DNA of 63,618 bases, filler included, from Platydemus manokwari (lineage: Eukaryota): the NCBI GenBank assembly GCA_037951405.1. It is 6 parts of 6 records of this genome, joined end to end, with 100 filler letters (N's around TTAATTAATTAA, not from the genome) between each part and the next. Parts side by side here need not be neighbours in the genome. Positions count along the whole stretch, not along the records: positions 33,670 to 45,233 come from JBBMOY010595549.1; 5 more parts are not named here. One strand, written 5' to 3'. The translations under genes were made by a program, and so were the position numbers. Below are positions 1 to 63,618 of this stretch, one piece after another (within the stretch, counting starts at the first letter, position 1; every line of letters starts with the position of its first letter). Below the pieces are notes generated by a model. It searched no databases, was not told where the DNA came from, and was given only the letters and a program-made list of their open reading frames with translations.

Positions 1-3000
1 ATTCTTTTTTGTAATGTGAGAAGTATTCTATCAAAAATTATTTTGAAATTTTAAACAATTGTGTTTCAGAAATTATAATTTTTTTAATTTATAAATTATC
101 AAATCTATCGAAAAATCAATGCATTGAGACCTCAATTTGAAATAATTATAATTCCGTGATTAATATGTGAATAAAACATTCTAAATGGGCTGTTGTTGAG
201 TTTCGATTGGCATTAACAATTAACGACACATGTATTTACAATCAATTAATAAATTTACTCTAAATTTAACACTGAACCATACGTATGTTGAAAAAAATAT
301 GTTGAAAATATCTGCTGAATATCGATTGTAATCCAATTTGATAGGTTTAAAAAATTTTGCATGTACTTATTTTATTATTGTATTGACCAGAGGAAGTACA
401 TTTTTTCAAATTGTTAACAATTTTTAAATTTTCCGAAGGACTAAATTGCGACGAGCACCAATACTTCTATAAACACTATCGTATTTTTTTAAAATTTTTA
501 CGTTTATTTAACGTTTTAAAAAATAAAAGATATATAAAAGAATTTTCTTTTATCATTTCGTTTTTATGTTATATCATAATTTTTTATAATTTTAAGAAAG
601 CACCTTAATTTTTTAGTTGTTTAATAAATATAAAAACAACCATTTACTGATACGCAGAGTATAAATACAGGTTATGTGGTAAACCCTATTTGTAACAGAT
701 GAGCATATAACAGGTTAGCAAATAGTTAGACATGCTATTACCAAGATTGCTAATTAGATAATAGAAAAAATACCTTGGAAACTGTAGCATTAAAAAGGGC
801 CTTCAGATATTAAAATTGCGTATCTCTCGTCAATCAAAAATATATTTATTCCTACGCAAAAATAATCGATCAATCAACTATTTTATTTTCCTGCTATTGT
901 AAATTTAGATTAAAGTTGTTAGCTACCTTGACTTTCTGTATTCAGTCTATTATCAGTGCCTGTCTATATCCTGTTTTTCTCTTCGGGCATGCCAGTAATT
1001 TTAATTGTTACTTTTGGCATTTATTTCTGACGAATTAAATTAAATTAATTTTTTGCCGACGCCATTTGTACATTGGTTTTTCGATAATAATATTATTTTT
1101 ACTTTAATAAATATGTTCGTCCTAATTATTTTATAATCAGATTCTTTTGTTATTATTTATCATGCTATTTACCGTTACTTTTGTGGTCAATATGTTATTA
1201 AAATAATTATTACTGTTTCCATTATTATTGATACTTTATGAAAATATTCGTGACTTAATCAATCTCTGAGGTTCTCATGATCCACGGGTAATATTAAAAC
1301 TTAATGTTTGTTGTTTATTCACATTGACTGCTTCTAATGCTCGTGTGAAGACGACATTAGCGGAACTGGACAGTGTGTTTACTGATAATTGATTATTTCG
1401 TATGTAACAATTGTGCATGTATTAACTGCAATTGTTGCCTTAACGGCATCGATCAGTCATTCATTAAATTCTCTACGTTTATTAAATAATGCAATCCATG
1501 TCCATATAATGCTCATGAATTCATTCTCTGCAATTGAATTTTTTATATTGGAAAATATTCTGAATGATTATTTATTATAATTTATTAAGCATAATAACTA
1601 GTAATATAATAAGCAATTTATTAGTGCTTATTTTATTAGAATATAGTTCCAATGCATATATCTATTATAGAATAAATTTGATGAATTTCATTTTTCAATA
1701 TTTATTTAGGATTTTATCGATCATAAGGGTTATAATTTTGAATTTAATTTTTATTGTATTTTATTTATATTAATTGTAAAGCTTCCAGAATTTACATTAA
1801 AATATTTTATATTATTTTTCATGCAAAAATATTTTGAAAATATAATTGTATACAAATCAATACACAACTATTTGTTAGATTCCTGTCTTTCAAATTGTTA
1901 GTAGTCCTAAACTCCAATATCAATGTTAATCATAATTTTTGTTTTTTAAATTTTTTATAACTTACTGTATAATCATAACTGTACTTGAAGATAATTTATA
2001 AAAAGTTTAAAGGTATAATATCATTGAAGAAGAATTACTTTCACATAGTATATACTTTTATAATAAAATCAGTTAATACTAAACCAACATCCCACGACAT
2101 ATACTTAAAGTTGACCAATTAAAAACATTTTATAGTACATTTATTCATATCGCACTGAGTCTTGAATTTTGAATTGTTGGTGGAGCTAAATATGGACTCG
2201 GGTTCACTAGGAATTTCGGTCAATGGAGAGAGCCTCCTCGGGTTTGTGGATATGTTTGTCTAATATATTAATTTAAAATGAAAAATGTAACTAATGAAAT
2301 GAGTCTTAATATTTTTTATTTGTCGAAGATGATTTCAAAGCACATCTCAGAAATTTCTACTAGTTTTAAGTTCCTATTAACTTGAGTTTTCACGTTTAAG
2401 AGGCAATATGGGAAGTATTAGCCATAACCAAAATTGATTATTTTGTTTATGATTTGTGAAACTCCGCTTCATCTTTTTTATTAAAAGTATGCTTATGCTG
2501 ACTAACAATGCTAATGCTCTTAGAAATCCAATATATAGAATCGATGAAATGGTGGTAAATTGTACAAGTAGAATATATCCGGTACAAATATTTAATGTTA
2601 CCCATTGTAAAGGTTACTAGGGTTTATTGGTTGAATCATTGATAGAACTATTTCACAATTTTTTATAATATAAGTATCAGATAGAATTACAAATTCGCCA
2701 TTCAATGATTCGTTCACTAATCGATTCGAAGACACACCCATTTCACTGACATTCACTACCATAGAAAATCCTGAGCCTGTTGTAATTGTATTTTAGTTTC
2801 ATATCAGCATTTCTCTTACAGAAATATCACTATTCTTCTAATAATTATTAAAAATATGGTGATTAATCGATTCATAAAAGTGATTTTATTTACTGCACCA
2901 ACAACTAATCTATGAATTACTTTCTCTCAATATTGTTGCACATATTTTACAAAAAATAATGTTTTTTCCTTATGCTGGCTGTTTCTTTGAATTGTATTCA

Positions 3001-3599
3001 GTAAATATAATTCAGAGATATTACCAATGTGTGGTGATAAGCAATCAATATTTTCCTTTGTTTAATGTAATTTATGTCTGCAAAAGAACACGTAAAAAAC
3101 CGATTTAAAGATCTTATGAAATCATTGCAAACAGAGAAGGTTTATACACAGATTTATCTTAGAAACATCGTCCTAGTGATACGGTAACTGAAGAAGGATC
3201 TCCTAAAAATAGATTAAGATAACCAATGTGTTACAATTAATATGAAAATGCAACGTATCTGCTCGCACATCGATTGCTTACAATAGCAAATGACAATAAA
3301 CTTCTATTAAAAACAATCATTACTTCCCACCTAGAAAAAATTCAATCTTGGATATCTTGAAGTTAGTAAACCTTATCTGGTAGGCTTTGTTTCAATGTTA
3401 GATTTTTTAACTTTTATACCTCTAGAGATTTCCCTCAATGGAATAAACTTTAGTTTTCATAATTTTTACAAAAACTGCTGCTTCTAGAATTTAATAATCC
3501 ACAATTATTAAATTGCTGAAAGGCAGCAAAAAATCATCGAACAATCGATATTTATTTTAATACAAAAAACCGATCTTTAAATTTATCTAGTTTACTAGA

Positions 3600-5280
3600 T
3601 CTGTCAACAATAACTACTAATACTTGATTCGGGTTTCAAAATTAAGGACAAGAGAAATGACAGTAATGATTTGTAAGTATGGACCGAATTCTCTTCGCGA
3701 AATTATCATTTCATTTGTTTTATCAATATAAACCTCTAGTATTATCCAAATGTAGAACTTCTGAACAGTATGCTCTTTTTTTAAAGCATTGTAAGCCACT
3801 TATAGGAATTCCTAATAAAATCAATTAATTTTTGATTGCTTATATACCATAAACTCTCATTGATGGACCTAATGATTCTGGCATTACAATTCGTTTCATT
3901 ATGACTCAACTTATACCAGGAATTCTTCAAATAGTTTGTACTTCTCTATGTTTTGAAAGTACTGTTCTTAGTAGCGTTCCTAAATAGACTGTAAATGACA
4001 GTTAGATCGTTTTTAATCCATTGTATCTGACAACTGAATGTTCAAGATCATAATTAAAGCGAGTTTCTAGCTTTCTGTTCAGCTCATTAGTCTCGCGTTA
4101 AACATTGCGAATAGAGAGATTTATTTAATCTTGACAATCGAGTTCTATCTCAAACATCAATGTTCAATTTATCATCAATCTTTGAACAGTTGCTGGAGCG
4201 ATACAGGGTCCGAAATGCAAAAATATATATAAGCATAACCTTCCCGTCCTTGTAATTAAATAGATTTTGAACTTAGGATCTATCCCAACCTTGACTAAAA
4301 CTATCGCTTTATTCGTTCTAGGGATATTCCTATTGATTTATCTTTTTGGGAACTACTACTAAATGCGAGCTCCAAAGGAATCGACACCATTTCCTATAAG
4401 ATTCTGTTATATCTTAAATTTTGCTTTATAAATTTATCATTTGGTGTCAAAGGTTTTGAATAATGAGCTCCTCTTTAGTTCAGTATTATGTCGAATCATT
4501 TTCTTGGATATATATTTTAATAAAATGTCATTACCTACAGCAAACTCATCATAACTATTTTGATTCCATCCTCAACACTGAACTTACGTTCTTGCATCAA
4601 ATAGCTAACCATATGAACAGATTTAATCTAACCAATTCTTTCTCAATTAATTTCCAGTTTTTATCATTGTCGGATCCAATATAAATGATTCCTTTAGTTT
4701 GTTATTTTACATATAACATAAAACAGGCAGTCATATAACTTCCTCTATTGACATCATCTTTCAAAAAACCTCAGTGAATAGTATGCGTACACGCATCTCA
4801 TAGCTCCTGTATTTCTGGTCAGCTCATTGTCCCTGTGATCACTAACATTTAACTTTGCCATGCATCGATTTACAATTTGAAAAGCTTTTGGTAAACCAGA
4901 TATCGGCTGTTTCATTTGCAACATCTTCCTTTTCGTTACTAAATTCCTGCCATATCTCTTTAACAACCTATTGTGATAGCATATAAAAACTAGCATCAAC
5001 TTCGTCTGGTTGAAAAATGCAAAATCCTTTGTCATTTGTAACCAATCATCTGCTTCTTGAGACTAGCAATGGCTGAATGTTATCTTCGGAACCAGCATAT
5101 CCGAAGTTTTCTGGGACAATTTATAAAATATCATTTGTCTTTCTTCTTGCCATGTTCGAATCAGTGCCTTTATTTTGCCGTTATCACCAGTATGAAAACA
5201 TGACATCATAATTTTATTAATTCGAAAACTAATTCGATATATTTCAACAAATGATTCAGATATTATCCACATGGTAGTAG
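3600..5280 (-). mobile_element. Heavily decayed Ty3/gypsy-like LTR retroelement remnant
   Basis: The minus strand near 4170-4210 reads CIAPATVQRLM, resembling the gypsy RT motif NAPATFQRLM. A GPY motif near 3680 resembles the integrase C-terminus. Broken gag-like ORFs lie at 4754-5272. Many stops and frameshifts; boundaries approximate. Confidence 0.45.
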
Positions 5281-5505
5281 TAATGTTTTCACAATAGTAA
5301 TGCTAAATATAAATGGTAGAAAACCAATAACGATATTTTCAAGATAATCGATATAAAATATTGATATGATAATAGATAAACAAAAATAACTAATAAGTAG
5401 TAAATTTTATCAAAAATTATTTACGTCATAAATAAACAATAAAATGATAAAAACACCCAAAACCTCATACACAATAAAAGTTTGTATTTGAGACTGTTAA
5501 ACAAA

Positions 5506-5535
<30 letters not shown>
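5506..5535. repeat. (AAT)n microsatellite
   Basis: About 10 perfect AAT units. Confidence 0.95.
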
Positions 5536-5537
<2 letters not shown>

Positions 5538-5579
5538 ACGAAAGGCGACAACTTAAAAAATATATATAAGTGGAAAATC

Positions 5580-8542
5580 TCAGGAATTTAATTTACAAGA
5601 ACTACTTGGCATATCTCCCAAAATTTCATCTTCATCATAACTTTCTAATAAAAATGCAGCTTCAGCTTCAGGTAATTTAGATTTATTCTTCAAAAATACT
5701 TTATATTTATAGCTATTCGAATTTTTACCTCGGTTTAATTTTTCCTGCCACTTGCGAACGAGATTTCCCGATTTCAAAACGTAAGTATTGCCCACTTTTT
5801 GAACACGAAGAGCATTTGCATTGTAATGAGCACAAGAAATTATAATGCAGGCCGATAAAACACTTACTAGCGATAACACACATACTAAATGTAAAAATAA
5901 TCAATATTCAAATTTGTTTCCGTGCATGAAATTCAAAAAACAAGAAATTAAACATCTAGTTCTATACCAAAAATATCATAACTGAAATATTTTTCCTACT
6001 TTTTATTGATTAATAGTGGCCATAATAATTTAAATAATTTATCAATTCAATCCAAAACTCGTACGTCAGTTGTTTACAATTTCAGTTGTATTGGAAAATC
6101 CGCACAATATCAGTAATATTAAATATGATTTGCTTACGTTTATCGAAAATTTTCAAATAATTATATAATTTATTTTAAAAATCAATTTTGTTTTAAAGAA
6201 TACATTCACACACATAACGCACACACACACGCACATAAAACTTGCAAATGATATTGTCGATTGAAAATTTAAGTATTTATATTCCTATAATAAACACAAT
6301 CATGCACGAAACAAAAACTTGAAATTTTACAGTGAGAAAAGTGCTACATCATTCCAAAAACCATTATGAAATGATTATTATTTGACTATTATTTAGAAAA
6401 TCCGATCTGATAAGTTCATTAAATATAAATCAAATGAATTAATTATTGATTATTTTATTTCTTAGAAACAAAAACATTTACATATGAAAACGTTAATTGT
6501 TAGAAAAATATTCCAAAACCAACATTTTTTAAATGGAAGCCTATTGTTGTCTCTCATTGAATACTACTTCTGAGTACCGGCAAGTGATATAATTGTGCCT
6601 AAATTGTGTACAGGAAATCGAACTGACAAAATAAAGTTGCAATATATTACCATAACAGAGTCTAATTCAAGATCAATATTTACCATTAGAAAGAGATATT
6701 TAAAGGCTAATTTTAATTGGATTTGACTGACATCATAATATTATAAAATCAGAATCGTAATGAACTTTATTCATAATTAATAAATTAAAATAATTCAAAT
6801 TTTATTAAGGTTTTCGTCAGTATTGGAATCTTTATACTATTGTATGGAAATCCCGACAAAATCATTCGATAAAATTTCACTAAATCTTTGAAAATATTTA
6901 CCATTGACAGTAGTGTGGATTTCACTAATATACTAATGGATTGTAAAATTAACTTGACTCATACTTTACTTCTTTTAAACACACACACACAAACAGATGA
7001 CATCTTCAAAAAGAATTTCTATTGGTTTAGGGTTAACCAATCTGGTAAAGAATAATGTTATTAAATATCATAAATGGATATCTCGAATGTCTAGGTTTTG
7101 ATAAAGCATTACCTTACCCCTTCCCCTATGACAATTATAGACAGACATCAATATTTAAAATAATTATTTATCACGAAAATATATATTTGTGGCATTAATT
7201 CTGTAGAAATATTCAAAGAATATTGTTGGAATATGTTTGCATTAGAAAACTCACTGATAATCAACGATGTGAAAATCCCGGCTTCACTCAAATTATTCCT
7301 CACCATCCATCTAACGTTGGATAAAGATCCGTTGATATTTGGTAATTGTGTCAATTGCAATATTTCCCCAATTAGTGGAAACACGTCGATTGCTCTCACA
7401 ACGACATCTGATCGATTAATGGCTATAATATTTGGCCCCCACGCAATGAATATTCCCATCATATTTTTCGATGACGTCGAATATCCATGTGTTCCTCTCA
7501 TTTTAAAGTGATCTGATTCATTGTGAACCATCATCCATCCCTCATCGGCCAGCACGATAATCGGGGCTACACGCCGATTATTTCCAAAATGCCATTGTTT
7601 CGGAATGTCTTCCTTGCGATATATCGATACGTGGGGAATCAATTGTAATTGAGCGAGAATTTGCGATATATTCGCATCAGATCGCGGCCAAATACTCCAA
7701 AACGCGGTATACCATTCCTTTTTGTACTCGTGATACAGTTGGGGATCGATATATGAGTCCATTATTATCCTTTGTTTGTTCGATACAGGCGTCATCCCAT
7801 GATCACTGACGATAATAACATTCAAATGTTGTTTCAAGCCGCGAGATTCGATTTGATCGATTAAATATTGAAGCGATTTATCTAAATCTATAAGTTTGCT
7901 TAATAATATTTTCGAATTCGGACCGTATTTATGGCCGTAACCATCTGGTTCTGGATGATACAAAACACCTAATGTTGTATCTTCTTTCGACATCCAATTG
8001 AGAATCAAATCAATTTTATGATTTAATGAAACCTCCTCATTATAAACACCGAATGAATATGTTGGAGAGATTTTATTCTTAAAAGGTGCTAAACTCCCTG
8101 GCCAATAAATAACAGCCGAACTGTGATGATTAATAATATTTGTAGCCCAAATCGGCTCACTAGCTGAAAACCATTTTGGATCGAATGACTGAGTCAAATT
8201 TTTAAAAGAGAATGTCTCATTGAATATCGGGTCAAAAAATGAATTATCAATAATTCCGTGGGTTTCTTCATAACAACCGGTGATTATTGAAAGATGGTTT
8301 GGAAATGTTCGGGTCAAAAAGACGTTATTCAAACGAGTAGCTTTGAAGCCAAGTTTGAAAACCTTTTTAAAGGATTTAAGATCAATCCCATGTTTTTCAG
8401 CAAGTTCAAAATAATCGTGTCGAAATCCATCGAAAGATATCAGTAATACCTTGGATGTTTCTCTACCGTGTCCATATGAATAATAGATGGATAAAATAAA
8501 AATTAACAATTCAAATATAAAATCAATTGAAATTATAATCAT
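5580..8542 (-). CDS. Ectonucleotide pyrophosphatase/phosphodiesterase, ENPP4/ENPP5-like type I membrane protein; join(8542..7255,5884..5580), 530 aa
   Basis: Hydrophobic N-terminus. Alkaline-phosphatase-superfamily NPP motifs: LLISFDGFR, TRTFPNH (Thr nucleophile), EPDGYGHKYGP, VSDHGM, GTHGY. A phase-1 donor ATCA|GTGAGT (intron starts 7254) joins acceptor CATTTAG|TA (exon starts 5884). This makes a continuous TM helix GIFTSLIIICVLSLVSVLSACIIISC and a cytoplasmic tail; 1593 nt = 531 codons. Confidence 0.9.
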
Positions 8543-8732
8543 TATTGCACATCGATAAAATATAATTTAAATTTATTCAAAACTAAAGTTACGCAATAAT
8601 CTTATAACAAATTAATAATTAGAAATACATTACATATGATTCGCAATTTTCAAAATTATGCTATGAAAACTTTTCAAATTCTGTTGAAATTTGTATTTTA
8701 AAACAAATTCTTAAATAAGTTTTACAATTTTT

Positions 8733-9800
8733 GGCTTAAGTTAAGAAAAGGGTTCTTTGACCCCATTTAAATATAATGATTTTTCGTGAGTTATTTAATA
8801 TTCAAATTTATTTGTAATCATATTTTAATGAAAATTTTACATTAAATTCAATTTTTGATTAAAAAGTAAAAAGCAATCCTAACAATCCGTATATATTATG
8901 GATCGTGGTTTCACAAACCGACAATTAAATAAAAGTATAATTTTATAAATAAAATTTCTATTTATTTTGTATTTATTGATTTTGGAGTCGATGTGCTTCG
9001 GTTGCGGACTAGAAATAATAAGCAATCCATACTTACTATATCTCCCCAGTCTTTTAACAACTCAAATACCATGATTTCAACGTCCGCTATTAAATTTGGC
9101 TCCTCCAAATTAGGCTTCATCAATTTTCACAACGATATTTCGGCTCCCTGTTATTTTTCTATGCCAACCTATTTCTCCATAGACGTGGAAACTACAAATT
9201 TTTACCTTAATAAATAATTTTAAATTCTTAGTTTTATTTTAATAAAAATTGTCACCATTTGTTAATAATTGGTTTGTTATAGACGTCATTTTACAAATAC
9301 ACTTTTTGTGTAAGCCCCTTGCACCACAAATACCTATTCAGAATATCGAAAAGGCCAAGTCCGAATTGTTTAATCAAGTCCCTTTTCAAATTCCGAAACT
9401 TTTTATATATTTGTACTATCTCAATCTTTAGAAATTATTTTATTTGGATGCAATCTTCATTTCATTACACTATCGACATGTTTTGGATCTATGTATTCAA
9501 TCTATTAAATAGAAATTTATATAGTTGTTTTGAGATAAAAACAATTACTTAGTTCATGGCACTCCTCGGTGATTTCCAAATCACTTTGTATAAAAAAATT
9601 CTAAAAATTTTAGATATCGTTCCATTTTTCTTCTGTTGGGGTTTTATGAGATGCCTGAGATGTGTTTATAATTGTTGCGTTCAGGCCATATTGGTTTTAT
9701 TGTTTAATTAAGCTTAATTTTATCCAATATCACTATTGTTTTAATCAGTCTCTATGAGCTATTGTTTACAGCCACAGGTGTAATCTACATAATGTTGATA
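8733..9800 (-). mobile_element. Decayed Merlin (IS1595/ISXO2-like) DNA transposon, copy A
   Basis: TIR GGCTTAAGTTAAGAAAAGGG at 8733. The minus strand reads roughly KITGSRNIVVKIDEA*FGGAKFNSGR and FVKPRSIIYTDC, matching ISXO2-type motifs (VEIDESKFGKRKYNRGR; PGSIIxTDxW). Right boundary approximate. Confidence 0.8.
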
Positions 9801-10489
9801 TTCCTTCATCTTACACAACCTTATTATGTGAAGACAATAGGTGTGGCAATAATGATATATTTAATTAACTTAATTATCAATCTCAAATTGTATAAGTATA
9901 TTTAAATTATTAATTATGTTAATGCCAATGAAAATGAATAATAACTATATGAATAATAACTATATGAATATTAACTAAAATTTGCTACTCCAAATATTTA
10001 TTAATAATTGACATCAATACAAAGTTGATTAACAATAATAGAATATAAATTTCAAATGGATTACTCACCTTTACTTATAACGGACCTTAACAACTCCTGG
10101 ATAAAGAAACGGTAACTTACTCCCACTTGAGGAGTAGAAACAATTACCTTTAGAGGTTTTTGAGATAAAATTCTATAATAGGAAATAAACAATATAATAT
10201 AATATATATTACGCGAATTGATCTTGTTTTGGGGTCTTCCAGTAAGATGATGAGCATATACGGAATATTGTTCTTCTGCTCTATACGATCATCTACTCTG
10301 CGTTGACTGAATTATGAAATATTGAGCGATATCTTATTGCGTGTTAATATTTTATAAATTAATTTATTATTTTAAGGAATTTCGACGATTTGCACTAGGT
10401 GGGTTTAACTAATATTATTATTTTACATATATATATAAATAATTATTATTATAAATATCAATATTTTAAACTTGTTTTTACTAAAATAT

Positions 10490-10589
10490 NNNNNNNNNNN
10501 NNNNNNNNNNNNNNNNNNNNNNNNNNNNNNNNNTTAATTAATTAANNNNNNNNNNNNNNNNNNNNNNNNNNNNNNNNNNNNNNNNNNNN
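10490..10589. other. Assembly gap/linker (N44-TTAATTAATTAA-N44)
   Basis: 100-nt N block with a central six-frame stop linker, identical at five sites in the window. Confidence 0.99.
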
Positions 10590-10636
10590 ACAAATATAAT
10601 TTGTTGAATAGATTAAAATAAGAATAATATTATGAA

Positions 10637-10655
10637 CAATAACAATAATAATAAC

Positions 10656-10699
<44 letters not shown>

Positions 10700-10703
10700 T
10701 AAT
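10637..10703. repeat. (AAT)n/(AAC) microsatellite near a contig edge
   Basis: About 20 imperfect AAT units. Confidence 0.95.
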
Positions 10704-10949
10704 AAATACTAAAATATTGATTTTTTTAAATAAAAGTTAAGATGATATTATCGATTGGGCACATTCTTATACATCAACAGCCCACAAACATTCAATTTAT
10801 TTAGTAATAGTATAGCATCAAGATGGTATATTACTGAGTTTTCTTGACAAAAATCTGACTCCAAGCAGTAAGTAGAATGCTAGAAGATATAAAATGGAAT
10901 ATAAAATAATAATCAAATGCTATATTGTTTACTAACAAAATAATATATT

Positions 10950-11640
10950 TGCAAAGCATTTTAACATACAGGAATGGTCTATGATGTTAATCGAAAATAT
11001 AACTGCCAACGATAAAATCTATGTGAGCTGAGAATACGGAATATATTTCAAAAGAAAATATAAACAGAGATCAGAAGTCATTCAACGATACAACGTAAAT
11101 ATTTTCCTTGAAAATAATATGATGACAGTTTAATGATAAAGTTTTCCCTATCTCGATGAACATTACTGAAAATCGATTGAACACAAATCTACTTCAAATA
11201 GATGATTGGTATTGATGGAGTTACAGACAATAATTGATTTAAATGCAGGAACCGATTGAAGAAATTATTACAAAGAATGATATTGAATTAGTGGCTCTTG
11301 ATCTAATCTATAAAACCATTTAGAGTAATATAATTAAAATAGGCTCTTGAGTCGGATTGATAAACTCGAACAATAGACGTTCTCTAGGAGTTGCAAGTGA
11401 TACGGTACGACAAATTTATTTTCAGTCACTCTCTTTTTTGAATTTAATGAGTAGAGAATTTCTTAGAGTTACCGTATGAATGTCCTGTACACTTTCGGAA
11501 TTTCCATGGTACGCATACAGAAGCACACGCATACAGATAGATGTAAGGATGTGTCAAATTAGATTCTCTAAAATAATTAAAGGACTGAAAATAAATATTC
11601 TTAGAATAAATCTAAAAGGAAAACGTTATTATTTTACTTA
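10950..11640 (+). mobile_element. Probable decayed non-LTR (LINE) ORF2 fragment
   Basis: Broken frames such as EPIEEIITKNDIELVAL resemble the pre-RT region, and RFSKIIKGLK resembles the CR1/L2 distal QRRxTKMIKGL region. Weak similarity only. Confidence 0.35.
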
Positions 11641-12239
11641 AATGAAAATTAATGGAATATTCTAGAAAATTTTGTTTTGATGAATCAATTTAATGATCTG
11701 TACAAGATCACTGTAAAAAAGTCAGTCTTGAAAACAAACATTGGTCTTCTTGTTTACTGATTATTGAATGATTTTTAACTTTTGGACGTTGAACCCATTG
11801 TAATGTTGATGCCGGTTTCTTTGGAATTTTGTTTCTTTGAGAAAGTTCGATGTTGTGATTTGCTAGTGTTGTTTATCGATAATTTAATCGAAACATTGAG
11901 TTATATCATGTCCAGTAATTAATTTATTATTCCGATATTAATATATCAAAAACATTTTGAAATTTATCGCGCACATAAAATTTTTATACTCTTGTATATT
12001 GAATTGTGACGTCATCTTGATTGGAAAAATTGACTTTTGAGTGTTTTATTTAAATATCAATATAAATATTGATTTTAGAACTTGATCCTATTTAAACAAT
12101 ATATTTGTAGCAGTTATGAAAACAGAAATTCCAACTTAACAAAGTTTCTTAAATTAAAATCTTCTAATTGATGATGAATTTTAATTTTATTTCTTTTATT
12201 TGTTTTGACGTGATATTTAATAACACCGAATGAAAATTT

Positions 12240-12822
12240 GGTTTAAGTTAAGAAAACAGGGCCATGTGACTTACTTTCGTTATAATGAATTTTCGCACAT
12301 GCAATAATTGTATAACTTAATTTTATATATAATTACGATGTTTGATTTATTCATATAATTCAGTTAATATCACAATTTTTAGGATGTCGAATAAGGACAA
12401 AACATAGTTTCAAAACCAAGTTATTATTCCAATCACAACACTTCTACAAGAATTTTTCATTATTGAAATTTAAATTTATTTAATTATAAACCAACTTAGG
12501 AAACTCATGACATGTTTAATAGTCTAGCGTTACTTTTTTATATTAAATAATTGGAAAATTTTAAAGAATATATCAATGTGCTTCAAATGCTATAAAATGG
12601 GTCCTAATTTGTTCCGTCTTCTAAATGATCTAAATTTAGAACAATTTGAAGCTCTAATCTATTTAATACATAATATCAAATAATTCAAATTCTTCTTAAG
12701 AACTAAAGTCGAAAATTCAAAATGTTTATAAAGAATATAATTAAATAAACTATATAGATTTGTGCATTGCACTCAACAAATTAAGATTTTAAATTTTAAG
12801 ACCCCTTTTCTTAACTTTAACC
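12240..12822. mobile_element. Non-autonomous Merlin-family MITE (~580 bp) with both TIRs
   Basis: Left end GGTTTAAGTTAAGAAAACAGGG and right end CCCTTTTCTTAACTTTAACC are inverted repeats sharing the TIR of the Merlin copies at 8733 and 18962. Flanks GAAAATTT / AAAAATTT form a 7-of-8 match, like an 8-bp TSD. Confidence 0.75.
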
Positions 12823-14949
12823 AAAAATTTTATTATTATATTTTATCTCACTAAATTCAAAATTGACACCAAAATATTCAAAACTAATTGATATCAATAT
12901 TACACATATCTCAAGCCAGAATGTGCATGAATGATAGATTATCCTATAATAACAATATTTATTTCCAAGCTTCATAATCATTATTATTGTGCTCGTATTT
13001 AATTAAAATCTATTTTATAATTAACATCTGCATTGCTTTCGCATAGTATTGTTTCCTCTAATCTTGCTTTCAATTGTTGGTCAATGTAATGTTGAAATTA
13101 AAGTTTTGGTTCATTTGCGCTCTTAAGTAGTAATGACATTAATATTTTGAAAAAATTATGTTTTGGAAAATATTAAAATAAATATTTCTAATGATAAATT
13201 GCTTCACATGTTGAATGAAACTTAAGTGGGAGCATATTTCATAAAATGGATCTCCTTTAATTTTATCCTGTGTTTTTGTGAGTGATATGATGATATGCAA
13301 CCATAAATCCTAATACTACCAATTAATAGTGTGTGATAATAAATGTGAGCCATATTTCTCTTCCTCTCTTCCATATCAAATAGCTTAAATTGTGACTTAG
13401 GTTTAATTAAGTCCAATGTGTGTTTATATTGGATTTTTTCTTAAGGTTCAGAAGTATAAGAAATGTTGAAATGGTTTGAAATATGGTTAAATTCCATGGT
13501 GTATATAATTCATAGGATTTATTAACGTTTCTTTCTTTATTTTAAAATTCAGGTTTAGATCCGGACAGGGAATTTTATTTTTATTTTATAAATTGTTTTG
13601 CCTTTTCAATTAGAGACGGCTTTAGAATGACTATCAAATGAATTTTGGTTTCAATTGATAACCCGATCAACGATTAGAAGAAGATGTATAACTATGAAGT
13701 TCTTCTGAGCTCTATCGAGTTGAGTAAATAATTATGTAAATATAAGCCACATGACCTCTGATTGTATCTGAAGATTAGAATCTACAGCCCAGACGCAAAG
13801 TTTCAATCCTATATGCGAAATCCTCCAATTTTTGTTTCATTAATAAACCCTTAAAACAACAATACTACGTATTCAGTATTACTGGGTCAGAGGTTAGTCC
13901 AATGTGATCTTTAAACAGATCGATATCAGCTTTAAAATTATCTTCAAAAATGGACAAAGAAAAAATAGACTTTAGATTTTTAAAATAATTAATATCCGTT
14001 TCTCAGAAATAATGTCTACATTTTCATTCACAACATTTGAGCATAGATGGATTTTTATCTAAAGAAAGAAGCTTTAAACGGAAAATCAAAATACACCACA
14101 ATATAAAATTAAAAACATCACATCTATGAGGTAAGTCGAAATTATCCGCCGTGAAATAATGGTTGATTTGATTATTAAGTGATGAACATGATACAGCATT
14201 GAAAACTGAATAATAGGGTTTTTCTTTGAAGGAAAGGTATAGACTGATGTGAATATCAGAAATATGGTATTATCTCTAAAGGAACCAATCAAATATGATA
14301 GAGATAATAAAATAAATAAATTTCATTGGAAATATCAATCTCATCAAATCTATTCGAAGAAAAGATGTAATTACAAGATTGCCGTGGATTGTTTACGTCT
14401 GTATTTGTAGCTAATAATAGCAACACAAGTATATCCAAACATCAGTCAAATCAAGCCTGTAGATATGTTTATTTTAATTAATTATTTAATTAAATATTAT
14501 ATAATTTTCAAAGAAAAAGAAATAATAAAATATCAAACTCTCCGAAGAAATTTTGATAATTTTTTATCAGAAAAAGATTCACTTATCTGACACGTTTGTA
14601 TTTATTTAGTTGATACATCGAATGACACACAATGAAAAGAAAATACATCAAATTTTGTAAAAAGATTTCATGTTAATATTTACAAGGAAAACATTCTGAA
14701 AATTTGCGGCACGCAGACAATTCGTCACATTATGAGTTTGTCGAAGATGATAAATTGCAATGAAAAATGGAATTTTGATTTGACTTAAAGATAAAAGGTC
14801 CATTAAAGTATTTCAGAAAATGTTTTATGTGCCAGAATGTTCCCTTGATGACATTGTAAATCTTATCTATTTTGTAAATCGCGCAATGGAAAATAATTGG
14901 AAAATCACGACACAAAGTTATAATGAAATACAATTATTTAAACAAAAAA

Positions 14950-15300
14950 TATTAAAATTCATATTTTAAAAATTATCGTCATTTTAAAATTCTCGCATCC
15001 GCATTTCTTTGAAATCCTAGAGTTTCCACGAATTCTTAATTATCGCCATATCGAATTCTCTCGATATATCTATATCTGTATAAAATATCCTTTTCGTTTA
15101 TCTGCTACATATTTTCTCTATAACTACTATATATCTTTTCTACACTTTTTTACTTCTGTTTTATAATTTCAAGTGATAAACCTTCTTAGAATCAAATCCA
15201 AATTCGTGGTCGCCTTGTAAACCTCTAGTATTTTTAAAGCACGCATTTTGAACTCAATCGAAAACAACTACTAAAAATTATACTTAACTACAATTATTTA
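14950..15300 (-). repeat. Dispersed non-coding repeat family R1, copy 1 (inverted)
   Basis: TTAGAATCAAATCCAAATTCGTGGTCGCCTTG is the reverse complement of CATGGCGACCACATATCTGCATTCGATTCTAA at ~27245. The adjacent pyrimidine/purine-biased tract is also shared. Confidence 0.65.
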
Positions 15301-18300
15301 TATAAATCAATATATAAAATCGAATTATAAATATTTTAAATTCTTATTTTAAAAATCATCATCATTTCAAAATCATTGAATTTTGAGGTAAACCATTTTC
15401 TAATAGCCATAAACACACTGACAGAACATTCACAAAAATCTCTCAGCTTATCAGTGTAAATGATGCGATTCTAATTCTTTGACATTTTATTTGCAAAGAA
15501 TATTTTCGTTACTAAATAATCTGTTAAAAAATTCAAAACTATTTAATGAATTTGGAAATATTTCGACAAAAAGCAAGAAGAAACATAAATATAAAGATGA
15601 AAAAGAAGAGGTAAAATTACAAGGAAGTTATTATGCTCTATCAGTTGATATATTGCCTTGAAATAATTCTTTGTTAAGATTACATTTCTAGAATTATTCT
15701 ATATCTAAACCAGCTAGATATTGTGATAAGAGTTATTACACTCGACTAGTCTTCAATTGGTTTATACCAATTATACGTTATGCAATTTATCCATTGTATT
15801 TATCTTTATAACGGTACGTTTCCTTTGGAAGAAGATAACCATTCAAAGAAAACATAATTAACTAAATTTTTAGCCAAATATCAACTCTACTTTGTTATTT
15901 TCATTTTTCCACACCATATGTACACTTAACGACATTTTTCATTTATTATCAACATCGAATTCATTTTTAATTAGGGACAGCAAGGAATTGATAATTTTTA
16001 TTCTTCTAACTTCTACTAGAGTATGTAGAAAGGAAATTATCTCTCATCGATTTCCATTATTTCTTTTTATCTTCATGAATATTTTGCATTACAATAGCTT
16101 TATTTCTAGCAAAGTTCGATGTTTTCCTTGAGGGAAAATCAATTTATTTATTATTAATCGCCGTTAATTGATTTTCCTTCAACGACTGAGCATTTTTATT
16201 TATTATCCGAGATAAAATGTAAACAAATTTACCAATCGATGTAGAAAATGATAAATATTTCCTATGACAAAGGATGTAGCTTGCTATTAACATATCCAAC
16301 TTTCGACACAAGAAATTCGACTCCATATATTTTTATAATATTTTTTTCAAGTTTAATTTGCTAGATTTACTTTGGATATTGAGGTAGAAGGAATTTAAAG
16401 AATATATTATTCATGAAATTTACTTGTATCTGTTGTTGGAAATAGCATTTCAAATGAAAATTCGATACCAATTGAATTAGATTACTAATAATCGATTTCA
16501 TTTAAGGAATCGTTGACTACCGCTAAAAACCATTAAATAAAATAATAATAATAAATATTTATTGATAAAACAAGATCTGTAGGTCTCAGAAGTTGGAATA
16601 TTTTGTTGCTAATTCACACAGAAATCCCAGGTTTTTGCATTGATGGCTATATTGTGATCGAGTGAGAAATGATAAGGGTTAATTCAATAAAAATATAAGG
16701 AATATTTTAAAGATAGATTATCAGTTCTAGTTCGAATTATTGTAAATGATGACAAAATGTAAGGAATCTCATTGTATGTATGTCTAATTTTCTATATTTT
16801 TCTCCTTATTTATAAAAAATTCAAATTTAGAAATTGCCTAGTATTTCTAGTTTTAAATTTTGAGATTTTTTATAATTCTCAAAGACGTTCATTCATTATT
16901 TTAAGGAAATATTTTGAATGATTCTCAATACTCCTCACTTTCTGAAACAATAAAATGCTAAAGATACGAGAAAACAGATTAGCAGTATTAGTTGATGTTT
17001 GTCTTATGATGGATAACGATTGTTCCATAATACCAGCCTAAATAATATTTCATTGCTTTTATTCTATTCTATTTGAATCTATTCCAGGATAATATCGATT
17101 TGAATCTGTTTATCATTCCAGGCTTCAAATATTTTAGAATAATATACTGGCTATTATCTAGATTAAATACTTAAATAATATCTCATTCGAAACGTTTTTT
17201 AAACTATTAAACAGGCATATGATGGATAATTAAATTCGATATACATCACTGGTTCTATTTGCAGGTAATTATGTCAATAAAATGTTCTTAATGATCCATT
17301 TTATGGCAAATCGCTACTTGTGGGATATTTACAATTGTCACAAACGCTGAAGAAGTATTTTAATATATTTTAATGAAAGAGATTATGTATGCACGTATGT
17401 ATGTGTGCTGGTTTTGGCATGCACGAGTGAAAATTTTGTTATTTTCTTTCTTGTAATAAGTATGTGAGAATAATTTTATGAGATAAATTAAATACACTAA
17501 ATTATAAAATTTTACAGATTATTTAAACAAATAAATTAAAAACATTAATTTAGATATTTAAATTTAATAAAATTTTAAATTAATTTCATCAAAACCGACC
17601 AACCTCTCTGAGAGGATGTTTTATAAAATTCAAATATAGAACTTATTGATTTATTCGTTGTGAATAAGAAAACATACATATATACAGTAACGTAATTAAA
17701 TAAATAAACACGTGGTGTTTGTTTAAATAATTGTTTGGCGCTTGAGTGTAATTTTTTTTTCTTTTCCACTCGGCGTTGACATCTGAATAGCCGAGAGGGC
17801 GTTCAGCACCCGTTGAAAATACTCCACTTAACTTATACACAATAAAACAAATCCTTTCATAAATATATTTAAAATTTTTTTCATCTTCATTGTGACAACA
17901 ATAAATATAAGGTAATTATGCTCATATTGTCATAAATAAGGACACTGGGTTATTTTATTGGCGTACTTACCACCTAATAGAATCAGTGGTTCATATCGAA
18001 TTTAATTAACTATTAATAGCATAGATAGCATGTACATAAAGTAATTTTGGGTTTTGTTTTCCGTTGATATGATCGAATTTTTGGTTGACTTATGACAAAG
18101 GGTATTATTATTCACGCCTTGTTTTAACAGAACAATACATGCATCAAAATAATATAAAAATAAAATAAATAATTAAATAACAAAAAAAATTGACAACAAA
18201 AAAATCAATAAGAAAAAATTTGAAAAAACAAACAAAAATCTCGTACAAAATGAAATAATTTTATCACAAACTGAAGAGCCCAACAAATAAAAGTAGTTAA

Positions 18301-18961
18301 TTAAACAAAATATTAACATTTAATTGACAAAAATAAAGGCAAAGAATCAAAGATGAAACATTTTAAGATAAAAAAAATTAAATAAAATTATAAGAGAATA
18401 ATAATTACTAAAAATAGAATTATTATTTCTAAAAATAAATATAAAAATAAATAATATAATTGGTTATTTAAATTGTTTAGTTTGTTTAATTAAATTATTA
18501 AATAGAATTAGTAAATAAATTTCCAAAGTAGGAAATTATTGATATTTATTGACTTTTATTGAATTTTATTTAAGAATTTCATCTAAGATTTTTATTTAGA
18601 CTGCCCAAATGATGTTTTGTGGTTTGTTTTATTAAAACAAAATCCTGAATGGGAAACAAAGAAATAGATAACAGACTGTGAAACCTGTAAAAGAATAGCA
18701 AGAAAAAAATATAATTTAACTAAAACACGTTAGAACCGATACGCTATCATAGCACAAAAAATAGCATAGATATTCATAAATAATAATCTATTCTTTCATA
18801 ATTGCAAAATGCGACTGAAACAACTTAATTTATTGTGGAAGATGAAGATCGATCATCATCAACTATTCATTAAACCATTTTTCAAACTCATCTTGTTAAT
18901 TTTTCATTGTATCATTGAAATCATTGAAATACAGTCAGGTTATTACTTAAATAAGTATTTC

Positions 18962-19770
18962 GGCTTAAGTTAAGAAAAAGGGTATTTTGACCCAATTTTA
19001 ATATAAATGTATTTTAATATAAAAATTTATTTTTAATCATAATTTAATGAAAGTTTTGTTTAAAATTCAACTTTAGATGAAAAAGGAAAAAACAACTCTA
19101 ACAATCCTGTTATATTATGGAGCATGGTTTCATCAAACATACAATTAAATAAAAGTATCATTTTAAATATAAAATTCCTATTTAATTTATGTTTTTATCT
19201 TTTAGAGTCGATGCGATTCGGTTGCAGTCTAGAAATAGGAACCAATTCTTTCTTACTATATTTCAAAAGCTCAAATTTAATTTCTTCGACTTGCGTTATT
19301 ATACTTGGCCTCTCCAAAATAGGCCTTAACAATTTCTTTGACGATATTTTGACCTCTAATTATTTTAAGCTATTTATTTATGGGTGTATTTATTCAAAAC
19401 TTACAATTTTTCCATCTTATAAATAATTATAAATTCTAAAATTTTTTTTAATAAATATTGTAAATATTTGTTGATTGTTGGTTGGCAAATGGATGTCATT
19501 TTGCTGACACAATTTTTATGTGAGTTCTGTGCACCAAAAATATTTTATTAAGAATATAGAAAGGAGACAAGGCCGAATTGTTGAACCAAGTCTCTATTCA
19601 AATTCCTAACTTCTTATATATTTGTGGCATCTCCATCTGAACTACTTATTTGATTTGGATGAAATCTTCATCTCATTACAGTATTGATAAGTTTTGAATC
19701 TATGTATCCAATCTATTAAATAGGTACTAGTATACTTATTTTGAGATAAAGCACAAGTACTTAGTTCCTG
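18962..19770 (-). mobile_element. Decayed Merlin DNA transposon, copy B
   Basis: Same TIR (GGCTTAAGTTAAGAAAAAGGG). Colinear similarity with copy A across ~800 bp, e.g. CAATCC.TATATTATGGA, GAGTCGATG, GCACCA.AAAT, CCGAATTGTT. Confidence 0.8.
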
Positions 19771-22132
19771 GAAAAGTGCCCCAAGTGCTCCAAATACCTG
19801 CGAAAGTATTGAATTAGATGAGAACGGATACTGGGAAGAAATAGTTAATCTGGGGGATAAATCCGAACCGGTCAGCCGGAACGAAAGAAAGGATAAGACC
19901 AAAACAGAACCAGCAATCCCAGATCATTCAAAGTTCAAAACATCGAGGTCGCGGGAACTTCACAAACGAGTGGATATTGATGAGCGTTTGACCAATATTT
20001 GTAAATATTAACATTTGTGATTCATTCATTTCAAATCTTTTTCTTGAACCCATGTAATTCTCAAGTCCTGATTTAATTATCAATTTATATTTGTATTTCT
20101 TGGTGTATAGGTAATAAAAAATAATAAATTATAAAATAAATGAAATTGAAATTTTTAATAACGATAAACTTAAAATAAAATTATAATAAAATTTGACAAC
20201 ATAAAATGATAAATAGAGGGCCTAAAATAATAATAATAATAATAACGAAGATAAAAATTTACTTATAAAAATTGAAATTTGTTCTAGTACGCTAAATTTA
20301 TATAGGAATTATAAAATAAACTCATTTGAATTTCTAAAAGACTAAGAATTCTAAAAATAATAAAAAATTTATTAGAATAAATATAATTAATGTTTTGTAA
20401 AAATAAAATAATTTTAATTTCGAAGTGGAAAAAATATTTTAAATTTCCTAATTAGAATTTCCACTTTTAAAATAAATAGCCACCAAATATCATAAATTTT
20501 CGCTCTTAAAAATCTCAACCGAAAAAGTTGGAATCTTAAAGAAAAATAAAGCTAAGTTGATGACCACAGCAATAATCTCGAGAAGAAGAATTCATAAACT
20601 TAGGAAAACTCATAGACAACAGCTCAAAGAGAATTTTGGGTATTGTACGAATACAGATAAAATTAAATTAAAATATCTTAAAACTCATATATTTTAAGAA
20701 GCTAATTTACAAGGTCGATTCGTCAAATTCGAATTGAACAATATATACCAGAAACTGTGAGAGTTAATATCAAGTGTGCTGGGATTAATAATTTAATAAT
20801 TTAAATTAATTTATTGGTTTATAATTGTAATTATAATTGGTAAAACCATTTGCAATTTGTTTCTATTTCAATAGTGGAATATTCTTTTGAAAGTCTTTGT
20901 TTTGATTGATTGTTTAATAAAAAGTTTATACAATAAATAATTTTTATCATACATAGTTGTTGTCAATTGTTTATACAATAAATAATTGTTATTTAATAGA
21001 CTGATAATCGAGAGGGTTAGTTTAAATTTACGTCAAACTAGCCCCATAGAACTCACTTGTTGGGGAGATTTATAAAAAACCCAACACTTCCAAGTATCGT
21101 TTTATAAAATAAGTCTAAAAATCTTAAATATCATTCCATTTACTTCTAATATTAAAAAATTGGGTTCTCACTAATTTTCTACGTATTGCATTTTGACCTA
21201 CTGTGACCATTTTTTCAAATAATTAATTTTTAGTAGATTTTAAAACTCCTGTCTATATATCATGTGAGTCTAAAAAACTAAACTTTTTCTCAAGTACTTA
21301 AATAAAAAATTCAAAATTTTATTAAAGAATTTAATTAAATAAGTAATATAGATTTTTGCAATGCACTGCACACATTAAAAACTTTATTTAATGAATCTAT
21401 TTTTAACTTTAGCCCCTATTTATTATTCCGATTGGAAAAGTTGTTCCGGGACATTTTAATTGGCGTAATTGATCATAGACTGTCTTGAGGAATAAGCAAT
21501 TGCACATTTTATTATATAAATTTAAATTTATTTTACTCGTCACATAAATTTTGTGAATAAATTTTGAGAAATATTTTTACAAAGAATTACATAAATGCAT
21601 TGAACTATATATTTGTTGAAAAATAAATCAAATCTCCCATCGTGGAGAGAACACTTTGATACATTTGTAACTTTGATGACAATCACAAGGCCTATGAAGT
21701 ACCCTAGCACAGAACGAATTATTATTTTAAATTATATATATATATATACATAATTGTCTATGATGATGTAAAATTAATGCTCTGATAATTTTATTACTTA
21801 AAAAACATTTAAGGAACAACTGAAGCATGGGATTTCAAATTTTAATGTAAAGTAATGTAGTGGGGTTATTGATTCGATGGATTTTACATTCCGAATTTTT
21901 ATTATTCAATAAAACAAAAAGTTTTTACATCGATTTTATTATAGTAAAATTCCAATTTGATTTTTTAACTAAAATTCTCTTTCTTGTTTTAATCTACATA
22001 AGCCTCAACGTATCGATTAATTTGACTTAAATATAATCAATGACATCAAACTAACTCTGTCAATTGGATAATTCTACCTATTAGTCATTAATAGAGTTTG
22101 GATTATTAAGTAAATGGGTTGTTTATCGAATA

Positions 22133-22232
22133 NNNNNNNNNNNNNNNNNNNNNNNNNNNNNNNNNNNNNNNNNNNNTTAATTAATTAANNNNNNNNNNNN
22201 NNNNNNNNNNNNNNNNNNNNNNNNNNNNNNNN
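22133..22232. other. Assembly gap/linker
   Basis: N44-TTAATTAATTAA-N44. Confidence 0.99.
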
Positions 22233-22373
22233 TTCAGTTCCGGGGAAGACTTTCAAAAATGGATTGATAGATGGATTTCTTCAAAAGATCAAGAATTTTT
22301 TTTTCCTGGAAGTCAATCGTTGCCTAAACGATGGGCCAATGTCATATCTGCAAATGGAAAATATTTTGATTGA
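22233..22373 (+). mobile_element. Mariner transposase C-terminal fragment
   Basis: Reads approximately FSSGEDFQKWIDRWISSKDQEFFFPGSQSLPKRWANVISANGKYFD*, the canonical mariner ending (GI.KL..RW..V....G.YF). Confidence 0.9.
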
Positions 22374-22439
22374 TGTTTATATTCAATATTGATTTTTAAG
22401 ATTAGCTACAAGATTAACTTGTAAATATCTTTTTTCAAA

Positions 22440-22940
22440 ATTAATGATGAAAAAATCCTAAAACAAATTATTAAAGATGGAAACCTAAATTATTTTACTA
22501 TGATGAGAACAAATTAAAATTACCTAAAGAAATTAATGACAATTTAAAAAAAATTAATAGACAATAAAGAAGGAAAAACAAAAATTTGATGGGTTTTTTC
22601 ATTATTAGCTGCATCACAGATTTATGTCGGTTAGCAAAATTTGCTTGAGAGTTAAAACTGCAGTAAATCCAGCAAAAGAAGCAAAGAAAACTGTTGTGGA
22701 GACTAAGAAAATAAAAGAAGATCCATGACAGCAATAGTTAAGGCTAAAAATAAAACAACAAAGTACTGAAGCTAAAGGTGCTGGTATTTGTATAAAGGTT
22801 AAGCTTATGAATGCTGAGCATTATATGATTTTGCGAAAAGTAATAGATATGAAAGATTCTCATCTTTGAAAAATATTAAAGGTGAAGGGCTTCATTTATC
22901 ACCATATGATCAGAGGATACAGTAGTATAAATTCAAAAAT
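22440..22940 (+). mobile_element. Decayed Polinton/Maverick (adintovirus-like) core-protein fragment
   Basis: Broken frames give GFFSLLAA..., VKTAVNPAKEAKKTVVETK and KGEGLHLSPY. These resemble the GGFLPL...AVNxAK...GxGLYLxPY small ORF of arthropod Polintons. The relic may extend to ~24700. Confidence 0.55.
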
Positions 22941-25399
22941 AATATTTAATAAAATGAAGAAATTATATGAGGTAATTAATTTATTTATAAAAAACGTCAT
23001 ACAGTGATAATATCTAGTAGTAAGAAATCAGAAAAGGAATTTGGTTCTCCATCGACAATAAAGTTAGAAATGATTTGAATATAAAATAATTTTAAAATTA
23101 ATAAATAATTATATTTCTGTTTATAATAATAATGATAACAATAATAACAAAAGAAAAGGGTTCTCATTGGGTTTCAGCCACATAAATTAGTTTTTTCCTT
23201 GTGGAATTTTACGAACTTAGAAAGTTTATAATTTCTTTGATGATAAACATGCGAAATGTAGGAAAAAGTCCAATTTTATTTATAATAAAATTCAAATACA
23301 AACAGAGGATAATTATGTAAGTTTTTTATAGTTTAAATGACGGACTAAAATTTGAATATAATTTAGATCATATAATGAATGAAATTGTTTAGGCATGCCA
23401 ACATTCCTTTCTTCACCAGCCCTAAAATTGAGAATTTTAAAATGCCTATATTTCATTAATTTAATAAAAGTTCAATAAATACTGAGAAATCAGTAATGCT
23501 AACGAATGACTTGTCGATGAAAAATATGTATAAATGAAAAGAGTGATGGTATAAGGGGTTATTTACTAAGCAACAATTATAGAATAAAAACTTGATCGAA
23601 AACATGCCACAGGTGCTGTAAATAAGAAATATCATAAAAAATGTACCAACAAAATTATAAAGAATTTTGAAAAAGAAATTGGTGCACTTAATAATGCCAT
23701 GAGGATTACTACGTATTTATCAAGTGCAAGATTTGAATTATTTAGAGATAACAAACAGAGGATTGATAAAATTGATTCTTTGTGTAAATCAATTATTAAA
23801 ATAATGAATGATAATAAAAATCAATGAAAAAGAAATAAAATTAATCTCAGAACAATTTAAAAGCTTAAAACTCATGGAAGTAAAAACGAAATGACAATTA
23901 AGATTTGATTAAGAAATCATTGGGTTTTGTTTCTTGAGAACAACAAGAAGAAAAATAAAATAAACTCCTTAAAAATAGTAATAATATCATATAATTGCTA
24001 GACGTTATCACTGATTTAAGAACACTAACTAATATTTGTGTCATTGATAAGGGGAAGAGGTAGATATTAGTCGTTATGGAAACAAAAATAGGTTTATTAT
24101 TAGGCATGCATCTGAAAATTTGAAAAATATATTCGCTAATAAATTATACCCCAAAATTATTTTTGATTTTGGGATTATTTTAGTTTCGCAAAAGATAATA
24201 TTAGAGTCGATGTTGTTTATAGTTATGGGCTTAAATCCTTATATATGAGACGTTTAGTTTTTTATTCCTTGTTCAATATGTTAGTGTTAAAGGAAGTTGT
24301 ATTGCAACAGAAGTTAGAAGTGCTTTCTTGAAAAATAATCATGGATTGATAAATGTTCTTTTTCTCATTTGAGAAAGAAATGGAACTTAATGACTGCAAA
24401 ACTCAGATTATTGATTTATAAATTTAATATACCATCGAAAAATGGAAAATTTTCTAATTACTTACATAATAAATTACTTAAAGAATTATAGAATTTATGT
24501 GAAATTCATTTATTTATTGGTAATATATTTCCCAATAAATCATCAAAAACTCATCGTTTGCAATTTGTAATGATTAATTCAACTTTATCTAATAAAGAAT
24601 ACAATGAAATCATCACTTCATTTTCAGAAAATATCTCGACTTGTTGTATTATTAAATTTTATATTTAATTAAATAAAAAAGAGGATAAAAACTTTATCCC
24701 ACTCTAGATAATTTTAATTATCCAAGTGCTCCACGAGACACAAGGAAAATGAATCCATCTTATATAGGTTATGTAAATGATACATTAAAGGTTAACATTA
24801 ATAAACTGTTGTCTTGTACATCACTATACAGTTGTTGAACGAACAAACTATTCTCGAAATATAATCAAATCAACACTTGTATCAATCGAAAATTCTGCAC
24901 TGTATGTTTTACTGTTATTACGACTATTGATTGCTTTATATATGAAATATCATAATGAAAGTGATTTAAAATTATAGATTTCATAACTAAATTGTTTACC
25001 AAACTTCCTTTGTTTTTAATGCAATTATCTAATCTAATTTTCTGTATTTTTAACAATTGTGTTATGATAAAATGAATGTTTTGTGTAGTTGATATTGTGT
25101 ATGACTAATTATAGCTTAAGATATTTTCTATTTACAATCCAATAAGTTTGTATTTATCTTTTTCAGACTATTTTTGATTAAATAAACTTCTAACGTTATC
25201 CACATAAAGTTGTGCAAAAAATTAGACACACTTCAATTAAAATTTATTTTTAAAAAATAACCCGCGTTTCTTTTATTAATAAAAAAATCTAATTTTTATC
25301 TAACTTCCTTCTCCAAGTGTATTTGAGATCTTTGTTATCCACCTAATTCTTCGAGATTTTAGCTGTGCCTGGAAATCATGAAGCACCTGATCTGGGCTT

Positions 25400-26900
25400 A
25401 AAAATTTCAAAAATCTGTGAGAACTTTCACGACGATCTCCGTTCTTCTTTATCTTTTGTGATTTTTTCTTCACTTAAACCTCTTTTCAAACCCATTTATT
25501 TCTACGATCACGTTTATAGCATCTTTAAGTTTGTGGCTATTAATTTTAGCTGGTTTTCTGTTTTCTTGGTGATCTTGTCGTGATTGCTTGGTTCATTTAA
25601 TCGGTACCTATGCATATTTATTCTTCGTTCAAACAATATATCAAAATAAAAATGTTGAATTGAGCTTTGACATTTTGCATTGATGATAAATACTATTCAT
25701 AGAATTCATTTATCTCAATCCAGTTTCTCTCATGATATAGTCGCTATCATCATGTTTTGGACAGTTCTAACCATTTTTTTAGCTAATCCATTTGCCTGTT
25801 GTTGTATGGAGAAGTAAATTCTTACTTTATTCTAAATTGTATCGATCATATCTTCATTGATCTACTTTGAAAGACCCTATCCCGATTAGTGAGCATTGAT
25901 TTTGGAGTACCGTACATAGATTCATACAATCTGTTTAAGCTAATCAAACACTTCCCTTGAAATCAGAATTTTTTTAGTTCGCCCAGTGTGTATCTTCTTT
26001 TCTTCGTGTTCAATATTTCGTGACATATTTAGACAGATGAAAATCTGTCAAGATTAATTGATTAATTTCTTATTACGATATGGTACAATCCATCATAAAA
26101 GTATCTTGTTAGTTTCTGGAAATGAACAACTGGCACCACAATTCGTTTCTTTCCATTCTCATTATACATCAAAATTCGTATTTATTTAAACTGTAACAAT
26201 ATTTGTTATTTTTTACCGCTGAATTTATTCCTGTTTCTGTTTTCTAGAACCATTTTCGAAAGGAACCATTGACAGTATCTTTTTGTTGAATCTTCCTTAG
26301 TTTGTCATTATTTGCAATTAAATGCTCAACACCATTAATAAACCAACATTTTGGTTTGCATTATTTAGCCTTATGTTCGTTTAATTTTGTGAATTCTAAA
26401 CACAGCCTGATTGATCCATTTTTCTTACAAAACTCGACCAAAGCCGGGTTTCAAGCGTTATTGTATTACTTTTAAAAGAGTCTATAAATTCTTGAATTAT
26501 AGTTAAAAAAATTCACTGTCTGCTTTTTGTAGTTTTTGCTCAATAGGTTCCCTTTCGTACGGTTACCATGCCTTACGCTATAAAAATTTAAACATGTTTT
26601 ATTTATATACCAACTAATTCTATCTCTGCAATGAATATTTCACAAGTCTTTATCATATCAACCTCTTCAAAAAATCCTTGTAAAATTTCTTTTACTACAA
26701 TGACTTTTCTAATAGAATTTTGTCGGTCTAAACTATTGGAATCCTTTTTTCCCCTAGACACGATTTCATGTTTTAGAGAATACACCAGCCAATCGAATAT
26801 CAGAATTGTTTATCTGCGATTGCCAAATGCGCCTCATTTATTACTGTTAAAACTAAGTGATGTCAACAAAGAATAACTTTAAATCAATAACGAATTACTT
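25400..26900 (-). mobile_element. Decayed, internally deleted Ty3/gypsy pol
   Basis: RT motif KKNGSIRLCLEFTKLN at ~26380-26430 (cf. KKDGSxRLCVDYRxLN). Integrase core YGTPKSMLTNRDRVFQS...FTSPY..QANGLAKKMVRTVQNM at ~25750-25920. Confidence 0.85.
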
Positions 26901-27129
26901 AATTTTTGAAAAAATACCAACAACAATGCGGTTTAATCAAACTAATTAAAATAACATTTTACTAGTTCATTTTGCTACAAACAGATGCTTATTCAAATTG
27001 AAATTCTTTATTTCATGTATAATGCCATTTTCATCATTTGATTATGAAGATTGTGTCTTCTAAAATTATTCAGAAGATACTTTAGAATCAGTGACAAATA
27101 AAGAAGGAAAAGCAAATATAGGTACATAA

Positions 27130-27600
27130 TGAAATGTATTAAAGTTAAATGTATTTGTTTAACTATTCGTAGTTAAATAGATTCTTGGTCTCTTGACTTT
27201 TCAATTTGTTTTTAATATGTGGTTTGAAAATTAATAGCGGCTAACATGGCGACCACATATCTGCATTCGATTCTAAAAAGATACAAAACTTGAGAAAAAT
27301 TAAAGAAAAATGGACGAATATACTGAGACTATATTTAGAACATATAAAAAAGATATTAGGAAGACATAAACAAGAGACATAAAGGAAAATAAAAGACGAT
27401 ATAAAAGGAGATATAAAGGACATATGAAAGAAGGTATAAAAGGTGCATTAAAGAAGATAGTTAAAAATAACAGTATTTGGGTTTTTGTGTAAAAAAATTG
27501 TAGAGTATTTAATACAGAGACAACAAACCAAATCAACGATTTTATAGATAAAAGATATAAGATATTTAAACGTTTTACTCATAAAATTTGTATTATTTAA
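27130..27600 (+). repeat. Dispersed repeat family R1, copy 2
   Basis: Shares AAATAGATT...TGACTTTTCA.TT.GTTTTTAAT.TGTGGTTT, CACATATCTG.ATTCGATTCT.AAAAGAT and GATATAAAGGAGATATAAA blocks with 49130-49500. Confidence 0.75.
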
Positions 27601-29759
27601 GATTCTAGTTGAGAATGATTTAAGGGTTAACCTATGTCAAATTAAGAATAATTTTCATTAATCATGCACAATTTTTTACCTTTTTGTGAATTAATTAAAA
27701 AATTACTTTTTGTTTTTCAACGTGATATTGGTGTTGGGACTGACGTGTAAAAAATAGTAGCAAATGTCGGTACTTCAAAGAAAAAAAAGCCAATTAATTT
27801 TGTGACACTAGACAGTGAACTCCAAAAATAATATTCAATTGAGAATCAGTCACCTTTATTTCTAGTTATTTAAAATTGAAGTGAGAGCGTTTACTATGCA
27901 TCGATGTCGTCACTTTCAATAAAAAACTTTCTCAATTAGACAGAATTAACTTTTTAGAATCTGCCAGTAATTTTTTGAACTGTTTACGATGACGGCAATT
28001 TAAAGATTATTTTTGATTGGTAATACAAAGAATTAAAAACAAATATCAATTATTTATATTTATTATATTAAAATAATATAGAATTAATATACATAATAAA
28101 ATAAATGAAATATTTTAGAAATATTTTAAACATGTTATTGAAATTGAAAAAGGTGAAAAAATCAAATAATCTGGATATTAATCAAGAATATTAAAGTTAA
28201 TGATCATTTTAAGAATGTCAAATAGTTATTTTAAATAAAAATAAATTCAATGAGAATAAAATATAATTTATGTTTAAAAGGTTGTGAAAAAATTATATAT
28301 GAAGTATTTGCTTTGAAAAGAAGAAGATTTGGATGAGTTGATTTTATGGAGATATATCGAACATTTTCTAAATAATGAAAAGGAAGAAAAATAAAATTGA
28401 TATTAAGCTAAACAATAGCTGAACAATACGGATGATCTGATAGACAATTGATTGTAAACTGAAAATATAAATATAATAGAGATTAAGCAACAATCGAGCA
28501 AGACAAAGCAAGAATAATCTGCATCATTACAATTTTGCAAATGTCTACTGTAAAAGATAAATTTATTAAAAATTTTAATAGACAAACAAAGACCAACTAA
28601 TAAAACGATTGATCTTAACAAGGTATGAACTAGAACTAGTAAACAATGAGGAAAATTTTATTAAATTGCTATACAGGATTAAAACTAAAGAGCCAATGCA
28701 ATACCTCCACGAAGGTTTTTGAAATTGTGATGAAAACACTTCAAATAAATGTAATCTTGTTTTTTTTAATCTTATTCCCCAAAACTTAAATAAAGTTTAT
28801 CCAAAGTAGGAAATTTGTCAATATTAAAAATTATTTTATTTCAGTTATAATCGACTACAATATTCTGATCATATAGAACTATTTGTTTTGTTTATGTATG
28901 AAATTAAATAAATAATTTAGCAAGTTAATTTGATTTAGCACAAATAATAAAATATTCATTCAATATTCCTAACATTTCATTGATGGATATCCGCAGTCCT
29001 ACTAAACATAATTAGTATGCAAATCTAATAATATTATTACGGAATGAATTATTTTTAATATTTATATTTTCTTAGAAGTTATCATTAACAATAATCTATA
29101 TGACATTGTATTTATTTTAATTAATATAGATAAATCTCGTCATTGTATTTATTGTAATATTAGAAGTAAACTAAATTTCGTACTGTTATTATTGTTTACA
29201 AAGATGTTTTTTCGTTTTAATTAAATTGTTTTATATAATTGTTATTTTAATTATTTGATTTGATTTTTCCTAATAAAAGAGTTGATTAGTTTCTTCTTCC
29301 AGTAACTACGTCTTTTACATAAATATCGTTAAACAGTAAAAAAAATATAATATTGTAGTAATTAAATTTATTTAGAATTTACTACTTATTTATTGTGTAT
29401 GTTGATTATATTTTCATCATTTTTTGAAATATGTGGTAGCGAACAAATTTTCATATTTACAACTTCATGAAAATTTTGATATCAATTTTATTGAATAAGT
29501 GATTACATGCTGTCAACAATTTGAAAGAAAAATAGGACAACTCATCGAATGACAAGATTTGGGTCGGAATAAAGAACTAATCTGGTTTGGTTACATAAAT
29601 TGAATTTTGATTCTCAAATCAAAGAAAAATAGAGACACAGCAGTTAGTTTAAGGTAAAAATTTATAATGACTACGGATCTTTAATCAGAAAAGATAAATG
29701 GTAATAATTGGATTTATTATCATGGTTGCACACATTTTCATAAATGTTGTTTTTAATAT

Positions 29760-30010
29760 TATCGGCTTATAAGCTGCAGCTAAAACGTACATAACGGCAA
29801 CATTTTTGAATTGCAGCTAATATGATGTACAGTTTATACAACAAAAAACAATTCAAATCGAATATAAGATTATTTATTTCAATTTTCAACATCACATACC
29901 TCAAAACCATCACACTTTTCATTGTCAATAAAAGTGAAATTTTCTAAATTTAATAAAAATGTCATCTGCAGCTAATACGCGCTGCAGCTTATACTCCGGA
30001 TTTTACAGTG
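29760..30010. mobile_element. Tc2/pogo-like transposon end with subterminal repeats
   Basis: Ends in GCAGCTTATACTCCGGATTTTACAGT, resembling the ...GCTTATACxCCGGAAAATACGG-TA terminus. GCTGCAGCT(A/T)A and CGGCTTATA motifs are repeated. Confidence 0.5.
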
Positions 30011-31004
30011 TTATTTTTAATATAATTATATAATTCTTTATTTTTAATAAATTATTTGAAAGATTTGTTTGTCAAAATTATTGTTATTATAATACAAGGT
30101 ATTATCATCCTCATTAGTTAATGAATGCAAGCTAAATTAAAGTGAACCGTTCTTGTATCAACTAAAGATTCATGAGAAGCCTTTAAACCAAATTGAATTT
30201 CAACAGTAACTTATTTTGTGTTACTTTTAAGTGACTGTAGTTGTCTTCTGTATTGTACTTAAATTTTAGAGTGCTGATACCATGTATTGATATGTTTCTT
30301 AAACATAGTAACATTCCTATTTTAATTAGTCCTAAATTAGGTCTAAAATAAGTTTTACAAGTTAGTTTTGTGCAATTATTTAAGTGACAATTTTAAATTA
30401 ACCAATATAATCAGAAAAAACACTATATTTTAAAATATGGTAGGCGCAATTCAATCCATATCAATTAGTAAACCAAACCTACTTTAAAACAGATTAATTT
30501 TCATAATTTATGCTTAATGAGGACTATCTACTAAGCACTTAGGATCAGATGCATTTACAGATGTATTTACAAAAACTTTATACAATGAAATGAAATGAGT
30601 TTTTGATTTTTTTGAAGAATTATTTGACTTTTTATTTAAAATTATTTCTGTTTTCTTGAGTGAGAAAAAGAAAAGATAAAAAACTTAATATACATCGAAT
30701 GTTTTATGTCTTTTTATTAAAACATGTCATACTTTTTTAAATAGAGTACGTTCATTTTCCATTTGATCTTATGAGTTTCTTAATCAATTGTTCATGAAAA
30801 AACTTACAATTCATATGTTTGAGCTCTACATTTTCCTTGCTGGGCCTTTCACTGAATTTCTTAATGAAGAAATAAAACAATTTCATTTTCAGTGGATAAA
30901 ACAAGATTTTAAAAAAACCGGAGCCAATCATAATCATTTTAAACTAAACATGCATTTAAAAATTGTATAAATTCGAAAAAAATATTTAAAATTTTTCATA
31001 CGAA

Positions 31005-31883
31005 ATGCTTTACTTGTGTTTTATTATTTTGTTTTCTAATGTAAATGCTCGCTTATTTTCTCTCGAAACGGCGTGTGTTTTCAACCCTATACTAAAGTCA
31101 AAAGCATTGTCATTATTGCAGTGTTCATTCTATTGCAGCAAGTGGGATCTTTGCAAGGGATATAGATATGATGTAAATCCACCAATGTGCCAAATGTATG
31201 CCTTTAATGAAATATGTAAATCTAGTACTGCATGTGTGCATGTGAGTTTGTTTATCAACAATCGTAGCAATAGTTTAGTAAGACCCTTTTTAATATAAAG
31301 CAAATTGTTACTTATATTTCAGTATGATGGAGATATCAGTGGACCTGCGTTTCAATTATTGAATGAAAGAGAAAATAAATTAGCCACTGGAAATCCTTCA
31401 GTATTTACTATTCTAAACAAAAATCAAGCTTTTCCTATCCTTAAAGGAAATAATAATATAATTATCATGGCAACGGGCTCATATAAGAAGAGCATGCTAC
31501 TAGTTCTTCCTAAAAATGAAATGGTTCGTGATAGTGATAATACTTTTTTTTGGTTACGAAAAAGATCTTTAAGATAGTTAACTGGAGGAAAATGTATTGA
31601 TTATTCAAAATGCTATTATTCTATTGAACAATATAAAAATCACATTAAAAAATCAAACATTGTTTTCGGTATTTCACATTTTTCAAAATTTGACATAAAT
31701 GATTTAATGAAATATGTTTCATCAAAAAATTGGAATTTCATTGTTGCCGGTACATACTGGCATCATCCAATTTCGAAACACATACAGCAACTGGTCAATT
31801 ATTACGGAATCAGAATAACTAACAAGTATGGTTACACAGATTGGATGATTAGAGGAAATATCTGTAAGAAGTTCACAATTTGA
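31005..31883 (+). CDS. Secreted PAN/apple-domain + TCAF/FAM115-like N-terminal-domain protein; join(31005..31241,31323..31883) with in-frame TAG at 31575-31577 (null allele, pseudogene or readthrough)
   Basis: Signal peptide, then a PAN pattern SLLQCSFYCSKWDLCKGYRYD...CQMY. Phase-0 intron GTGAGT...TTTCAG. Exon 2 reads PSVFTILNKNQAFPILKGNNNIIIMATGSYKKSMLLVL...SLR*LTGG...LMKYVSSKNWNFIVAGTYW...LVNYYGIRIT. The frame stays open for 101 sense codons after the TAG. Confidence 0.7.
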
Positions 31884-33460
31884 TCATCAACAATTTGCGG
31901 GTGTAGTTTAATAACAGAATTTAGAACTTTTAAATAATTTAATATAAAGTGGTTTGGATTAGTTATATCATTTATTTTATTTTTTATTATTAATTTTTCA
32001 CTGCAATTATCATGTAATCGCAACATTAGAAAGAATTCAAAAGTAAGCGAATAGAAAAAGTTATTAATGTCATTTTTGAATTTGATGGAGCTTTTATTGA
32101 TAATCCTTATCAGGCACACACATACACACACATTTAAAAGTTAGTGATGTTGTCAAGAATAAAATTTTCCTTAAAGTAAGGACTTTTCTTTAATACTTTT
32201 CTTCTATTATTAAAGTTTCCTTAAGTCTCCCTTCAACGGTAGTATTGGTTCTTAATTTAGTAGTCAACTCGTAAGTCAAATTGTGTCTGTCTTATGTTCT
32301 ATTATCCCTTGAAATTCAATGCCGTTTATGGGTTGTATAAACATGTTTTTTACATTGATAAATGATACATTGTTTGTTTATATTTTTGTATCAACTTTCA
32401 ATGGTATTTTACCAATAACTTACAGTTAAGTATCATTTGCTTACGCAAAACTTTCTACAGTAAATTCTATTTCGATATGGTATACTAATTTTAATATTTT
32501 TTTTGTTAAAAAGTTTATTTTTCTTTTGGATCTAGAAAACATATAAACGTTTTATTTTGAATTCTTATCTAAGTGCGTGGTCATATTCCAGGAATTTTAT
32601 TTATTATTAAAAATTTTATAATTATTTATATGTAATGATGAAATATTCTAGGGAATAAAAATCCTTATTCAATTCAAAATTTTTTTATATTTTCATTTAA
32701 AAACCATTTAAAATATCTGTACACCTGTTTTAAGATAATATAACTTTAATAATATAACTTATTGTAAATATAACAATATAAGTTGGAGTTATGATTGACA
32801 ATGCAGTCAATGTCTCTCTAAATATGGCATTTTCCTCTGCGTAATATTTGACAAACTGAAATAATTGTGTGCACTGTGCACTCCAGAATGAACATAAGAC
32901 AAGAAAGCAATATTTGCATTTTATAGACTCGGTTTTACAAGACCCATGCTTTGGTCACACATCTTAAATCAACCAGACAATCACTTTTAATATATCTCTT
33001 AATTATTACAATGATGTTCCAATGCGCATCACCTATTCTATTTCTGCTTGGTTTTGGTGGAATTCAACTCCAGGGAATATACCACAACTTTGTCAAATCT
33101 TGACTTTTAAAAGCAATTTGAACAATTTCTTCATAAATTTTAATTTCATTTTTTTTGAGCATTAAATTAAAAATTATTGTATTGTTCTCTTATAATTTCT
33201 TTTGATGCAATCAAAATTCGAATATTTATTACACAAAGAAAAGATTTCGTTACTTTTAACTGAAAGTCGCAATTATTAACAATAATAAAATAATATTTGT
33301 CTATCATCAAGAATTACACGTCCAAAAAGAACGAAAATACTGTATTTATTAATTTCTTTAAAAAACTGTCTTGAGCTTTTAACAAAATTTTATTGAAAAT
33401 CAACTTTTTTAAATTCTATTTTTTTACACAGCTCTTGTTTTCAACAATTATAAAATTATA

Positions 33461-33569
33461 TTAGGTTGGTGCAAAAATAATGGCCTTTTTTAAATTTTAA
33501 AGCTTTCTTTGTGCTCTGTTGTTTAGTCATTCTACATTGTTTATATTATCTTAGAATTTATTTAAATTT
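33461..33569. mobile_element. Mariner (Hsmar1/cecropia-like) terminal inverted repeat at contig end
   Basis: TA followed by TTAGGTTGGTGCAAAAATAATGGCC, close to the Hsmar1-type TIR TTAGGTTGGTGCAAAAGTAATTGC. Confidence 0.8.
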
Positions 33570-33669
33570 NNNNNNNNNNNNNNNNNNNNNNNNNNNNNNN
33601 NNNNNNNNNNNNNTTAATTAATTAANNNNNNNNNNNNNNNNNNNNNNNNNNNNNNNNNNNNNNNNNNNN
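33570..33669. other. Assembly gap/linker
   Basis: N44-TTAATTAATTAA-N44. Confidence 0.99.
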
Positions 33670-33922
33670 AGTACTGATTTTAGATTTAAATAATAAAATC
33701 CAATGATTTAATTAAAAAATATTTAAATGAGCTCAAATTAATTTCAAGAAAATTTTAGAATTATATCATACATAATAAATTCTACTTCTGAGTATTTTAA
33801 AACAGTCAATTTATTAATTATCAAAATTATTCCGAAAATTACATCATTTTTGTTAGTTATCAATTAAAACTAAGTTTGTTTAATTTAATCAAAGTATTCC
33901 TATTTATTTGTTTATTTTTAAA

Positions 33923-34367
33923 ATGGCTGGTGAAAATGATGGTATTCAAAAGTTATTATTTGCTGAAAAAGAAGCTGCTAAAAAAGTTAATGAAGCCAAA
34001 AAACGTAATCAGTATTAATTTTTTATTTTAATAATCTTGTTTATTAGAAAAAGCATTGAAATTACGCCAAGCAAAACAGGAGGCTCAAAAAGAAATCGAG
34101 AATGAAAAACGTATTATGGAGAAAGATTTTAAAAGAAAACAAGATAAAGTTAATAATAATAATTTAAAATATATATATTTGTTACATTATTTTTAGATAT
34201 TAGGTAGTAAAACTGATTACGAACAGAAGATAAATGAAAATACAGAGAGTCGAATTAACGAAATCACTCAGTTGGTATCGGAAAATAGAGATAAAGCTGT
34301 AAAAAGGCTTTTAGAATTGGTTTTGAATATTAATCCTGAGTTGCACACTAATTTTAGAAAGCAGTAA
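33923..34367 (+). CDS. ATP6V1G: V-type proton ATPase subunit G; join(33923..34004,34048..34148,34197..34367)
   Basis: Spliced product [45 protein letters not shown]...LLELVLNINPELHTNFRKQ* carries the GIQxLLxAEKxA...KQAKxEA...PELHxN signature. Two GT-AG introns of 43 and 48 nt. Missed by the ORF track. Confidence 0.95.
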
Positions 34368-34899
34368 AATCAATTATTTCAAAGTTAAATGGCATAATAT
34401 TACATGTTGATTTTGAGTTTAATACATATGAAATATGTTTTACATTTTGAAATCTGAATTTCTGGCATAATTGTAAAACAACTTATTTATAAAACCTGAA
34501 AAATTTTAAATACAAATGCAAAATTTATGTTTTAAAATTTTTTAAAAAAGTCATTGAAATATGAAGATGTCGCTTTAAAATTAATTAAAATTAAATCATA
34601 AAGTTTTCATAGATCATTAAATATGTAAAACTAATTTTAAACATTGGATATTTATTCAAGTATTTATATTTAACAATTGATATTTTATAATTCTGGCTTT
34701 CTTATTATCATAAATTATAAAAGTTAATTATTGATTCTTTAGACAAGTGAACTTAAGATATATAAATATCGAATTATGTTAACTTATGAGATAAATTATA
34801 AGTCAACTCTATAATCATCAATCATTGTTCCAGTTAAAGTTAATTTATTTCTAATTATTTATCTAATCCCGTTTTGATTGCAATTTCTACATGGGCAGC

Positions 34900-35492
34900 A
34901 ATGTTGATTTTGTTGGTTGTCAACAATGTTTAATTTCTTGCAAAATATTACAATCCCAATGATGTAGGTACTTTGATTTATTGTTGTGCAGATAATCGAG
35001 CAAGTCACGCGAATCACAACCAAGTAAATAGGAAATAAAAGTGAAACAAATAGGATTTTTAATTATTATAAATGAGATTAAACAAAATAAATGAAAATAG
35101 AAATAAATAATTAAACATGATATTTTCAAACCCAGAACTAACATCTAAGCCATGGCTAAGTTATTGTTAATCACCTGAGAAGAAAAATTAAGTATATAAG
35201 TGCAATAGAGATGCACAAAGAATTGCCTAATTCTCTCACTGGAACTTACAGTAGGACCATGTTTAATCTAACTATTGATTTTTTGGCGTATTGGTTGTAA
35301 AATTTTGATTTTTTTATTAGTTCAACTTGTTTGTCTGACTCCAGAGGTTGGTTGCGTTTACATTGTAGAAAATGATTTTGAAGTCAATATAATATGAGAT
35401 AAATAATAACGATTAATTAAAAATTAATTATCAATTACAAATAACAATGAACACAATAATTTCTTTATTGTGTAATGTTGTTGGTTTCCTGC

Positions 35493-35523
<31 letters not shown>

Positions 35524-35960
35524 CAGAACCTGTGAAGTGTTAACTCACTCAATCGATAAAGAAAAGTTTGGCGATACTATAGCTAGCCGTATAATCAATT
35601 AAAGCTATATAAAATAGGAGAAAACGAAGACGGTGCTTCATACGAAAAGTACTGAACTATATATCGCAGTACTGTTTGAAATAAATAATTTCTTGTTGGA
35701 ATCACCAACAAAATCCGCTGTTGAAAATCATTGTAGCTGAAATCTGGCAACTGTTAAATTGTGGTTATCTTGAGAAGTTGTAAATCAAAATTTGGTTTGG
35801 AAATTGTAACTGGTGCACGTTCTCAAATCGACTGTAATTGTAGCAAATTTTTAATTTATGGTTAATACAAATTGCGGAGAATTATGACCGTAAAAATCGT
35901 GTCTCTCTTACCGATAGTATTGGGTATTTTCAGTTTGTTTTATTTCTGTGGGCATACGTG
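34900..35960 (-). ncRNA. Candidate spliced non-coding transcript (or long spliced UTR)
   Basis: Three canonical minus-strand introns: 35911-35832 (GTAAGA...TTACAG), 35548-35489 (GTGAGT...ATGCAG) and 35249-35175 (GTAAGT...TTCTTCTCAG). The intervening exons have stops in all frames. Confidence 0.4.
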
Positions 35961-37689
35961 GCTAGTCACTCACGAGTTGCATTGAAATTATCGTCGAACT
36001 TATTTTATCAGTTAACCTCCCACATTCTTGCTGAGAATTTATTTTATGTAGTGAATAAGGTCAAAGAACTATTTCTATTTAATGAGCTGTCGTTATCATT
36101 TAAGCGTTCCTGTTTAATTTATTTATCTATAATACTATTTATCTTTCTAATTTTATAATCGTTACAATATACTCATTTATTACGTAAAATAACAAAAATT
36201 AATTAAATTCAGATACCGACACTAGTTTAAGTGAAATATTCAATAGTTTGTCAATTCTCTTTTTATATGATTTTACCTACTGTTTACTCTTAATCTACTC
36301 TGATTCGATGTGTCTGTAAAGTCTGAAAGCTTTTGATTTGTCGAAAAAAGAAATTTAATTTTATAAGTATACAAACAATTTCGCTGCATACCACATTTAT
36401 AATCTGTGTTCAGATTAGAAAAACATGATCTTGTTGAGAGTGTGCATTATGAATTAAAAACACGCAACTACTTATCAACATTTTTTTAGTGATTATCGAT
36501 ACATTTATTCTGTATTTATTTGTTATTTGAGATTAGAAAATAATTTTTAAATTTTATAGTGCCATTATTTTTATGAACTCTTACTCTCAATTTTTTAATA
36601 TTTGGATAAATATTTTAATATAAATTTAATCATAAATTTTGGTTAATTTAATCTTGTAGGTGTGGAATTAAACATACATAAGCGTTTTTCTTTTCATTGT
36701 TTAACGATTGGAATAATGCCCTTTCAACAGAGTAATTGCTTTGTCAAAAGTTATATCGGGAAGATCATTGAAAAGGAAAATAGGAGGATAGAAGACATTA
36801 GTCGATAGAATTTGAACATTAAAAAATTAAAAGAAAAACAAAGTTGTTTTCTCATTCTCTATATAAATCAAATTATTTGATAAGGTAATGCATACTCACA
36901 GGAATTTTATACAGAATAAATATTTTATTTTGTTCGTTTTTACTTTATATTAAAATTATAGTAACGAAAATTATGATTATTATGAAATGAGTTTGATGAA
37001 AACTTATGAAAAATATTTCGGATTGCAAATTTGAGTTCTTTGTTTTTTATAATTGCTGGGTTATGGCGGGGGTTTGACAATTTTTAATCAGCTTGTATCA
37101 TTATATAAATTTTATAATTGCATTAAGTTTAAATGAGAAACATTTTATGAAAATTCAGGGGCATTTTGCGTCCAACATGAATATAAAATATAATATAAAA
37201 TAATATAATGTCCAGTTGGAATAAAATATTATCCATGCTTTAAATAAAATAAATCACCGTGCATTTAGTCACATAGAATATCTGCGAATGACTCACTGCT
37301 GCCTATATAATGTAGTGACAGCAATGATTATGTGCACTATTGTTACATAAGAAGAACCACAGCGCAACACACCTGATCATTCACTGTCGCGTTTAGGATT
37401 AGGAAATGCCCAGTATCTCCTACTGGAAGAACAAATAGTGAGATGATACATTTAAAATCACATATTAATATTTTTATCACTGTTGGTTTTTCAAACAACA
37501 ATTTAAATGTGAAAATTTGTATTAACTCAAAGTCTCAATAACAACAAATCTCTACGCAATTCACAAAGAAAATCATTCAAGATGAGACCAGCGCCCAAAA
37601 GTAAAAAACAGAATAAAGAGTAATCAATAAGACTGATTACTGAAATCACACATAAGGTAAGCACTGAAATCACCTACCAAAAAAGTGTA

Positions 37690-38330
37690 GCAGGAATCCA
37701 TGGAACTCAACCTCCTTTATAGAGCCATCGGGTGTGTCTGCTTGATGTCACGGATTTTTGTTTTCAATTTGCTGAATTTGTGTTTGTGGATCGATTTACT
37801 CGAGGTTTTCCTTATATCTCTCGTGCCATTGGCTGATATTAGAGCTTGATGCCGTTTGTAGGTATGTGCATGTCTATTATTAGCTTCTAAATATGGATTA
37901 GCATTAGAATGAATCTAATTGGTTAACGGTGCGCGTGTTTATCGGGTTTGTATTGACCCTTTTTATTTTTTTCGATGGAACAGAAAACAGCGAAAAGACC
38001 AGTTGGCAAAAAATCACATAAACATCTTAAAACAGCATGAAGATGACCAATCAAGAAAAGCCGAAAGTTTCTCGTGAAATCCAAATCCTTTTATGGGATT
38101 ATCTTATGTATCCCCTTGATATCTGAGAGCTTTGCTTTTAATTTGATAAATTCGCTCACACTTAGATATGTTAGCAATTTTCCTTTCATCTCTCGTGCTT
38201 TGGGCGAATATTGGTGTCGGTTGCCATTTGTTACTATGCAACAGTCGATTATTAGCTTCTAAATATGGATTGATATCTAAGAGGAATCTGATTGGGTATT
38301 GGCACGTGCATTTATTGAATCTGTTATTTA
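37690..38330. repeat. Diverged tandem duplication of a ~260-bp unit (37700-37950 vs 38080-38330), possibly LTR-like
   Basis: Shared blocks CTTGAT.TC, TTTTCCTT..ATCTCTCGTGC, ATTATTAGCTTCTAAATATGGATT and GAATCT.ATTGG occur in the same order in both units. Confidence 0.75.
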
Positions 38331-38935
38331 AGTAAATAAGACTATTTAATACACTTTTTAAAATGGTTTTCACTAAGTTGGACAATCCTTTACTGAATGG
38401 TTTAAACGCAAACAATAGAATATTGTATATCTTGAGTGTTGTAAATTCCATTTATATCAATTAATAATTTATTTTCTGACAATTTAATTCATTCGATTAA
38501 TGAACAGTTTAATATTTTTCACTAAATTTTACCTGAATAATTCCTGATTATTTAGATTGTAAATACTATTAGTAACGCAAATCGAACTCTTCCTAATTAT
38601 CTGAAAAGGAGCAAATTAGTTTGGGGTAACTAAATCGTAACCTTGTACTTCTTTGAATTATTCGTATAACAGGAAAATTTTGATTTAATTTAATTTAATA
38701 TTATTAAAACCCAACAAAGCTTTAAAGAATAGTCGAATATATAAATTAAAATTCGAATTAATTCTATAATTCTAATAAATTAAAATATTAAATTGTTTTG
38801 TCATATAGCCTGTAGAATAGGTGTAAAGAGGGGTTTGAAAAAAATAGTTTAAAAATACATTTGAGAAATAGGGGAAAAAATCTTTATTTTAAAAAATATA
38901 CTTAAATTATTATTATAACAGGATATCATTCACAA

Positions 38936-41900
38936 ATGGCATGTCCCAGAAAAACAACCATCGAAATAAAGATTCAAAACGTCGTAGGAAGTGCTCATTA
39001 TGGTACGCCAATAAATATGCAAGCAGTTGTGAATTATTTTCCAAATGTTGAAAAAAAAGGTCCCACAGTTATCATAGAATTAAAAAAACCGATTATAAAA
39101 CTTATCAGACTATTCGAAAACGGCAAAGCATTGTTTTATGGTTGTAGAAGGTTTGTATTTATTGAGTAATGGTTTATTTTCTTTTCTGTATAGTATTGAA
39201 GGTTTGAAAATGGGAGCTTTGAAAATAGCAAGACGATTGAAAAAAATTGGCCATAAAGTCAAAGCAAACTATCATGTCAGAGTGAATAACATTGTCACAA
39301 TATCAAGATTTCCATTCCAACTTAATTTATATAAAATTACCAATGATTTTCCAGCTAGCATATTTACTGCAGATGAGGAACTTTCGTTAGTTTTTATTTT
39401 CAAAATAAAACTTTTGAATAATATTAAGTCAGTTTGATATTGAGGCTTCTAAAACAAATATCGTATAGCTTTCCAATCATTACAGTAATCTTTTAAGGAA
39501 TACCTTCAACCCAAACAAAGTGACCAGAGTGTAAGTGAAATAATTGATGTGTAAAACCCAGGCTCATTTAATCATCGATTTTATAAGGTTTAAAAATAAG
39601 TCGGTAGTCCAAATGATTTGTGAAAATTATAAGTATAAAGTGATAAGGAATTAAATATGGAGTTCAAACAATGTTTTCATTGACCATTGTTAGTTATACT
39701 AATAAGCATGAATGATAATCTGGAATTCTCTGATAATGACATTGTCACATGGTTTTGAATCTGTAGCTGTTTCATAACAATTTACTCCTTGATTAGGAAT
39801 ATCAAACCTAGAATGTATATTTTCTAAAAAGTTCAACAATGAAGAAATCAAAACTTTTGAAAAATTTATAAAATTTCAATTTTAACCATATTTTGATATG
39901 ATTAATTGTTATTAGAAATGCTCGGATTTTTTATAAGAGCGAAACTGAGGTGGTAGCCACGATAACATATGCCGGAACCATCATCTGTTATGGTTAGAAT
40001 TAACATTTAAATATTTGTTAGCATGATATCTCAATTATAATCCAATTATTATCGGATATGTTTGAAATAAATATTCGAATAAATTAAATATTTCAACAAT
40101 TTTCATATATTATTTAATAAGTATATATTATTTACTCTAATATAAAACTATAGTTTATGAAATATACAAACCATAATTTTCTTTAATCGCCTCTTTAAGA
40201 GAAACATTATGCTAAATACTCGAATATTTTTCAATAGAATAGTTCACAATGTTCAGAAATCATTTCTCCAAATTCTCCCCTTATAAACTCACTCAACTGT
40301 ATTGGATTTAATAATAACTCCTACAAGAACCACTTTATCCTTCCAAATAGAAAAAATACATTACATCGAAATTTCAATGTTTTCTTATAATCCTCTGTGA
40401 TGATGAATCTATCGATATCCATAACAAATGTGCGTTTGCAAATTTCTTTACGTTAAGTACTATAAGATTTTCAAGACATTCTTTAAAACCATCCATGTTA
40501 ATTTTATTGTTTACTATATCAAGTCAATTCATGGCCACTGATAGTAGTAACGGTAACAAAAACTTTAAGATAATAATACGTTTCGTTGTGTTTTCATTAT
40601 TCCCAAATCTTCACTATTTGTGCTCATTCAATTTGAAGTATGATTCAACTTAATTGTAGTTTAATTGCCGGATTAAAATTGACTATTTCTAATTATTATT
40701 ATCTAATTAATATTTTTAAGTTGGCAATATGTCGGTATAATCTTGGTGAAAGTATTTAAACTCTGAAATTAATAATCCTCCTTCATAAGACAAATATGGA
40801 AAAGAGAAGAGGCGGGAATAGGATTTGAAGTAATAAAATCATTATCTACGCCGTTCCATTACCGTTCCAAATATGAGGCTAGAAAAGATCAATTAATTAA
40901 CTTACTGAGAGTTAAAAAAAACCCAATAGGCTGATATAAGACGTAGAAAATGAGTGTAAAAATCATAATGCTAGATAAAAATATTAAAGATAAAAACTAA
41001 AGAACCCAAAACATATCACATTTAATAAGATGTAAAATAGTAAATACTTGTAAAATATTTGATTGTGTCAGATGTTAAGAGCTGCTAAGTCAAAACTGGT
41101 GTGTATAATCTGAAACTGGAGCCAACTTTCAAAAAATTAAATGGAACCGGAGCCACATCTTTTTTGATTTGGTTCCCAAAGTCAGATTCCCGGGCATCCG
41201 TCTATTGGCTTCATTCTCTTTCGTAAGAATTGTAGCAGCTCATATTAATCCATACACAGTCTTAATTATGGGTACAGTGCAAAGATATAATCAGTCTTGT
41301 CGTGTAATTGGTCTCCAAATCAAACATCTGCACAGTAATATTCATCCATAAGTTTTAAGTTCTTCTCTGTCCTGTTATGGCATCACTCTTATATTATCTT
41401 TTTATGTTTGAAGCATTTACATAATAGTATTAATATCTTAGTAACTGGGTATGAGTAAATCATATAAGCATAATTTATTCTTCTTTCTTGGTATACTTGG
41501 GTCTTTCTTCTGTTAGAGTATTGTTTTATTGTTCAAATTATATTATGAATTCTATACTACCAGTTTAAGCGCGACGTCAAATCGGTAGGTGCGTGTATCA
41601 AAATATTATAATTAAAATAAATCAATAGAGAAGAATGTGTTAATTATTTTTTCATTCAAATTCATTAGAAATGCATACAACTATGATACAGAAAATTATT
41701 CAAAATCCATTTTCTTTAATCAAACTTAATTAATTTTGCGATCACTTAAAATTACAAATGTACTCAGACACACAAGTTAAAAACATGGGTCAAATAAGGA
41801 AAGCTCTTACAAACCTCCTTTGTGTTGAAAATATATGTTTCAAAATTTGAACAGATCTCTTTCTTATTACTTCTACTATTTTTTATTTTAAAATCGTCCT

Positions 41901-43130
41901 TGTAAAGATCTATTATACTTCTATTATTATCGTTATTTGAAGTTGCAATCGTAAGGAATCTTTAAATAAATTCTTGTTCTCTTCAAAGCTTCCCCTTAGA
42001 AGTCTGTTTAGGTGTGAACGAATTTTATGATTTTCCTAGTGCTTATATACTGTTCTCTATTACTAATTATGAATAATCATTTTTGTTTATGATCTTTTAT
42101 CAAAATTATTTCATAAATCCGTCTCGTATTAAAAAGTTCAATTTATTTTTCACTCACATTATTATTTTTGATTTCTTTTTCGCTCACATTTTAAAATTTC
42201 AACTTCGCCCCCATTTTAATTAATTTATTTTCTCCCACATTTATAATTTCTATTTATAAATTTTATTATTATTTCGTCATCATTTAAATTATATTTAATT
42301 TATTATGATTTATGCCTATAAATTTTATTATAATTTCGCCACATTGTATTTCGTCTACATGTATAAATTTTATTATTCCCAAAAATATAATTTTGCTCGT
42401 TATAAATTTTTATTCTTATTTTTAAAATAAATTTTACACATGAATGTTTTACATTTGAAATTATCAAAAGTATCTGCATATAAATATTATGGATTTCATG
42501 CAGAGTCTAACTGAAATAGGATCACAAGATGATGGAAAGAATCTAATCACAAATTGTCATCGTCAATATCCACTTTTCACTTTGATTGGGGCTTTCGTAG
42601 ACTTTTGTAGGATGATTGAGTATGGAATTGGGATCCCATCCCTTGATAGACTGAAGACTGGGATTTGAAAGATGATTCCGCTTGTCATGGCAATAATGAA
42701 TACATTGAAGATTGTTAAGTTGTAGAAGATATTGAGGGTGAACATTGTTTAGATAATATTGCTAGTGATCCAGTTGTGTAACACTTCTTAAAAATCTAGG
42801 AAATATGATTAGGATCCATTTCATTGAAACTAAAGCGGAATATGGTCTCGATGGATTGACAAGGAATATTATATTGACAAGTTATGGCAATATTAGTGCA
42901 TGCAAAGTTTTTTTGCTTCTTCAACCCACAAACGAAAGTTATTTTTAAAAAGTATTTGTAAGACCAACATCTATAAGACTTGTAAATCAATGATCAAATA
43001 TATCAATAAAGTAAAGATTATATATTTATAAATATATTACGTTTTAGTTTCAAGTTTGAAAGAAACATATTCTCGCATCACCGAAATTCTTACTTTAATA
43101 CAAAAATACAAGACTACCAAAAGACCTTAA
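38936..43130 (+). CDS. Highly divergent TBP-family protein (TRF2/TBPL1-like); join(38936..39150,39194..39385,39916..39992,43048..43130), 188 aa
   Basis: Two TBP repeats: IKIQNVVGS...LKKP...RLFENGKALFYGCRS...GALKIARRLKKIG and VRVNNIV...FPFQLNL...ATITYAGTIICY...EILTLIQKYK. Intron phases 2, 2 and 1 all join in frame; 567 nt. Exon 4 is less certain than exons 1-3. Confidence 0.85.
42120..42420. repeat. Degenerate array of TTT(T)CGCxCACATT-like motifs (probable TE subterminal repeats in intron 3 of the TBP-like gene)
   Basis: About 8 variants spaced 15-45 nt apart: TTTCACTCACATT, TTTCGCTCACATT, TTCGCCCCCATT, TTCTCCCACATT, TTCGTCATCATT, TTCGCCACATT, TTCGTCTACAT. Confidence 0.6.
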
Positions 43131-45161
43131 GAAAGCTCTGAATAATTTTGGGTCTGTTTAAATTAAATAATAACAAATATATTTATTTTTTCTTTTATAC
43201 AAAATCAATAAATAATTATAGTTGTTGAGTTTTATATCTATGTATAAATGGAAATGTCAAAACATACTGGTCATATGCATACTTATTTCTACTTTGTGTA
43301 AATTGATTTAAGTTGATCATAAATCAATCAATTGATATAAGTTAAAGATTTTACAAAAACCGGCTTGATACTTGTGTTAAATAGAAAAAAGAATTTATTG
43401 AAAGAACAAAAACTACAGAATAATTGCTAAAATGTCTAATAAATGTGATGAATGCTGTGATTTCTATAATAGCTTCCCAACTTAAATCTAACTCATTCTC
43501 AAAAGTAAGGTTGTTATTTAATATAACATATTTAAAATATTTGGAGATCGAATAGTCAACAAATTAATGGATTGCATTATCACATGGTAGCATGTCAGAT
43601 TGCCGGATAGAAGGAGAATATGGATAACATAACAGAGATGACTATTCTAATAATAACTACTGCAAAAAATGGTAAGCATAGAATCAACACTTTTTGTATT
43701 AACATAGTCAAGGAATCCTCAGGAAATCTTGTTATCTATCTTGAGGAGCAAGAGCAATAGTCCCCTCTATTATGTAAAGCATTTGAGTGGTGAAAGATCT
43801 GGAACTTTGATAAAGCTAATAGTAGAGGTGTGACTCATCCATGCTGTGTGAGATTTCCTAACTCGTAGGACTGATCAATCTGGCACGATTATAAGTACCC
43901 AAAATATACTTTAATACAAATCTTAGTAGTGTCAAATATTCGAGCTGCACAGTTGTTTGGTAAGTAGTAGAATATTTCTATTGGAGATTTCAAGAATCTT
44001 AAGCACATTGAAAGTCTTCTGCGGAATCAAAAACAGGGAAATCGTGTGAACCAATCCTGCCAAGCAGGGTTTGTATGGCATAATTCTTTTACATAATGGG
44101 GCGTAACTTGCAAATACCTGTTCATAAGCGAGTGTTTGATATCTACCAGATTATTATTGGGAATCTAAGGTATCCCGTGAGTCAATTTCAATAAAAATTC
44201 AATAAAAACAAATAAGTCCAACGATTATATGGCAAAAATTGTATGGAATTGATAAGTCGATACAGACAAACCATGAAACAGCAGATCAAATCAATTCTCG
44301 ATTCAAACTCCTTTTCATGATTACTGTAATGACATTTTGTTAAACTTTGTCGATATAGAAGCTCGCTGCATCTTTGCAAGAAACGCTATTGAGAAAATCA
44401 CCGAATTCCTTGAATGCTTGTTTTAATCTGGATTCTAAAATAAAGTTTCTAGATGAATGTAAAGCTTTTAAATGATGAGAGTATTTTTATTTATTGGTCA
44501 GTAAAATAATTAAATCAAATACTTGTAAACATTGCAAAGATAATGTGCAAAATTTTTAATTAACTAAAAGTATTATGAATAGTAATAAATTATTGACATG
44601 AAATAAAATCGTTGTTATAGAAGGGAAATAAAACAGGAATCTATCATGGAAGAATTATAAAATTATGCTGTGATAGGAAAATTAAAATTAACCAAAACGG
44701 CAATCCAAAGTATAAATAACAAATCTCGACATATAGAAATCTATAATCAGAAGGGAAACCTCAATTATCAGTTCGCTACCGAACTATGGTTATGGAATCT
44801 AGTTGATCATTTCATTATTACTCATTATTTTTGAGTAACCTGATGATGAAATATGTCATTTATAGAATCATCAATCTCAATTTTAAGATATTAATAAATC
44901 ATATTAATTTAACAATGCAATCTTGAAAACATCAATCAACAATCGGTTCGAAATGGTTATTTTATTACATTGGAAAATTATAAGAAATACAATACAATCA
45001 AATCAGTTGAAACTCAAGGTAAAGAACAAAAATAATTCCTTTGTTAATTATAAAATAATAATATTTTAACGTGGGTGTTGAAATAATAAATAAAACATTA
45101 ATAATTTGAGTAATGAATATTAAGTTAAATTTAGATAAGTAATATATGATCTACAATATTA

Positions 45162-45233
45162 TTAGGTTGTCCCATATGAAATGTCCGATTTTCATGCACA
45201 TATTTGAAGAAGCATAACTCATAAGAAAATATT
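45162..45233. mobile_element. Mariner-type TIR at contig end
   Basis: TA followed by TTAGGTTGTCCCATATGAAATGTCCGATTTT. Confidence 0.7.
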
Positions 45234-45333
45234 NNNNNNNNNNNNNNNNNNNNNNNNNNNNNNNNNNNNNNNNNNNNTTAATTAATTAANNNNNNNNNNN
45301 NNNNNNNNNNNNNNNNNNNNNNNNNNNNNNNNN
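45234..45333. other. Assembly gap/linker
   Basis: N44-TTAATTAATTAA-N44, followed by (AAT)n to ~45390. Confidence 0.99.
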
Positions 45334-47667
45334 ATAATGATAATAATAATAATAATAATAATGATAATAATAATAATAATAATAATAATGATGTGTAGAA
45401 ATATTATTATATTCACAAGGAAAAACTCTTGATTTTTTGCAAAGCTTCATAAGGATAATTAATAGAGAATCCTTTACTGAAACAGACAGTTAATTATGGA
45501 TTTGAAATCTGTGTTTATTATCTTAATAATATTATTAAAAACATTGCAAATTCGTACCCATATTGATGTCATAAACAACGGCAGTTTCTAACCTGTAAAC
45601 GATAGTCGCAATAAAAAATGCCCCCCTCAATTAAATCTATCAACTAATCCAATAAAAATCATATTCATAAATAATTCACTTCGCTTGTAATTGAGGTTTC
45701 AACAAAAGAACTCATTCTAACGATTTTCTTAAAATTTATTTTACTTACAACACTTTATACAATTTTTTAAACAAATTATAATGTCAGAGAGTTTCAATAT
45801 CAATCTTAATGAGGTCTATATAAAACAATATTAAAATAAATTTAAATTATCTTATCTTATATAATAAATTTTAAAACACTATTTTTAAAATTTATTATCT
45901 TATTTATTATTTAAAATTACTTTTAAATCATTTTTAATTATTTTAAATTTTTAAAATTATTATCATTTAATTAAAATAAATGCTCTCAGTACTCATGTGC
46001 CACACTAAGGTTTGATGTTTTCTGAAAGAATAACGTGCAATATATAAAATAATATTAGGAAATATTATATTTCTTATCGGTAGCAGTTTAGTTTTTTAAT
46101 CACACACTTACGATATAAATGACGTATTGATCGAATGCTTATAATAAATATTCGTTTTGTTTCAGATATCCTGTCATTTGAATACTATAAATCAGATCTC
46201 AACACAAAAATCCGTACTGCGAAGCCGTGAGATAGACCAACAATTAATGCAAGACCAAGAACTCAAGAAAAAAGAAATTCAAATTTTGGTTTTAGGTTAT
46301 TATTATTGTTGTTAATAATAATATCGATAGACATCATCTAAATACATAAAACAATAAGAAATTTATTAAGTTATTATAAGAAATATAAATTAAAGAGACT
46401 TTAATAATTAAGGAAATTATGATGTCATTACCTTGATATTACTATCAATTTGGTGTGTCGAATCAGACCTTTTGAACAAAGACCTATAATTCCTTTTCTA
46501 AAATAATAACCCTCGTTGATACATACAAGGAAACACTTGACAATCAAGTATCCAATATGAGTGATGAAAAGTAATTCATCGCTTTTGAAAATAAAGAACA
46601 TGGGATTCATGTATGAACTAATAAAAAGTCCGCATAGTGACTAATTAAATTTTTTTCGTTTACATGGAGTGTTATCACGATATTAATGAAATTGTCATTT
46701 TTTGTCGTAAAAGATTTCTAGCCATGATATTTTGATGATAGTTTTCGTCCTCAAATTAACATTTCTAGCAATATACGATGTCAATTGTAACCTTAATGCA
46801 TAATTGGTTTGAGTAAAATGTTATTGTGACTGTTGGTATTACCATAGGCCTACCAATTTGAGTATTTTACCTTAATGTGAAAGATTTTAATCAATGAGCT
46901 AATTTAATTTCATGATCGAGTTTGAGAATACCATATCCAACAGCACAACATATACCAAGTAATATCGTTATCAATGAAATGAGCAAAAAGTTGTTTGAAG
47001 TGGACTTGTGATAGTACCACCGGTAAATGCTTTTGATACCTTGGAGAATCTCGAATCATGTACTATATCCTATGATTCCAATCATTTATAAATTAATTGG
47101 GATGTGCATAAATAGTTTTGTCAATCCCAGAGTATGATCCCTTTCATCCATGGTATTATTATTCTACGAAGTGATTTCATAACCTCTACTTTCAGATTTT
47201 AAATATGCAATTTTTATTAATACAATCTGAAGACAACATAGTTCTGCATATTTGAAGCCTTACTCAGTCACCCAATTCTTCTAGGCTTTGGTTATCTATA
47301 GCAATCAAGAAGAACTTAAGTATTTCACGATATTCGTTCTTCCTTGTGTAGTTTGAAATCATAATTTCATTTTTCTCGACCAATATAAACCTTCCGTTTT
47401 TGTACGAATTTCCCATTGATGAACTTCATTTAGAATTTTTCGAAACAGGTTTGATGAGTACTTATTATTATGAATATAATCAACCGATATGACAATACTT
47501 TTCAGAGAGATATCTAGTTAATTTCTGCAATTCTGGTACAACAATAAATTCATACATGGTTTAACTGAAACTAAAAACTTTGACAAGAATAATTTTTTCA
47601 GTGAAAATCATAATTAAAATTGAATTATAAAATTACTTCATACTCGATAATTCATCACAATGAAACT

Positions 47668-47700
47668 AGGTCAAATGAGCCCTTTTCTTAACTCCATCCC
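47668..47700 (-). mobile_element. Merlin-family TIR (inverted orientation); element extent unknown
   Basis: GGTCAAATGAGCCCTTTTCTTAACTCCATCCC is the reverse complement of the shared ...AGTTAAGAAAAGGG...TTTGACC TIR. Confidence 0.6.
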
Positions 47701-49056
47701 TTTCATTTTTTCGTTAAACTCCGATTACATTCAAAAATATATATTCTTTTATATTGCTTGGAAATTTTAAAAATAAAATGAAAAATTTATGTTATCGAAA
47801 ATCGAAGGAAATAGGCTATCATAGAAACACACCAAATATTAATTACTGTTTTTAGAAATATCCATGGAATTATTATTCAACCCGGAAATGTAAATTTTAT
47901 ATTTTTAATAATAGATGGAGAGCATTGAATTAAGTCGAGTTTTCAAGTTCTACACTTTAGGAAACACACTGCAAATTCTTGAAATAATATTTTCGGTTCA
48001 GGAAGCATTCAAAGAAATTCAACATCACTTTTTCCATTTGTCAATAATCTGGAAATAGATACTTTTCTTTTCCGCTGTTGAATATTCAAAATGCTATAGA
48101 AAAAGTTACTTGCACTACAATTGCCTCATATATTATAAATTCGTTCTAGAATTAAATGATTCGATAATTGGGTAGAGCTTTATTTTTAAAATTCAAAACA
48201 ATTATTATTACATGATTTCATCCAATCAGCTCCGAACACCGAATGGTTTGACCCCCGACCAAAGGGAAAATATATTTCTGAATGAAGAATATGTTGCTTG
48301 TGTTCGGATAAAACTGATAGCTAAAGGAAACAAACACATTTGCTAAAGGAAACATAAATCAATTGATTTTTACCGATCTTCTTTTTCATTCCAATTATCA
48401 ATCTTCGTCTGTTTGTAGTGGGAAAAAGAGAAAAACCTGTCGTTGATGTTTTTGTCGATAAAAGCATTCGATTTGTTTGTTTCAATTAAGCACATCAACC
48501 ATCTGTTTGAGTCACAAGAAATATTCCGTGGTAAAACAAAATTCCATCAACAAACAAAGTAACAAACAAATAATAATAACAATAATCAATTACCTCACTA
48601 AATCACAAGAAGACCAGATAAAAGTAGAAACTAATCATTAATAATAATAATCAAGGTTATATAAAGTTTCTGATTCACATAAATAATATTTCCCCATATT
48701 ATGCAGAATGAATTCATCTTTATTTATCGATTATTTTTCGAATGAAAATAAAATCTAAAAATTAAATTTTTTTATCGCAAAATAGTAATCTTCAATGTCT
48801 TTGTACTTTTTCTAAAGGCTAAATATGACTTCTTCAATTGATAATCCAAGATAATGACGTAGGCACTGAACACCGAATCCAAACCATTTATTTGTGATTG
48901 ATTTCGTGTATGCCAATATATCCTCTGAATATCACTATAATGAGGTTAAAAATTAATGATTTGAATGTCCCTGGTTTTGATTCAACACACATAATCTCGA
49001 CGCAATTTCTCAAACCCAAAGAATAACCAGAACTGTGTTGTCAGTGAAATGAAAAC

Positions 49057-49695
49057 ATTAGTTACCGGTGATAATTAAATGAATTAAATTTTTTAATTTT
49101 TATTTAATTCTAATTTGATAAAAAATTAAATTTATTTGTTAAATATTTTTATTAAAATAGATTTTTACAGGTCCTGACTTTTCAGTTCGTTTTTAATGTG
49201 TGGTTTTTCACATATCTGAATTCGATTCTGAAAAGATGAACGACTGAAAATTATAGAAAAGAAAGAAGAAGATACGGGAGACTATTTTGGGAACATATAA
49301 AGAAGATATAAAGAAGTTGTAGAAGAGATAAAAAGGTATATAAGACAAGATATAAAGGAGATATAAAAGAATATATAATGGGGATGTAAAACAACATATA
49401 AAAAGACAAAGGAATTAGAGTTTTCGTGTAATGAAACATGTAGGGTATTCGATACAGATACAATCGACCAAATCGAAGATTTTCAAGAAAGGGGGTGTGA
49501 GACCTTTTAAATAAATTAAATTTCTAATTCAAATTTAATTCTAATTTTATGCAAAATCATATTTATTTAAAATTAGATTTATTTGTGGAAATACTTGTAT
49601 TAAAATAGATTTTTGGTGTCTTGATTTTACAGTTCGTTTTTAATGTGTGCTTCATAAAATAGTAGCAACTACTAGTTACTAAATCGGTAACTAAT
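49057..49695 (+). repeat. Dispersed repeat family R1, copy 3, with an internal direct repeat and short inverted ends
   Basis: An ~80-bp direct repeat at 49128-49205 and 49575-49653. An 11-bp inverted pair ATTAGTTACCG / CGGTAACTAAT. A hairpin TAGTTAC-TAAATCG-GTAACTA at 49673-49693. Confidence 0.6.
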
Positions 49696-50049
49696 TACGA
49701 AACCATTTGAAAATATTGTCAAAAATACTAACCAGTAGCTGCAATTGCAAAAATTCGTATTTATTTTTAAAATTTAATTGCTAAACGGGAACAGTAAATC
49801 AATATTGATTATTCTCGTAATAGTTAACCATAATATTTGTATAGGTGCCAATGAAACAAGGAATACAAATAGAACAGAAACAAATTAAGTTTGTTTCCTA
49901 TTTTGTTGTCGTCTAATTACCTTTTGAGAAAATTTATAATTTTCTTAAATGACAAAAATTTCGGTAAAAAAATAATTTCACCTTAAATAAAATAGAATTT
50001 ATAAATTTAAATTCAAATTCGTTGAGGCAATATTTAGAAAAAATGTTTA

Positions 50050-51000
50050 GGAAATTCAATAAAATATATTGACAATCAGCTGGGATATTTCAGAGCTGTT
50101 TAATCGTATTATTTTATGTTTAAAACCGATAATATTGAGATTGTTAAATATGAAAATAAAACGATTCGACTTACCAGTCGAAACATTTAAAGTATTAAGA
50201 AATAATAAAATGAAGATTAGATAAGGATCAATACTGGATCCCGAAATCGGAAATAAAATTAATACAAAGCACTGGACTTTGAGATCGGTAAACAAATTTG
50301 CACATAAACGACACATGATATGAACTTTTATTTCAATACTTACAGCTTTCGGAATAGGAACGATTATTTTAAACCTAAAGCTACACTTAAAGATAAAATA
50401 ATATCCGTACGATATACGTTAAAATTCTCCCAGAAAATTAATGAAACTGTTATTCAAAGAGTGGCCAAAATTTATCACTTCAGATCAGAATAAAAATTCA
50501 TTTGAGAATAATAATTTGTAATTAACGTGTCTTCATTCCCTTGGCTCAGTAGTAAGATTGTAAAAGTAGAGTGCTGCCATGTGAAAACTAGTTGTACAAC
50601 TAGTGAAGTTATTTTGTTTTATTTAAGTAAGAGTAACCGCGTCAGCTGACGAGACTTGTTGTGTACACCAATAAGGAATTTCTGAACTGATATTTCAGCT
50701 GAAGTGACAGGACATAGTCCTCTTTCGTAATGAAATTAACGGAATTATTTTCGGAAATTGTACCCTAATCATGGTCTAAACTGTAATGAAATAGTATAAA
50801 TCTCAAACTGAAAATTTTGTTTTCGTTCAACTTTATTGTGAACTTAGTTAACAAAAGGAATTGGATTGGTGCTCGATAAGCTTCAAAACCACCAAATCTA
50901 ACAAGATTAAAGACAAAAACTAAGTTGAAAATATTTGTATTGATTTATACCGGCATTTCAATCTTTTTTCCAATTCGTTATTTTGATATCTGATAAAAGG
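50050..51000 (-). ncRNA. Candidate spliced non-coding transcript
   Basis: Minus-strand introns 50950-50898 (GTATAA...TTGTTAG), 50343-50277 (GTAAGT...AAG) and 50174-50096 (GTAAGT...AACAG). No long ORF across the exons. Confidence 0.3.
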
Positions 51001-51417
51001 AGAAATCTTTATTGTTTCGCAGTAGAGAAATTTTTTGAATGAAAAGTTTGGAAAAATCTTGAGCAATCAATAAAATTATTAATTTTAAATTTTAAAAGTT
51101 TTCCGTGATACTTTTATGAATTTTTTATTTTTACAATTACTGCAGATAAAATATATTAATCCGTGACGGTTTGTTATTGATTTTGTTAATGGTCCAAATG
51201 TATTTGAGAAAGAAAAATCGAGATTCGAAGACACGTCCATAATTTCATCCTAAAATATAAGATGATTGTATAATAATTTTAATCCGTTTCATGAACTTTT
51301 TAATAATCGTGATGTGGCTCTTGTCCCAACAACAACTTTAAGTTGGTACTAATTAATTTATAGTTTATTATGGTAATTAATTTAGGTAATTATATATATA
51401 TATATAAATATATATAA

Positions 51418-51444
51418 AGAGAGAGAGAGAGAGAGAGAGAGAGA
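51418..51444. repeat. (AG)n microsatellite preceded by (AT)n
   Basis: Direct inspection. Confidence 0.95.
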
Positions 51445-54127
51445 AATTTGAAAGACTATATTTTGATTATTATCAATTTTAAAAGCCTATGATATGAAAC
51501 AGATGTCCATGGTGAAAATATTAAGCATAATTAGACATACGTTATTGGAGGTAATATCATGATGAGAAAAAGGAGAATTAATTATCATCCTATCAAAAAC
51601 TATGCGGTGATAATAATCCAATCACATTTCTAAGAATAAAAATCGGTGTCAAAATAAAAAGACAGTCCTTGGATAATCAAAATTCAATCAAGAGATTGAA
51701 AAATCACACAAACAGTCACAAGTATATTAATGCAATACCTAGCAGTTGAAAATCATCAATTAAGTATTCTGGTTGAATCAGATATTGATTAAATCCTACA
51801 TCAACAAATAAAAATCATGAGGTAGACATCAATACGGTCGTACAACTTTTGGTCAATATAAATTTACTAATTAATTCCATTGATTATTTAAATAATTGTA
51901 TTGGTTAATCAATTAATAAATCAATATTAAAGTCTTTATTTTAATATTTACATCAATATTGATAATATAGAAAATTCTAATCAATATTATATTTAAAATA
52001 ATTAAAATTTGCAAATCGATAAAAATTTGGGTGTTGATAAAAAATTTTATTTTCAAAATGGCTTAAATCCTCGATTGAGAATAAAAAACAAGTACGAAAT
52101 TTATTGTGCAAGACAAATATTTTTTGGTGAAAACATCGTTTTTATTATTAACGAACTATTGTTCGATTAGCACAGATATTGATTTCTTAAGCCACTGGTT
52201 AATAAGCGGCTGATTTAAAATTTCTGTATTTTTTAACAGTAAATAAAACACGACTCCTCATGCCAAAGAAGATTTATATCTTCAGTGAATTCAATACTTG
52301 TGGAACATTTAAAAATATATATGGTTAATTCGAATCCACTTAATCGGGACATAATTTCTCGCACAGACATGATGTTTCGATATTGCATTCTAAAAATGCT
52401 TGATTGCACTCGGATACAGCTATTCCGGATATACCTTTTATGTAAAACATTCAGACGCATGACGAAAGAATAAAATCAAGTTAATAAGATCAGAGATTTA
52501 ATCACTATACTTTCAAGGAGCTCTGCGAATTACAGAACAATATTCAATTTCATAACGCTTATCTGAGGATAGGATTAGTAATTTAAATGAAGAATCTTTG
52601 TTGAAAATACTAATTTGTTTAAAGGATTTCTCATAATACACCTTAACCTGCCATGACTATATAAAAATAGTAGCGGGTAGCAGCTTCATTAACTGTTCTT
52701 CTTTCGATAAAGACCAGCTGATACGATATTCCCACCAATGATATTCTCCATGTTTTACCCGAGCCCGTTAACTTAAGATCATTCAACCATTAAGTAGAGA
52801 CATTGTTAAAGATGCCAATCATTGGTGGCAATGAAATAATTCTTATTGAAGTGGAATTAACCAACTCCTGGTTCCCAGATATTTTATATAATCATAAAAT
52901 TCTAGATCAACTATGAGACCAAGTTTCAAACGATATTAGTTGTGATGATTCATATTACAACTCTCCTGATGATCGACACTGGCTTATCATTCACATTTTC
53001 AAATGGTGGTAAACAATTAATGAAGGCCTCATAATTTGCAGATTTCTAGCAGCTTCACAAATATAATGAAGGAATTTATATTGAAGTCTCATCTGAGAAA
53101 ATGAGTTATTATTTCTGCCCTTAATAAATCGTATTTAGTCTATTACGATTTATCTATTTTACCTGCATATATATTTCTCCTGTGCATTTAACCGTAATTA
53201 TTCCATGCTTGCATTATATTGATGAAAATGGTATACTTTGACCTGGTTGTGGGAAAATCTTTTATTCAAATCGAAATTAGCTGGCATTTACTCTATCTGT
53301 GCCATTTAATATTTTGATATTTCTTGATATTTTAAATATTTGATGAATTCTTTTAATCAATAATCATCAATTGTGCTTTGTACTCCTTCCCCAAAATACG
53401 AACTTCGTCGACTTAATAAAAATTAATTCAATAAATAATCGTTCGAATAAAAAACCATTGGATGAATCAATTATGATTGCTTTGCATAGAGCTCAAAAAG
53501 AAAACACAACAAATAAGAAAAGGTAAATAATATTCAATTAACCTCCGTGCTTTCGTTTTCGTGTTCTGTTTTAGCTTTTTTGTTTGAAATAATAATAATT
53601 ACTTTTACATACGAATCTTTCTCACCACTATTGCCAGAATGATAAGTCGAAGTTAATAATTTTTTCCCTTAACAATTAAATCATGGAGAATAAATCTTTT
53701 TGCGAACATATATTTATTCATATGCGTATATCTACATCTCTATATATGTATATACTTTCTCTTCATCTTAACTGAAAAGACAACATCATTAGTCATGAAT
53801 AATTGGATTTGTATAGGAATGATTTGTTTAAATTTATTTATCTTGTTTCTTTCCGTTATTGAATTAACTGCATATCGAATATCGAAAATAATATTAGGAT
53901 AATTTAATATTTTAAATATAGAGATATAAATCTAAAATGTGCCCAATGATATTAAAAATAAAATTTGGTGAATTATAAAAAATTATCAAATATAGTTTTA
54001 TAATTGGCATTTTATAATTTTTAATATTTATTATACTTATATTATGTTTAGTAGCTAATTTGTTTTGTCGACTCATTCATTAATTAACTCAATACATTTT
54101 GATTTAAAATTTGAGTTTATTAAAATT

Positions 54128-54316
54128 AAGTTCAAGTTAAGAAAAGAAGTTCTTTGACCTACTTTAGTAATAATAATTTTATAACTTAATTTTATATATA
54201 ACTGCTAGGTTTGATTTATTGGTATAATTTAGTTAATATCTCAATTTTTAATGATGTCTAATAGGGACAAAACATTGTTTTAAAACCAAGTTCCTTTTTT
54301 AATCACAACATTTCTA
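54128..54316 (+). mobile_element. Left part of a second copy of the Merlin MITE (homologous to 12240-12450), cut by a mariner insertion
   Basis: TIR AAGTTAAGAAAAG. Shared internal blocks TATAACTTAATTTT.TATAT, AGTTAATATC.CAATTTTT, GGACAAAACAT.GTTT.AAAACCAAGTT and AATCACAACA.TTCTA. Confidence 0.75.
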
Positions 54317-54524
54317 CCAAGTGTACCGGTATGAAATGAGCGTTTTTTGTTAAAATGAAACACTAATTTTGAATGGAAAAGTATTGCCTTCTTACCGAAT
54401 TGATCTGTTTTCGCAGTCGATGTTGATGATTGTCCTGGATTAACACGTGATTTTCTCCGTTTAGGATTCTTAAAATAAATCCATTTTTCATCACCAGTGA
54501 GAATTCGATGCAAATTTGATTTTC
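54317..54524 (-). mobile_element. Mos1/mauritiana-like mariner, internally deleted
   Basis: TA then TIR CCAAGTGTACCGGTATGAAATGAGCGTTT, similar to the Mos1 ITR. The transposase reads HRILTGDEKWIYFKNPKRRKS...GKKA, then jumps to the element's 3' end. Confidence 0.9.
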
Positions 54525-54624
54525 NNNNNNNNNNNNNNNNNNNNNNNNNNNNNNNNNNNNNNNNNNNNTTAATTAATTAANNNNNNNNNNNNNNNNNNNN
54601 NNNNNNNNNNNNNNNNNNNNNNNN
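54525..54624. other. Assembly gap/linker
   Basis: N44-TTAATTAATTAA-N44. It is followed by another mariner-like end ...AATTCCGGTTTTTAAGTTATAGACCCAA-TA (~54652-54681). Confidence 0.99.
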
Positions 54625-56982
54625 TTAATAAACACTCAATTGTTCTAAAAAAATTCCGGTTTTTAAGTTATAGACCCAATAATTAATCTCTGACTCCAAA
54701 ACTAGAAGGCTAAAACTTTATATCAAGTGCGTACTACTCAGTTAGGCTTAGAAAATAAATACGCTCAACATACTTTTCAAAATATAAACAAAACCTGGCT
54801 TCCAACTGGCATGTGGCCATCTTTAAATCGATTTATATATTCGAGACTTGTATGCAATTTTTTGTGTCATGTTATATCACATTTTTATTCAATCTTAAAA
54901 TTTTCCATGTTTCTATTGAGTTTTTAAGTTTTTCCATGAATAGGATTGGTCACTCTCTATCTGTGTGTTGTTGTGTGGCTATGTCCATTTTTCCAATGGT
55001 CGTTTACCATCTAACTAAACTGTGATTGGCTGGTGAATATGCCTGTATGGGTTCCAAGGTGCAAATCCGTTTTTCTTTTGCAGAATTTCATCTCACTCAA
55101 TAGAAGGTTTTCATCAGATTTTCATGTTTTTGAGGGATTCTTCATGTCTACTGAATCGTTTATTTCTTTATGCCTGTGTACATAGTTCTCGTGAAAATAA
55201 GGAGTCTATTTCAAATTTGATCGATAATATTGTTATAGTGTGAGATACGTGCGATATAATCTATATAAAATAGGATAATAAAACTTGTTAAAATTAATGA
55301 AAAATGTTAATATAGAGAACACTTAATGATAAAATGAAAATTATAAGTATAGAAAAACAATATTAACCATTAAATTATATTAATAAATGAAAAACTTCGA
55401 TCAAAATGGATACGTTTGGTAAAAAAAAACAAATAACTCACAATTTAAGAAAAAAGCTCATTATCGTACCAGCCCGAGATGAACAAAGATGAACAGACCA
55501 AAGATAGCAAAGTCGCTTAAATCATAATCGCATGAAAGCTGTGCTCAAAATTTGGACAAAAAATTTCAAATTAAATTGAAAATTTATATATTGCACATCT
55601 AATAAATCGTTTATTTTAATGCTTCATCATTATTGAAAGCTTATTCTATTTGAAGAAAAGATAGTTAGATCTTTTACAAGTATATTTCATTTTACTCTAT
55701 TATTAGATTCGTTATTCAATCGAATTGTTTATTATGTAGCAAATGAATTTAATTTTTGTAAAATCAATTTTTACCAAGGCTGTACAAACGACTTTGTGAA
55801 ATTTCTTTAAACTCTATCTTAATTAAAGCATCATCTCTACAGCTATAAAAGTTGATTTTGATCACCGTAAGTGAGTTGGCGTACAGCTATAGATAAATAA
55901 GTCTTATTTCTATTTGATTCAATAATACACGTTTATAATTTATTTGGTGCAATTTTTGGGTAAAAAGCAGTTGAATAAAGTAAGTGGAAATTATTAATTC
56001 ATAAGTAAAGCATCTTGGAATCGATATCATTTGTTGACAATAATTGTACATTGCAATTTGTACTTTAATATCCAGTGAACCTTAAACCGTAACTTCTCTT
56101 TTATAAATACTAAAAATAGTCATCATAAAGCTTTTTTTAAATTTCTTCAGTCACATTGTTTTGGAATGAATCAATTTTTATATTTTATCAATTTAATTTG
56201 AAGTTTTGCATGTTTATGACATTAACATTATTTACAATATTCTTATAAAATGGGATCTCTCTTATGGGTCGTTTACAAAATGAATAAGTAAAGATATAAA
56301 TTCAGTAAATTTTTAATTTTTTAGAAATCCTTGACATAAATATGCGCATAGATCAGTGGGTATATGCTATTTAGTAGTAAATATTTTAAAATTTAATTAA
56401 ACAGATGGTTAAGAATTATAATGAAAAATAACTACATGAATAAATATATATTAAATAACAAACTTAATATTGAAATTATTTTCGAGACAATCGAATTTTA
56501 ATAATACTACCATGCATTAATTTATTGGAACTGAAACTTTTGTTAAATAATTCGAGTTAATCTTTCTGAAAATATTGTTCAAACCACATTATCTAAATTT
56601 CAACATTTAGTATTGAAGTAAGAAATTAATAGTGCCGATGAGACCCTAAAGCAGAAAACAATGATATCATATAGTTCCCATTGGCTTCATTTTACTGGTA
56701 TTTTAATTTAAACATTAAACATTCTAAAACAAAGTTTAAATATTAAAAAAAAATATTTTGTAGTAATTTTTATTGTTTTTAATGGCAATCCAAAAGTCGA
56801 AGTCAGTATTAAATAAGCTTTAAATTTGCAAGTAGATGAATTCCAAAATTAAAAATAACATTACTTAAGAATAAAGCAAAAATAATTTAAACAAAATAAT
56901 TGAAATAACACTGCCGATACTTTTGTTTTATTATGCAAACTTTTAGTTTCAATAATAAAAGTATCAATATTTAAAACTCGAA

Positions 56983-59484
56983 ATGAATACAAATTATATT
57001 TATGTATCAAACATTCCAAGTAATTTTAAACCCGTACTCTTGCTGCATGAATTGGATAACAAATGGGCAAGAATGTTGTATTTAGAGAATACCTTCAGTG
57101 GACTACGTGATGCGTTTATTTATAATCCTACTAAAGCCTTCAATCATTTTCAAAGAGGTGTCGAAAAATTACGTGAAAAAGTCATAGATGGAATGAAACC
57201 ATTGACAGTCTTTTATGTATGGTTTCCTCCGGAAAATGTTTTTATAAGCACAATGGTAATTTATAAATTGGTTTATTTTATAGTTGTTCGAGATTGGTGA
57301 CAATTATCTATATATACATATATCGTTATTTATAACTTTTGGTAGATTCCTGAAGGTGCTTCAATGCTATCATATATTTTTGTGGAGAATTTACACAAAG
57401 ATATAATTACACCTGAAATAATATATGATTTACCTTTGCAAGCTTATGATGTTAAAGCTTGGGATATTCCAGAGAGACATGACAAGTACTGGTACAACAT
57501 ATATTTATATTATCATATTATTATTTATAAATTAAAATAAGACTTATTTGTGTGGATTTTATGCATAAAATATTTTAGATGTATGATTATCAAGTTACCA
57601 GTAACTAGTAACGATGCTTTACGAAGTTTTGTTTTGGGTACATTGCGGAGCAGAGTTATTCGTGGAGTGTTCCCAAGAGCATCGGAATTAATAATTACCG
57701 AAGATTTTGTTTTGAGCACCAATATGGTACCACGTTCAATAAAAATTAATCCAACGTAGGAATTAATAACAATTGTTTAAATCTGTTTGAATTGAAATTT
57801 ATTTTACAGTGAAGATTCTTATATGTCAAATTTCTTCTATTTACATGAAATACCTTCAAAATTAACTGTCAAAATGTTGATCGAAGTGGCGAAAACTGAA
57901 AACATTAAAGGTTGTCGGGTGTTTTTCGTTGAGACAAACAACAATATGAAATATGGATTCATGTATTTACCAAGATCATTACCTCATACAAGATTTATGG
58001 CTTTGTTTGAAAAGTTGTCTTCAATGGAATTTAAATTATCAACTGGTGAAAGTGTTCGAATTAAAATCCAAGAAACGTGGTTTAAACCACCTCTAGCTGA
58101 TCCTCCGAGTGTAAACAGAGAAGATGGTGAAATGATTTTGACAGAATATTTACATTTATCTGGAATACCTGCTAATATGCAAGCAGCACAATTATCTCTC
58201 ACTTATCCATGTCCTTTGAAACTTAGTATTTTTCCCGTTAATGAACAATCAACTCAGTAAGTTTCTTTCGTTTTTTATCATTAAATATAAGACATATTTT
58301 GATTAAATCTGTTTAATTTTAAATTGGAGTAATTTATTGATTGATTAAATATATATATATCAATTATTTAAAATTCATCAGTTTGTTTACAAATAAACAA
58401 ATATTTACATTGTTAAAATGATATGATTTTCAAATAATAACTATTATTATAATGATTTTAATATTTTAGAGTTGGATTTATAGTTGTGCGAGGACTTGTT
58501 GAACATGATGTGTCACATATGATTAATCATTTCCGAAATTTGGAATTAGGAGGAACATCAATTAGTGTTGATGAAGTTTATATTCATTGTCATGGATTAT
58601 CAGATGATATTTCTGAAAGACCTTTTCAATTGATTCCAAGACAAAGTCGAACTGTTGTTGGTAAATCTGTTGATGTTTCAAAGAAACGATTGATTCAAGA
58701 TTCAAACCATAACAACCATTCACCCATTAACATAACATTGACAGAAGTACCACCTGGTGAATATAATTTGATGAAAACGGAATTTGTTTGCATTGATAAT
58801 TTACCGAAAAATATTGCCAAGGCAGCATTGATATTTGATATCGGTCGTCCATCAGATGGATGTGTGATTATTCCACAAAGAGATTCGAGGTTGGTTTCAA
58901 TGGTTTAAACGTTTAAATTTAAACATTTGATAATAATAATAGCAAGGCATTTATATATTATCCTGACTGTGAATATGAAGAATGGAAATCAATACTTTTG
59001 AAATTTGTTCAGAAACAATTTGGGGGACGAAAAACGAATGTTTATGAAGTATATTTGCAAACTGGTGAATTGACAATCAATAATGATTGTGAAGTTTGTT
59101 TTAATAAATATGTATATAAATCAAATGAATGTTTTTATTTCAGCAGTTTGAAAATTCCAACATTATATTTGCATATAATATATCGTATGATGTGGATATT
59201 GAAGAAATCATTAATATCGATCGATCTTCAATATCATATGTAGAATTATTAGAAACAACCAATGGGAGCAAGTATGATTCATAAGATATTGATTATCGAT
59301 TATAAATAATTATTGTAGAAGTGCATTTATTGTATTCAATAATGCTCAACAGAACGAATTGGTATTATTGGAAATCATTCGTAAGACCTATGTTCGTGGT
59401 AAACCAATTTATGCTGATATTATAAAATTGGCCAACATAGGTGTAGGTTCATCCAATAAACGAAAAAGAATGTTCAATGAATAA
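56983..59484 (+). CDS. Six-degenerate-RRM protein, 633 aa; join(56983..57255,57346..57485,57579..57755,57810..58256,58470..58889,58943..59093,59144..59271,59319..59484)
   Basis: All seven introns are GT-AG and the phases join into one frame (1902 nt). Six RNP2-like strands (YIYVSNIP, YIFVENLH, FFYLHEIP, YLHLSGIP, FVCIDNLP, IIFAYNIS) pair with RNP1-like strands (RDAFIY, KCMIIK, KYGFMY, QVGFIV, SKAFIY, KSAFIV). C-terminal NKRKR. Confidence 0.8.
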
Positions 59485-59629
59485 ATGTTTAAATCTTATT
59501 TCCAATTTTTATTTACGATAAATATACTGTAGCTAAAGCACCTTTTTATTATTACATACAAATATATATCCAAATGCGGAAACAGTTGAAAGACAATTAG
59601 TGTATGGAATTGAGTTAAATCGTATTTAA

Positions 59630-62394
59630 CTATAAATTTCCATGACCATTGACTAAATTATTTTTATGAACGTAAAACTGACATTTTAGATGTACAAGGT
59701 ATTGCTGAATAAGAAGGGATATCTCTTTACGTTTAAATTGCAATGCTTGATGTAAACATCTACTAATCATTATATTTTGCAATTTATAAGGCCCTTTGAA
59801 TTTTGTTAGTAATTTGAATACCTCTTTTCCATCTGAAAATATGAAATTAAATCAGTGGTCATATTTAGATTATTAACCTATTTTAGGATGGCGTAAGATA
59901 GTGATTAATTTTTTCACTAAACTTTTATTGTGATAATAATTATCTTTATTTGAGTGAATGTCAATGCTTGGACTTTTGAGAATAGTATTGAATACCACAT
60001 CTTCCTTCAGTCCATTTTTAACTTTGATATCAGTTTCTTGACATTCTAAAACTACACGTTATCTATACAATTATATCGGATATAAATATCACCAGAAATT
60101 TCTGAAAGTGTTGGGCTGGACATGCCACTGCAAATAGAATTGGTTGGCGTTTTCCTCCAATTAAAATAAGTCACGTTCAATGGTAGTGGTCCTAAATAAA
60201 ATTATTGGTGTCGTCAACATAATTTGACAAAAACCTTTAGTTCGTCCCATTTCTGAATTGGATGGTCTTCGACTTAATTTTATACCTTCACCATTCGATA
60301 GCATATCTTCAACAAACTTTTCATCTGCTTCAAATGCATTGGATGTTGATTTCCTTCTAAATGGATTACCAAATGTTTCTTTTCTTTCTGGTGCAGGGTG
60401 TATTTCTTTCAATGGTTCTGGTAGTTTCGAATATTTATAATTGGAGTAATCACCCATTTCTGACATCGGCTGTTCATGTATTAGTTCTCTATCCATGAGT
60501 CTTGTATTATTCAATATAAAATCTTTGAAGTTTCTGATATTTTTATTCACCATTGTTCTTAAATGACACCTATTTACTTTATTTGGCAAGAAATAAGAAT
60601 TCATATCAACTCTGGCAGTTCTATTTAATACTAACTGTACACCTATATTATCACTCAAATCCCCATTCATTTGATTGAATGATCTTTTTAATAAATTTGT
60701 TCCCCTGTGTAAAGTTGCTTTAAGCTCTACGGATGGTAAAATTCTTTGATCCATTTCAAATTGCATTTTAGCTGTTTGCCGAAGCTTTTGTAAGTTACTT
60801 TTCAAATTGAAAGGCAATATTCTTTCAATTGATTCTTGTTTAATTAAATATGGCAAACCAATTCTCTCAAAAGCCCTCGATAATGGCGAAAAATAATATT
60901 TCGGAATTATTCCCAAATAATGAGCGAATTTACTTCCCCATTGGTCATTTATGCGCATTTTTAAAGTATCGTGGAGATTTGACAACAAATCAATTAGAGC
61001 TGGAAAATTGTACGAAAGAACATATAAGTGAACTGATTGAAGATCTGAGCTTGGCTTTAAATAGCCAAATGGATAGTCTTGAGCTTTACCACTTTTAGGT
61101 ACATAACAATGCCAAACAAAATTCGAATCTCTCCTTTCTAATATATATTGAGTCAATGGAGATGGTTCTAATTCATATCTGTCTAATGGAAAATGATCCA
61201 TAATTTTTGGAATATGCATTTTAGTAGTTGAAAAGCAAATTATCGGATGAGCAGATCGTGGCGGCTAGCAAAACATATAATATTAAAGTAAACCAATTTA
61301 AAATTACTAATTTATCATTTAAATGTTCATCTGGCCAGAAAGACTCTGGAATTGGCCAATGAGAATTGGCTGCACCAACACTGGATGATTTAACGTAAAT
61401 CATTTTCTTACAATTATGCCATCTTTGTGATTCGACTTTTAGATTTTCATTATCTAAAATAATAGATATTTAAATATTTGTTAGAAAATCTAAATAGTTT
61501 TTTAATTGTCATTTGACTCAAAAATTAAATTAAAAAAAATACTTTCATCTAATTTCATAAAATGAAGCACAACTCCCGGGTGACATTTTTGTGACAATGA
61601 TTCTAAACATTGATGTAACATCCGTTCATTAGTTATTTTATAAGCACGTCCTAACAAAAATTCAAAAAGGTACAATTAATAAATTTTGTACCCCCAGTCA
61701 CTTCACACATGGAACTGATGGGGCAATCTTCATCAGTAGGAATAAATTTTGGTATTTCAATTTGCTCCATGGGAAATCCCGGAAATCTTAATACAATACT
61801 ATATAGTCTATAATCCCACCTAAATGGTTCTGATGTATATTCATGTCCAGGAACACTAGGACTGAGCATTGGAAGATTCAAATCGCCATTAAGTATACCA
61901 GAATCCGACGTTAATTTACCCCCATCTGTTATACAAATAACAATTGCATGTTCAATTTGACTTGGATATCTTCCCATCCCATAATTTTCAAAACCACTAT
62001 TCATTCGCATTAAATTCAGCATATCAAAAGTTCGTCTTATTCCAACACCTAAACTTGAATATCCATTTGGTTTAATAATGTCCAAAGTTGTGCGTATAGA
62101 ATGAAGATTCTGTTTACATTCATTAGACTGAATTATTTATTATTAATGGAAATATTTAAATTGACGTACCTTTAAATTATTAGGTTCCTTATCAAGACTG
62201 AATATAAAATATCGATCAGAACGTGAAAATTTCAAACGTATCTAAATTTATAAATTAATTAACTTATTAGTTTAATTTTGTACCTTATAAATTTCTTCAA
62301 CACATCCTTTAGCTATATCTAATAATGATGTCCCCAAATAAGTACGCTGATTCATAGAAGCACTATTATCTATCAAAAACACTATTACAGTCAT
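59630..62394 (-). CDS. INTS6: Integrator complex subunit 6; 9 exons (62394-62284, 62241-62170, 62127-61692, 61650-61543, 61453-61308, 61264-60235, 60191-60093, 60045-59878, 59832-59630), 790 aa
   Basis: VWA start MTVIVFLIDNSASMNQRTYLGTSLLDIAKG. Conserved ITDGGKLT, EPFRWDYRL, CEVTGG, HWPIPESFWPD, FPLDRYELEPSPLTQYILER, PFGYLK and FGNPF. C-terminal INTS6/SAGE1-like helical domain (FKLLTKFKG...QFKRK). 2373 nt in frame. Confidence 0.96.
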
Positions 62395-63618
62395 TTTTTA
62401 CTTAATAAACTTTATAAGAAAGTAAAATTTCATATACAGCAACAAAAAATTTTTCGAAAGTAAAATTTTTAAACTGCAATTGTCTATTGAATGCAGGCTA
62501 ATATATTGCAAGTTGTAAAGCCTAAATGCGATTTGATTGGTTTGCTTTAAAATGTATGGGGCTCACTATAAAGTAAAAATTACAAACAAATTTAAACAAC
62601 GATAATAAATTTTTAATAAATTAATTTAATTTAAACTCAATACACAAATCTAGTTATATTACAATTTTAACTAACAACCATTTAATTTCATAAAATAAAT
62701 AAATATTTAAAATATTGTATATTATGAGCCTCATTTTTAAAAAGTGCCAATTGAGCTTTAAACAAACACGTGTTTTCAAACTTTATACTATTGTTCCAAA
62801 TTGTAAACGGATTTTTCTAAATTGTATTTTAAGACTGTAATATAATTTCTTACTAAATAAATATATTTTAATAAATGATTCTCGAAATCTAATTAATATA
62901 ATTTAATATAGTCACTGGAAACAGTTTATAATTTAAATTACTTTATATATTAGCTTTATTTAATAACACATTTAATAATTTCGATTTTTAAAACTCGTCT
63001 TTTACCTATTATAATGCTAAATAACCGAAACGGATATTAATTTAGATATATGAATTAATATAAAATTTATATAACAGCAATTTTATTCAAAACATAATAA
63101 TAATTAAATCTGCTTTTTGCATGTTTTCAATTCAAATAATACGTTTATAGAAAACTTATAAATCATATCACGTATTATGGTGTTAATAAAATAAGTATGA
63201 TTCTAATATTTTCCCCATTGGCATTCAAGTTGAATTTCTTTTAATTAAATGTTCTCATAGTTACTTATTTAATATATTTGAACTACCATTTATTTGCTTA
63301 TTTATTGTAAATTTGAAAATTATTTGAGGTTTCATCAAAAAATTGTCATTCGTTTTAAATGATCGTTTGTGATATTTATTTATTTAAGTAACTCTTGCAT
63401 GTATTTAATCAAAATATTTATTTTACGGTTGTGATTTAGGAATAGTAATCCTAAAAACTCATTTGTCTCAATTGTCTTACAAGAATTAATTATTAATGTT
63501 TAAATTTACTTCTGTTTACAAGACTCGATATGCCTGTTCATGTTTTAATACGTTATTTATTTAAATACATATACTGATAAACATTATATTTGAATTATAA
63601 TATTCTGAAAATGATTTA

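What the first reader, a model, noticed from the sequence alone, without database searches (positions are those of the whole stretch)
38936..43130. Extremely divergent TRF2/TBPL1-like TBP paralogue with a rewired DNA-binding surface
Seen: four exons splice to a 188-aa protein with both TBP repeats and no N-terminal extension. Known: TBPL1 is of similar size, canonical TBP uses four intercalating Phe residues to bend the TATA box, and TBP/TRF2 cores are normally strongly conserved. Here only the Phe in RLFENGK is kept. The RFAAV site reads KGPTV, the ELFPG site reads ELSNA, and the IFVSG site reads ITYAG. The YEPEL motif next to the TFIIB-binding stirrup reads ADEEL. The basic TFIIA-facing helix (ARRLKKIG) is retained. 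Inference: a fast-evolving, lineage-specific TBP-family factor that may run a non-TATA, cell-type-specific (e.g. germline or stem-cell) initiation programme.
Basis: partly seen in the sequence, partly recalled or inferred. Interest (0 to 1): 0.8.

Follow-up and report, generated by a model that had tools for sequence, protein, structure and literature searches.

The report
Very divergent TBP-family gene, not TRF2
This is an apparently intact four-exon gene for a very divergent relative of the TATA-binding protein whose first half is clearly TBP-like and whose second half is barely recognisable; it does not carry the hallmarks of the known TRF2/TBPL1 subfamily, and whether it is expressed is untested.

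Summary
Exons 38936-39150, 39194-39385, 39916-39992 and 43048-43130 (+) have GT..AG borders and splice to 567 nt, giving 188 aa, and every quoted motif is present. Exon 1 alone passes Pfam TBP (29.7 bits, cut-off 22.9). Exon 2 alone hits only TBPs in the PDB, at the colinear position. The full model aligns end to end with archaeal and plant TBPs at about 23% identity.

Exons 3 and 4 have only indirect support. The main point in their favour is that intron 3 has the same position and phase as the last intron of cestode TBP genes. No RNA evidence could be obtained.

An exhaustive HMMER search found one real relative, a 1095-bp metagenome contig. It has 38% identity, the same start, the same two intron positions, and dN/dS about 0.23. 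This is therefore a small, fast-evolving gene family under constraint.

The TRF2/TBPL1 label is not supported. The N-lobe wedge residue is Phe, not the TBPL1 hallmark Trp. The pattern of Phe loss differs from TRF2, and no TBPL1 reached significance. The first stirrup is three residues shorter than in TBP.

The taxon and the number of TBP paralogues in this genome are unknown. The germline or stem-cell role is speculation.

The parts
38936..39150 (+). Exon 1 (215 nt, ATG to phase-2 donor). It encodes residues 1-71 plus 2 nt, covering TBP N-lobe strands S1-S5. It carries the S1 Asn (IQNVV), a stirrup shortened by three residues (NVE/KKGPTV), and the retained wedge Phe (RLFENGK).
   Evidence: Pfam PF00352 at 29.7 bits against a 22.9 cut-off. 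PDB TBPs match at 2.5e-7 with a 3-residue gap in the stirrup. The atlas nearest clusters are all TBP. An AF2 model of this exon (pLDDT 83) has TBPs as its top 43 PDB matches, with TM about 0.7 and rmsd 1.4-1.8 A. The homologous ORF P0002 on L001 has the same start position.
39151..39193 (+). Intron 1, 43 nt, GTTTGT..TATAG, phase 2.
   Evidence: L001 has an intron at the same position and phase (47 nt, GTTTGT..TATAG). The neighbouring V-ATPase G gene has introns of 43 and 48 nt.
39194..39385 (+). Exon 2 (192 nt). It encodes the basic helix H2 (SIEGLKMGALKIARRLKKIGHKV), the inter-lobe linker, C-lobe S1' (VNNIV, Asn kept), H1', and the start of the second stirrup (ADEEL).
   Evidence: Its only PDB hits are TBPs, colinear at chain residues 76-121. 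The local TBP-repeat HMM gives 9 bits, second of 642 fragments. The homologous exon in L001 gives a local score of 109 against a shuffle mean of 24.6 and sd 4.8, with 0 of 1000 shuffles reaching it. S1'-H1' resembles S1-H1 within the protein, z 3.8.
39386..39915 (+). Intron 2, 530 nt, GTTAGT..TATTAG, phase 2.
   Evidence: L001 has a donor at the homologous position and phase (GTTAGC), so downstream exons must exist in both genes.
39916..39992 (+). Exon 3 (77 nt), a probable exon. It would encode C-lobe S3'-S5' (NARIFYKSETEVVATITYAGTIICY), with both C-lobe wedge Phe residues replaced.
   Evidence: It has canonical AG and GT borders and the correct phase. It is the best-scoring + strand fragment downstream of exon 2, 4th of 642 overall, at HMM positions 45-62. 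It aligns colinearly with TBP. The span from the YEP-equivalent to the donor is 94 nt, against 95 nt in cestode TBP genes. It is not significant on its own.
39993..43047 (+). Intron 3, 3055 nt, GTTAGA..TTTTAG, phase 1, in the codon aligned to the Gly of TBP ..LTGAK. Without splicing the ORF stops after one more codon (..ICYG*), giving 162 aa.
   Evidence: Position and phase match the last intron of cestode TBP1 and TBP2 (VLT|GAK and IIT|GAK; exon sums 601 and 568 nt give phase 1). No Pfam hit was found in its ORFs and it holds short tandem repeats. Places 42398-42438 lie inside it.
43048..43130 (+). Exon 4 (83 nt including TAA), a plausible but unproven exon. It would encode the C-terminal amphipathic helix H2' (SSLKETYSRITEILTLIQKYK).
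   Evidence: It has a frame-compatible TTTTAG acceptor. It ranks 1st of 97 alternative terminal exons by similarity to TBP tails and 4th of 97 by helical hydrophobic moment. Its size is close to the 80-nt last exon of cestode TBP2. The HMM does not discriminate it and it has no PDB hit.

Best explanation
This is an intact, selectively maintained gene for a small (about 188 aa) TBP-fold protein. It belongs to a fast-evolving TBP-related lineage that cannot be assigned to TBP, TRF1, TRF2/TBPL1 or TRF3/TBPL2.

Shown:
- The N-lobe is a bona fide TBP repeat. It keeps the central S1 Asn and the near-universal L5.1 wedge Phe.
- The basic convex helix H2 is the best-conserved part of the family.
- The C-lobe keeps S1' with its Asn and H1'. 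It has lost both wedge Phe residues and is otherwise barely recognisable.
- The N-terminal stirrup is three residues shorter than in TBP.

Inferred mechanism:
- The protein forms an asymmetric saddle. It probably still lies on the DNA minor groove through the two Asn residues and a single Phe wedge.
- It cannot impose the two symmetric kinks that define TATA recognition, so it is probably not a TATA binder.
- It probably acts through protein contacts. These would be H2 and, in the window copy, a stirrup-2 acidic D-E-E-L patch resembling the TFIIB contact E-P-E-L. Through these it would nucleate or modulate an alternative initiation complex.
- Docking of TFIIA on the shortened stirrup is likely altered.

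Which polymerase, promoters or cell types are served is unknown.
For: - Gene model: canonical splice sites, an uninterrupted 567-nt reading frame, and a length like a TBP core.
- TBP homology of the individual exons.
- The full model aligns colinearly with archaeal and plant TBPs over residues 6-182 at 34-52 bits.
- The AF2 model of exon 1 superposes on TBP N-lobes.
- A relative on contig L001 shares the start codon position and two intron positions and phases. Identity is 38% over 134 residues.
- Between the two, pN is 0.39 and pS is 0.72, giving dN/dS about 0.23 with dS saturated. Rates relative to TBP outgroups are equal. Both copies have therefore evolved under constraint, and the window copy is not the decayed one.
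- Conservation is concentrated in S4-S5-H2, 27 of 43 residues, against about 25% elsewhere.
- Intron 3 is homologous in position and phase to a conserved TBP intron. This ties exon 3 to TBP ancestry and predicts a short last exon.
- TBPL1 hallmarks are absent.
- No TBPL1 is among the nine hits of the exhaustive search.
Against: - There is no expression evidence.
- Exons 3 and 4 lack statistical support of their own. They cannot be found on the relative's 1095-bp contig. The C-lobe could therefore be built differently, or be decaying.
- The taxon and the number of TBP genes in this genome are unknown. 'Extra paralogue', 'TRF2 orthologue' and 'only TBP' cannot be separated by gene content.
- No TBPL1 sequence could be fetched by reference, so no tree was built.
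- The D-E-E-L patch is not conserved in the relative.
Confidence: 0.55

Rival explanations
1. It is this organism's single, ordinary TRF2/TBPL1 orthologue, diverged beyond the usual hallmarks in a fast-evolving lineage.
For: The size (188 aa) and the lack of an N-terminal extension match TBPL1 (PMC7221094). TRF2 evolves about five times faster than TBP and is reported in all 165 bilaterian genomes examined (PMC4180970). Three of four Phe residues are lost, as in TRF2.
Against: The hallmark N-lobe Trp is Phe here and in the relative. The relative keeps both N-lobe Phe residues. The retained Phe is not the one TRF2 keeps, and there is no Phe-to-His change. Identity to TBP is about 23%, against about 40% for TLF. 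In the exhaustive search TBPs reached E 1e-3 but no TBPL1 did. It is not even established that the organism is a bilaterian.
Confidence: 0.2
2. It is an unexpressed or decaying duplicate. Only the 5' half (exons 1-2) is still TBP-like, and the proposed exons 3-4 are chance open frames.
For: The C-lobe beyond exon 2 scores about 2 bits. There is no Pfam, PDB or repeat signal for exons 3-4. The third intron, at 3 kb, is unusually long next to 43-530-nt introns. No RNA run holds the locus.
Against: Exons 1-2 are intact in two copies that are 38% identical. pN is well below pS, and rates are equal. The exon 2 donor is conserved in position and phase in the relative. The exon 3 donor falls exactly on an ancestral TBP intron position and phase. 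The spliced product has TBP-core length with no stop or frameshift. The same weak C-lobe signal is seen in the relative, so it is a family trait rather than decay of this copy.
Confidence: 0.15
3. It is the organism's only TBP: a Giardia-, trypanosome- or dinoflagellate-style divergent general factor in a fast-evolving, AT-rich eukaryote.
For: The divergence (about 23%) and the loss of three of four Phe residues match Giardia TBP, which is 19-22% identical to other TBPs and carries F51Y, F68S and F148M (PMC12209930). Independent Phe loss in sole TBPs is documented for T. brucei and Crypthecodinium (PMC4180970). The taxon is unknown, and the piece is 27% GC with 43-48-nt introns.
Against: A sole, essential TBP would be expected to be conserved between relatives of equal base composition, yet the only relative is 38% identical. 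The neighbouring V-ATPase G is readily recognised by Pfam. Low gene density and a 3-kb intron look more like an animal genome. This is inference.
Confidence: 0.1

Closest known systems
TBPL1 / TRF2 / TLF (bilaterian TBP-like factor)
   Same: It is a two-lobe TBP core of about 186-188 aa without an N-terminal extension. Three of the four intercalating Phe residues are changed. It evolves faster than TBP and is presumed not to bind TATA.
   Different: TBPL1 has a systematically conserved Trp at N-lobe L5.1, and its changes include Phe-to-His. Here that position is Phe, the C-lobe L5.1 Phe is lost, and there is no His. Identity to TBP is about 23% instead of about 40%. The first stirrup is 3 residues shorter than in TBP. 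No TBPL1 was detected by the exhaustive search with exon 1.
Giardia intestinalis TBP (gTBP)
   Same: Its divergence from other TBPs is comparable (19-22%). It has lost three of four wedge Phe residues while the saddle fold is retained. It shows unconventional DNA binding (PMC12209930).
   Different: gTBP is the sole TBP of a protist that lacks TFIIA and TFIIB. Here the gene count is unknown, the gene has spliceosomal introns, and it has a 38%-identical relative. This suggests a fast-evolving accessory factor. A different Phe is retained.
Trypanosoma brucei TBP-related factor and Crypthecodinium cohnii TBP-like factor
   Same: Both show independent loss of wedge Phe residues outside the TRF2 pattern, in organisms without TATA promoters (PMC4180970).
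   Different: [quoted passage not shown] Here positions 1, 3 and 4 are lost and position 2 is kept.
Archaeal TBP (for example Pyrococcus woesei, PDB 1AIS/1D3U/1PCZ) and canonical eukaryotic TBP
   Same: These are the best-scoring relatives of exons 1 and 2. The alignment is colinear across the full length. The S1 and S1' Asn and the basic H2 are shared.
   Different: They have all four Phe residues and a full-length stirrup, and both lobes are strongly conserved. Here the C-lobe is degenerate (8.9 bits against 43.6 bits for the N-lobe).
Cestode TBP1/TBP2 genes (gene structure)
   Same: They have a last intron at the same codon and phase (VLT|GAK and IIT|GAK, phase 1), followed by an 80-119-nt last exon. 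In TBP2 the third and fourth introns are the longest.
   Different: The cestode proteins keep all the DNA-bending Phe residues and are 74-92% identical within each group. Their other three intron positions are not shared with this gene.

Membership tests
TBP superfamily (Pfam PF00352, two-lobe saddle) | The N-terminal lobe matches the TBP repeat profile above the curated threshold. | tested here: met
   Exon 1 alone scores 29.7 bits against a 22.9 cut-off. PDB TBPs match at 2.5e-7. The AF2 model of exon 1 superposes on TBP N-lobes with TM about 0.7.
TBP superfamily (Pfam PF00352, two-lobe saddle) | A second, colinear TBP repeat completes the saddle. | tested here: inconclusive
   S1'-H1' (exon 2) is recognised, and the whole model aligns colinearly with TBPs. 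The C-lobe scores only 8.9 bits, and exons 3-4 add about 2 bits. The spliced protein has no reference, so it could not be given to Pfam or AF2.
TBP superfamily (Pfam PF00352, two-lobe saddle) | A near-universal aromatic wedge (Phe at L5.1) is present in each lobe (PMC7221094). | tested here: not met
   The N-lobe has Phe (RLFENGK). At the C-lobe position the alignment gives Thr, with a neighbouring Tyr (ITYAG). Only one lobe meets the feature.
Canonical TBP | All four intercalating Phe residues are present (human F193, F210, F284, F301). | tested here: not met
   Only the F210 equivalent is kept. The others read Gly, Ser (or Leu by MAFFT) and Thr (positions).
Canonical TBP | The core is very highly conserved (about 80% from yeast to human, PMC3142196). 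| tested here: not met
   Identity to plant and archaeal TBPs is about 23%, with the N-lobe at 26 of 94 and the C-lobe at 16 of 87.
TRF2 / TBPL1 / TLF | Trp replaces Phe at N-lobe L5.1, and this is systematically conserved (PMC7221094). | tested here: not met
   The position is Phe in the window (RLFENGK) and in the relative (KIFDNGK).
TRF2 / TBPL1 / TLF | The characteristic set of three altered Phe residues is present, including Phe-to-His, with the remaining Phe retained (PMC4180970). Which Phe is retained comes from my memory: the fourth. | tested here: not met
   Positions 1, 3 and 4 are altered (Gly, Ser or Leu, Thr), with no His and no Trp. The relative keeps positions 1 and 2.
TRF2 / TBPL1 / TLF | The protein is closer to TRF2 orthologues than to TBP (orthology by similarity or tree). 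| tested here: inconclusive
   The exhaustive phmmer search with exon 1 found archaeal and plant TBPs at E 9e-6 to 3e-4 but no TBPL1 at or below 1e-3. No TBPL1 sequence could be obtained by reference, so no tree was built.
TRF2 / TBPL1 / TLF | The protein is core-only, about 186 aa, without an N-terminal extension. | tested here: met
   The protein is 188 aa. An in-frame stop lies 10 codons upstream of the ATG, and the relative starts at the same position.
TRF2 / TBPL1 / TLF | The protein binds TFIIA and TFIIB but not the TATA box. | not testable with these tools
   This needs biochemistry. Only sequence hints are available: a shortened N-stirrup, and D-E-E-L at the TFIIB-contact site in the window copy but not in the relative.
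TRF1 / TRF3 (TBPL2) | The wedge Phe residues and TATA binding are retained, with very high identity to the TBP core (TBPL2 about 95%, PMC3142196). | tested here: not met
   One of four Phe residues is kept and identity is about 23%.
Sole divergent TBP of a protist (Giardia type) | No other TBP-family gene exists in the genome. | not testable with these tools
   Only this 11.6-kb piece is available. It holds no second TBP-like fragment.

The most novel reading that the evidence does not exclude
The window gene and its metagenomic relative are founding members of an unrecognised, rapidly evolving class of TBP-related factors that is distinct from TRF1, TRF2 and TRF3. The class would be defined by an asymmetric saddle. 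It has a constrained N-lobe with one Phe wedge and a conserved basic H2, a shortened TFIIA-side stirrup, and a degenerate, wedge-less C-lobe. It would direct a non-TATA initiation programme in a poorly sampled, AT-rich eukaryotic lineage.
Probability: 0.3. Interest if true: 0.6.

Novelty: new variant of a known kind. Interest (0 to 1): 0.42.

Why it matters
TBP is among the most conserved eukaryotic proteins. Each independent paralogue that abandons TATA-type DNA bending (TRF2, the trypanosome factor, Giardia TBP) has revealed an alternative way to start transcription. A further lineage would be a natural experiment in which half of the saddle is needed for what. It would keep only the N-lobe wedge and helix H2 under constraint while letting the C-lobe drift. 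At present the value is limited. The organism is unknown, expression is unproven, and only one partial relative exists.

Tried and rejected
- **Word-index protein searches.** Exon 1 gave nothing. The exon-1 profile found only P0002 itself.
- **Exhaustive HMMER search with exon 1.** It gave 9 hits. P0001 and P0004 are low-complexity repeat proteins and were rejected as false positives. The rest are archaeal or plant TBPs, plus P0002.
- **Collection scans.** JGI metagenomes were scanned with exon-1 and exon-2 profiles, and IMG/VR with the exon-1 profile. All found nothing. The giant-virus lead from the atlas search was dropped, because the gene has spliceosomal introns and IMG/VR holds no relative.
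- **Other checks.** Rfam on the piece found nothing. Pfam on ten other ORFs of the piece found nothing credible.
- **Exon 4.**
- **Exon 3 on L001.** No candidate is significant. A tempting KIFPG motif at L001:1014-1095 was rejected as unsupported.
- **Internal repeat.** This supports only S1'-H1'.
- The 188-aa spliced protein has no reference, so it was not handed to Pfam, AF2, the atlas or the cluster look-up. Full-length analyses were done locally against TBPs returned. No TBPL1, TRF1 or TRF3 sequence could be fetched, so no tree was built.
- **Taxon.** This could not be determined.


Full report
**What is in the sequence**

They are 38936-39150, 39194-39385, 39916-39992 and 43048-43130 on the + strand. 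Each is bounded by GT..AG, and the intron phases are 2, 2 and 1. Together they give 567 nt, which is 188 codons plus TAA. Every quoted motif is present: KGPTV, RLFENGK, ELSNA, ITYAG, ADEEL and ARRLKKIG.

An in-frame stop lies ten codons upstream of the ATG. The only relative starts at the same residue. There is therefore no sign of an N-terminal extension.

**How much of it is beyond chance**

The 5' half is solid.
- Exon 1 alone passes Pfam's TBP model at 29.7 bits against a gathering score of 22.9, E 6e-7.
- It matches PDB TBPs, best Pyrococcus at 2.5e-7, with a three-residue gap in the first stirrup.
- Its nearest ESM-atlas clusters are all TBP.
- An AF2 model of exon 1 with a small TBP alignment reaches pLDDT 83. 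Its first 43 PDB matches are TBPs, with TM about 0.7 and rmsd 1.4-1.8 A. The alignment used was made of TBPs, so this is confirmation and not independent proof.
- Exon 2 alone has only three PDB hits at E up to 10. All are TBPs, and all lie at the colinear position, helix H2 to strand S1'.

I built the spliced protein locally and compared it with the TBPs returned by the big search. It aligns end to end (residues 6-182) with archaeal and plant TBPs at 34-52 bits. Identity is about 23%, with the N-lobe at 26 of 94 and the C-lobe at 16 of 87.

**The weak 3' half**

I built an HMM from 15 TBP repeats. It gives the N-lobe 43.6 bits and the C-lobe 8.9 bits. Of the C-lobe score, 7.0 bits come from exon 2. 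Exon 3 adds about 1.4 bits and exon 4 about 0.5. Exons 3 and 4 alone have no Pfam or PDB hit and no internal-repeat signal.

The indirect support is as follows.
- Among 642 stop-to-stop fragments of the piece, on both strands, exons 1 and 2 are the only clear TBP matches. The exon 3 fragment is 4th, is the best + strand fragment downstream of exon 2, and falls at the expected HMM positions 45-62.
- Exon 4 ranks 1st of 97 by similarity to TBP C-terminal helices, though by a narrow margin (tied on summed score with two other candidates). It ranks 4th of 97 by helical hydrophobic moment.
- Intron 3 interrupts, in phase 1, the codon that aligns with the Gly of TBP's ..LTGAK. Table 1 of the cestode TBP paper shows the last intron of TBP1 and TBP2 at VLT|GAK and IIT|GAK. 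The exon sums there are 601 and 568 nt, which also means phase 1. That intron is followed by an 80-119-nt last exon (PMC13134418).
- The span from the YEP-equivalent to that intron is 94 nt here, against 95 nt in cestodes.

This coincidence supports the frame and donor of exon 3 and predicts a short last exon. The 83-nt exon 4 fits that prediction. I rate exon 3 as probable and exon 4 as plausible. Without exon 4 the frame ends one codon after exon 3, giving 162 aa.

**Relatives**

The word-index search with exon 1 found nothing. The exhaustive HMMER search of 1.84 billion representatives found nine proteins.
- Two are low-complexity repeat artefacts.
- Six are archaeal or plant TBPs or multi-repeat TBP proteins.
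- One, P0002 (84 aa, 41% identity), is an exon-1 ORF on a 1095-bp ENA metagenome contig, L001.

L001 has the same G+C content, 27.4%. It has the same start position. It has an intron at the same place and phase after GCR (47 nt, GTTTGT..TATAG). It has a clearly homologous exon 2, with 0 of 1000 shuffles reaching its score, ending in a donor at the same place and phase.

Over 134 aligned codons identity is 38%. pN is 0.39 against pS 0.72, so dN/dS is about 0.23 with dS saturated. Relative-rate counts against three TBP outgroups are equal. The two genes have therefore diverged under purifying selection, and the window copy is not the degenerate one.

Conservation is concentrated in S4-S5-H2, at 27 of 43 residues, against roughly a quarter elsewhere. 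No further relative was found in JGI metagenomes, in IMG/VR, or by a profile word search. The exact exon-1 ORF is not in the 15-billion-protein collection.

**DNA-binding surface**

The four wedge positions were mapped on plant TBP and read as follows.
- Phe1 becomes Gly, in KKGPTV.
- Phe2 is kept, in RLFENGK.
- Phe3 becomes Ser in the phmmer alignment or Leu in the MAFFT alignment. The two alignments differ by one residue.
- Phe4 becomes Thr, with a neighbouring Tyr, in ITYAG.

Both central Asn residues (the NVV or NIV motif of S1 and S1') are kept in the window and in L001. L001 keeps Phe1 and Phe2.

The first stirrup is three residues shorter than in TBPs in both genes. In the AF2 model the S2-S3 hairpin has a two-residue turn. 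The window copy has D-E-E-L where TBP has the TFIIB-contacting E-P-E-L (positions cited). This patch is not conserved in L001.

**Comparison with known families**

The published background is as follows.
- TLF/TRF2 is about 40% identical to the TBP core, and TLFs are 40-45% identical among metazoans (PMC3142196).
- Three characteristic Phe residues are altered in TRF2, including Phe-to-Trp and Phe-to-His. TRF2 evolves about five times faster than TBP (PMC4180970).
- The N-lobe L5.1 Phe is systematically Trp in TBPL1 (PMC7221094).

Here that position is Phe in both family members. The C-lobe L5.1 Phe is the one lost, and there is no His. No TBPL1 reached significance, whereas TBPs did. Two defining TRF2 features were therefore tested and not met, so I do not file this gene under TRF2. 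It may still work like TRF2, as a non-TATA TBP-fold factor.

Comparable divergence and Phe loss are known from sole TBPs of protists.
- Giardia TBP is 19-22% identical to other TBPs, has three of four Phe residues replaced, and binds single-stranded DNA (PMC12209930).
- T. brucei and Crypthecodinium also show independent Phe loss.

Whether this genome has other TBP genes cannot be tested from an 11.6-kb piece.

**Verdict**

This is a real-looking, intact, constrained and very divergent TBP-family gene. The TRF2/TBPL1 assignment is not supported. The functional story is untested.

The taxon is unknown. The piece is AT-rich, has introns of 43-48 nt alongside kilobase introns, and uses the standard stop codon. 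Only one public run holds the locus. The main gaps are expression, the paralogue count and full-length relatives.

Noticed in passing
window 33923-34367 (+): A complete V-ATPase subunit G gene lies here. Its three exons are 33923-34004, 34048-34148 and 34197-34367, giving 117 aa. Its introns are 43 and 48 nt (GTAATC..ATTAG and GTTAAT..TTTAG). Two of its exons each pass Pfam PF03179.
   Followed up: partly
window 37806-37899 and 38178-38271: A 94-nt direct repeat (76% identity, 372 nt apart) lies just upstream of the TBP-like gene. It has no coding signal. It may be a short dispersed or tandem element.
   Followed up: no
window 38910-38935: An acceptor-like site (TTATTATAACAG|G) lies 14 nt upstream of the ATG. 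L001 shares the ACAAATG start context. This could mark a 5'-UTR intron or a trans-splice acceptor. It was not tested.
   Followed up: no
L001 1-1095 (ENA ERZ27256860, k141_4905481): This metagenome contig has the same G+C content (27.4%) as the window piece and carries the only detectable relative of the gene. It shows that a related AT-rich eukaryote is present in that sample.
   Followed up: partly
window 42171-42255, 40130-40187 and 37198-37252: Short AT-rich tandem repeats with periods of 21-25 nt and 2.5-3.4 copies are present. Two of them lie inside the 3-kb intron 3.
   Followed up: no
   Followed up: no

Follow-up and report, generated by a model that had tools for sequence, protein, structure and literature searches.

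Does the stretch of Platydemus manokwari DNA between positions 56983 and 59484 hold a real gene, and if so, which domain makes up its protein and how was the protein assembled? An earlier note on this DNA (assembly GCA_037951405.1) had read the locus as an unassigned protein with six RNA recognition motifs (RRMs), whose intron pattern would record its assembly by internal duplication. The window, which is the whole stretch of DNA that was presented, comprises 63,618 nt including filler, and our analysis was confined to its piece 54625-63618 (record JBBMOY011317427.1).

Results

Gene model

We rebuilt the gene model from the DNA. The predicted gene lies on the plus strand (56983-59484) and consists of eight exons and seven introns, all of the GT-AG type and each with an in-frame stop if retained. 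Its predicted coding sequence of 1902 nt yields 633 amino acids plus a stop codon, an in-frame stop is found nine codons upstream of the start ATG, and an AATAAA at 59480-59485 overlaps the stop codon. The length of 633 aa and the six units claimed in the earlier note were thereby reproduced, with unit lengths of 85-95 aa, and all 18 motifs that it named are found in the translated model.

Unit 1 is encoded entirely by exon 1 (56983-57255, aa 1-91), with the RNP2-like strand IYVSNI, the RNP1-like strand RDAFIYN and the beta4 strand GMKPLTV. The border between units 1 and 2 is marked by intron 1 (57256-57345; 90 nt, phase 0). Exon 2 (57346-57485, aa 92-138) provides the N-terminal half of unit 2 with its RNP2-like IFVENL, and intron 2 (57486-57578; 93 nt, phase 2) interrupts the codon of K138, which lies three residues ahead of RNP1 position 5 in this unit. 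The C-terminal half of unit 2 follows in exon 3 (57579-57755, aa 139-197), which can be aligned with two relatives of the protein, P0001 and P0005, and ends at intron 3 (57756-57809; 54 nt, phase 2) at the border between units 2 and 3, the junction of which is spanned by P0001. Exon 4 (57810-58256, aa 197-346) contains all of unit 3 (57814-58095; FYLHEI, KYGFMYL and GESVRIKI) and the N-terminal half of unit 4. Intron 4 (58257-58469; 213 nt, phase 2) splits Q346, again three residues before RNP1 position 5, here of unit 4.

Downstream, exon 5 (58470-58889, aa 346-486) encodes the C-terminal half of unit 4, a linker of 53 aa and the N-terminal half of unit 5, in which S486 is split by intron 5 (58890-58942; 53 nt, phase 2) three residues before RNP1 position 5. 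Exon 6 (58943-59093, aa 486-536) completes unit 5, and intron 6 (59094-59143; 50 nt, phase 0) separates units 5 and 6. The N-terminal half of unit 6, with IFAYNI, is encoded by exon 7 (59144-59271, aa 537-579), while the codon of K579, located three residues ahead of RNP1 position 5 in this last unit, is interrupted by intron 7 (59272-59318; 47 nt, phase 2). Exon 8 (59319-59484, aa 579-633 and the stop codon) carries the C-terminal half of unit 6, followed by the basic tail NKRKR (residues 625-629, 59455-59469) that had been proposed for the C-terminus. The translated model opens directly with unit 1 and ends with ...SSNKRKRMFNE, and acidic runs and RGG repeats are found nowhere in it.

The six-RRM gene converges with a gene for INTS6 on the minus strand (about 59633-62394), the product of which is 32-44% identical to named INTS6 proteins from a spider, a lungfish, Macrostomum and others. 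GC content varies between 19 and 33% across the piece 54625-63618, and scans of this piece for Rfam families, tRNAs and tandem repeats found none.

Comparison with relatives

Since the only run with the locus is not recorded as RNA, and its contigs on the stretch gave no joints, support for the gene was drawn from comparison with relatives. These include P0001, a UniParc entry of 78% identity, P0003 with 64% identity, and P0002, which was obtained from a word search (81% amino acid identity) and is carried by L001, a genomic contig of 735 nt from a related organism. Exon 5 and L001 share 80% nucleotide identity, with two indels of 3 nt each, whereas introns 4 and 5 reach only 52-56%. The shift in identity is sharp, from 52% to 80% at the AG of intron 4 and likewise at both ends (GT and AG) of intron 5, the donor and acceptor of which lie at the same place in L001. 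The gene is under selective constraint: over 137 aligned codons of exon 5, dN/dS against L001 is 0.10 at a dS of about 1.1. Within the linker between units 4 and 5, the motifs ERPFQL[IV]PR and SKKR are conserved even in the relative of only 64% identity.

Further junctions can be followed in individual relatives (slashes mark intron positions here and below). P0001 is continuous over the exon 3/4 junction (KVNQT/QDAYIS), and P0003 is continuous over the exon 5/6 junction (RESS/RAFIYYP), where it has no intron 5. P0003 then aligns with exon 6 up to ...LE, followed by V and a stop, as would be expected at a GT donor. This ending lends indirect support to the predicted donor of intron 6, which P0003 apparently kept. 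Since P0003 is devoid of intron 5 yet seems to read into the intron 6 donor, its contig looks genomic. Furthermore, P0005 changes from non-homologous sequence to CMIIKLPV... at exactly the position of the intron 2 acceptor, and P0006 terminates with ...STQ at the position of the intron 4 donor. P0007 apparently runs on into an intron between units 3 and 4, a place where the window has none. Introns 1 and 7 were placed by reading-frame logic and repeat periodicity only.

Repeat units and domain identity

All six units show the same internal spacing, with 37-39 residues from the RNP2-like to the RNP1-like strand and 25-32 residues from there to beta4. When local alignments of unit pairs were scored against 200 shuffles, the z-scores reached 8.2 (units 1 and 5), 6.7 (4 and 5), 5.5 (1 and 3) and 5.3 (1 and 4). 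In a leave-one-out HMM analysis, each unit was scored against a profile of the other five, and for every unit at most one of 2000 shuffles of its sequence reached the score of the unit itself. Judged by these sequence comparisons, the six units are true repeats and mutually homologous. In the register of the PDB profile match described below, unit 2 has I at RNP1 position 5 and the other five units have F, while RNP1 position 3 is aromatic in unit 3 only (Y). Consequently, both RNP1 aromatic residues are kept in unit 3 alone and neither is found in unit 2. RNP2 position 2 reads Y, F, Y, H, C and F from unit 1 to unit 6 and is hence aromatic in units 1, 2, 3 and 6. Units 1 and 3 are basic, with a pI of 9.0 and 9.3, and the pI of the other four units ranges from 4.6 to 6.4. 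Comparison of relatives further shows unit 3 to be the best-conserved region of the protein: its core hardly differs between the predicted protein and P0001, despite an overall difference of about 20%.

For database searches and for both fold predictions, we used single exons or the proteins of natural relatives, and the joined protein served for self-comparison only. ORF-level annotation is blind to this gene, as the earlier note had held, and so is Pfam, which returned no RRM family for any exon or for P0001-P0003 at E <= 10, with units 2, 4, 5 and 6 scanned as halves. The weak Pfam matches to DUF7744 (E 0.019) and LRR_11 (E 0.11) fall below threshold and were taken as noise. A phmmer search of exon 4 against PDB sequences found no match either. 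Among language-model neighbours in the ESM Atlas, those of exon 4 all belong to the RRM clan (0.84-0.89), which we treat as a lead only, and exon 1 gave no usable match.

A different picture was obtained with a profile alignment of the gene's own repeats (A2), in which units 1, 3 and 5 entered as whole units and units 2, 4, 5 and 6 as halves, each half in a row of its own, together with the relatives. Searched against PDB sequences, this profile matched cS22 (5.2e-7) and the 30S ribosomal protein 2, chloroplastic, a second cS22 homologue (1.4e-6), followed by nucleolin (6e-4), PABP (6e-3) and then MIP6, IST3, Nop4 and Prp24. Every match with E < 0.6 is an RRM protein, and RNP2, RNP1 and the G-x-x-hydrophobic beta4 stand in register with cS22, nucleolin and PABP. 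AlphaFold predicted the topology b-a-b-b-a-b for unit 3 (pLDDT 87.4) as well as for unit 1, modelled as exon 1 (pLDDT 75), and the structure-search matches for both units are RRMs. The best Foldseek match of unit 1 is RRM1 of TIA-1 (TM 0.73). RRM1 of TIA-1/TIAR represents the closest solved folds, yet at 11-16% identity this is a resemblance of fold only. The top Foldseek matches of unit 3 include the RRM-like domain of UPF3B and PID-3/TOFU-6.

Taken together, the PDB profile match, the structure predictions and searches for units 1 and 3 and the mutual homology of all six repeats bear out the reading of a single, RRM-type domain. Of the six RRM folds that the earlier note had expected, those of units 1 and 3 are predicted by AlphaFold and Foldseek, while units 2, 4, 5 and 6 are assigned as RRMs because they are homologous to these two.

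Intron positions within the repeat units

The intron phases, from first to last, are 0, 2, 2, 2, 2, 0 and 2. As had been described before, four phase-2 introns (2, 4, 5 and 7) fall within a codon that lies three residues ahead of RNP1 position 5, namely in units 2, 4, 5 and 6 (K/CMI, Q/VGF, S/KAF and K/SAF). The remaining three lie at unit borders, and the phase-0 introns reported between units 1 and 2 (intron 1) and between units 5 and 6 (intron 6) are joined there by the phase-2 intron 3 between units 2 and 3, of which no mention had been made. The borders between units 3 and 4 and between units 4 and 5 are without an intron.

In a MAFFT alignment of the units, three of the four introns before RNP1 fall into one column. 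The fourth deviates only by the placement of gaps in the variable b2-b3 loop and coincides with the others if counted from the RNP1 aromatic residue. We compared this pattern, as unit alignment column and phase, to seven introns placed at random in 2 million trials. At least three introns shared column and phase in 1.5e-4 of the trials, and at least four in 5e-7. The stretches between successive introns of this group measure 624, 420 and 279 nt, all of them whole codons.

The similarities between the units were also searched for a clear order of duplication, and none emerges. The two-RRM module that had been considered as unit of duplication found no support, as same-parity unit pairs (mean z about 2.3) are no more alike than opposite-parity pairs (about 3.1).

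Distribution

We built a profile from exons 3 and 4 and P0001, and its search against 1.84 billion representative proteins (E <= 1e-3) returned six matches. Four of these are real relatives, all of them fragments (P0001, P0005, P0006 and P0007), the sources of which are a single UniParc entry and a single ENA metagenome assembly (ERZ27256860). P0002 stems from a second ENA metagenome assembly, ERZ27257134. With 40% and 29% identity, respectively, P0006 and P0007 are more distant relatives, and since P0006 keeps the order of unit 3 followed by unit 4, the array is older than the split between these relatives. Neither RBM19, nucleolin, PABP nor any other named protein was among the matches at this threshold.

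The two other matches were rejected. P0004, a diatom 'chitin synthase' (E 1.6e-59), consists of about 50 near-identical repeats of 59 aa, and since each of them scores only between -2 and 7 bits, its total score is an artefact of summation. P0008, with three repeats of 10-13 bits, is an equally unconvincing match and a tandem-repeat artefact. Two scans of JGI metagenome contigs revealed no real relative. In the second of them, the match of contig L002 was a short pattern of the PPGEYNLM type, located in what we take for the carboxypeptidase-regulatory-like domain at the N-terminus of a TonB-dependent receptor from a bacterium. In the DNA of a relative, L003, INTS6 is found at 93% identity. Downstream of this INTS6, no orthologue of exons 5-8 was found, but only collinear scraps, each with E > 0.09, with the exception of the last 26 residues (E 0.006-0.34). 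The syntenic place of this relative is hence devoid of the gene, which counts against our main reading.

Because only four fragmentary relatives were found among 1.84 billion representatives, the gene appears to be restricted, at the level of detectable sequence, to a narrow clade. This agrees with the earlier view of a lineage-specific protein without a clear orthologue such as RBM19.

Discussion

As a whole, our observations are most probably best explained by an intact protein-coding gene under purifying selection in an AT-rich animal genome. It encodes a protein of 633 aa, nearly the whole length of which is taken up by six strongly diverged RRM domains in tandem. This protein would be a multivalent RNA-binding or RNP-scaffold protein that was built by serial intragenic duplication. 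It is a new, clade-restricted gene of a well-known kind, namely a multi-RRM protein from internal duplication, and its exon structure parallels that of nucleolin. In nucleolin, two exons encode each RRM, a layout that is traditionally taken as the outcome of duplicating a two-exon unit. Both proteins are tandem RRM arrays, and nucleolin is among the matches of our profile. However, nucleolin comprises four RRMs instead of six, and has an acidic N-terminal region and a GAR/RGG tail, neither of which is found here. In addition, only four of the six units of our protein keep the internal intron, the likeness lies in the two-exon layout, and orthology between the two was not detectable by profile search. 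For the rat gene, exons 5-14 are described to encode the RNA-binding and GAR domains (PMC2711064), and the mouse gene is the subject of Bourbon, Lapeyre and Amalric (1988), a work listed by title among the references of PMC2190831.

How did the array grow? Most likely, it was enlarged by serial intragenic duplication of an intron-bearing unit. The ancestral RRM unit would already have borne a phase-2 intron where strand beta3 begins, and unequal recombination within such introns may have copied the back half of one RRM together with the front half of the next. Since the stretches between the introns are whole codons, recombination of this kind would duplicate in frame, and each copy would have kept the reading frame and reproduced the intron at the same site. 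Units 1 and 3 would then have lost this intron later. Model and random-placement test are both in favour of such an inherited site, as the earlier note had suggested.

Alternatively, the four introns could owe their shared position to separate gains at a preferred insertion site, once the duplication of the units was complete, and would then record nothing of the assembly. Their absence from units 1 and 3, and from unit 5 of P0003, indeed means that the site is not fixed. However, intron 5 is found at the same place in L001, so that its absence from P0003 is more simply explained as a loss, the chance of four placements coinciding in site and phase is about 5e-7, and the exon sequences flanking the four sites (CAA/ATG, TCA/AGT, GAG/CAA and CAA/AAG) have no clear proto-splice consensus in common. 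We therefore give independent gain very little credence, and loss of introns within the gene family of this six-RRM protein is plausible from the compared sequences. Equally improbable in our eyes is that we are dealing with an orthologue of a universal multi-RRM gene, RBM19/Mrd1 or nucleolin-like, that diverged very strongly in a fast-evolving lineage, and hence with a gene that is not restricted to one clade. RBM19/Mrd1, a ribosome-biogenesis factor, likewise has six RRMs in one polypeptide, a count that is by itself not diagnostic, and the lineage does evolve fast if judged by the neighbouring INTS6, which is only 32-44% identical to its named counterparts from other phyla. Yet no named RRM protein was retrieved at E <= 1e-3 among the 1.84 billion representatives, RBM19 itself included, and in the structure search the RRMs of RBM19 rank no better than dozens of unrelated ones. 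RBM19 is about 900-1000 aa long, whereas our protein, with 633 aa, is much shorter, has neither acidic N-terminal stretches, nor a GAR/RGG tail, nor long linkers between its RRMs, comprises RNP motifs too diverged for the Pfam RRM models and occurs only in a few close relatives. Other named multi-RRM proteins differ in architecture as well. PABP combines four canonical RRMs with a C-terminal MLLE domain, in contrast to six units and no extra domain here, and no exon has a Pfam match to RRM_1 or MLLE/PABP. TIA proteins comprise three RRMs and a prion-like domain.

With the array thus most likely grown by duplication of an intron-bearing unit, the question of its function arises. We consider multivalent RNA binding, or service as a scaffold for an RNP, its most likely role, and the odds that one or more of the units bind RNA are, in our estimation, somewhat better than even. 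RNA would most plausibly be contacted by units 1 and 3, which are basic, and the acidic units, which are more degenerate, may have proteins as partners. RNA binding by most units is doubtful, given that an aromatic residue at RNP1 position 3 is seen in unit 3 alone and that unit 2 is devoid of RNP1 aromatic residues. The main rival reading is that of a pure protein-protein scaffold of pseudo-RRMs that kept the fold and bind no RNA directly, similar to UPF3 or PID-3/TOFU-6, in which RRMs with degenerate RNP motifs can be protein-binding modules. Both of these are among the top Foldseek matches of unit 3, although they are single domains in other architectures and no sequence relationship to them was found. 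Such a scaffold would fit the non-aromatic RNP1 position 3 in five of six units, the loss of both RNP1 aromatics in unit 2, H and C at RNP2 position 2 of units 4 and 5, the acidic or neutral character of four units and the silence of the Pfam RRM HMMs. We nevertheless deem it unlikely, albeit worth keeping in mind, because the RNP1 position 5 aromatic is kept in five of six units and because unit 3, the part most conserved between relatives, combines aromatic residues at RNP2-2, RNP1-3 and RNP1-5 with a basic pI of 9.3. With regard to its location, KRKR at residues 626-629 and the conserved SKKR of the linker are the only pointers, and they suggest that the protein may be nuclear.

One might speculate, as a tentative idea to which we assign a little less than an even chance, that the protein of P. 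manokwari is the first known representative of an RRM subfamily not yet described, unseen by Pfam and confined to one small animal clade. Its six-domain array would have arisen by intron-mediated duplication and be strongly constrained, with the nearly invariant unit 3 binding a clade-specific RNA while the degenerate units dock proteins of a lineage-specific RNP.

The formation of multi-RRM arrays by internal duplication is textbook knowledge from nucleolin and PABP, and the present gene thus leaves current understanding unchanged. It nevertheless demonstrates that a conserved multi-domain gene of the RNA-binding type can escape ORF-level and Pfam-level annotation entirely, its domain becoming apparent only via a profile of the gene's own repeats or via structure prediction. 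Furthermore, it provides a clean example of a domain-duplication history that appears preserved in exon structure, with probable intron loss visible among close relatives. If it holds true that the protein is a component of a clade-restricted RNP, it would be a candidate for lineage-specific RNA regulation.

Genomic neighborhood of the six-RRM gene

The gene at window 59633–62394 on the minus strand is INTS6 (Integrator subunit 6). On this strand its VWA start occupies 62275–62394, a stretch matching human INTS6 structures follows at 61654–62085 (4.8e-34), and the beta-barrel domain spans 60164–61219, while the end of the C-terminal coding sequence lies near 59633. INTS6 and the six-RRM gene are convergent and, since only about 150 nt separate their stop codons, their 3' UTRs have to be very short or overlapping. 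An AATAAA is found on the minus strand at 59508–59513. On the other side of the six-RRM gene, in the roughly 2.3 kb 5' of its ATG (54625–56900), neither strand shows a convincing coding frame and GC drops to 21–26%. Short ORFs of low-complexity and hydrophobic character were observed at 54706–55240.

The stretch between both stop codons was compared with the Logan contig L003, which comes from a relative and has a GC content of 44%; the INTS6 it carries is 93% identical at the amino acid and 74% at the nucleotide level. Window 59454–59700 aligns with L003:1900–2185 across this stretch with long blocks kept, and these blocks may represent conserved INTS6 3' UTR elements. The final ~30 nt of the six-RRM coding sequence fall within the same alignment and may have been kept in L003 because of this putative INTS6 3' UTR conservation. 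In the 630 nt past the conserved block (L003:2186–2816), no orthologue of exons 5–8 of the six-RRM gene is recognizable; the comparison gave only short, collinear fragments in a mixture of frames, each with E > 0.09. At the syntenic position in this organism, the gene appears to be missing, relocated or decayed.

Variation within the six-RRM family

Units 4 and 5 are joined by a linker (58603–58761, aa 391–443) that comprises the short motifs ERPFQL[IV]PR and SKKR, which are kept in relatives as low as 64% identity while their flanks vary. Both are candidate docking or NLS motifs.

Introns of the family also appear to differ in presence between relatives. The relative P0003 is without intron 5 of the window's gene (58890–58942, phase 2), and the protein of a second one, P0007, seems to continue into an intron at the border between units 3 and 4, where the window has none. 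A third, P0006, has non-homologous residues at its start within unit 3 and may therefore carry an intron in that unit. Several relatives with 29–85% identity, these three among them, derive from a single metagenome (ENA assembly ERZ27256860) and therefore represent several related species or paralogues.
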